This document shows positions 1 through 64,000 of a stretch of 64,000 bases of DNA, in pieces. The notes below the pieces were generated by a model. It ran no database searches. It saw nothing but the letters and a program-made list of their open reading frames with translations, and was not told where the DNA came from. The DNA lies in contig NW_027361696.1 in NCBI RefSeq assembly GCF_039654945.1, positions 67,828,001-67,892,000 of the forward strand. Reading direction: 5' to 3'. Numbering within the stretch: position 1 is the stretch's first letter; each line of letters starts with the position of its first letter. Source of the stretch: Dendrobates tinctorius (Eukaryota). The translations under genes were made by a program, and so were the position numbers.

Positions 1-179
1 GACCGCCCATGACACATTGTGCCGGGTGTCAGCTGTGGTAATCAGCTGACACCCGGCCGCGATCAGCAGCGCTCACCACGTGGGCGCTGCTGATTGCTGT
101 GACGTACTATCCCGTCCCTGGGAATTAAGTCCCAGGGCACATGGACGGGATAGTTCGTCACATGACAGAAAGGGGTTAA
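1..179. mobile_element. Truncated end of a TTAA-target (piggyBac-like) non-autonomous element
   Basis: Ends AAGGGG|TTAA (TTAA 176-179); internal palindrome GCCGGGTGTCAGCTG...CAGCTGACACCCGGC at 21-57. Confidence 0.45.
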
Positions 180-239
180 AGTCATATCTCTCTCGCGTCT
201 CGTCACTGCATCCTGTGTACCTGCTATTACCACATACTC

Positions 240-780
240 ATGGTGGCTCTGGTGATGTATTGATTGTACTAATGGTGGTTCTGGTAACATTTACATGAAC
301 TGATGATGATACTGATGTTGTATTTAATGATGGTGGTTCTCGTGATGTATTTGTGTACTGGTAATTGTTCTGGTGATGCAGTCATGTACTGATGGAGGGT
401 CTGGTGATGCATTAATGTACTGATAGTGGTTTTGATGATGTATTCATGTACTGATGGTGATTCTTGGGATGTATTTATCTACTGGTGGTGGTTCGGAGGC
501 TGTACTCAAGTATTGATTGTGGTTCTAGTGACCTATTTATTTACTGATGATGCTTCTGGTGCCATTTTTATGTACTATTGATGGCTCTGGTGTTCTGTTT
601 CTGTACTGATGATGATTTTGGTTTTGTATTCACGTACTGATGATGGTTCTGCTGATGAATATATCACTAGAACAACCACCACAACATGAATACATCAAAA
701 GAACCACTATCCATACATGAATATGTCACCAGAACCACTATCTGTACAGGAATATGGCACCAGAACCACCACCAGTTTTG
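240..780. repeat. Degenerate ~31-bp minisatellite (GATGTATTCATGTACTGATGGTGGTTCTGGT-like) that switches orientation at ~660
   Basis: GTACT recurs at 386, 417, 448; after ~660 the reverse complement (ACCAGAACCAC, CATGAATA) repeats. Confidence 0.75.
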
Positions 781-1198
781 TTGCAAACTGTATTTGTCGC
801 AAGAGGGACATAAAAGCAATCAGATGTATCCCTTTCTCTATAATGGGGTCTGTTTAGTTTCCATTAGGATAACAGCCAAATGTTGGACACCTTGGCTGAA
901 ACTAAACAGCCACCATTATAATTAAGGTATATTAGTTTCCATGACCATCCTTGAGTCTGAAATTTAAAATATAGGATGTCAGGGATGAATGTCTTTATTT
1001 GTCCCTCATATTGTGTAAATGTTCTGCAATCAATGAAAAATTCTATATCTATCTTTGAAAACACATTCTTGTTGAGCCTCACTCCTAAAATACTCCACTT
1101 TTTAATTTTGCTGGTATTCTTGGGTGAAAAAGGTAATAATTCTAGTGGAAGTAGCCACCAGAGCAGGAGAGGTGAGGCGTTAGGGACCTGTTACCTAA

Positions 1199-1565
1199 AG
1201 GGCCTTTTACACACAGCGATATCGCTAAAGCGTCAACGATTTTGTGACGCAATAGTGATCTCGCTACATGCGACACCTCCGACCGCCCCCCCCCGCTGGA
1301 TATCGCTGATTGCGCGAGAACGTCCTGGGCCGTTTTCTCGCTGGAGTCCCGCTGGCGCCGACAAGCGACGCATGGACGCAGGCGGAAGACGTCATCATCA
1401 CTGCCATCTGACAGGTAAGTAACGACCACCGAGCATCGCTACGTCGCTGGTGAGATCTGCCTGTTTGGCAGCTCACTAGCGACCATTTAGCGATGCACCA
1501 TCGATCCTGACCGGGTCGTATCGTTGTCGGGATCGCTGGTGCATCGCTAAATGTAACGTGACCTC
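1199..1565. mobile_element. CGATC-rich MITE (same family as 3836-4229, 25232-25584, 45607-46159, 46511-46873, 58657-59120)
   Basis: Imperfect termini (..TTACAC / TGTAAC..) and multiple AGCGAT/ATCGCT palindromic motifs shared between copies. Confidence 0.6.
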
Positions 1566-1670
1566 TAGTCTTTGACCCATTTCTTTACTTGGGGGCTGAG
1601 GATTATTCCTCACCAGCACCCTCCCCCTCCTTCATTCATTGTCTAAGGGACTGCTGGAGGAAGCCAAGTA

Positions 1671-3236
1671 CAGTCATGGCCAAAAGTTTTGAGAATGACA
1701 CAAATATTATATTTTCACATGATCTGCTGGCCTCTGGTTTTTATGTGTGTTTGTCAGATGTTTTTATCACATACAGAAATATAATTGCAATCATATTATG
1801 AGTAACAAAAGGTTATATTGACCGTTAGAATGAGTTAATGCAGCAAGTCAATATTTGCAGTGTTGACCCTTCTTCTTCAGGACCTCAGCAATTCTCCCTG
1901 GCATGCTCTCAATCAACTTCTGGATCAAATCCTGACTGATAGCAGTCCATTCTTGCAAAATCAATGCTTTTATTTTGTCTGAATTTGAAGGTTTTTGTTT
2001 GTCCACCCGTCTCTTGATGATTGACCACAAGTTCTCAATGGGATTAAGATCTGGGGAGCTTCCAGGCCATGGTCCCAAAATCTCTATGTTTTGTTCCCTG
2101 AGCCATTTAGTTATCACCTTTGCTTTATGGCAAGGTGCTCCATCATGTTGAAAAAGGCATTGTTCATCGCTAAACTGCTCTTGGACGGTTGGGAGAAGTT
2201 GCTCTTGGAGGACATTCTGGTGCCATTCTTTATTCATGGCTGTGTTTTTAGGCAAGACTGAGAGAGAGCCCATTCCCTTGGCTGAGAAGCAACACCACAC
2301 ATGAATGGTTTCAGGATGCTTGACAGTTGGCATGAGACAAGACTGGTGGTAGCGCTCACCTGGTCTTCTCCGAATAAGCCGTTTTCCAGATGTCCCAAAC
2401 ATTTGAAAAGGGGATTCATCAGAGAAAATGACTTTACCCCAGTCCTCAGCAGTCCACTCCCTGTACCTCTTGCAGAATATCAGTCTGTCCATGATGTTTT
2501 TCCTGGAGAGAAGTGGCTTCTTTGCTGCCCTCCTTGAGACCAGGCCTTGCTCCAAGAGTCTCCGCCTCACAGTGCGTGCAGATGCACTCACACCTGCCTG
2601 CTGCCATTCCTGAGCAAGCTCTGCACTGCTGGTGGCTGATCCCGCAGCTGAAACACTTTTAAGAGATGGTCCTGGCGCTTGCTGGTCTTTCTTGGGCGCC
2701 CTGGAGCCTTTTTGGCAACAAGGGAACCTCTCTCCTTGAAGTTCTTGATGATGCGATAGATTGTTGACTGAGGTGCAATCTTTCTAGCTGCGATACTCTT
2801 CCCTATTAGGCCATTTTTGTGCCGTGCAATGATGACTGCACGTGTTTCTTTAGAGATAACCATGGTTAACAGAAGAGAAACAATGATGCCAAGCACCAGC
2901 CTCCTTTTAAAGTGTCCAGTGGTGTCATTCTTACTTAATCATGACAGATTGATCTCCAGCCCTGTCCTCATCAACACCCACACCTGTGTTAATGGAGCAA
3001 TCACTGAAACGATGTTAGCTGGTCCTTTTAAGGCAGGGCTGCAATGATGTTGAAATGTGTTTTGGGGGATAAAGTTCATTTTCTAGGCAAATATTGACTT
3101 TGCAAGTAATTGCTGTTAAGCTGATCACTCTTTATAACATTCTGGAGTATATGCAAATTGCCATTAGAAAAAATGAAGCAGTAGACTTTGTAAAAATTAA
3201 TATTTGTGTCATTCTCAAAACTTTTGGCCATGACTG
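1671..3236 (-). mobile_element. Tc1/mariner transposon, DD35E (Traveler-type), full length 1566 bp
   Basis: Perfect 39-bp TIRs CAGTCATGGCCAAAAGTTTTGAGAATGACACAAATATTA; TA on both sides (1669-70, 3237-38); transposase inside. Confidence 0.93.
1848..2863 (-). pseudogene. Tc1 transposase (~338 aa if repaired) with one 1-bp frameshift near 2636
   Basis: N-terminal HTH with GRPR (ORF 2588-2896, ATG 2863). Catalytic ORF 1848-2591 has FSDES, QHDGA and SPDLNPIE, with 35 residues between the second D and E. Confidence 0.9.
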
Positions 3237-3835
3237 TACAGCAGTCTGCTATTTTTAGCGGTCTCATTGTCAATGAAAAGAGCTGAAATCAGGCATGTTC
3301 CTTTCTCTATTCAAGATGGGATTACAAAGCTCCAATCTCAGCATCACTGGTGGTCCAAATGGTTGAACCATCAGTTATCAGCAAGTTATTCCCTACCCTC
3401 CTCCCATTACACTAACTTCATAATATCTTCCATACAATAAACCAAAAGTCCATTAATGACATGTTAAATAAGACAGTTTTGCACCACTTTCGATTTGGAG
3501 GCAGAAGATTGAGGACAGGAGAATACAGATTTTGGTTGGGGTCAAACAAGGATATGAAAAATTGTCCAATTTTGGTAAAGAAACCTCAAGATTTTTAACC
3601 ATATTGTCATCTGTGTGTTTGTATTTTACATCCGTGGGACATCCGTATTTATATACATGAACAGTTTATAATAGTAATCATTTTTATTCCTATAGCACCA
3701 GACCTTTCAGAGGGGACATGGGCAGACAATATCAGACATTATAAGAATCAAATTTTCCAGGGTAGTGCATTCCAGAGAATTAGAGCAGCATGAGAGAATT
3801 CTTGGAGACAGGAGTGGAAGGTTCGGAAGATATTA

Positions 3836-4229
3836 GGGTACCGTTACACCTAGCGATGCACCAGCGATCCCGACTAGCGATATGACGCAGTCAGGATCGC
3901 TGGTGCATCGCTAGGTGGTCGCTAGTGAGCTGCCACTCAGGCAGATCTCACTAGCGACATCGCTGGGGACAGGGATCGCTACTTACCTGTCAGACGCGGC
4001 GATCCTGCGTCCTCCCGCCCGGCTCCACGCGTCGCTCGTCGTCACAGCAGGAAGCGCCGCAGGAAGTGACCGACGAGGAATGATCCAGCAGCTTCTCACG
4101 CGATCAGCGATAACCAGCGGGGGAGCCGGTCGGAGGTAAGTATCACATGCAGCAATATCGCTGCAACGTCTCAAAATCGGTGACTTTATAGCGATATTGC
4201 TAGCGATATCGCAGTGTGTAACGGGGGCT
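3836..4229. mobile_element. CGATC-rich MITE with TTA target duplication
   Basis: TTA|GGGTACCGTTACAC...GTGTAACGGGGGCT|TTA. Confidence 0.75.
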
Positions 4230-4620
4230 TTAGTCTTAGGTGATTAGCTGAATGGAGCGCATGGGTAGGGCGTAGACAGAGATGAGGGAGGAGATCTAGG
4301 GTGGAGCAGAACAGGGGAGAGCTTTGTGGGTGAGAGTGATAACTTTATATTGTATTTTATAGCGGATGGGGAACTGGTGCAATGACTGGAACAGAGTGGA
4401 GGCATTTTTGTAGCGTTTGGACAGGAATATGACCCTGGTTGCTGCAGACAGGATTTATAATGTACAAGACCAAATACAGTTTCCTATTTTAATAAATGCA
4501 ATGTATATACTATACAGATGATCCACATGGGATGCAATTTTCTTTCGTCACCCATAGACTTGAATGAGTGAGTCATATAAAATATGGAAGTGACTAGTGC
4601 CTTCTGCAATTTATTTTACA

Positions 4621-4805
4621 CATCTCAGATATAACCCCCTGGAGGGATATCCATCTCAGATAGGACTCCCTGGTGTGGCGGAGTAACAATTTCAGGTGTG
4701 ACCTCTAGGTGTGGAGGAGTAACCATCTCAGATATGGTCCCCTGGTGTGGAGAAGTAACCATCGCAGATATGTCCCCCTGATGTGTAGGGGTAACCATCT
4801 CTCAT
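4621..4805. repeat. ~36-bp tandem repeat (AACCATCTCAGATATGGTCCCCTGGTGTGGAGGAGT-like), ~5 copies
   Basis: Recurring CATCTCAGAT, CCCTGGTGTGG and GAGTAAC. Confidence 0.65.
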
Positions 4806-5647
4806 TTAGAAAATCGATCTCGAATTGCCATCATGATTTCGGTATAAACAGAACTTATGACACCGGGGTGAATACCACAAGATGGAATGGAAAAAGACAG
4901 AAGAATAAAGTGCATTACCTGCTCAGATCCAAAGTACTACATGGCTTGTATATCTTGGTGCTCCACAAGGTATTTGGACAAATGGTCCCGTCCACCGGTA
5001 AGTATGTTTACTACCCCTACTGGAAGGTCAGAGGTGTCAAATACCTAAGGAAAGAATAAAAAGTAACAGACAGAAGTAAAGTCTGTCGGGAATTATTGAG
5101 AACATCAGATGTCTTTCCCGAATATTTCCTGAAGGACATTGAGAAACTTCTGGATATTTTTTTAGTTACTCGTCAAATGTTTAAGTTGTGACTCAGACTC
5201 TTAAAACTGCATTTTTCCTCATATTTAACCCTAACTCATCAGTTTGAAGAAGCCACGGTGAAACGCATGTCAAGAATCAAAGGTGCTGTACCATAGGATA
5301 ATATGCACTTTTGTCTTTAGTCATGTCATTTACTAGCACCATATGCCTTTTAGGTTATTGACCATTAACCATCGGCTTCATACTGTGAATAATGGGTATA
5401 GAAGGTCTTGCACTATAGGACTTTATGCACTTAAGGACCTGGGACATATCGCAATTAGTGATATGCTAGTTTAGATATTTACCACTGTCCTCGATCAGTC
5501 CCGTCTATATCGGACTTACGCCAAGTCTATCGGTGGTGTCTGGTTTCCTAAGCAAAGAGCATAGCACTTGCAAATTCTGAATGTTGATAGGAATAACCCT
5601 TTGGGGAAAAAAAAAAAAAAAAAAAAAAAAAAGTGAAACCACCATGG

Positions 5648-5730
5648 TTACTTACGGGTAGCCGGTTTTTCCCGGAACCCATGACAGCACCCGTATATAA
5701 AAGTGTGCTGTCATGGGTGAAGGGAAAATA
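5648..5730. mobile_element. Short inverted-repeat remnant, possibly a DIRS-type terminus
   Basis: Perfect hairpin CCCATGACAGCAC...GTGCTGTCATGGG (5678-5717). Family assignment is from recollection of amphibian DIRS ends only. Confidence 0.3.
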
Positions 5731-6851
5731 TCTTGTTATCCAACCAGCAATTATACTTCACTTCTAGCTGGTGTTTAGTCACTCCTGGCTTTCTATACCA
5801 CTCCTTCCATCTTTTGGATTAGTGATGAAGGGAAAAAGTTTCTAACACCTACATCCTTCCTCAGGTATTATATGTAATGTTCATGGTTGTTACGAAAGAT
5901 TTGGGAATCTATAGAAGTCTGTCAGCAAAATGGTTTGTGTGTTAAGGGATAAGCCATAGACTACCCTACTGCTTAGTATCTAGAGCCAAACAGTCAGGTG
6001 GTCCGTGTCCTGAAACTTACTATGTAATGCTGGCAGTGGAATCAAATGGCCGACCAAGTAAGTAGTCCTCAAAACAAGAATAATGAACTTCAAAATGTTG
6101 TTACATGACTGGAGTCCAGTTAACAAGGGTAGCCATTATTGTAACAATGCAGCGTCCAGGTTGGTAGGTGTGAAGAGGTAATGTCACCCCAGGGCATCAT
6201 TACCAGGATTGTCTTGCCCAAGTCAGGACAGAATCGGGCAACCAACCGCCAATACCAATTTTTTCTGACACAGCTTGAATATAAAGTGATATTTCTGCTT
6301 AATGATATTTGTGGGAATATTTTATGGCCACCTTTAAGGCTTAGAAAATTTAAACCCCAAACTACAGTCCAGTACCACACACTGCACAATAATGGACTAA
6401 TGATTAAGGGCTTGTCTCACAACATCCATAGGCCAGAATGTGAATATACGATTGCTGGGGATGCGTCACCACCACTCTTCCAGACAGTGAATGTTGAGGT
6501 GGTCAGACATGCAAGAGACTTTGTAATCCCTATTCTTTGTGATTAGTAGGGGGTCCCAGTGGTGTTCCCCTACAGATCAGATCTATAGTAGGTGGTTTCC
6601 ATTGGTTATTTGTATACCTGATATAGTTACTGCCATAAGAGTTGAAAATCATTGTTACTGGGGGGGGGGGGAAGTATGCCAAAGACTACTATACTCAAAC
6701 AGTTTGGTGAGATGTGGTGGGGGGGGGGGGGTGGAGGAGATGATCTTCTGACGGAGAGACATTGTTATATCCTTCTACAAGTCACTTGGAAGATATGACA
6801 GCAGTCTGACACCATCGCTTCTGTAATAGCTGACGGCTAGTCTCTTCCTTA

Positions 6852-7095
6852 GGCCTGTTTCACACTTCCGTTTTTGTGTCCGCCAAACGGATCAGTTTCC
6901 ATTTTTTTGACGGAAACTGATACAAACGGATCCGTTTTTTTAAAAACGGATCCGTTTTTTTGACGGATCCGCGGTAACTGTAATGGAAGTCTATGGGACA
7001 AAAAAAACGGATCCTGCAAAAAATGGCGGATCCGTTTTTTTACGGAAAACAACGGATTTTGACGGATTTGAAAAAACGGAAGTGTGAAACAGGCC
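6852..7095. mobile_element. Near-perfect palindromic MITE (Harbinger/Tourist-like, TTA TSD)
   Basis: TTA|GGCCTGTTTCACACTTCCGTTTTT...AAAAACGGAAGTGTGAAACAGGCC|TTA; internal ACGGATCCGT repeats. Confidence 0.85.
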
Positions 7096-7963
7096 TTACA
7101 CAAAACTGGAATCTGAATCTTCACCCTCCCTGCATTGACAGCACTGGCTTTATAGAGGCAGGAAAGTGTAGAGAGACCGAGAACAAGCAGGTGGGAAGGT
7201 GCTCCATCACGGTATGGCCAAATAAAGTGCAGACACCTGATTTGAGCAGTCGTTCTGTACTGACAGATTCCCTTAAAGCTGCATTATAGCCGCAATTCCC
7301 AGCCTGACTATAGATTTATGAGCTTAAAGAGGTGACATCTACAGCAGGACTGATGTGGAAGGACCAACATCAGAAACTGCAGATGGCAACTTGTTACACT
7401 CGTATAGCTTGTACAACTTCTCTGCCTTGTTTCACCGATTCCTATTTCTTCTCGCAATGGCTATATGACCATATTTCCTCCCCCCTCCCCTCTATGTTGC
7501 AACTTCCGGCTCTCAAGACAATTTGTGATGCTATAAATTCTCGGTATACGTAGCCAAGTTAATTCTGACGTGTAACACCTAGATTAGGTGAACTGTAGTT
7601 AAGCCACAAAGTAAAATCCCAGGTTATATGGCTGCAGCACTGATTTTAGCAGCTTTTTTGCTGCCTACCCTGTGTTTAAAACTGGCTGTTCAAACCAAGC
7701 ACAGGGGCTCCCCACCCAATTGTTCTGCATCCATTTCCATCCTCCTCTGGCTCCTGTCAATTGCTGGAGTTGTGAAGCAAAGAGGGTAGAGCAAGATGGA
7801 AGACAAGTAGGAGGGAAGTTGCACTGAACCATTGGTGCCCCAGGTGTCTGTTCTTGGTTTGAACAGTCGTTTTGTGCTGAAAGACTCCCTTTATAGGTTA
7901 CTGCTACAAAGCAAACAAGAGTAAATAAACACAAGTTAAGCGTGTGTTGAAATACAGAAAGAC

Positions 7964-7969
7964 TTTACT
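7964..7969 (-). terminator. Variant polyadenylation signal AGTAAA of ferritin copy 1
   Basis: Same position in the 3'UTR as AATAAA in copies 2 (40098-40103) and 3 (51441-51446). Confidence 0.65.
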
Positions 7970-8109
7970 GGAAAACTTGCAGACAAGCAGTCACATCTGA
8001 TCAGGGAACACCAGGGTTAAGTAAGCCCAACATATCTCAGGAGGCATTAGTTATTCCAGATGGACAAGGAGATGCAGACTAGACTGGTGGTATCCAGGAA
8101 GGAGACATC

Positions 8110-10653
<2,544 letters not shown>

Positions 10654-10746
10654 TGCGGCTTCTTGATGGTTTTAGTGGCGCAAAAAGGTTGCAAAAGTCT
10701 TCAGGTATGGAAGAGATGCGAGTTTGGAGCCGAGGACTCGGAGAGG

Positions 10747-10776
10747 GTTCCGTTCAAGCACTGTTGAAGCAAGAAC
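10747..10776 (-). promoter_or_regulatory. Iron-responsive element (IRE), canonical, 5'UTR of ferritin copy 1
   Basis: mRNA sense GUUCU-UGC-UUCAA-CAGUGC-UUGAA-C-GGAAC. Confidence 0.97.
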
Positions 10777-10825
10777 TCTGCTCAGAGTCAGGGATCATCT
10801 GATCTCCGCACCCTGGAGCTCGGGA

Positions 10826-10889
10826 TTTATAGGCTGGGGGGGGAGTGACGTCATCTGTCTGCAGCCAATCACAGCCAGAGATCGGGCGG
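10826..10889 (-). promoter_or_regulatory. Ferritin copy 1 core promoter
   Basis: TATAAA (- strand) 10826-31; CRE TGACGTCA 10846-53; inverted CCAAT 10865-69; GC box 10884-89. All four conserved in the three copies. Confidence 0.88.
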
Positions 10890-11274
10890 AGCGTCCTGCA
10901 GGCGGCGTGCACACTCCCTCCTCTGCCAGCTGGGGTCACACACAGGCACTAAGGGAACATTTCTAGGGTCACATTTATTATAGGTATTATTATTACCAAG
11001 GTTGTCTCTGTGCCATAGAGAGCTATTGAGATAAGTGGAGATTAATAAATGTTGCAATATTGACATTTTCCATATGTTTTTGCAGCAAACTGTATATTGC
11101 AGAAATACAGCTGGTACAGAGTAAAGATGGCTGTCAGCCGAATGATCGTTCCACCATCGGCTATCTTGGCAGAGATGTCTGGCAGCTGTTTATCTTCAGA
11201 CAGTCCACTATTAGAATTTCTGGATCCTTAAAGGGGATGTCCAACCTCATACAATTTATTGCCAGAGACGTTAA

Positions 11275-13217
11275 AGGGGATGTGCGGCCTTAGGCTTCAA
11301 GTTCCCAGTCCCTCTGTGGGCTGTGAGGATTCTCTGGTGGCGGCTCCGGGAGCGAGCGCTCATGTGAACACAGGTATGTGATTTTCATTTTCATACTTTC
11401 GGCAACAATCTGACTAGACGTGTCCAGTCTCCCTCAGTGCACCTGCATTAAGCGAGCCGGGTCCATCTAGTCGGCAGGTGGCTGCAGGTATGCAAAGACA
11501 TATTTGCAGTAGAGTTCCCACCGCTCCTGGCATCAGCACTGGAGAGTCCTCACAGCATACAGAGGGACTGGGGACTTGAAGCCTAAGGCTAAGGCTATGT
11601 TCACACTGACCGACGCAAAATACGGTCCGTAGTTTACATGCGTAATACGGATGAATGACCCCTAAATAGTGCTCCGTAGGTCATCCGTAATCAAGGTGTG
11701 GTCGCGTATTTTGCGCATGTCTGCATCCGTATGTAATCCGTATGGCGAGATTTTCTCGCCGCCTTGCAAAATGGACATATAATGGAGCCCTATGACAGGG
11801 TTTATAACAGAAACGAAATAATAGATACATAGAATGCATATATATATACACATACACACAAATCATTGAGACACAGAGTTCTTCATAGCAGAATAGCCGC
11901 TTTTTCAATTGCCAGCTTCTATGAAATCCTTCCCCAACCCGACATGAAATGACACATGGTTTACATTCAGTAAAGCATTTCATGTTTTTTAATATGTCCT
12001 TGACTAATAATTAGATGAGGGTTTGTGTGCAAGGGGTTAAGGGGTTAATTCGTTGTTAAAAAATGCGTGGGCTTCCCTTTGCCCTATAGTGGTGGCGAGT
12101 GGGTTAATCTAACAAAGGGTTAATGTCACCATTTGATATATATATATGTATGTATTCTATGTGTATATATCTATTCTTTCGTTTCTTTATTAAACCTGTC
12201 AGTGTGAGTTTACTGTATAGCGCACTGAATTGCCGGCTTTGCTAAAAGACACCTGGTGCGTATTTCTCGCAAGTCACGTGTGGTCCGTGTGTAATCCGTG
12301 CTTTTAGCGCCTCTCACTCATCCGTATTCCTCGCCAGTGTGACCCCGGCCTAAGGCTATGTTCACACTAAGTGTTTTTTCAGCATTTTTTAATGCAAATT
12401 TTCAGCAACGTTTTACAGTAGCATGCACAGAGCTGTGTTCTTTCCTCAGTATTTTGTCCTTTTGCTTGTTTTTGCAGAATAGAGCATGTCACTTCTTTCA
12501 GTGTTTTGTTCAGTGTTTTTCATCCACTGAAAGTAATGGATGGTGAAAAAAAAACTGCGAAAAACGCAGGTATCAGGTTTTGCAGTGTTGTTTTGTGCCA
12601 AAACTTGATGAAGTAGAGTCAGATATTTTTTTGCACTAATCTTTATCAGCATGCACAAGAGACAAATGTAACATGACAACAAAAAAAACCCTTTTTCTGC
12701 AGCTTCTTAACTGCTAAGGGCAGTTTCACACGTCCAGATAATTCCGGTACCGGAGCTATCCTTGTCCGTGTGTCCGTGTGGTATCCGTATGTCCGTGTGT
12801 ACCATCCATGTGCTGTCCGTGTCCGTGTTTTTGAAATTTTATTTTCAATGTTAACCCTTTGACTTTTAGAAACGCACACGGATTGCACACGGACAGCACA
12901 CGGACAGCATCCGTGTGCGGTACGTGTTTACACGGACCCATTGACTTTTATGGGTCCGTGTGATCCGTGCTGTTGCACAAAAACGGACATGTCAGCGTGT
13001 TTTGCACACGGACACACGGTCTGTGAAAACACGCTGACACCTGCATAGACACATTCTTGAGAATGTGTCTCTGGTACGTGAGAAAACTGTCACTACACGT
13101 ACCGGAGACACTGACGTGTGAAACTGCCCTAAGAGAGTAAGTTTTGCTGCAGAAAAAAAACACTGAAAAAACCGCCTAGTGTGAACAGTGAACATAGGCT
13201 AAGGCCGTACGGCCCCT
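11275..13217. mobile_element. TTAA-target MITE (AGGGG...CCCCT, T2/Kolobok-like) carrying three nested TAA-target MITEs
   Basis: TTAA 11271-74 and 13218-21; long inverted arms (GCCTTAGGCTTCAAGT..CCCAGTCCCTCTGT / ACAGAGGGACTGGGACTTGAAGCCTAAGGC). Nested elements at 11593-12350, 12354-13199 and 12718-13129. Confidence 0.75.
11593..12350 (+). mobile_element. Non-autonomous derivative of the Harbinger at 18086-22990
   Basis: First ~185 bp align with 18086-18281 and the last ~50 bp with ~22940-22990; flanked by TAA. Confidence 0.85.
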
Positions 13218-13677
13218 TTAACTTCTCTGGCAATCAATTGTCTAGAGCCTCCATACATATTAGATTGTCGGCCCAACTTGGCAATATTGGGTTTTGCTGT
13301 CATTAGTCTATTATGTATTTGTGTCTTAAAACCTAATTCAGACATGCATTTCTTTTTATTATTTCGTTTTGCATACGATAAAAGTATGGACCGTGTGCTG
13401 AATCCAAATTTCAGCCATTTAAAGTCCGTGTGTTTATTTTTCCAATCATTTTATTATCAAATAAAAAAAAAACCGAGCCTTTATCCAGTGAACAGTAAAA
13501 AGTAGACAGCACTCATATTATATATGGAGGGTATCCAAGTGCCATCCATTTCTTTTTGCAGGTCATGTGCTTGGCCTCGCTCAATACGAGTGAACTCAAA
13601 CACGTCTAGTTGGAATGTGGCCAGAAGTATGCAAAACGCATACATGCGGTCACATGACCGCCCACTCTCAGCCTAAG

Positions 13678-13852
13678 GGCTCATGCTCACATGCGAGAAA
13701 CTCGGACGAGTCTCTCACGTCAATACCCGGCACTGCCGCTGGCACTCGGATAGAAATGCAAGTAGCTGAACGCTCCGATCCAAGTACCGGCGGCAGTGCC
13801 AGGTATTAACGTGCGAGACTCGTCCGAGTTTCACGCATGTGAGTATGAGCCC
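13678..13852. mobile_element. Small palindromic TAA-target MITE
   Basis: TAA|GGGCTCATGCTCACATGCG...CGCATGTGAGTATGAGCCC|TAA. Confidence 0.75.
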
Positions 13853-15529
13853 TAAACACCGGAGAATCCTCACAGCACACAGTGCGCATGCCGTGAGGAT
13901 TCGGAAGCCTGCAGTGAGACAGTGTGACTGTAGACATTTATCAATAGACCGGACAACGGGGAATGAGTCACCTCTGGATGTTCGGGTCAGTCAGATTCAG
14001 ACGAATTTTAGTCCAAAGTTCTGTTCAGGTACAAGATTTTGACCCCAAACTCCATATAAGTCAATGGGGACTTGAACTTTGGTGCTGTAAAATGGCTTTA
14101 AAATTGTCATAGTAAGGGCTAGGGAGCTGCAAAAGGAAGAAAAATGGGGGTAAGAGCAGGAGCAGGACAATTGCCCTGCAAACAAATATAAATAGGGAAA
14201 TGACTTAAAATAACGTAGATTACAAAATAGAAAAAATAATAAGCTTAAACCAGGAGGCGGAGGTCCAAGTGGATGAGTAGAGCAGTGCCTTGTGTTTGTA
14301 GTTAATGTACTTGTTAATAAATTAAACAACTTGGGGTCCCTCTATTTTTAATAACCAGCCAAGTGAAAGGCAAACAGCGGTAAGTTGGTCTTATTATGTT
14401 GGGAAAGGAATTGTGCCTTTTTCTGGGAGGTTGATGGCTGATCTTATTAGATTGGGAAAAGGCCAATATCCATGGAGCCTCCTAGCCTATTAACATCAGT
14501 CCCCAGCTGTCTTCTTTGCCATGGCTGGTTATTAAAAATGGGGAACCCAAAACAAAATGACGTAGGGTCCCCCATATTTTTTATAACCAGCTAAGGCAAA
14601 GCAGACAGCTGGGGGCTAATATTTATACGCTGGGAAGGTCCATGGTCCAATTCTGGTGCTTAGCCTCATCTCTACCAATTTCCCTGGTGCAGTGGCAATT
14701 GGGGTGATAGTTTTTTGGGTTGATTTCAGCTGACATCAAGCCCAGGGGTTAGTAATGGAGCGGTGTCTATTAGACACCCCCATTACTAACTCGATATTTA
14801 AAAATAAAAAGACACACACACAGGAAAAAGAAGTTTATTTGAATAAAGATTCTTCCACACATTCCCTGGTTTAACCATTTCTTATTAAAAAATAATCCCT
14901 GCAGCTTCGACGTAATTCATTGTGGTTCCCACGACGTCCAACTATTCCTCCCGGTAACCTATGAAGCGTCAATCTGAGAATGATGCTTCATAGGTTACTG
15001 GTGGTCATGTCTCACAGGCGATGACGTCAGTATATTGTCCCCTTGCCAGCATAAGACCAGCTCACAGCTGTCTTCTCTCCCTTGGTTATTAAAAGTAGGG
15101 GGACCCCATGTAATTTTTTAAATGACTTAATTCTCATGTTCCCTACTCTAATCAGAGTACAATGGTGGTGCCAACCTGGATTCGGTGTTTATACAGGTCT
15201 GGTTACGTGTTGCATCGGCCAGTTTTTGATGGCTTTGGAAGTGCCCACAGTCTAATAGCTTGTTGATTGGCTGTGCTGCAGATTTTCAACAAACTTTATT
15301 CGGCACCGAACCTTCACAGCAAAATGGACTTCCTGGAAAGAGTCTGTGTTTGGAGTTCAGAACTGGATTCTAGGTGTCCAGCATGAACTCCGAACTTTAC
15401 AGTTTGGGTTCGTTCATCCCTAAGGACAACCCTTTAAGGCTCCGTACAACCTTTGAGCAGTTTGGAGCCATAATATGCTATAGGCTATACAGTCTATCTG
15501 TGTGTCTCTGATTTCATAGAGATTTTTAT

Positions 15530-16794
15530 TGTGGCGCCCCTGAGGTTTCAGTCGCCACGGAGGTACTGCACCTCCTCCTGAGGTGTGGTACCCCACCATC
15601 CAGGTAAGGTGGAGACACCTGACCACGCTCCAACACATGCATCCCACACAACACAGTAGTGTAGCAAAGCACCCTTTGGTGGCTCCCTGCTTGGAACACG
15701 AAGCGTTCTGGGAGGCGGGTGGAGTTTAGGTTGCATCAAAAGAACGGGAAGAGTTTTGGATTTAGTCAGTCTGACAGAGTCAGAGGAAGAGTGAAGATCC
15801 CCTGAGTGGGATGGATGAAGGAGGTGCTGCAGCCGACCTCAGTGACCTCGGTCCGCTGGCACACAGGAAAGGAACTTTGATAGAAAGCCTGACTCTCCAT
15901 AAGAATTAAAGGATTAGTATGGAACGTGAGGAGAAGAAGAGAACTAAGGATTAGGGTTAGAGGAGAACCTTTCCAAGTTCTAAGCGCGAGGCCGAGGTCC
16001 GGTCCCCGAGGTTGTATGGATACTAATGGTCCTGCAGCAGACACCGGAGGAATAGAAGTTGTCACCACTTTATTCCCACACCAGACTTGGGGGCACAACA
16101 GCATCGATAGTGAGCCGGGACTAGGTAGTAAGGAGTCCCCGAAGCATGCTACAGCTGTCTGCCGTACAAGTAGAGTTCATAGGAACATCTGACAGGAGGA
16201 ACTCCAGTGTAACTCAGTACTGTGAGTACTTCACTAAAGGCGCTAAGACAGAGACGTTCAGAAAAGGCATATATGTTGGCGGAGTGTTGGAAAGGAGTGC
16301 TTCATCTTGCCTGGAAGTTGGCTGAGCCCCGGACACGGCACCGAGGTGGGCACCTGTACCTGCAACAGACTGTGAGTAAAGCTTTGGAACTACATGCCCT
16401 GGTGTCCTCCACTTATTCCTGCGTCAACACACCCAGCACTGCTACATCCTTGTGTCTAGCCCTGCGCCCGACACTACACAAGTGTCACTTCATCTCACTG
16501 CCCTGGGACTACAGCCCTGCCTGTGGAGGGCTACACCATCATTGCTGCACCCCACCATCTGTCCCAGAGGATCTGTCTGCAGCGTCGGCTTAACACCTTC
16601 ATTGCCGAACACCACAGGTGGCGTCACAACTCATTCATTCATAAACTTTAATCATCATAAGCATACTGAACATTTCCCCCTTGGTTACAGTGGGCGCCCA
16701 GGGCCACAGGCCGGGTCCCAGCTGCCGTGACATCTTCCATTGAAGCTCATCGGGCCCGGTACTGAGTACCCCACAGCCCTGGGAGGGCGACCCA
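15530..16794. mobile_element. Probable solo LTR
   Basis: TGTGGCGCCCC start, GGGCGACCCA end (TG...CA with imperfect inverted ends); flanks TTAT/GTAT; no coding capacity. Confidence 0.45.
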
Positions 16795-16856
16795 GTATTC
16801 CTTGCTATTTCATATTCATCCAGTGGCATCCAGCGGGTTGCCAGCACTTAGGGTAA

Positions 16857-17028
16857 GGCCGGGGTCACACATGCGAGAAACTCGCACGAATCTTGCGTCT
16901 CAATACCTGGCACTGCTGCCGGCACTCAGACCGGAGAGCTCAGCTGCATAGAAATACATGCAGCCGCACACTCCGGTCCCGAGTGCCGGGTATTGAGACG
17001 TGAGTTTCTCGCAAGTGTGACCCCGGCC
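16857..17028. mobile_element. Harbinger-type MITE sharing the TIR core of the autonomous element
   Basis: TAA|GGCCGGGGTCACAC...GTGTGACCCCGGCC|TAA. Confidence 0.8.
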
Positions 17029-17349
17029 TAATGCAGATATCCTGTGCTCCTTAGACCATTAGCATTCCCTGAGCCCTTTTTAGCAGTCCATTATTCAACC
17101 CCCTATCCCCCAAGGAAATGTGTTATATTTAAAAAAAAATACTTTTCTTTAATTCGTTTTTAAAGTCGTTCATGTGACTGACCTTAAAGTATGTAGTGCT
17201 TTCTCTTAGGCTCTGTTCACATGTCAGTTTGGTCATGCCATTTGTCTGTTCTGAATAAGTGACCCACTGAAATGGAGGCAGAGGGGCCTCACTGATTATG
17301 AGGGAGTCTGATTAACAACTAGTGGACTTCCATAACAATCAGTGTAAAC

Positions 17350-17565
17350 ATGACTCAGCAGACGGAGCACAGAACGCAGCCGGGAACAGTGTGTGGTGTG
17401 CAGAGCGCTCTGCCAGCATGACTAGGCAGAACTGGAGGACATAATAAGGGATCTGACGTGAGCTGGTTGTCATGGTGACTAAGAAGAAACTGAGGCCTAG
17501 CAGCTGCTGCTCCGTGCCTGTCACAAGTTTTACCAAACGTGAATTGCAGCATTTTTCTATATATC
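17350..17565. promoter_or_regulatory. Tandem antioxidant-response-element (Nrf2/sMaf) module upstream of ferritin copy 1
   Basis: ATGACTCAGCA 17350-60 and ATGACTAGGCA 17418-28; block is homologous to 45400-45586 and 58450-58636. Confidence 0.72.
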
Positions 17566-18417
17566 AGAAATACGACTGGTCTAATCGTACAAGTTAATGG
17601 GAATTTAGAAAAATAATTCTCTGTAAATAAAAGTCCTAGAATCGCCATCTTCTGTCCTGTTCTGTCCGTCATGACAGCTCACACACTGGTTGTTACCCAA
17701 TGTTTCTAGTGCCCTAAACAACAAACTGGTGTTCCTACATGTATAACTAAAGTGGGTGCAGGGCCATTAAGCCTAGGGGCCCCAAAGGGTCCCTTTGGCC
17801 CATATGAGAATACCAATGCTATTAAAGTCCAGTGATATTTGGGGCCCTGTGCGAGATTTTACACAAGCTTCAAGTTACGCCACTTTCTATAAAGCTAAGC
17901 AAGTTTTGTTTTTACATAGTTGCCAAAATGGCAAATAGATTTGGGACACCTCAGAGACAATCCCAGCAAATTTGGGACAGCTGGCGTACATGTTTTCAGG
18001 GTTTTGGGAAAAATAAATATACTGTAGTTTCTGTGAAAGCTGAGATGGCGGCCCATATTAGTTGTCTTCCTGAATTATAACTTAAGGCTGGAGTCACACT
18101 AACCTGCGCAAAATACGCTCCGTATTTTACTTGCGTAATACGGATGAATGACCACTAAATAGTGGTCCGTAGGTCATCCGTAAGCAAGGTGAGGTCGCGT
18201 ATTTTGCGCACGTGTGCATCCGTATGTAATCCGTGTGGCATCCGTATGGCGAGATTTTCTCGCAGCCTTGCAAAATGGACATTTAACGGTTTTGAGGCCT
18301 GCAAACAATTTAAATCATTAGCCTGCACCCTATTTAGACACTCAGAAACAGGTGGATGCCTACATTCTGTACATTTGGCACCTTGCTTTCACGAGGTGTG
18401 TTGGTGTTTTGTGCAGC

Positions 18418-19934
18418 ATGGCAGAGGGTCTGACATTCAATACAACCGAGCAGGTTCTCTTTACCTGGCTTTTGTCACGGCGCTTTGGCCAACCATATCC
18501 TGTGATAGTGGATCTGCGGAGGAGGAGACGCATGTGGGTACATCCACTTTTGAGGCAACGACTCACAAGAGGTCATTTTCACCGCCTCTATTCGTCTCTG
18601 CGGGAGCATCCGGAGAAATTTTATCAGTACTGTCGCATGAGCATTTCCACATTTGATCGCCTCTTGGAGACAGTGCGCCCTGGGATCACATTTCAGGACA
18701 CTAGGATGCGCCAAGCCATATCTGCAGAGGAGCGACTTCTACTCACAATACGGTATGTACTACACAACCACATTCTCTATGTTCATAATGTGTGTGTTAA
18801 TTTATGTTTTCTGGCCTTCTTGGACAAAGTTTAATACCCTCATCTTACTCAAAATATGTTTCACCTGACACAGCAGAATGTTACATCTAATATGTACTGC
18901 ATATCACTTAGTCATTGTGCCACCAAATATGTGTGTGTTGTTCTCTCTCATTTCCTACCAAGTTTGGTCGGCATGTAACTGATTTTTTTTTACTTTAGTC
19001 ATTCTAACCTGTACTATTTCTGTTGTTCTACAGCTTCCTGTCCACTGGCCTGTCTTATGCCGCCCTCCACCATGAGTTTCTCATTGGAAAGTCAACCATT
19101 TCAGGCATAGTGAGGTCTACATGTGCAGAAATCTGGACAAGACTCCATCAGGTGGTCCTACCCGAGCCCAGGATGGAAGACTGGTTAAGGATTTCAAGGG
19201 ACTTTGAGGAGGACTGCCAGTTTCCAAATTGTATTGGGGCCCTGGATGGCAAACATATCAGGGTGCGTAAGCCGCCGAACTCAGGCTCCCAATTCTTCAA
19301 TTATAAGCAATACTTTTCTGTTGTATTGTTGGCTCTGGTAGACCCTCAATACAAGTTTATAATTGTTGACATTGGGGCCTATGGAAGGACGGGAGACTCT
19401 AGAGTCTTCAATACTTCCATAATGGGTTGGCGGCTACGCACCAACCAGTTGGATCTACCACCACCACGCCAGCTACCAGGCTCCCCCGAACAATCAGTCC
19501 CTTATGTCCTTGTGGCAGATGAGGCCTTTCAGTTATCACGTAATGTCATGAGGCCATATCCCCGGAGCAACCTTGACCACAGGCGCAGAATTTTTAACTT
19601 GCGCCTATCACGTGCTAGGCGACTGGTGGAGTGTTCCTTTGGGATTCTTTGTGCCAAATGGCGGGTACTCCAGTCTGCCATTCAGTTGAGTGAGCAAAAT
19701 GTGAATGAAGTTGTGAAAGCCTGTGTTGTTCTGCATAACTTCACCAGGATACATGATTGTTCCTCCTCTGATGGTGTTGTGCGTAGGCCGGACAATGTGC
19801 GCAGGGTGAGACCACCTATCATCCCTCAACGTAGACCGCTCTCTGGCCTCAAAGTGCGTGATATATTCACAAATTACTTTATCTCACCTGAGGGGGCAAC
19901 TTCTTGGCAAGAGAATGCTGTGTCTATGTTATAA
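18418..19934 (+). CDS. Harbinger DDE transposase; join(18418..18752, 19034..19934), 411 aa, apparently intact
   Basis: Phase-2 GT-AG intron restores TIR-FLSTG. Catalytic motifs IGALDGKHI, VADEAF and RLVECSFGIL; N-terminal WVHP and YCRMS motifs; no stops. Confidence 0.88.
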
Positions 19935-20282
19935 TTTGTTTTTTTAAAAGTGTGTCTAAATATATATTACTCAAGCCTTTATGATTCTATGAGTGTTTCA
20001 TTGCATTGGTTGGTGTCTGTTAGTATGTTGTGAGGGATAGTGTAAAATCACACAGAGACGTTAACTAGAGTAGACAAATTTTTAGTTTTGCCTTTTTTTT
20101 TTTTTTGTTTTGCTTAAAGGCAAACATAATTTTGCCATAACACAAATTTGGCAATGGCCAAAATGACCCTTTGTGCCTTCTTTAACTTGGTGCAACATTA
20201 ACATTACAGAAAAAAACTGCAAAAAACATTATGCAATAACAACATTGCTGCATGCCTACATTAACCTTGATTAGGCAACAAA

Positions 20283-20798
20283 GGGTGAGCTCCATCACCT
20301 AAATATAGTCAATAAGATAACACTCACATTTCCTCATAATGTTTTCCAAACATAGAAAGATTCCACCATGACAGGCAAGGCTACCTCACATCTTTCACAC
20401 AGATATTACCTGTCTGTAGAACAGACAATATTTAAGCATGCTATACTGGAAAGGATGAAAATATAAAACTCACTTGTTAAGACATAGAGAGAGCGTGATA
20501 TTGTGAATGCTGGTCGCCTCAAGTTGGTTTACTAGAGAATGCTAATAACAAAGTTGACTACTTAACTAAAGGCAAGCACGCCTTTCCTATGCATTAACAA
20601 GTGATTAGTGTATTTTCATCCTTTCAGGTAACAGTATAGCGCATTTAAATATTCTCTTTTATACACACATGTAATATCTGTGTGAAAGGCATGAGGTAGC
20701 GTTGCCTGTCATGATGGATTGTTTCATATGTTTGGAAAACATTGTTTAAAAATGTGAGTGTTAAATTATGTTCTAAATGTTGGTGAAGGAGAACACCT
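20283..20798. repeat. Imperfect ~215-bp inverted repeat between the convergent Harbinger genes
   Basis: Arms ~20283-20497 and ~20577-20798, e.g. AATGTTTTCCAAACATA/TATGTTTGGAAAACATT and TTTCACACAGATATTAC/GTAATATCTGTGTGAAA. Confidence 0.85.
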
Positions 20799-20860
20799 GT
20801 TTTTTTTGTCTAGATTAGAAGCACCAGTTACATGTAACTGGACATCTCCAAATTTTTGAT

Positions 20861-22613
20861 TCATAAATCCTCATATGTAGGGGAAGGGGAACGGGGAGGA
20901 ACAGCCTGTGGGTGCTGCTGGACATTGTGGGCAACATCGCCCTGTGTGGGGCCATACTGTTGCCCATGATGCTGTTGTCCAGCCTCCTGGGCCTGTTGGT
21001 GATACTGGCCAGAGTAATGATGATGGTGAGGGGCTTCTTGTGGGCTATGGTAGGCCCGTGGCTCATACCCACCAAGATAGCCAGATCGTCCCCAACCAGG
21101 TTGGGACCAGCCTCCAACACTGGGTGGGTACAAGTGGCCATATTGGTGGGGTTGGCTTGAGGAAGACATTTGGGGCTGCGGAATAGAAGGATGGGTAGGG
21201 GGAGGAAGGGCTTGAGGTGTTGGCCCACGTATTAGGGGCTGTTCAGACCCTGCTTGAGCAAGCATCTGTGTGGATGGTCTCATGCGCATTAAATTTCTTG
21301 GTGAGAGCTGCCACCTCTCCAGAAATTCAAACACCTCATATGGGGTATTGGGGGGGTGCTTGCATCAAGCAGGATCTGAATACATCCCCTAATACGGAGC
21401 CTGACCTCACGGGTAAGGGCACGGAGATAAAGGGTGAGGCTACGTGCATAGGCCTCCTCACCATCATCTGTAGTGACTCTGGACAAGTAATTCAGCACCC
21501 CAGTGTCCACATTGGTCCTGCTCTCTTGAATGGTGACCTGGCGCCTTCTTCTTATTCGCCGTGATGCTAGAGCAGCCTGTGGGGAGGGCCTGATCTGGGC
21601 AGTTGGGCTGCTGCTCAAGTTGCCCATCTCTTCCAGGATGGGTGAGGTTGCAGCTGCAGACCGTCCTGGTGGTGTGTTGTGTAGAGCAGCCATTGTGTGT
21701 TCTGGTGATGCCTCCTCTTCAGCCATCCTTCTTGTAGGGGGAGAAGATGGGCCAGCCACCTCATCCCCTACAGGATCTATAATGGGCTCTGCCTCTGAGG
21801 CCGTTCTTCGATCCGTAAGGTTGGATTGAGTTCTGTTATGAAATAGAACAGAGGCAAAAATACATCAATATTTTTGTCCCTGTAAAGTATTTGTGTAATG
21901 TTTTTGTGTCATGTGGTGTGAGGTATGTACTTACGGTCTCAGAGCCAGAATTGGGGCGAGGAAGTTCAGCCGGTCATAGTAGATATATTTGCGCTTTACA
22001 TGGCCAGCATCCCCACTCCTGGACCGCTGCTGGCGTTCCCGGCGGTACTGGTCCCGGATGCTTCTCCACCGTTTCATCACATCTTCCACTGCAATGTGAC
22101 AGGAAAGATTGTCAAAATCACATATTTGAGAGGTCACATTTTCAAACAGTAGTCTAGGCATGGGGCCTTATGGGGTGTGCGTTCTACCCATGGTGGCATA
22201 TGTAATTGGGCCGATACCCAGGGTCTCATTAGCTCACCTGAAACTAATTTTAGTGGCTAGGAGGATGAGGAGCTTGTGGCCTAACCCGTAATTATGGCTG
22301 TGTGAAGCCACGTGTCACATCCTAATGTAACGGCCTCATGAGGCTAATAAAAGTACATGCACAGGAAGGGGGGGGGGCTGATTGTAGATTCATTTTATAG
22401 CGCGCGCTAACGTTAATTATATTTTTATGGTTGCACTTATGAATTTTATGCTGCTCATCACGTGGTCTGTCACCAAAGTCATGGTACATCTGGCGACAGA
22501 TGCGCCTCCTTTCTTGTGCGGTTCGCATAGTTTGCGTCGCGTGGGTCCCATATTTCTGGACGCTCCTGCACCAGCACAATGAGCATCTCTACATTAATAT
22601 ATGTGGACGCCAT
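20861..22613 (-). pseudogene. Harbinger Myb/SANT (MADF) + BESS-like DNA-binding gene, 3 exons (22613-22441, 22088-21935, 21832-20861), disabled
   Basis: MASTYINVEMLIVLVQERPEIWDPRDANYANR..., RWRSIRDQYRRE..YIYYDRLNFL and BESS-like DGEEAYARSLTLYLRALTREVRLRIRGCIQILL. Lesions: frameshift at ~22505, intron-1 donor reads ATAAGT, and a 1-nt-short C run at 21350-56. Confidence 0.8.
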
Positions 22614-22993
22614 GCTGCTGCTGTACTCCGTGGAGGCGTACTTCCTGGATGTCTGGAGCGCTTTTTGAGCTCATTTGCATGTCTAGGCTTCCTGATGATG
22701 GATTGGCCCATTTCCTGTTCACCAGCCAAAAGACCTGCGTATTGCTCGCAGGTCACACGTGTGGTCAGTGTGTAATCCGTATTTTTTGCGCACCCATAGA
22801 CTTGCATTGGCGTACTACGGGCGTAGTACGCTGACAATCGCAGCATGCTGCGAGTGGCACGGAGCGTAGGATACGGAGGAGAAATATACGCCTGGTGCGA
22901 GTGACCCCATAGAGAATCATTTGTCCGTGTCTAATGCGTGCTTTTAGCGCCTCTCACTCTCCCGTATTCCTCGCCAGTGTGACTCCGGCCTAA

Positions 22994-23771
22994 GACTATG
23001 TACCCACGTAGCAGAAATGCTGCGGAAATTTCTGCAACATTTCCTCACTCCCGCCGCGGGTAAAACGCATGCAAATTTGCATGCGTTTTCCCATGGAAAA
23101 CAAGCGTTTTGCAAGCGTTTTTTGCTTGCGGAAAGCTTGCGCATTACAAGCGATTAGCATCGCTTGGAATGTGATCGGTAGGATGTTAAAATAATATAAC
23201 AAATAAAAAAAATATTGTTATTCTCACCTTATGACGGCCCCCAATCTGCTCTGCGGCGCTTCCGGCATCTTCCGGTCCCAGTAATGCTTTGCGCGAAGGA
23301 CCTGAGATGATGTCTCGCTCGCGAGAGCGCGATGTCATCGCGGTCATTCGCGCAAAGCATTACTGGGATCGGAAGATGCCGGGAGCGTGGGGAGAGATGG
23401 GAAGGACTCCGGGGGCTGCCGGAGGGTGAGTATATCACTATTTTTTATTTTTATTCTATTTTCTACAGGATTATGCTACCCAGGGCCTGGAGGAGAATCT
23501 CCTCTCCTCCAGGCCCTGGGTACCATCCGCACCTAATCCGCTTACTTTGCGCATGGTGGACATAGCCACATGCGGAAAGTAAGCAGATCAATGCATTCCT
23601 ATGGGTGCGTAATCGCCGCGATTCCGCAAATAGAATGAGTGGAATCGCATAGCGGAAAAATCCGCAGCATTAGCACAGCATTGCGGAATCCCATAGGATT
23701 GCATGGGATGGGTTTTTTTTGCTTTTTCGCGGCGATTCCGCAGCGGAAAAAAGCAAAGTGTGCACTCAGCC
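22994..23771. mobile_element. Long TWA-target MITE directly abutting the Harbinger right end (related to 31534-32436 and 53616-54478)
   Basis: Shares the TAA at 22991-93 with the Harbinger; ends GTGTGCACTCAGCC|TAA; central CpG-rich palindrome. Confidence 0.7.
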
Positions 23772-26132
23772 TAAGGCCTATTTAGAAGGGTCAGTGAGGG
23801 TTTTCGGGGAGGGAGGAGGGCACATTTACAACCTTGCAAAAATAGCATCACACCAAATTTGTACCTGGGGAAAGTCACAAGTAAAAATCTCTCTGTTAGG
23901 GCTCATTCACACGTCTGATTTTTTTCACGTATGAGAAAAATGGACAAATTATTCTAATCAGACTGTGGTCCGGAGTGTTATCAGTTTTTCTCTTACGTAG
24001 AGAAACAGTAAAAAAAAAAGTCTCCATCTTCTCCATTCTGTCAGTCCGTGAATATCGGACCACACTCAATTATCATCCGAGTGCCGTCCGATTTTTTTTC
24101 ACGAACCCATAGACTAGCATTGCCAATTTTAATCTGACCCTCGGATCAAAATCGGACACGTCTCCATGATTTTCTGCTGACCTCTTTGCCCACAAAAAAT
24201 CATGGACATGTGAATGGCCCCATAGGCAGTCAAAGGTACGGGTGGTAGCTGTGAAAAACACGGATTGCACTAGTATGTAAAAATAGGACTTATGAATCAG
24301 CCCTTAAGTCTCATTCAGACATCGGTGATTTTTGCACCTGTGCAAAAAAATTATACTAGTGTCATCAGTGTTTGCAGTCTTTACCATCAATGTTTCATCA
24401 GTGAGTTTCATAGATGAAAAAAAAAATTACAAAAACGGACACCTCCGGTTGGGGCTACATGGCGATGTGTGTCGTGTGACAGCAATTCTCAGACAGGTCA
24501 TATGATCAAAAACATCCATCCAACTTGTCTGCGACTTGCTGTCATGTGACTATTTCAAAGCTCTGATTTTGCTGTAAAATATTAAAAAAAGGCCAAATCG
24601 CACCCACATCGCAGACGCATGTGACTTGCGTTGATGTCGAGACTGAAAATCCAACATTTTTGGAAATATTTGCAATGTTTTGTTGCAGGCTGCAATTGTT
24701 TTTTTGAGTTCTGTGCATGCCTAGAAAACTAGAGAAGCTTAGAGACACCTCTACTAATGATGAGCGAACATGCTCGGAAAAGGTGTTATCCGAGCATGCG
24801 CGTGAGATCTTTGGCGTGCTTGAATACTATGTTCGAGTCCCCGCGGCTGCATGTCTCACTGCTGTTCTAGCAAACAGGCAATCCCTGCACGTGTTACGGC
24901 TGTTGAACAACCATGAGACATGCAGCTGCGGGGACTCAAACATAGTATTCGAGCACGCCAACGATGCTCTATTAATGGACGCACGTGCTCAGATAACACC
25001 TTATCTGAGCACGTTCACTCATCACTAACCTCTACTAAAAAGAGGCTTAGTGACACATCGCTGCAATCCAGACCTTTGCCCCTACATTATTTTGCTCTCA
25101 GATGAGGTTGCAAAAACCTGGTGGCAGAGTCTCATTAATTTCTGTAATATATTAGCTAAGGTTGTGGGGATATCATATTACCAGCGATAACAACATGAAG
25201 ACACGGGATATTTGGATCAGCATTATTCTAAAGTCCCCGTCTCACATAGCGAGATCGTTAGCGAGATCGCTGAAACGTCACCGATGTTGTGATGCAACAG
25301 CGACCTTGCCAGCGATCTCGCTACGTATGACACGTAGCGGCGACCAGACCCAACTGCGATGTCACTGATCGTGCTTGATTGTCCTGGGAGGGAGTCGACA
25401 GAATCGCTGCTGTGTGACAAGGTCCCAACGACCGCTGAGGTCGTTATACAGATCGTTGCTGCGTCGTTGGGTAAATCTGCCTGTTTGACGGCTTACTAGC
25501 GACCATGTAGCAACGTACCAGCGATCCTTACCAGGTCGTATTGTTGTTGGGATCGCTGGTGCGTCACTTAGTGTAACGGTACCTTAAGGAAGGAAGACAA
25601 ATCGGCAAATTCAAGTGAACAGGGTAACACAATAAGGATTAAGGACTAATGCACTTAATATTTACCCAAGTGTAATTTATACTCTATCCCAGTGTTCCCC
25701 AACTCCATTCCTCAACAGTTCATGTTTTTAGGATTTCCTTATTAGGGCCCAGGTGATAATTGCAGTAGCTGCACATGCAATAATTCCATCACCTGGGCAA
25801 TACTAATGAAATCCTGAAAACCTGACCGGTTGGTGGCTCTTGAGGACTGGAGTCGGGGAACAATGCGAGTCTATCCTTATGACAACATCCCGTACTGACT
25901 GGGAGGTGTAAAAATGAAATGTTAGGCTGGGGTCACACTGCGTTATGGCAGTCCGTTAGACGGACTGCATTACACGGCGGTATAACGCGGTGTAACGCAG
26001 TTGGTTAACGCTGCCATTAAACCACATTATCGGGTGCATCACTATCGCATGACATAATCGATGTGTCATCATTCTGTGACGGAGTCTCGGACGTGGGCTG
26101 CAGCGTCTGAGGCTCCGTCACCGCTAGCACAG

Positions 26133-29034
26133 CAGGGCTGTGGAGTCGGAGTCTGAGTCGGAGTTAGTTTTGGTTGGAGTCGGAAGAAATGTACCGACTC
26201 CAGCTTTAAAAAAAAATGTATTAATATTTCATAATTGAACTTTCATATGAATTTTATAAATGTTACTCAAATATATATGTTCTATCAAACTATGAAGAAC
26301 AGTGATAATCAGTTCTGCTGGAGATAGAGACATTTCTTACTTCTTGTGTGTCACTGTTCTCCACTGCCCTTATCTAATCTTATACTTGGTTAACCTCATG
26401 CTGCCCCAACCCCCCTACTTACAATGTATGAAACTGAAAGTGAAAATGTGTTGCAAATTCTTAGTAGTAAAGCTCCTCCTCTAGACTAGATCATACTAGG
26501 TGTGCGTCTTCCAAGCATCTCACAGCTGCCTGCTACTCAGAAGAGGAAGACTGTAAGAAGTATTATCCTTTCAACAAACTTTGCGTCATTTAACTGTGAG
26601 TACATGAGGAATAATAACAGTATTACTGACCACTATATCAGTTGTACGACCTGGCAATAATTTTGTACAATTGTTTTTAGGAAAAACAATTGTCATTTGG
26701 ATTGTGAATGCAGAATTAAAAACCTGAGAATGTCAAAGAAGCATCACATTAAATCAGCTGTATTTGAACATTTCACCATCACTCAAGATAGAAAACATTA
26801 TGTCTGTCAGTGTATGACAAATGATCCAGACGAAAACAAATGCTGTGAAGCCAAGATGAGTGCATATTCAGGCAAAGATAAAAATGCTCCTACCAGAGCT
26901 TCTAATCTAAAGAGACATTTACAGCGCTTTCATCCAGAAGTACTGAAAGCAGTGGATGAGAAAGACTGCATCCAAACCAATGAACCAGTGCCCAGCTCTT
27001 CCAGCCAAACAAAGGAGCAGAGAACTTTGCAGCCATCAGTTGCAAGATATTTTGTCAGTGACAAAGTTACTGTGACAATGACAGTAGATACATTTAAAAA
27101 ACAGATCATAGAGCTTGTTGTAAAGGATAGTGTGCCTGTTTCATTATTTTCACGACCAGCTTTTATGTGTCTGAATGGGGAAATGGCCCGCAAGCTTGGT
27201 GTTTCTCTGGAGAGAGAGAGTATTAGAAAATTAGTAATCGAAGAAGCTTTTAAACAAAAGGAAGAACTTAAAAAAACTCTCAAGGGACGCTTTCTGTTTC
27301 TTAAAATGGATCCTGCACACGTCACAGAGTGAACTATTTTGCCATCAATGTCCGATTTGTTTGTGACAAAAATGAAATAGTTACCAAGACATTGGCAGTA
27401 AAAGACACCAAAGCTCATCACACCAGTGAGTTTCTCCAGGTCTTGGTGGAAAAGGTTCTGCAAGACTATGAACTTAAAAAAGAGCAAGTTCTTTCTGTCG
27501 TAACTGACAATGCTTCAAATATGATAAGTACTATTAAGCTAATGAATGAGAGTAATGATGGTGACCAGCAGCTAGAAGAACATTCTGGGTCCACAGACAC
27601 AGAAATGTTTGAAATAGAGGAACACAGTATTGTAACTGAGGAGCAAACTGAAGTTGCTTCAGATGAACAGCAACATGATAGTTTAGATGATCTTGTTGAA
27701 ACTGTGTCAATATGTTCTTTCATTCATCACATGCGCTGTGTTGTGCATACGATACAGCTGGCTATAAGAGACAGTCTGCAAGAAGGACATACTGCTGCAC
27801 TGATTGGCAAGGTGAGAAAATTGGCTACTGTTGCCAGAACCTCTAAAGTTGACTCAATTTTGAAAAGACGTGCTGGAAAAGGGGCAATTATTGATCAAGC
27901 CACACGATGGGGCAGTACTTACTTAATGATTCAGCGCTTGGTTGAACTGAAAACCTTTCTTGTAGACATGGCTACCCTCAACTGACGCTAAATGAAAGTC
28001 AGTGGAATCAGGTGACTGAGCTGGAAAAATTGCTAGAGCACCCATTTACAGTGACTAAAAAATTACAAGCAGAGGACTTAACTCCAGGTATTTTCTTAAA
28101 GGAGTGGAAGAACCTGATGTTTCGCCTGTCCCAAAGAGGAGGGTTAATTGCAAGTGGCATTGCTACATCAATGAAACGGAGAGAGGAGCTACTATTACAA
28201 AATAACATTCTTTTGGCAGCTGTTTATGTAGACCCAATGCATCGGATTCTTCTAGATGATCAATAGCTAAGTAAAGGAAAAGAAGCTCTGTTTGAAATAG
28301 CAGTAAGGATGAAAGGGTTGCAGAACAGTCAGGAGGAACAAGAAGAATTTGGTCGTCCTGCCACATCTTCACCCTCATCATCAACTGATGAAGAATTTAA
28401 TTTCGAAAAATATTTGGATCACAAGGACCGTGCAAAGCGTTCCCGCATAGAAGAAGAGTCATCCCCATCAAGGAACATAGCCAGTACATTTCAGCAGAAT
28501 TTTTCATGTGCACTAAAAGAAATTGAGAAATTTGACCGTTCATCAAAAATAACAGTGCAACAAGCGATTCCTCTGTATCCTGACATTGTCAGAGATGTTG
28601 CCCGAGTGGTTACTGCTTTGCCACCAACACAAGTTAGTGTAGAGAGGTTGTTCTCTGCTCTCAAAATAATTAGATCAGATTTGAGGGCATCCATGAAGGA
28701 GGATCTGACAGAGGCAATACTTTTTCTGAGGACAAATTTATAGATTTCTTCTTATTAACTGCATAAAAGTGTTTATTGCATATTTACTTACAGTTTAGAA
28801 AAGTTTATAAAAGTTATTTGTTATATTCTAATTGTAATCTAATAAATGTCGTTTTTGCTCTAAGTGGTCTGATTACTTATATGATGGTGAGAAACTGAAT
28901 AAGCACGATGTTTAATATTTTACAACAGTAAATTTGTTGTTATGAATTGGCCATTTATGAAGGAGTCGGAGTCGGAGCCTGATAAAATCAAGGAGTCGGA
29001 GTCGCAACTGTGGCTTACCGACTCCACAGCCCTG
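26133..29034 (+). mobile_element. hAT DNA transposon (2902 bp)
   Basis: 17-bp TIR CAGGGCTGTGGAGTCGG; subterminal GGAGTC repeats; 8-bp TSD TAGCACAG/TAGCATAG; empty site TAGCACAG at 47400-47407. Confidence 0.95.
26730..28743 (+). pseudogene. hAT transposase pseudogene (BED finger, DDE core, dimerisation domain)
   Basis: VFEHF..C..C..SNLKRHLQRFH; KMD; VTDNASNM; CVVHTIQLA; TRWGS; PPTQVSVERLFS. Frameshifts near 27312 and 27980; in-frame TAG at 28264-66. Confidence 0.9.
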
Positions 29035-29732
29035 TAGCATAGATGAAGCATCTGCACTAGTGGTATAGCATAACGCAATCGCGTTATGCTATAGTGTTAA
29101 CGCAGCCCGTCAACGCTATGCGTGGAACGAGCTGCCTTAACGCAGTATGAACCTGGCCTTACCCGACGGCTAAGTGTGCCATGACCATGGTTGTAAGTGT
29201 CATGTCCAAATAACAAGAGTCAGCATGGAATTAGATAACCAGCCACCAATATCAACTTTCCTGGCACCAACACCTCGACTATAAATTGATGCTAGTTTTT
29301 TTGCTCACCGATAATAGTAGGAAAATGGTGACATGTTATAGTTGACCTACAGAAAAATAGAAAACTTAAATCCCTAACTAACACCATCAGGATTTCAAGG
29401 GTTTGTCCCATAAACAATTCACAGGTTAGAAAGAAAATATACGATTGCTGGGGTACAGAGGTTCCAAAATTCTGTGTGAATAGAGTACATTCACTTTTAA
29501 AGGCAGTGAAAGGAACAGTGATGGGTAATGGTCCCAGCAGCCTGTCCCTTCAAAGATCAGACCACCAGGATATGAAATTTCCATTTATTTACAGGACAAC
29601 TTTTGTGTTCACTGCCAGAATGTGAAAGGTTCAACTACTAGTGGTTCAGGATTCCTGAGCAACCAACCATTCTCTGAGGAGGTAGAGAATATGGGGTCTG
29701 TGCTCTTCAGAAATTTGGGTAACTGTGGTTTA

Positions 29733-30162
29733 GGCCGGGGTCACATTTGCGAGAAGTACGGATGAGTGCTATGCGATAAAACATTGCCTAGCACTCAGAC
29801 TATTAATCTATGGGGCAGCTCCCATAAATGTTATTTTTCTCGGCCGTTTTCAGCATCCGAGTGAAGTCGCAGCATGCTCCGATTTGCACCAACACTCGGC
29901 CGAGTGTTGGCGCACTTGCACCCATATAAGCATATGGGTGCGAGTGACAGAGCACACTCGGATATCATCTAAGTGCTGTATGCCGAAAGTGGAGGCGATA
30001 GAGAAATTCTTTTCTCTGCCTTCTCTGCAGTTGTGCTCCAATCCTCTGTGCGAGAGGCTCGGAGCACAGTCGCAAGACACTCAGCTTCCGCTCGCGGCAG
30101 AGCAGGAGCCGAGGGTCATTAGCATATTACATCCGATGCCATACGCTAGTGCGACTCCAGCC
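29733..30162. mobile_element. Harbinger-type MITE (mostly deleted in unit B at ~48190)
   Basis: TTA|GGCCGGGGTCACA...TGCGACTCCAGCC. Confidence 0.6.
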
Positions 30163-31533
30163 TTGGAGAAGTTCTTCCAACTGAGTTAAAGTGTTGCAGT
30201 AATTCATCTTTCCAGCCTGTATATACCTATCCTAAAGTCATATTGTAGATATCTGACATCAGAACCTGGTGTCATATCCTCAGCAAATCAGAGGGTTGGC
30301 TTTGTTTTTGTGCACAATGCTGAGCCATGTTCAGTGAGTCATTAAAGCAACATACAAAGACTACAGTACAGCCTCCGTGTACCATGAGATCATGATGTAT
30401 GTATGTAGGTGTATGGCAGATACGAGTCACTGAGACTTCTTGGCTCGGTGATGTAAGTCCTTGAAGAATAGTCTACTCTATGTATATTGCCATCCCTTAT
30501 TACACAGTGCCATGTGTGACACTGTACACAAAATACCATAAGGGATTGCCCAATAAATAACTAGAGAGGATGATACATAAGGGACGCCCCTTCCAGCAAT
30601 ATCCCCCATACTGGGCACTTTCCTAGGATAACGTATCTCACCCTTGCCTCCTTCTAGGTATATATGCCCCCCCATCCTGATATAAATGTCCCACAACCTG
30701 CTATAATGTGACCTGTTTTGTAATACATTAAAAACAAAATACTGTTCACCCTCCCCATGCGTCCTCTTCTACAGCCTTTGTGGGAGCTGGCAGTAGACTT
30801 TGCATCCCCATCATGGCACAAAGCATCACTGCCATGCGCCCCAGTCAGGTGCACGCCGACGTCAGCTTCCGGCCTCTGATCGGCCAGCAGTGTGTATTGC
30901 AATGCAGGGAGGTGACTGGTTCTCTGCAACACATTTCATCTGAATGTGCATCCGAGGACACATATCAAACCGAAGTAGTCGTCGCTGGTTACGGGCCCCT
31001 GTAAAGCTGCACGGCCGTAGCATTAGTGCATAAAAAAAAAAAAACAAGACTGAATCTGTGCTTGCGAAGGGTGTGTGTATCACCAACCAATCACGAAGCA
31101 TCTTTCATTTCACCAGAGCTGTTCAAAAGAAACTGAGCTGTGATTGGTTGCTATGAGCAACAGTTTTCCTTGCAACCAATCACTAAGCATCTCATTTCAC
31201 CAGAGCTGGTTAAATGAAGCCGAGCTGTGATTGGTTGCTATGAGCAAGTTTTCCCACTTGACAACACCTCAGCAGACACTAACATGGTGGGAGAAATCTA
31301 GCATCCCCAGGAACATAAGCTCCCAGCCATTGTCTGCCCCCCCAGAAAGGAGCACGGAGCACAGAGCACATAACAGAAATGAATCCCCCCTCCCGTGGAT
31401 CAATGGTATGCAAGTTAGGGCAAATCCACTCAGCGTTTTGGTACTGACCCCAGGCCTTTCTTAAAGGGATCTCCGGTATGGAAGGCAGGGTAAATCCATC
31501 CAGTGCTTTCGTTCTGACCCCATGTCTCGCTTA

Positions 31534-32436
31534 GGCTGAGTTCACACGTGGCTTTTTTTCGTGTTTCCGCGGCGGTTTTAACCGCGCAATTTTGCAGCGA
31601 AAATGCGAAAAATAAGCATTCCATGCATTCCTATGGGATTCCGCAATGCTGTACTAATGCTGCGGTTTTTACCGCGGCGGAATCGCTTCGCGGTAAAAAC
31701 CGCAGCATGCTCATTAATTTGCGGAATCGCGGCGATCCCCCACCCATAGGAATGCATTGTTCCGCTTACTTTCCGCATGTGGCTGTGCCCACCATGCGGA
31801 AAGTAAGCAGAACAATTGCGGATGGTACCCATGGTCCGGAGGAGAGGAGACTGTCCTCTGGGCTTTGGGTACAATATCCCTGTAAAAAATAGAATTTAAA
31901 ATAAAAAATATTGTTATTCTCACCCTCCGACGTCCCGCGCAGCCTTCCCGCCTCTCTCCACGCTCCCGTTCCCAGTAGTCCTTTGCGAAAATGCCCGCGA
32001 TGGCGTCCGTTCTCGCGGGATCGCGAAGTCTCGGTCATTCGTGCGACGTCATCGCGAATTACCGCGAGACGTCGCGATCCCGCGAGAACTGACGTCATCG
32101 CGGGCATTTTCGCAAAGGATTACTGGGAACGGATGCGCGGGACGTCGGAAGGTAAGAATAACACCATTTTTTATTTTTTTTTTACATTCTATCTTTTACT
32201 ATTGATGCCGCATAGGCGGCCTCAGTAGTAAAAAGTTGGTCACACTTTTTACCTGTCAATCAGTTCCCCAAGCGATGCTACAGATCGCTTGGAGAACGCT
32301 AGCATTTTGCAAGCTAATTAAGCTTGCAAAATGCTAGTTTTTCCGCGGGAATTTAAATTGCGATTTTCCCGCGGACTGGAATTCCGGAATTCTCGCGGTA
32401 ATTTCCGCGAGAGTTCTGGTACGTGTGCACTTAGCC
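31534..32436. mobile_element. Long MITE, TTA TSD, specific to unit A
   Basis: TTA|GGCTGAGTTCACACGT...ACGTGTGCACTTAGCC|TTA; empty site at 49520; near-identical inverted copy at 53616-54478. Confidence 0.9.
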
Positions 32437-33115
32437 TTAAAGGGATCCTCGGTATGGAAGTCAGGGCAATTGCCTTCAAATGCTCTGGTACTGACCCCAG
32501 GCTCTCTTAAAGGGATCTCCTGTACGGAAGTTAGGGCAAATCCCTCAGCGCTCCGATTCTGACCCCAGGGTTCTATTAAAGGGATATATAGCAGGGGTAT
32601 CTCAAAACCAATGTCAGATATTTAGAGGTAGCAAATTGGTATATCATGAACTATAAAACATAACCTTTAATGATTCCTTAAAAACCATGCATCAAATCTA
32701 GACAAACATGTGCCAAAGTGCAATTGTGTAGTGCTCTATTTAAAAACAAACCGTTATGTACTTTATGAGGTACCATATGGCCCTAGACATTATCGTATTT
32801 CTTGTCCAAATATTTACCTGGACTCTCCGACCATATGGGCCTTATACATATATATTCATATGCCAAAGGGCCTTTATGTCATCAGAATTATTACTTGTTA
32901 GACATATACTCAGCCCGTATACAAATAGCATAGCGTGTGTACAGCACCGGTCAAATGCATAAACATAAAATCACCTCATCAGCAATTTATATCTATTTAT
33001 GATACCACTGTAGAAACTGAAACCGCTGTACTTATCTTTGGACGCTTCTATAAATAGCGGATGATCAGGTAAGGTCCATCTGAAAACCCCAGAATCATGA
33101 CCCGATCTCCAGAAT

Positions 33116-33166
33116 TGTCACCCAACGCGTTTCATCAATGTCTGACTCATCAGGGGTATTGTGACA
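33116..33166 (-). ncRNA. Type I minimal hammerhead ribozyme in the 3' pseudo-LTR
   Basis: UGUCA-CAAU-ACCC CUGAUGA GUCA-GACAU-UGAU GAAA CGCG UU GGGU-GACA: full catalytic core, palindromic stem III, GUU cleavage triplet. Confidence 0.85.
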
Positions 33167-33984
33167 TCTTTTTCTGGCGCATAGCTCGCCCATTGTGAAA
33201 TAGCTGCCTTTTATAAATCGCGGCATACCGCGGCTTATTGCCGTTTCCGGTTGCCCCGTTCAGTACTTCCGGTTTGCGCATGACGCCGGCATCTGCTCAG
33301 GAAACTTGCCCCACTTCCTGGGTTTTCCTAAACAGGCGCCGCGCGTCATGTTGGGACAGGAACCGACCCTACCCTGCCCCACTTCCTGGGCGTAACCGGG
33401 CCTGTCGGTCTGCATATCAAAATATTGCGTGATTGGTCTACGCAGTCACCTGACCATCACGTACCATTAGGAGCCGCTCACTTTGTTTTACTACATCAAT
33501 CTAATAGTGCGGCTTCATTTACTCAATCACAAAATGTTGATTGCGTCCCCCTATCATTACTTATACGGGATCTGAATTATTAAGTCATTTTATGATTGCA
33601 TAGGCGTTATGAATCAGTACAAAACGCCAACACCCATATTATGGACATTGTCAAGGATTATCTTGTGAATAAAAACAAATTCTTTACACCCCATCGTAGG
33701 GAAAGAAACAGAAAAAAGAAAAAGAAAAATAATCAGGGTACCATCTGCAAATTATGTATAATGTGGAATTTGTTCAATTATTTTGTTGCATGCATAATAG
33801 GGGATACCACCAACCTCCATGTATCTGTAGGAATTATAGAAAGGGTGCCCACTAGATCTGGCCCTAAATGTCCCTAACTGACTGTTCCCTACCTCACGCG
33901 GAGGTTGGCACCCTAAATTCCTGCGCAATGGCGCCCCCACTCCTCGTCGGCTCTCCCTGAGCTAAAAAGCCCTATTAAAACTCC

Positions 33985-36378
33985 CTACAAGAAGGAAGAA
34001 AAGGATAGTGTCTCATTAAGTCCTTTGGGATATACAGATTGTAATGAGAAAATCCAATATGCTTCTCTTTGGAGTATACGTTTATCCCAATCACCTCCTC
34101 TTGGATTTTGGGGGACCTTTTCTATGCCCATGAAACTGACCGCCTTCACATCACCCTTATGTCTTTGATTGACATGAGTGGCTACCGGTGTATCACGTTT
34201 AAGAATTATATCTCTATGGTGTTCACCTACCCTCACCCTCAACTCCCTCTTTGTCTTGCCGATGTATTCAAGGCCACAACTACAGGTGATTTTATATACC
34301 ACTCCTATTGATCTGCAATTAATGAATTGACCAATACGATAGATCTTTCCTGTAACATTGCTCTGAAATTCTTTACTTTGGTGAATAGAGGTACAATATT
34401 TACAGCTACCACATCTGTAACAGCCTTTCGGCTGTGTACCTAACCATGTTGGGCTGTATGAGGTTCTCTGGGTATAATGACTGCGGACCAACCTATCCCT
34501 CAAGGAGCGGCCCCTCCTAAATGTAATTTGTGGATTATCCGAGATCAAGCCTCCAAGATCTTTGTCCATACATAGAATTGGCCAATGTCGGTTCATAATG
34601 GCTCTCAGCTCATTTGCCCCATTGGAAAAAGTGGTGATGAACCTTATGATATTGTCTTCATTGGTTTGCTGTTTGGGTATAAGTAGTTCTTTTCTTTCCT
34701 TCTCTACCGTAGATTTATAAGCCCCTTTAAGAATGTCATCTGGGTATCCTCGTTCATGAAAACGAGATCTAAGATCATCTGCTTGTCTCTTAAAGTCTCT
34801 CTGCTCAGTACAGTTCCTTTTCATGCGTAGGTACTGGCCTTTAGGAATACCTTTTTTCAGGGGGACTGGATGGCTGGATTCCCATCTTAGAAGGGAGTTC
34901 GTAGAGGTAGGTTTCCTGTATGTTTCTGTAACTATACGGCCATTTTCTCCCCTCTTAATGACTATGTCCAGAAAGGGTAGTCTATTCACACTAACCTCAC
35001 ATGTGAAGCTAAGACCAATATCATTTATATTAAGATCTTTCACAAAGGTTCTGAAACTGTTCTCATCACCTCTCCAAATAACAAATACATCGTCGATGTA
35101 GCGGAGCCATAGCACTATTTTGTCCTCCGCCACATCAACCTGCTCACCAAAAACGACATTTTCCTCCCACCAGCCCAGGAGCAAATTAGCGTACGATGGC
35201 GCACAGGGATTGCCCATCGCAGTGCCCCTGAGCTGATGGAAGAACCTGCCATCAAAAAGAAAAAAATTTTTTGTGAGACAGAATTCCAAGGCTTGCATAA
35301 CAAACAGGTTATGTCTCTTACATTGGACGCCCCTTGTCTTTAGGAAATAGTCCGCAGCCATCAGACCTTTATCATGGGGAATGGATGAGTACAAGGCTTC
35401 TACATCTATTGAACCCAATATCATATCGGTGTCCAATTCGATGTGGTCGAGTTTCAATAAAAGGTCGGTGGTATCCCTTGTATAGGAACTAAGTGATGTA
35501 ACAAATGGTCTTAGAATTTTGTCTACATATATACCCAGATTTTGGGTTAGACTTCCTATACCCGATATAATCGGTCGGCCTTTCAAGGGCGAAAGGCCTT
35601 TATGAATCTTAGGCAGAGCATAGAATGTTGCCACAGTCGGATGTTGTGGAATCAAAAATTCTTTCTCATTTTTATCAATGAGTTTTGCTTGGAGGGCCCC
35701 ATTCACCAACTTCTTAAGATCATTCAAGAAAGTGTTAGTGGGGTTATGTTCCATTCTTTCATATCCCATAGATCTATCTAACAATGAGTAGCACATGGTT
35801 TTATATTGTGCTACATCCATCAATACTATATTTCCCCCTTTATCTGCGGGCTTCACTATTATAGTATCATCTCTCTCTAGCTCCAGAAGCCCATCCATCT
35901 CAGACTTGGTAAGGTTATGGAATCGTCTTTTTTTCCCATTATCCAATTCCTTGATATCTCTAGATACCAGGTTGGCAAATATGTCAAGGGCCCCTATATC
36001 GTTGCTAATAGGTGGCATTTGTTTGCTCTTATTTTTTAATTGTGTGAATGGTCCCTCACCCAAATCGTTGGGATTCATATCCCCCAAATTGAACAAAAAT
36101 CTCACATCATTAAGTAGGTCTCCCTCTATACCCAATTCAGTGCAGCTTTTTTTATCCATATTAATGAAATGTTTTTTCCACTTAAGTTTACGAATGAAGA
36201 GCTGTAAATCCTTAATCGTTTCAAAACATTCAAGATCTGATGTTGGGACAAAAGACATCCCCTTACTGAGAACCGCCATCTGTTCTTTACTTAGGGATTT
36301 CGAGGAAAGGTTAATTATATGATTGTCTATACGGGGTTCCTGCCGTTGAACCTGTTTCTTAATGGGTAGCTTGTGTCT
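33985..36378 (-). CDS. Penelope ORF2: reverse transcriptase + Cys-rich linker + GIY-YIG endonuclease (first ATG 36279; frame open up to 36483)
   Basis: GRPIISG, SIDVEALYSSIP, QLRGTAMGNPCAPSYANL, WLRYIDDVF, LPFLD, YRKPT; CYRCGSCKYC; GVVYKITCSCGLEYIGKT..RVGEH..REAYWI..GLN; uninterrupted. Confidence 0.95.
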   Translation of the reverse strand, partial: RHKLPIKKQVQRQEPRIDNHIINLSSKSLSKEQMAVLSKGMSFVPTSDLECFETIKDLQLFIRKLKWKKHFINMDKKSCTELGIEGDLLNDVRFLFNLGDMNPNDLGEGPFTQLKNKSKQMPPISNDIGALDIFANLVSRDIKELDNGKKRRFHNLTKSEMDGLLELERDDTIIVKPADKGGNIVLMDVAQYKTMCYSLLDRSMGYERMEHNPTNTFLNDLKKLVNGALQAKLIDKNEKEFLIPQHPTVATFYALPKIHKGLSPLKGRPIISGIGSLTQNLGIYVDKILRPFVTSLSSYTRDTTDLLLKLDHIELDTDMILGSIDVEALYSSIPHDKGLMAADYFLKTRGVQCKRHNLFVMQALEFCLTKNFFLFDGRFFHQLRGTAMGNPCAPSYANLLLGWWEENVVFGEQVDVAEDKIVLWLRYIDDVFVIWRGDENSFRTFVKDLNINDIGLSFTCEVSVNRLPFLDIVIKRGENGRIVTETYRKPTSTNSLLRWESSHPVPLKKGIPKGQYLRMKRNCTEQRDFKRQADDLRSRFHERGYPDDILKGAYKSTVEKERKELLIPKQQTNEDNIIRFITTFSNGANELRAIMNRHWPILCMDKDLGGLISDNPQITFRRGRSLRDRLVRSHYTQRTSYSPTWLGTQPKGCYRCGSCKYCTSIHQSKEFQSNVTGKIYRIGQFINCRSIGVVYKITCSCGLEYIGKTKRELRVRVGEHHRDIILKRDTPVATHVNQRHKGDVKAVSFMGIEKVPQNPRGGDWDKRILQREAYWIFSLQSVYPKGLNETLSFSSFL

Positions 36379-37085
36379 AAAAAATGATCCCTCTGTGGGG
36401 AACCTCGACCAGATCCTCTCCCCGCACGTAAACTCCCCCTTCCCCTTACTCTCCCTCTTCCAGGTTTGTACCTCGTTTCTGAATCAGAAAACTCAGCCTC
36501 TGAAGATGATATATCTGTCTCCTGCGATCTGTTGGTTTTTCCGTAATACACTGAATATACTTTATTATCCCTGAATTCTTGTAAATCCCGGATAAAATAT
36601 TTATGCTTTCTTTCTTTCAGATGATATTGAAATTTTTCTATAATGTTTTGTAGACTAGATTCTTTCACCGTAAACTCGGCCTCTGCAGAAAATTTCTTCG
36701 TAACCTCTATCTGCTCTCTCAAACGTTCATTAATGTTATTTAACATACACTTCTCCTCCTCAAGGAGTATTTTCATAAGTTTCAATGAGCTATCCGTTGC
36801 TTCTTTCTCTAATTTGGCCAATAGTGTTGTATTCTTATATCTATAACCAAAGTTAATTGATATTCTAAGATGGCGGGGAACTATTCCTGCTTTTATATAA
36901 CTTTCCAAGCTCTGTACCTCCCACCACGAAGTGACCTGTTCTTTATAAACCTTGGTCAACTCTTTAAAAGCAGCACTGAAAGAGGGTATGTACTTTTTCT
37001 GTGTAAAGGTACCATCTGAAAATACATCTTTCGCTTCATTGATCCACTGATTGGTGTCTATTCCTGTAACAAGAAATCCTGCCAT
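36327..37085 (-). CDS. Penelope ORF1 (252 aa): coiled-coil protein with C-terminal RG/RGG-like tract
   Basis: Intact ORF between the 5' pseudo-LTR and ORF2; heptad-like LAKLEKEATDSSLKLMKILLEEEK..INERLREQI; GRGRVRGRGSLRAGRGSGRG. Confidence 0.8.
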   Translation of the reverse strand: MAGFLVTGIDTNQWINEAKDVFSDGTFTQKKYIPSFSAAFKELTKVYKEQVTSWWEVQSLESYIKAGIVPRHLRISINFGYRYKNTTLLAKLEKEATDSSLKLMKILLEEEKCMLNNINERLREQIEVTKKFSAEAEFTVKESSLQNIIEKFQYHLKERKHKYFIRDLQEFRDNKVYSVYYGKTNRSQETDISSSEAEFSDSETRYKPGRGRVRGRGSLRAGRGSGRGSPQRDHFLDTSYPLRNRFNGRNPV

Positions 37086-37632
37086 GTCCAACTATTACAA
37101 ATATATAGCAGGGGTATCTCAAAACCAATGTCAGATATTTAGAGGTAGCAAATTGGTATATCATGAACTATAAAACATAACCTTTAATGATTCCTTAAAA
37201 ACCATGCATCAAATCTAGACAAACATGTGCCAAAGTGCAATTGTGTAGTGCTCTATTTAAAAACAAACCGTTATGTACTTTATGAGGTACCATATGGCCC
37301 TAGACATTATCGTATTTCTTGTCCAAATATTTACCTGGACTCTCCGACCATATGGGCCTTATACATATATATTCATATGCCAAAGGGCCTTTATGTCATC
37401 AGAATTATTACTTGTTAGACATATACTCAGCCCGTATACAAATAGCATAGCGTGTGTACAGCACCGGTCAAATGCATAAACATAAAATCACCTCATCAGC
37501 AATTTATATCTATTTATGATACCACTGTAGAAACTGAAACCGCTGTACTTATCTTTGGACGCTTCTATAAATAGCGGATGATCAGGTAAGGTCCATCTGA
37601 AAACCCCAGAATCATGACCCGATCTCCAGAAT

Positions 37633-37683
37633 TGTCACCCAACGCGTTTCATCAATGTCTGACTCATCAGGGGTATTGTGACA
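37633..37683 (-). ncRNA. Type I minimal hammerhead ribozyme in the 5' pseudo-LTR
   Basis: Identical to 33116-33166, 4517 nt upstream on the element strand. Confidence 0.85.
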
Positions 37684-37725
37684 TCTTTTTCTGGCGCATA
37701 GCTCGCCCATTGTGAAATAGCTGCC

Positions 37726-37955
37726 TTTTATAAATCGCGGCATACCGCGGCTTATTGCCGTTTCCGGTTGCCCCGTTCAGTACTTCCGGTTTGCGCATGA
37801 CGCCGGCATCTGCTCAGGAAACTTGCCCCACTTCCTGGGTTTTCCTAAACAGGCGCCGCGCGTCATGTTGGGACAGGAACCGACCCTACCCTGCCCCACT
37901 TCCTGGGCGTAACCGGGCCTGTCGGTCTGCATATCAAAATATTGCGTGATTGGTC
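37726..37955 (-). promoter_or_regulatory. Putative Pol II promoter inside the Penelope pseudo-LTR (second copy at 33209-33438)
   Basis: TATAAAA on the - strand ~45 nt before the hammerhead, preceded by four ETS-like C(C/A)GGAA sites and a CCAAT in a CpG-rich patch. Confidence 0.55.
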
Positions 37956-39035
37956 TACGCAGTCACCTGACCATCACGTACCATTAGGAGCCGCTCACTT
38001 TGTTTTACTACATCAATCTAATAGTGCGGCTTCATTTACTCAATCACAAAATGTTGATTGCGTCCCCCTATCATTACTTATACGGGATCTGAATTATTAA
38101 GTCATTTTATGATTGCATAGGCGTTATGAATCAGTACAAAACGCCAACACCCATATTATGGACATTGTCAAGGATTATCTTGTGAATAAAAACAAATTCT
38201 TTACCCCATCGTAGGGAAAGAAACAGAAAAAAGAAAAAGAAAAATAATCAGGGTACCATCTGCAAATTATGTATAATGTGGAATTTGTTCAATTATTTTG
38301 TTGCATGCATTCTGGGGTTTTCAGATGGACCTTACCTGATCATCCGCTATTTATAGAAGCGTCCAAAGATAAGTACAGCGGTTTCAGTTTCTACAGTGGT
38401 ATCATAAATAGATATAAATTGCTGATGAGGTGATTTTATGTTTATGCATTTGACCGGTGCTGTACACACGCTATGCTATTTGTATACGGGCTGAGTATAT
38501 GTCTAACAAGTAATAATTCTGATGACATAAAGGCCCTTTGGCATATGAATATATATGTATAAGGCCCATATGGTCGGAGAGTCCAGGTAAATATTTGGAC
38601 AAGAAATACGATAATGTCTAGGGCCATATGGTACCTCATAAAGTACATAACGGTTTGTTTTTAAATAGAGCACTACACAATTGCACTTTGGCACATGTTT
38701 GTCTAGATTTGATGCATGGTTTTTAAGGAATCATTAAAGGTTATGTTTTATAGTTCTATTAAAGGGAACATTGGTATGCAAGTCAAGGCAAATCCATCCA
38801 GCGCTCTGGTTCAGATCCCAGGCTTTCTTAAAGGGATCCCTGGTATTGAAGTTAAGATAAATCCCTCAGCGCTCTGATTCTCAACCCAGGCTTCTATAAA
38901 AGGGATCATTGGTATGGAAGTCAGGGAAAATCCACTCAGCGCTCTGGTTCTGACGCCAGGCCTCTCTTAAAGAGATCCCCGGTATGGAAGTTAGGACCGT
39001 TCCACTCAGTGCTCTGGTTTTGACCCCAGGCTGAA

Positions 39036-39740
39036 GGGATGTGAAATATTAGGGGTAGCAGTCCGGTGGCTCTGGCTGACGAGATGATGCGGGATATTAG
39101 GGGTAGTAGTCCAGTGGCTCTGCCTGATGTGCAATATTAGGGGTAGGATTCCGGTGGCTCTGATGGGATTATGTGGGTTATTAGTCCAGTGGCTCTGGCT
39201 GAAGTGACGATGAGGGATATTATAGTGAATGTGGCTATGTAAAGTGGATGGGGCTCTACAAGCAGACACTGACTGGGTGGGAGAAATCTAGCATCCCTGG
39301 AAGCATAAGCTCCCAGCCATTGTCTGCCCCCCAAAACGGATGAGAGCACATGACAAATGAATCCCCCCTCCCGTGCCCATATACACACACCTCACACATC
39401 CTCTATCCCATGCAGGCACATCTTCCCTCTTAAATGGATAATTGGTATGGAAGTCAGAGCAAATCCAGCGCTTTTGTTTTGACCCCAGGCTTCTGTTTAA
39501 GGGATCCCTGGTATGGAAGTTAGGACCGTTCCACTCAGCTCAGTGGTTCTGACCCCAGAGTTCCATTAAAGGGATCTCCGGTATGGAATTCAGGGCAAAT
39601 CCATCCAGTGCTTTGGTTCTGACACCAGGCTGACGGGATGTGGGATATTCGTGGTAGTAGTCCAGTGGCTCTGGCTGATGTGGGATATTAGGGGTAGTAG
39701 TCCGGTAGCTCGGGCTGACGTGGGATATTATAGTGAATGC
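39036..39740. repeat. ~40-bp GGGATATTAGGGGTAGTAGTCCRGTGGCTCTGGCTGA satellite (39036-39232, 39633-39740) flanking a second 70-bp block (39435-39630)
   Basis: Direct inspection; paralogous blocks at 49937-50275, 50680-51010 and 51011-51090. Confidence 0.8.
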
Positions 39741-40251
39741 GGCGCTCTACAATCAGCTTTATATCTATATAATCATAATTTGTTATAACTAACCGTAGTT
39801 GTTTGTGCTCAGGCAGCGCTGGGCTCCTCAGCTGGTTTTAAATAACTGATGTATAAAATTAAGCAATTGTGAGCATTTCTGGATATTTATTTTTTTTGTT
39901 TTATATACTCATGTGAACTTTGCCTTAGGGTATGTGCCAACCGTTTGCCATTGACTTTTCTGGCAGCAAAACCCCTCCCCAATCACTGATCAATTGCTTC
40001 ACCCCCTTCCCCCCCCCCAATGTGCTTAATAATCACACATTTGAAGGCTACCTCTGCATAAACTAGAGATTTGACACATGCTGAAATGCAGAAAGATTTT
40101 ATTGGAAAGCTTGCTGACAAGCACAGTCATGTCTGATCGGGGAACGAAGATCACATCAGGTTTGAGAAGCCCAGCATCTCAGGGGGCATTAGTTATTCCA
40201 GATGGACAAGGAGATGCAGACTAGACTGGTGGTATCCAGGAAGGAGACATC

Positions 40252-43281
<3,030 letters not shown>

Positions 43282-43374
43282 TGCTGCTTCTTGGTGGTTT
43301 TAGTGGCGCAAAAAGGTTGCAAAAGTCTTCAGGTATTGAAGAGCTGAGAGTCTGGAGCCGAGGACTCGGAGAGG

Positions 43375-43404
43375 GTTCCGTTCAAGCACTGTTGACGCAA
43401 GAAC
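43375..43404 (-). promoter_or_regulatory. IRE of ferritin copy 2 with a U->G change at 43396 (upper-stem mismatch)
   Basis: GUUCU-UGC-GUCAA-CAGUGC-UUGAA-C-GGAAC, versus UUCAA in copies 1 and 3. Confidence 0.92.
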
Positions 43405-43453
43405 TCTGCTCAGAGTCAGGGATCGTCTGCTCTCCGCACCCTGGAGCTCGGGA

Positions 43454-43518
43454 TTTATAGGCTGGGGAGGGGAGTGACGTCATCTGTGTGCAGCCAATCA
43501 CAGCCAGAGATCGGGCGG
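43454..43518 (-). promoter_or_regulatory. Ferritin copy 2 core promoter
   Basis: TATAAA 43454-59, TGACGTCA 43475-82, CCAAT 43494-98, GGGCGG 43513-18. Confidence 0.85.
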
Positions 43519-43582
43519 AGCGTCCTGCAGGCGGCGTGCACACTCCCTCCTCTGCCAGCTGGGGTCACACACAGGCACCTAA

Positions 43583-43936
43583 GGCTGTGTGCACACGTTG
43601 CGGATTCCGCTGCGGTTTTTTCCGCGCGGAAACGCAGGTAAAGTGACCTGCGGTTTTCCTGCGGTTTGGTCTGCGGTTTTGCCCTGCGGTTTCACACCTC
43701 TACACCTCTACTATGTTAAAGGTGTGAAACCGCTGCGGAAACTGCACAAACAATTGACATGCTGCGGTTTGAAAATCGCAGCAAAACCGCGCGGAAAAAA
43801 CCGCACCGTCAGCACAGCGTTTTTGAAACCCCATAGGGTTTCATTGTACTGTACTTGGTCAACGGAACTGCTGCGTTTCCACAGCGGCAAAAACGATGCG
43901 GAAACGCAGCAGAATCCGCAACGTGTGCACACAGCC
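43583..43936. mobile_element. TAA-target MITE ~125 bp upstream of the copy 2 TATA box (ortholog at 56465-56822)
   Basis: TAA|GGCTGTGTGCACACGTTGCGGATTC...GAATCCGCAACGTGTGCACACAGCC|TAA; empty site CTAAGGGAAC at ~10950 in copy 1. Confidence 0.88.
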
Positions 43937-45399
43937 TAAGGGAACATTTCTAGGGTCACATTACTGAAAGTCAAGAGTTTTTTCCAAACGCTTTACAAAA
44001 TTGCAAGAAAGTGCATGACTAGCAATCCCCTAATCTGTAATACTAATTATTATTGTTATTGCATTCATTCATGACGGTGCGCCGTGCGCGCCAAAATCGA
44101 ACTTTTCTGATTTTGGCGCGCACGGCGCACCGTCAAAAGTGCGCAGCGCAGGTCAAAGCGCAACTAGCGCACGGCCTGCGCACGATCTGCGCACCCTATG
44201 CTAAAGATAGGGTGCGCCGATCGCAGGCGCCGCTGTCCGCTAGGAGGCGGCGCTACAAGCAAGGGGCGGGCACGCCGGGCAGAGAGCCGGCTCGGGGGCG
44301 GAGCTACCCCCGGCCGTGCGTGCGCTTAAAAAGCGCTAATGTGAAACCGCAGGGCAAAACCGCAGACCAAACCGCAGGAAAACCGTAGGTCACTTTACCT
44401 GCGGTTTTACCTGCGTTTTCGCGCGGAAAAAACGCAGCGGAATCCGCAACGTGTGCACATAGCCTTAAATGTCAGGTCTCATTATTATCCATTGTGTGTT
44501 CAGTGCAGATCTTCCAAGGTGAAATCTGAAGCATTTATTCTGCACTTTTTTTTTTGTACCCTCCGGAGACTCAACAAAATTTAAATCCCTATTTAAATTA
44601 AAGGGAAAAAATCTGCAGCACAAAACCTGCGTTTTTGGAACAGAAATTGACGTTATGCGGATTTATTAAAAATAAAGAAGCCAATTTCCTCTTGGGTTCC
44701 GGCAAAAAAAAAAAAACCCCAAAACATTGGGAGTCATAATATGGCATCCGTGCACTTTTATTGGGCCGTACTGGACATCCGTGTGTCCCTGATGTCACAG
44801 ATTTTTTTTACCTTGCCATTTTATATTAATCCAACAGACAAAGGCCATGGCAGTTAGGATTTAGTCTCAGGGCTCCCGCAGACGTGCGGACCACCGCAGC
44901 TCTCCCGACCCGAGCAAGACCCTTGTTGTATTGAAGAACTGAAACAAAGTAACTTTTCGATGATATTCTGATTTTGTGAGAAGCAGCTGTATATACAGAC
45001 GATTTCTAGCATGGATTATAATAAATCACTGACCGCTGTGTAATAATGCAGCTATGGAATCTTCGTGAGATGTCCTGCACTCGCCTTAGGGCGTGAAAAC
45101 ATTTTGTGGCAGTTAGGCTATGTGCACACGGTGCAGATTCTGCTGCGGATTTTTCCGCCCGGATTTGCTGCAGGTTACAATCTGCAGCATGTCAATTGTT
45201 TGTGCGGAATCCGCTGCGGTTTCACATCTCCTCCATTGTAGAGGTGTGAAACTGCAGGTAAACAGCAGGACTTTTTGACCTTCGGTTTTTACAAAATCCG
45301 CACAGAAAATTCCGCACCACCGAAAACTACGTGTGCACGTAGCCTAAATTGGGTTCTTTGCACAATTATGAGAGGTTCTCTTCACTCCTGGATGTAATC

Positions 45400-45586
45400 A
45401 TGACTCAGCGGGGAGTGCACAGATGACAAGAGCGGCATGACTAGGCAGAAATGGAGAGCACAATAGTGGAAGTGGGGAGGGACACTGACGGTGCTGCATG
45501 TCCTAGTGATTGAGCAGGAAACTACTGATTCCCCGCAGCCGTCACGAGTTTTACCCAAACCAGAATTGTAGCATTTATCTGTATAT
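45400..45586. promoter_or_regulatory. Tandem ARE module upstream of ferritin copy 2
   Basis: ATGACTCAGCG 45400-10, ATGACTAGGCA 45437-47, GTGATTGAGCA 45506-16. Confidence 0.7.
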
Positions 45587-45606
45587 AAAATATGCAACGA
45601 GTCTAA

Positions 45607-46159
45607 GGGCCCCGCCACACATAGCGACTCACCAGCGATCCCGACAACGATATCAACTTGTCAGGATCGCTGGTGAGCCGCCAAACAGAAAGCTTCACCA
45701 GCGATCAGCGACGCCGAGCGGGTGTGTCACTGTGTATGTTAGTTACCAGCGCGCTGATACAGGGAGCTGGTAACCAAGGTAAACATCGGGTTTCTAAGCA
45801 GCGCGTGTCGCTTAGAAACCCGATGTGTACCTTGGTTACCAGCTCCCTGTATCAGCGCGCTGGTAACTAAGGTACACAGGTTTCTAAGCGACGCGCGCTG
45901 CAGAAACCCTGCATTTACCTTAGTTACCAGCGCGCTGATCTCCCGCCTGTCACACGCAGCGATGCGTGCTGGCCAGCGGGAGACCAGCGATCAAAAAAAT
46001 GTCCAGGGCTTTCCAACAACGATCAGCGATACCGGCAGGGGGGCTGGTCGCTGATAGCTGTCACACACAGCGACCTCGCTGGTGAGATCGCTGTTGCATC
46101 ATAAAACTTGTGACTCAGCAGCGATCTCGCTAGCGAGATCACTATGTGTGACGGGGGCT
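45607..46159. mobile_element. CGATC-rich TAA-target MITE (paralog at 58657-59120)
   Basis: TAA|GGGCCCCGCCACACATAG...CTATGTGTGACGGGGGCT|TAA; internal TGGTAAC/GTTACCA palindromes. Confidence 0.75.
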
Positions 46160-49100
46160 TAATTGTATTGATGAAAGATCATTAATAAAAAATAATAATA
46201 TATTTATTTTTGCCACCATAAAAATAATCGTTAGGGCTCATTCAGGCATGCGTTTTTCATGCACATGTTCTAGCTTTGATTTTCACTAACAGAACACGTA
46301 TCCATTATAACCTATGGAGGTTTTCACGTTTGGGACCCTTTTACATTGTCCGTTTTCCTCCCACTAATAAATGCTCTCAGATGAGGTTGCAAAAACCTGG
46401 TGGCAGAGTCTCATTAATTTCTGTAATATATTAGCTAAGGTTGTGGGGATATCATATTACCAGCGATAACAACATGAAGACACGGGATATTTGGATCAGC
46501 ATTATTCTAAAGTCCCCGTCTCACATAGCGAGATCGTTAACGAGATCGCTGAAACGTCACCGATGTTGTGATGCAACAGCGACCATGCCAGCGATCTCAC
46601 TACGTATGACACGTAGCGGCGACCAGGCCCCAACTGCGATGTCGCTGATCCTGTTTGATTGTCCTGGGCGGGAGTCGTCAGAATCGCTGCTGTGTGACAA
46701 GGTCCCAACGACCCGCTGAGGTCGTTATACAGATCGTTGGATCGTTGCTGCGTCGTTGGGTAAATCTGCCTGTTTGACGGCTTACTAGCGACCATGTAGC
46801 GACGCACCAGCGATCCTTACCAGGTCGTATTGTTGTTGGGATCGCTGGTGCGTCACTTAGTGTAACGGTACTTTAAGGAAGGAAGACAAATCGGCAAATT
46901 CAAGTAAACAGGGTAACACAATAAGTATTAAGGACTAATGCACTTAATATTTACCCAAGTGTAATTTATACTCTATCCGTTGTTCCCCAACAGTTCATGT
47001 TTTTAGGATTTCCTTAGTAGGGCCCAGGTGATAATTGCAGTACCTGCACAGGCAATAATTCCATCACCTGGGCAATACTAATGAAATCCTGAAAACATGA
47101 CCGGTTGGTGGCTCTTGAGGACTAGAGTTGGGGAACACTGCGAGTCTATCCTTATGACAACATCCCGTACTGACTGGGAGGTGTAAAAATGAAATGTTAG
47201 GCTGGGGTCACACTGCGTTATGGCAGTCCGTTAGACGGACTGCATTACACGGCGGTATAACGCGGTGTAACGCAGTTGGTTAACGCTGCCATTAACCCCC
47301 ATTATCGGGTGCATCGCTATCGCATGACATAATCGATGTGCCATCATTCTGTGACGGAGTCTCGGACGCGGGCTGCAGAGTCTGGGGCTCCGTCACCGCT
47401 AGCACAGATGAAGCATCTGCGCTAGCGGTATAGTATAATGCAATCGCGCTATGCTATAGTGTTAACGCAGCCCGTCAACGCTATGCGTGGAACGAGCTGC
47501 CTTAACGCAGTATGAACCTGGCCTTACCCGACGGCTCAGTGTGCCATGACCGTGGTTGTAAGTGTCATGTCCAAATAACAAGAGTCAGCATGGAATTAGA
47601 TAACCAGCCACCAATATCAACTTTCCTGGCACCAACACCTCGACTATAAATTGATGCTAGTTTTTTTGCTCACTGATATTGGTAGGAAAATGGTGACGTT
47701 ATAGTTGACCTACAGAAAAATAGAAAACTTAAATCCCTAACTAACACCATCAGGATTTAAAGGGTTTGTCCCATAAACAATTCACAGGTTAGAAAGAAAA
47801 TATACGATTGCTGGGGTACAGAGGTTCCAAAATTCTGTGTGAATAGAGTACATTCACTTTTAAAGGCAGTGAAAGGAACAGTGATGGGTAATGGTCCCAG
47901 CAGCCTGTCCTTTCAAAGATCAGACCACCAGGATATGAAATTTCCATTTATTTACAGGACAACTTTTATGTTCACTGCCAGAATGTGAAAGGTTCAACTA
48001 CTAGTGGTTCAGGATTCCTGCTGCACCAAGGAGGAGGAGGTAGAGAATATGGGGTCTGTGCTCTTCAGAAATTTGGGTAACTGTGGTTTAGGCCGGGGTC
48101 ACATTTGCGAGGAGTACGGATGAGTGCTATGTGATAAAACATTGCATAGCACTCAGACTATTAATCTATGGGGCAGCTCCCATAAATTTTAATTTTCCAG
48201 CCTGTATATACCTATCCTAAAGTCATATTGTAGATATCGGACATCAGAACCTGGTGTCATATCCTCAGCAATTCAGAGGGTTGGCTTTGCTTTTGTGCAC
48301 AATGCTGAGCCATGTTCAGTGAGTCATTAAAGCAACATACAAAGACTACAGTACAGCCTCTGTGTGCCATGAGATCATGATGTATGTATATAGGTGTATG
48401 GCAGATACGAGTCACTGAGACTTCTTGGCTCGGTGATGTAAGTCCTTGAAGAATAGTCTACTCTATGTATATTGCCATCCCTTATTACACAGTACCATGT
48501 GTGACACTGTACACAAAATACCATAATAAGGGATTGCCCAATAAATAACTAGAGAGGATGATACATAAGGGACACCCCTTCCAGCAATATCCCCCATACT
48601 GGGCCCTTTCCTAGGATAACGTATCTCACCCTTGCCTCCTTCTAGGAATATATGCCCCCCCATCCTGATATAAATGTCCCACAACCTGCTATAATGTGAC
48701 CTGTTTTGTAATACATTAAAAACAAAATACTGTTCACCCTCCCCATGCGTCCTCTTCTACAGCCTTTGTGGGAGCTGGCAGTAGACTTTGCATCCCCATC
48801 ATGGCACAAAGCATCACTGCCATGCGCCCCAGTCAGGTGCACGCCGACGTCAGCTTCCGGCCTCTGATCGGCCAGCAGTGTGTATTGCAATGCAGGGAGG
48901 TGACTGGTTCTCTGCAATACATTTCATCTAAATGTGCATCCGAGGACACATAGCAAACCGAAGTAGTCGTCGCTGGTGACGGGCCCCTGTACAGCTGCAC
49001 CGCCGTAGCATTAGTGCATAAAAAAAAAAACACGACTGAATCTGTGCTTGCGAAGGGTGTGTGTGTGTGTGTATCACCAACCAATCACGAAGCATCTTTC

Positions 49101-49384
49101 ATTTCACCAGAGCTGTTCAAAAGAAGCTGAGCTGTGATTGGTTGCTATGAGCAACAGTTTTCCTTGCAACCAATCACTAAGCATCTCTCATTTCACCTGA
49201 GCTGGTTATAAGAAGCCAAGCTGTGATTGGTTGCTATGAGCAAGTTTTCCCACTTGACAACACCTCAGCAGACACTAACATGGTGGGAGAAATCTAGCAT
49301 CCCCGGGAACATAAGCTCCCAGCCATTGTCTGCCCCCCAGAAAGGAGTACAGAGCACATGACAGAAATGAATCCTCTCCTCCCG

Positions 49385-51090
49385 TGGATCATTGGTATGC
49401 AAGTTAGGGCAAATCCACTCAGCATTTTGGTACTGACCCCAGGCCTTTCTTAAAGGGATCTCCGGTATGGAAGGCAGGGCAAATCCATCCAGTGCTTTGG
49501 TTCTGACCCCATGTCTCGCTTAAAGGGATCCTCGGTATGGAAGTCAGGGCAATTGCCTTCAAATGCTCTGGTACTGACCCCAGGCTCTCTTAAAGGGATC
49601 TCCTGTACGGAAGTTAGGGCAAATCCCTCAGCGCTCCAATTCTGACCCCAGGGTTCTATTAAAGGGATCATTGGTATGCAAGCCAGGGAAAATCCATCCA
49701 GCGCTCTGGTTCGGATCCCAGGCTTTCTTAAAGGGATCCCCGGTATGGAAGTTAAGGTAAATCCCTCAGCACTGATTCTCAACCCAGGCTTCTATAAAAG
49801 GGATCATTGGTATGGAAGTCAGGGCAAATCCACTCAGCGCTCTGGTTCTGGCGCCAGGCCTCTCTTAATAAAGGGATCCCCGGTATGGAAGTTAGGACCG
49901 TTCCACTCAGCGCTCTGGTTCTGACCCCAGGCTGAAGGGATGATGTGAAATATTAGGGGTAGTAGTCCGGTGGCTCTGGCTGACGAGATGATGCGGGATA
50001 TTAGGGGGATAGTCCAGTGGCTCTGGCTGACGAGATTATGCGGGATATTAGGGGTAGTAGTCCAGTGGCTCTGGCTGATGTGCGATATTAGGGATAGTAT
50101 TCCGGTGGCTCTGATGGGATTATGTGGGATATTAGTAGTAGTCCGGTGGCTCTGGCTGACATGGGATATTAGGGGAGGGGAAGTATTCTGGTGGCTCTGG
50201 CTGACGGGATGATGTGGGATATTATGGGGTAGTAGTCCGGTCGCTCTGGCTGAAGGGACGATGGATATTACAGTGAATTTGGCTATGTAAAGTCGGTGGG
50301 GATCTACACTCTGCTATATATATATATAGATATAATTTTTTATAACTGTAGTTGCTTACTATGCCCAGGCAGCACCAGGCTCTTCAGCTAGTCTCTATAT
50401 ATAAAACTGAATTTATGTGTGTATCACCAACCAAATTACAAAGCATCTTTCATTTCACCAGAGCTGTTCAAAAAGAAGCTGAGCTGTGAGTGGTTGCCAT
50501 GAGCAAGTTTTCCCACTTAACACCTCAGCAGACACTGACCGGGTTGGAGAAACCTAAGCTCCCAGCCATTGTCTGCCCCCCCAAAACGGATGAGAGCACA
50601 TGACAAATGAATCCCCCCTTCCGTGCCCATGTACACCTCACACATCCTCTATCCCATGCAGGCACATCTTCCCTCTTAAATGGATAATTGGTATGGAAGT
50701 CAGAGAAAATCCAGCGCTTTTGTTTTGACCCCAGGCCTCTGTATAAGGGATCCCTGGTATGGAAGTTAGGACCATTCCACTCAGCGGTTCTGACCCCAGA
50801 GTTCTATTAAAGGGATCTCCGGTATGGAATTCAGGGCAAATCCATCCAGTGCTTTGGTTCTGACCCCAGGCTCTCTTAAAGGAATCTATGGTATGGAAGT
50901 TAGGGTAAATCCACTTTGTGCTCTGATTCTCACCCCAGGCTTCTATTGAAGGGATCATTGGTATGGAAGTCAGGACAAATTCACTCAGTGCTCTGGTTCT
51001 GACACCAGGCTGACGGAATGATGTGGGATATTAGTGGTAGTAGTCCAGTGGCTCTGGCTGACGGGATGATGTGGGGTATTATAGTGAATG
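49385..51090. repeat. 70-bp and ~40-bp satellite blocks of unit B
   Basis: TAAAGGGATC recurs at 49451, 49521, 49591 and 49660. Confidence 0.85.
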
Positions 51091-51594
51091 CGGCGCTCTA
51101 CAATCAGCTTTATATCTATATATAATCATAATTTGTTATAACTAACCGTAGTTAGTTTATGCCCACACAGCAACAGGCTCCTCAGCTAGTTTTAAATAAA
51201 TGTATAAAATTAAGCAATTGTGAGCATTTCTGGGTGTTTATTTTTTTGTTTTATATACTCATGTGAACTTTGCCTCAGGGTATGTGCCAACCGTTTGCCA
51301 TTGACTTTTCTGGCAGCAAAATACAAACCCCCCCCAATCACTGATCAATTGCTTCCCCCCCAATGTGCTTAATAATCACACATTTGAAGGCTACCTCTGC
51401 ATAAACTAGAGATTTGACACATGCTGAAATGCAGAAAGATTTTATTGGAAAGCTTGCTGACAAGCACAGTCACGTCTCATCGGGGAACAAAGATCACACC
51501 AGGTATAAGAGAAGCCCAACATCGCAGGGGGCATTACATTTCAGATGGACAAGGAGATGCAGACTAGACTGGTGGTATCCAGGAAGGAGACATC

Positions 51595-56163
<4,569 letters not shown>

Positions 56164-56256
56164 TGCGGCTTCTTGGTGGTTTTAGTGGCGCAAAAAGGTT
56201 GCAAAAGTCTTCAGGTATTGAAGAGATGCGAGTTTGGAGCCGAGGACTCGGAGAGG

Positions 56257-56286
56257 GTTCCGTTCAAGCACTGTTGAAGCAAGAAC
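56257..56286 (-). promoter_or_regulatory. IRE, canonical, 5'UTR of ferritin copy 3
   Basis: Identical to the copy 1 IRE. Confidence 0.97.
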
Positions 56287-56335
56287 TCTGCTCAGAGTCA
56301 GGGATCGTCTGATCTCCGCACCCTGGAGCTCGGGA

Positions 56336-56400
56336 TTTATAGGCTGGGGAGGGGAGTGACGTCATCTGTGTGCAGCCAATCACAGCCAGAGATCGGGCGG
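56336..56400 (-). promoter_or_regulatory. Ferritin copy 3 core promoter
   Basis: TATAAA 56336-41, TGACGTCA 56357-64, CCAAT 56376-80, GGGCGG 56395-400. Confidence 0.86.
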
Positions 56401-56464
56401 AGCGTCCTGCAGGCGGCGTGCACACTCCCTCCTCTGCCAGCTGGGGTCACACACAGGCACCTAA

Positions 56465-57420
56465 GGCTATGTGCACACGTTGCGGATTCCGCTGTGGTTT
56501 TTTCCGCGCGGAAACGCAGGTAAAACCGCAGGTAAAGTGACCTGCGGTTTTCCTGCGGTTTGGTCTGCGGTTTTGCCCTGCGGTTTTGCACCTCTACTAT
56601 GTTAAAGGTGTGAAACTGCTGCGGAATCCGCAGAAACAATTGACATGCTGCGGTTTGAAAACCACAGCAAAACCGCGCGGAAAAAACCGCACCGTCAGCA
56701 CAGCGTTTTTGAAACCCCATAGGGTTTCATTGTACTGTACTTGGTCTGCGGAACTGCTGCGTTTCCTCAGAGCCAAAACCGCTGCGGAAACGCAGCAGAA
56801 TCCGCAACGTGTGCACACAGCCTAAGGGAACATTTCTAGGGTCACATTACTGAAAGTCAAGAGTTTTTTCCAAAAGCTTTACAAAATTGCAAGAAAGTGC
56901 ATGACTAGCAATCCCCTAATCTGTAATAATAATTATTATCGTTATTGCATTCATTACTATTAGTCTTATAATATCGCTGGGAATTTCACATCAGATAACA
57001 AAAGTCTTTTCTCTTTTCTTAGTGAATTGTCTATGTGTCTGTATTCTGCTGCAGATTTGGCGAAAGAGACTGAGGCTGTGTGCACACGTTGCGGATTCTG
57101 CTGCGTTTCCGCAGCGGTTTTGGCTCTGTGGAAACGCAGCAGTTCTGCTGACCAAGTACAGTACAATGAAACCCTATGGGGTTTCAAAAACGCTGTGCTG
57201 ACGGTGTGGTTTTTTCCGCGCGGTTTTGCTGCGGTTTTCAAACCGCAGCATGTCAATTGTTTGTGCGGTTTCCGCAGCGGTTTCACACCTTTAACATAGT
57301 AGAGGTGTGAAACCGCAGGCTAATCCGCAGACCAAACCGCAGGTCACTTTACCTGCGGTTTTACCTGCGTTTCCGCGTGGAAAAAACCCGCAGCGGAATC
57401 CGCAACGTGTGCACATAGCC
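56465..57420. mobile_element. Two near-identical MITE copies in opposite orientation (56465-56822, 57074-57420)
   Basis: Internal asymmetric marker CCCCATAGGGTTTCATTGTACTGTACTTGGTC appears as its reverse complement in the second copy. Confidence 0.82.
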
Positions 57421-58449
57421 TTAAATGTCAGGTCTCATTATTATCCATTGTGTGTTCAGTGCAGATCTTCCAAGGTGAAATCTGAAGCGTTTATTCTGGT
57501 TTATGTGCACTTTTTTTTTGTACCCTCCGGAGACTCAACAAAATTAAAATCCCTATTTAAATTAAAGGGAAAAAATCTGCAGCAAAAAACCTGCGTTTTT
57601 GGAACAGAAATTGACGTTATGCGGATTTATTAAAAATAAAGAAGCCAATTTCCTCTTGGGTTCCGGCAAAAAAAAACCCAAAACATTGGGAGTCATAATA
57701 TGGCATCCGTGCACTTTTATTGGGCCGTACTGGACATCCTTGTGTCCCTGATGTCACAGATTTTTTTTACCTTGCCATTTTATATTAATCCAACAGACAA
57801 AGGCCATGGCAGTTAGGATTTAGTCTCAGGGCTCCCGCAGACGTGCGGACCACCGCAGCTCTCCCGACCCGAGCAAGACCCTTGTTGTATTGAAGAACTG
57901 AAACAAAGTAACTTTTCGATGATATTCTGATTTTGTGAGAAGCAGCTGTATATACAGACGATTTCTAGCATGGATTATAATAAATCACTGACCGCTGTGT
58001 AATAATGCAGCTATGGAATCTTCGTGAGATGTCCTGCACTCGCCTTAGGGCGTGAAAACATTTTGTGGCAGTTAGGCCATGTGCACACGGTGCGGAGCCT
58101 GCTGCAGTTCCGCAGTGTTTCAGGCTCTGCGGGTCCACAGCACTTTCTGCTGCATTGTACAGTACTATTGTTTCCAATGGTAAAACCAAAAACGCTGCGC
58201 ACATGCTGCGGATTTTTCCGCAGGTTACAATCCACATCATGTCAATTGTTTGTGCGGAATCCGCTGCGGTTTCACTTCTCCTCCATTGTAGAGGTGTGAG
58301 ACCGCAAATAAACAGCAGGACTTTTTGACCTTCGGTTTTTACAAAATCCGCACAGAAAATTCCGCACCACCGAAAACTACATGTGCACATAGCCTAAATT
58401 GGATTCTTTGCACAATTATGAGAGGTTCTCTTCACTCCTGGATGTAATC

Positions 58450-58636
58450 ATGACTCAGCGGGGAGTGCACAGATGACAAGAGCGGCATGACTAGGCAGAA
58501 ATGGAGAGCACAATAGTGGAAGTGGGGAGGGACACTGACGGCGCTGCATGTCCTAGTGATTGAGGAGGAAACTACTGATTCCCCGCAGCCGTCACGAGTT
58601 TTACCCAAACCAGAATTGTAGCATTTGTCTGTATAT
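58450..58636. promoter_or_regulatory. Tandem ARE module upstream of ferritin copy 3
   Basis: ATGACTCAGCG 58450-60, ATGACTAGGCA 58487-97. Confidence 0.7.
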
Positions 58637-60329
58637 AAAATATGCAACGAGTCTAAGGGCCCCGCCACACATAGCGACTCACCAGCGATCCCGACAACGA
58701 TATCAAGGTGTCAGGATCGCTGGTGAGCCGCCAAACAGAAAGCTTCACCAGCGATCAGCACAGCGACGCCGAGCGGGCGCGTCGCTGTGTACATTAGTTA
58801 CCAGCGCGCTGATACAGGGAGCTGGTAACCAAGGTAAACATCGGGTTTATAAGCAGCGCGCGCTGCAGAAACCCGACGTTTACCTTAGTTACCAGCGCGC
58901 TGATCGCTGGTCTCCCGCCTGTCACACGCAGCGATGCGTGCTGGCCAGCGGGAGACCAGCAATCAAAAAAAATGTCCAGGGCTTTCCAACAACGATCAGC
59001 GATACCGGCAGGGGGGCCGGTCACTGATAGGTGTCACACGCAGCGATCTCACTGGTGAGATCGCTGTTGCATCACAAAACTTGTGACTCAGCAGCGAGAT
59101 CGCTATGTGTGACGGGGGCTTAATTGTATTGATGAAAGATCATTAATAAAAAATGATATATTTATTTTTTGCCACCATAAAAATAATCGTTAGGGCTCAT
59201 TCAGGCATCAGTTTTTCATGCACATGTTCTAGCTTTGATTTTCACTAACAGAACACGTATCCATTATAACCTATGGAGGTTTTCACGTCTGGGACCCTTT
59301 TACATTGTCCGTTTTCCTCCCACTAATAAATGAATATTTTTTTTTGGGGGGGGGGGCGTCACTTCTTAGTCACGTATTTGTTCCCAGAATTTCATGATTG
59401 TTGCCTGTGTTTTCATCTCCTTTTATTTGCATAGACTGTAAATCTTCATCCGTGTTCTCACATCCGGAGGTGGAATTTGAAGATTCTGGGTGCCAGATTA
59501 ATGGTGTCTTCTTTTGTCACAGAGGGTTTTTGGCCCCCTCAGGCACCAGGGCTTGGTTGTGACTGCTATTTCTGAACCCCCCACTTAATATTGAATCTTA
59601 CTTCTGAAAGCTCTGTTAACATAGACGTGCACCTTACTAAAATATATGTCTGCTCACTTAAAGGGTTATTTCCCAAATCAGAATGTGGTCTAATTCTTGT
59701 GCCCACACAGAAGTAATTGTACCAATACAACCTATTTTTCAATCAGCACTGATTTGCAGCGATCTCCGCCAAATGGTGACCCCCAAGGCTCCCTATTCCC
59801 TTGGCTGCCTCTGGATCCAACCTCCACTAGTTCTATTGCTATGGAATGAGCATGCTCAGATGCATTTATTGACCCTGTCTAATAAATCATCTGACAGACA
59901 AGGTGTGGCACGGCTCAGAGGTGTATCTAGGCTTTCTGGCACCCGAGGCAAGAATTTGGCTTGGCTCCCCCCCAAGCACACATGTGATTTGCTCACTGAC
60001 TTAGTCATGTACCAACGAGCTGCTCTTCCTAATGCTCTCAACAGAGGCATGACTACCGCGGTCACAGCTGCAATGGGGCCCGGAGTGCTTAGGGGCCTGA
60101 TCATGGAGCTGCAGCCGCTCATTGGCTGTGCAGCTCCGTGCTTTGATTGGCTCAGGCTGCCAGGCTGCAATTGGCTTGACGCGATGGCTGCTCTGTGCGC
60201 ACAGGACCTGTGATGAGGTCACAGGAGGGGAGGAGTCAGAGGTCCTTGTATGCAGGACTCTGCTGTGCTGGTTGTCATGGAGCTGGATGAGGGTAAGTGT
60301 GTGTGGGGTCAGGAGGGGTTTACAGGGTG

Positions 60330-60830
60330 GATGTAGCAGAGCCGTGTTTGTACAAGGTGTACGGAGCGGAGCCACATGTGTACAAGGTGTACGGAGCAGA
60401 GCCTTGTGTGTACAGGGTGTACGGAGCAGAGCCGTGTGTATACGAAGCATATGGAGCGCAGTCGTGTCTGTACGAGGTGAGCGGAGCCGTGTGTGTACGA
60501 AGCGGTGCCTCGTGTGTACGAGGTGTACGGAGACAAGCCGCGTGTGTACGAAGTGTACGGAGCAGAGCCGCGTGTGTACGGAGTAGAGCCGCTTGTGTAC
60601 AAGGTGTAGGGAGCGGAGATGTGCATGTACGAGGGGTACGGAGCGCAGCCGTGTGTGTACGAGGTGAGCGGAGCAGAGCCGCGTGTGAACGGAGTAGAGC
60701 CGCATGTGTACAAGGTGTACAGAGCAGAGCCGCATGTGTACGAGGTGTAGGGAGCGGAGATGTGCATGTACGAGGGGTACGGAGCGCAGCCGTGTGTGTA
60801 CGAGGTGAGCGGAGCCGCGTGTGTACAAAG
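60330..60830. repeat. ~30-bp minisatellite (GTGTACGAGGTGTACGGAGCAGAGCCGCGT)
   Basis: About 17 degenerate units; explains the repetitive ORFs at 60001-60863. Confidence 0.85.
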
Positions 60831-60833
60831 TGG

Positions 60834-61876
60834 TCACCGATGAGGATGGCAGGAATAGGCTAGGCCACCAGGAAGCCAGAGAGGTTGGTAACTTAGCGGA
60901 TTGCAGACCCCTAATCCTAACAACACAACAAGCAGTAGCCGTGTGGCGTACCTACGATGCCCTAGATGCCTCGGCACAGCCAGAGAGCTAACTAAGCCTA
61001 AAGCAAGAAAGGTGAAATCTAAACTGCCCCGGAGTAGACCCCCAAAGGAATAGATAGCCCCCAAACATATATTGTCGGTGAGACAAGATGAGACACAAAC
61101 GCAGGCAGAAAATAGACTGAGCAAATGATAGGACCCGAACTGATGTACGAAAAACACTGAGGTCTCTCGACTGCTCCCCCACTATATCAGCATTCTGGTA
61201 TGAACTGTCAGCAAAGCAAAAGAGACTAATATAACAGTATAACAGGGGACTGAACAAACTGACACAAGCTGTAACATATGAAGCGGGGTCCAACAGACGC
61301 CAGCAGGGAGCACGCTGAACCATTGCAGCAAAGCAGAAAGAGGCAAAACCAGATCAGATGCAAAGGATTAGCAAATGAACAACTTAACTGAAAAATGCAG
61401 GATCAGGCAGGAGACATCAAACATCAGAATGCACAGGAAAAAAACTAATCACCAGCAGGGAACAGGAGGAAGCTTGCACACTTAAATACTCCAATCAGTG
61501 ACCCCTGATTTCCCATCCTCGTCGTCAGGTGGCAGACTTTGGACAGCTCCACTACCCACAGTAACCACCTGAGGGAGCCCCGTCTAAAAAGTCCAATCGA
61601 GATAGTTCACAACAGTACCCCCCCTTGAGGATGGGTCACCGAAAGCTCATCCACACCACCAGGCCGATCATGATGGGCCCCCTGAAAAGCACAAACCAAT
61701 ATCTCGGCATGAATGTCAGAAGCAGAGACCCAGGAATTATCCTCCTGGCCATAACCTTTCCACTTGACCAAGTACTGGAGTCTCCGTCTAGCCAGATGAG
61801 AATCCAATATCTTCTCTACCTCATACTCCAAATTACCCCTAACCAATACAGGGTCAAGGGGCGCCTCCTGGGAACT
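60834..61876 (-). mobile_element. Ty3/Gypsy chromovirus 3' remnant: integrase chromodomain, PPT and 3' LTR
   Basis: ORF 61607-61846 EYEVEKILDSHLARRRLQYLVKWKGYGQEDNSWV; PPT AAGGGGGGG-TAC followed by TGTTGTGAA at 61614. Confidence 0.8.
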
Positions 61877-63888
61877 TGTTAGGGGCGGCGGAACGCACTA
61901 CATATTAAATAACAGAAAGTGCGTTCACCGCCCGGGGTCCACCATGCAGAGGTGTTTAACAGCTGCTATATAATGGCAGACACACAGTATAGCGGTATGG
62001 CACACGCGGGTTGAAAGGTCAACCGGCGAATGGTGGCGAACTCTGTTATAATCACAGAGGCGCCTAAGGCATAAACATAAATGCCGAGCCTGTTGACCTC
62101 ACAGGACTCAGCGGTGTGCATAAACGGTATATGGTCACAGGACTAGGCCCTAGAGTCTGGGTAAAAGTCCGTCTAGACCTACCGTGCGTGCGGCGTCGCT
62201 ACCGCGGACGCCAGCAAGTGCTGCTGACTGCAGCGTGGCGACTGATCCAGCCGCAATACGACAATGCCCAACTGTATGTGGGACTTCTGGCCATACCGAC
62301 CGGGAGAGCCAGCCATGGAGAGAAAGGTTGGGTGAAGGGGTGTACAGCAGAAATGTGGAGACTAACAAGGATCTAGTAACACAGTTGGACTGTGACTTAA
62401 AGGCCAAAGCTCAAGGCCGACATAAGGACTGCTGGGGGCGGGGGATGCCTAACAGACGGACTCTGAAACGTGAAAGGATAAAATCCGATAATGTGTTGGT
62501 CACAGAGAGGGATACAGTGGCAGTGTTGGACTACGTCTCGGGAGCTCAGGCTCAAAGACGACTGAGGGCCCTCTCGACTGGTAGGGCAAGGGGACAAGGG
62601 TGCCCGGTCTCGAGGCCCCCGGTTTGTGACAAGTGTTTAACCCCACAAGTTTGAACAGGGGGGGGGGGCATGTGATGCAGTGACCCCTGTGACAGCTAGG
62701 GGGCGCTGTATGGGCTTCCCAGGACATGCATGCTGGCGTCTCCTTTATTGTGATGGGGAAATGGTGAGAGGCAGGATTGTAAATTGCCGATATGTATCAC
62801 AAGGGTGGGTGCCTTGTGATGGAAGCTGGAACGTGTATTGATCAGCAGAGGTACTGCTGAGGGTCTGTTACTGTGTATCAGGGAAAGCTTCCAGGTGACT
62901 TGGTGAGATGGATGGGACCAGGCACCTACAAACCCACCCAGGGGCATGTGTCTGAACGCCCAATGTAAAGCCTGTATGTGTGTGGCTGTGTGTGGAATAG
63001 GACCTGTAGTGAGGTCATGACCATGTGATCCATACCTCACCTGTGGGTATGGTTATGTACCATATGATGTAGCTGAGGTCTGGTCACAGGGGGAGAGTGT
63101 GTACCTGAATGGTTCAGGGTGCAAGGTCCTGGAGGGTCAGTGTTGGGAGATTCTGGGAGAAGAATCGGATCCCTGGAGCACGTGCTGCGACCTTGGACCT
63201 GGTGAGGCATGAGTGTTGGACGGTTTCAGGAGGGGACGGACGTCCTGAATAGCACCCGCTGAGGCCCTGGACCTGGTAGCCGGTGTGATGGGAGACCCTG
63301 GGAGGAGGGTTGGATCCCTGAATAGCACCCGGTGAGGCCTGTGTGTTGGACGGTTCCAAAATGGGGGCGGACGTCCTGAATAGCACACAGACAGGCCACG
63401 TGTTTGCAGAGTCAGTGACGGCACTGCATTGGGGGAGCTACTGTCCGTCTGTGGATCTGGACTGTCAGGTGGCCTGGTGAGCAAGGCGTTGTCCGGGACG
63501 GTGATCCCAGTTCGGCAGCTTCCCTGAGAGAGCACTGACAGGAGTCAGCGTGCGGAGCAGGAGCTCCTAAAAGGTAACCCCTGGACAGGGGGGAAATAAC
63601 TGTTGGTGCTTGTGAGGTTTTATGAACGTTAATGAACTGTTTGGCATGCGGTCGCCCACGGTCACTGGACAGAGAGGGCCAGCGTGTTTAGGGACTGCAA
63701 GGAAAAGCCATAACCTGTAAATGTTCTGGACTATGTGCTAAGCCTGTGAAGTGTAACATGGCCTACAGCGGTTTATGCTTGAATAAACCAAAATTGACTG
63801 TTTATGTGGAAAAACCTGTGCCTGACCCTATTAATCTGCTGCCAAGTGAGTGTCCCCCAACACAAACAATAAGCGCTACCTTACAACA
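61877..63888. mobile_element. Further LTR-like remnants, probably nested
   Basis: TGTTAGGGGCGGCGG at 61877; G-tract then TGTGATG at 62657-62677; AATAAA at 63782 and ..CCCCCAACACA at 63863; internal ~105-bp direct repeat at 63200-63385. Confidence 0.4.
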
Positions 63889-64000
63889 GTTACAATTCAC
63901 ATGTACAACGTGTCTAGTTTCATAAAGAAGGTGCGCAGAGGAATGCAGGGCACAAGCTAGCCTCCAGCACACCCCCTACATATCAATATTTAGTGTCATG

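Follow-up and report, generated by a model that had tools for sequence, protein, structure and literature searches.

The 64-kb stretch of Dendrobates tinctorius DNA analysed here (the window) contains a small array of ferritin genes, and one base in it raises the question of whether a duplicated ferritin gene has slipped out of iron control. The original prediction, made from the letters alone, held that the second of three copies has a damaged IRE in front of an otherwise intact, stress-inducible gene. We asked whether the base is real and transcribed, what it would be expected to do to the IRE, and whether it marks a settled regulatory state or a variant still in transit.

Three intact H-type ferritin genes

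In the window lie three H-type ferritin genes, each of four exons and intact, and each on the minus strand. The coding exons of copy 1 (10653-10552, 9268-9122, 8526-8401 and 8265-8110) and copy 3 (56163-56062, 52601-52455, 52317-52192 and 51750-51595) were placed by reading ORFs and splice sites, and those of copy 2 by ORFs together with RNA joints: coding exon 1 (34 codons) at 43180..43281, bounded by the joint 41274|43180 in four runs; exon 2 at 41128..41274; exon 3 at 40854..40979; and the coding part of exon 4, stop included, at 40252..40407, after which a 3'UTR with an AATAAA signal runs to about 40100. GT..AG introns and complete 176-aa ORFs are found in all three copies, bearing out the expectation that coding sequence and splice sites are undamaged. 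The ferroxidase ligands E23, Y30, E58, H61, E103 and Q137 (frog M numbering) are likewise present in each, and by these ligands, four exons and a length of ~176 aa the genes belong with vertebrate H-type ferritins; in a search confined to the open stretch of exon 3, its homologues carry PF00210. Among the database matches listed, the closest proteins are XP_073427017-19, three consecutively numbered Dendrobates tinctorius entries named 'ferritin heavy chain B-like', each two to three residues off; the exact protein of copy 1, or of copies 2 and 3, was not found among the cluster members listed.

Between copies 2 and 3 the coding sequence differs at three synonymous sites and the protein not at all; the copy-1 protein differs from theirs at five residues. 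Copies 2 and 3 have S8, F117 and H125, as against N8, L117 and Q125 in copy 1; among related hyloid frog ferritins the majority show N8 and Q125, with L or V at 117. The three changes probably arose before or soon after the duplication that produced copies 2 and 3. The 3'UTRs are separated by several indels and by the polyadenylation signal, AGTAAA in copy 1 (8110-7950) and AATAAA in copies 2 and 3 (40251-40100 for copy 2), making them handy paralog-specific markers.

A tandem duplication holds copies 2 and 3, its two units being about 95-97% identical and diverging by 1.8-2.5% in introns 1 and 3. Intron 2 (40980-41127 in copy 2, 52318-52454 in copy 3) differs at 16.8% of aligned sites and may have a separate origin or mark a conversion tract. 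Intron 1 measures 3460 nt in copy 3 and 1905 nt in copy 2; the extra ~1.5 kb (53630-55407), which partly matches repeats elsewhere in the window, looks like an insertion.

One IRE departs from an otherwise constant sequence

A scan with the Rfam IRE_I model (RF00037, gathering score 34, exceeded by all three hits) identified exactly three IREs in the 64 kb, one before each ferritin gene and all on the minus strand: those of copy 1 (10744-10779) and copy 3 (56254-56289) are canonical, at 51.8 bits each (E 4e-9), and that of copy 2 (43372-43407) scores 45.9 bits (E 2e-7). Copies 1 and 3 match over all 36 letters, and 35 of the 36 are the same in all three copies. The one exception lies at 43396, the nucleotide just 3' of the bulged C (43397), where copies 1 and 3 have U and copy 2 has G (C on the plus strand); read directly, the minus strand of copy 2 from 43407 to 43372 includes, in order, UUGC, the variant G, UCAA, the hexaloop CAGUGC (43391-43386), UUGA, A and CGGAA. 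Direct reading and the Rfam alignment thus agree on the single-base difference from which the original prediction set out. The change turns the n9-n24 pair (U9-A24) at the base of the upper stem into a G.A mismatch, which cmscan marks as non-canonical in the first upper-stem pair, and the replacement of U at n9 accounts for the drop in score from 51.8 to 45.9 bits. In place of an upper helix with five base pairs, copy 2 therefore has four Watson-Crick pairs and a G.A; the apical CAGUGN loop, with its C14-G18 cross-loop pair and AGU triplet, is present, and the element lies where ferritin IREs lie, in the 5'UTR, ~21 nt past the inferred start at 43428.

The sequence from which copy 2 departs is an old one. 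UGC-UUCAA occurs in all three amphibian ferritin transcripts found in public assemblies; in one of them (L002, anuran) the encoded protein is more than 20 residues apart from those of the array, and its 36-nt IRE is the same as in copies 1 and 3. Since every amphibian transcript sampled keeps UGC-UUCAA, the copy-2 G is, on this sampling, a departure from a sequence constant over deep amphibian divergence. A literature search for amphibian ferritin paralogs with divergent IREs found nothing relevant. In the same collection, several amphibian-type ferritins (P0163, P0164, P0172 and P0173), together with the 870-nt contig L003 (GCA_013368415.1), are filed under Escherichia coli; the L003 contig holds a complete vertebrate ferritin IRE at 7-42, by which token it and these proteins are eukaryotic cDNA contaminants in bacterial assemblies.

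Predicted folding of the copy-2 IRE

IRP1 recognizes two fixed points, the bulged C8 and the A15-G16-U17 triloop, whose spacing and twist are set by a five-pair A-form helix (PMC8466369). RNAfold gives copy 2 an upper stem of 4 bp, against 5 bp in the canonical form, and a minimum free energy of -7.6 as against -8.6 kcal/mol, a cost of ~1 kcal/mol; together with the cmscan flag, this upholds the shortened stem that had been proposed. Pair-probability calculations point to a second effect. C8 is predicted to be unpaired with a probability of 0.68 in copy 2, compared with 0.998 in copies 1 and 3, because two other pairs are predicted to form: G9-C25 (0.41 in copy 2, 0 in copies 1 and 3) and C8-G26 (0.32 in copy 2, 0.002 in copies 1 and 3). 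This competing register would tie up the bulged C in about one-third of the ensemble.

The two positions of the affected pair are known from human disease. By alignment, n9 of copy 2 corresponds to FTL +34 and its partner n24 to FTL +49, and the FTL changes c.-166T>C ('Paris +34U>C'), +49A>G (Ghent) and +49A>C are causes of hyperferritinaemia-cataract syndrome (HHCS; PMC12652614, table 2). For +49A>G, the apparent KD for IRP1 rises from 0.50 to 2.70 nM, an affinity about five-fold weaker, direct binding by EMSA falls by 75%, and a gene-dose effect is seen in serum ferritin (PMC5740175). Copy 2 thus carries a candidate loss-of-repression allele of the HHCS type, an IRE point change at a site with a documented effect on IRP binding, and the claim that the change falls at an IRP-sensitive position holds: +34U>C hits the same nucleotide, and +49A>G and +49A>C its partner (PMC12652614; PMC5740175). 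The word 'damaged' fares less well. The upper helix does fall short of five pairs, but the element clears the IRE_I gathering score by a margin of 12 bits, and its human counterparts weaken IRP binding without doing away with it, so that, on model score and analogy, the term overstates the lesion.

Leader, promoter and AREs of copy 2

The 5'UTR of copy 2 spans 43282..43428 on the minus strand, its start being placed by the TATA box and by the end of an RNA contig (X9 record 30, at 43428). The TATAAAT box itself (43453..43459, minus strand), identified by sequence and comparison of the copies, lies within ~170 bp of proximal promoter that all three copies conserve. Upstream of each copy is a pair of AREs, TGACTCAGC and TGACTAGGC, starting at 17351 and 17419 for copy 1 (17351-17427, ~6.6 kb upstream), at 45401 and 45438 for copy 2 (45401..45446, plus strand, ~2 kb upstream) and at 58451 and 58488 for copy 3 (58451-58496, ~2 kb upstream), in every case as a motif match. 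A BLAST search of the copy-1 ARE module against the window returned, near copies 2 and 3, only a 22-nt match; the AREs are accordingly common to the copies at the level of the motif and do not belong to a long conserved block. With that qualification, TATA box and AREs are as intact as originally described.

Five substitutions are private to the copy-2 5'UTR (43396, 43352, 43347, 43344 and 43285), and one more falls at the inferred start site. Taking copy 1 as the reference, we count five private substitutions in the 147-nt 5'UTR of copy 2 and none in that of copy 3, and in the coding sequence one in copy 2 and two in copy 3, all synonymous. The 5:0 contrast in the leader is weak (binomial p about 0.06); it is suggestive, weakly, of relaxed constraint on the copy-2 leader, and can equally stem from conversion between copies 1 and 3.

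The G form is transcribed, as a minority

To follow the variant in RNA, we used Logan contigs from four public runs (X5, X6, X9 and X12) that carry the same species label and come from three studies, over the region 40100-43600. The runs behave as RNA, as judged by the excess of exon over intron depth (in X5, 1e5-1e6 in exons and 10-60 in introns) and by joints at the exon borders, which fall exactly at 40407|40854, 40979|41128 and 41274|43180 in all four. Only explicit rows of the variant tables were used, an absent row being taken as no information.

At 43396, X5 gives the canonical A a depth of 532,508 out of 616,264, leaving a C remainder of about 13.6% (~84,000); in X6 the figures are 57,204 out of 57,559, a remainder of 0.6% that is at error level; in X9 all 136 units of depth are A and none C; and X12 has no coverage there. 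These C shares are total depth minus the listed A and not values listed by the tool, and are rough, Logan contig depth being a crude measure. X5 belongs to a different study and sample record from the main DNA runs and could be the assembled animal or a relative. The G is therefore a real, transcribed allele: its presence in the RNA of X5, under another study and sample record, makes an assembly slip very unlikely, and tells strongly against the two outcomes, an assembly error and a silent copy 2, on which the original prediction could have foundered. Of the three runs with coverage, the base recurs in X5 and does not recur in X6 (error level) or X9 (none).

Other copy-2 markers behave differently. 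The copy-2-private synonymous A at 40303 accounts for 47% of depth in X5, 31% in X6 and 0% in both X9 and X12, and copy-2-like states at 43344-43352 are far commoner in the RNA than the G at 43396. The shares are biased by a 95% likeness filter, which drops short contigs with the three clustered differences at 43344-43352. Both X5 and X12 contain contigs that match the copy-2 introns exactly; copy 3 departs from these at 6 sites. In one sample or more, the G thus parts company with other copy-2 markers; it accounts for the smaller share of depth and may be polymorphic.

Many intron contigs of these runs are mosaics of copy-2 and copy-3 states (40100-43600 in the one, 51440-56480 in the other), a pattern suggestive of gene conversion, of unequal exchange, or of additional alleles or paralogs in the array. 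One contig of otherwise copy-2 type has the copy-3 states at 41554, 41556 and 41723; another combines a 3-nt deletion at 40743-40745 with the copy-2 base at 40689. Two leader variants in the RNA match none of the three copies of the window: A>G at 43302 makes up 16-47% of depth, and an A inserted after 43309 about 10% of X5 depth, indicating that the expressed alleles or paralogs outnumber those of the window. The minor share of the G, taken with the mosaic contigs, fits a young or segregating allele in a gene-converting array, or the state of a weakly expressed copy.

Discussion

We think it probable, if well short of certain, that the G is a young variant causing partial loss of repression in a functional, transcribed copy 2, one that is probably not fixed and whose leak is modest. 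A recent U-to-G change at n9 would remove the U9-A24 pair that closes the five-base-pair upper helix; the new G would, on the predicted fold, compete for C25, leaving C8 to pair with G26; and both effects would loosen the set distance, read by IRP1 and IRP2, from C8 to the AGU triloop. IRP binding would be expected to drop several-fold without being lost, and mRNAs from the G allele to be less tightly repressed in low iron, with transcription of copy 2 through its promoter and AREs presumably unchanged. The G would then either segregate in the species as an allele of copy 2 or represent a copy that is weakly expressed. By analogy with the human mutations, which hit the same pair, the likeliest effect on function is that IRP repression weakens and transcription stays as it is, and for a variant that is young and probably not fixed this should amount to a modest leak in total ferritin and not to a new regulatory regime. 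Two considerations pull the other way: a single G.A beside a bulge can fit A-form helices, and a change at the partner position is, by a secondhand account, neutral for IRP1 in FTH1, so that context matters.

An alternative is that the variant is functionally neutral, the G.A being tolerated and IRP control of copy 2 essentially normal. We regard this as unlikely, yet deserving of real weight. The element scores 45.9 bits against a gathering score of 34; SIREs permits one upper-stem mismatch, n09-n24 included (PMC2896125); the ferritin IRE-IRP1 interaction is very tight, with a Kd of about 30 pM (PMC8466369), such that a few-fold loss may leave the IRE saturated; and the FTH1 A-to-G change at the partner site left IRP1 binding in EMSA undiminished, as the work of Sanchez et al. 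is summarized in PMC5740175. Two human studies tell against it, describing mutations that impair binding only mildly and still raise ferritin (PMC3585816; PMC5740175). Moreover, this nucleotide is one at which FTL is mutated in disease, no variation is seen there among the amphibian ferritin IREs sampled, and the alternative register is predicted to sequester C8.

A stronger claim would be that copy 2 has escaped for good, having lost tight IRP repression after the duplication and been kept as an iron-insensitive, ARE-inducible gene. The copy is intact and transcribed, and its five private leader substitutions, set against none in copy 3 and beside a single private synonymous coding change, would fit a relaxation of constraint limited to the leader. 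Yet the G is near or at zero in two of the three runs that cover 43396, even though the copy-2 A at 40303 reaches 31% in X6; copy-2-like states at 43344-43352 are far more plentiful than the G; the 5:0 contrast is weak, and copies 1 and 3 could have produced it by gene conversion with each other; and the proteins of copies 2 and 3 are the same, with no coding specialization to go with the change. Fixed escape is in our estimation distinctly improbable, and the idea of escape from iron control as a settled state, with which this analysis began, is not supported by the available RNA, in which the G is a minority form that stands at 0.6% in X6, is absent from X9 and sits in an array of mosaic contigs. 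In a related and similarly doubtful scenario, fixation of the G in copy 2 of this species, or its presence in sister dendrobatids as well, would signal regulatory subfunctionalization of a young duplicate: one copy under tight IRP control beside a constitutively translated, ARE-driven H ferritin, a natural and selectively retained counterpart of the human HHCS mutations. Finally, an assembly or sequencing error, with T as the true copy-2 base, could draw on the 95-97% identity of copies 2 and 3, which can confuse polishing, and on the canonical base in most of the RNA depth, but is highly implausible given that the reference C makes up ~84,000 of 616,000 depth units at 43396 in X5, far above error level.

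On the favoured reading, of a young and leaky allele, the locus offers an internally controlled test: a wild frog allele at an HHCS nucleotide, with a canonical twin that encodes the same protein. Such a test could measure what one closing pair of the upper helix adds to IRP repression in vivo, and reveal whether an IRE comes under looser constraint once its gene is duplicated. If the G is only a rare allele, it would be a small population-genetic curiosity.

Comparison with known IREs

The bullfrog ferritin IRE is the classic IRE model, and the ferritin IRE is among the most conserved of vertebrate regulatory RNAs; to our knowledge, natural departures within its core are on record almost only as human disease alleles. 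The copy-2 IRE adds a natural case to a kind of IRE lesion already known, one of modest interest unless population and cross-species data show the change to be fixed. Compared with the vertebrate ferritin IRE (RF00037), it retains the CAGUGC hexaloop, a C in the bulge position five nucleotides 5' of the loop, the UGC/C internal-loop-bulge, the lower stem and the cap-proximal place; it differs in having G at n9, hence G.A as the fifth upper-stem pair, and in a predicted rival register that pairs the bulged C.

With human HHCS alleles of FTL it shares the mutated nucleotide, Paris +34, and a pairing partner at the +49 site. The substitutions themselves differ, human U>C producing a C.A mismatch and A>G a U.G wobble, whereas the frog change is U>G; the setting differs as well, in that the L-chain IRE of human FTL already has two wobble pairs and the frog gene is of H-type and one of three copies.

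Other IREs also depart once from the 5-bp helix, among them Hao1 (an A:A mismatch) and SLC11A2 and EPAS1 (a 3' bulge; PMC2896125). In those genes the irregular site is found in mid-helix or on the 3' strand and is the conserved state; the copy-2 mismatch, by contrast, abuts C8 and departs from a conserved ferritin sequence. Escape from IRP control is itself familiar among ferritins: the intron-less mitochondrial ferritin has no IRE, and insect ferritin transcripts splice the IRE out. In these systems, as would by analogy be so for copy 2, a product is made outside IRP repression alongside regulated ones; but mitochondrial and insect ferritins lose the whole element, whereas in copy 2 a single base is predicted to weaken an IRE that is still there.
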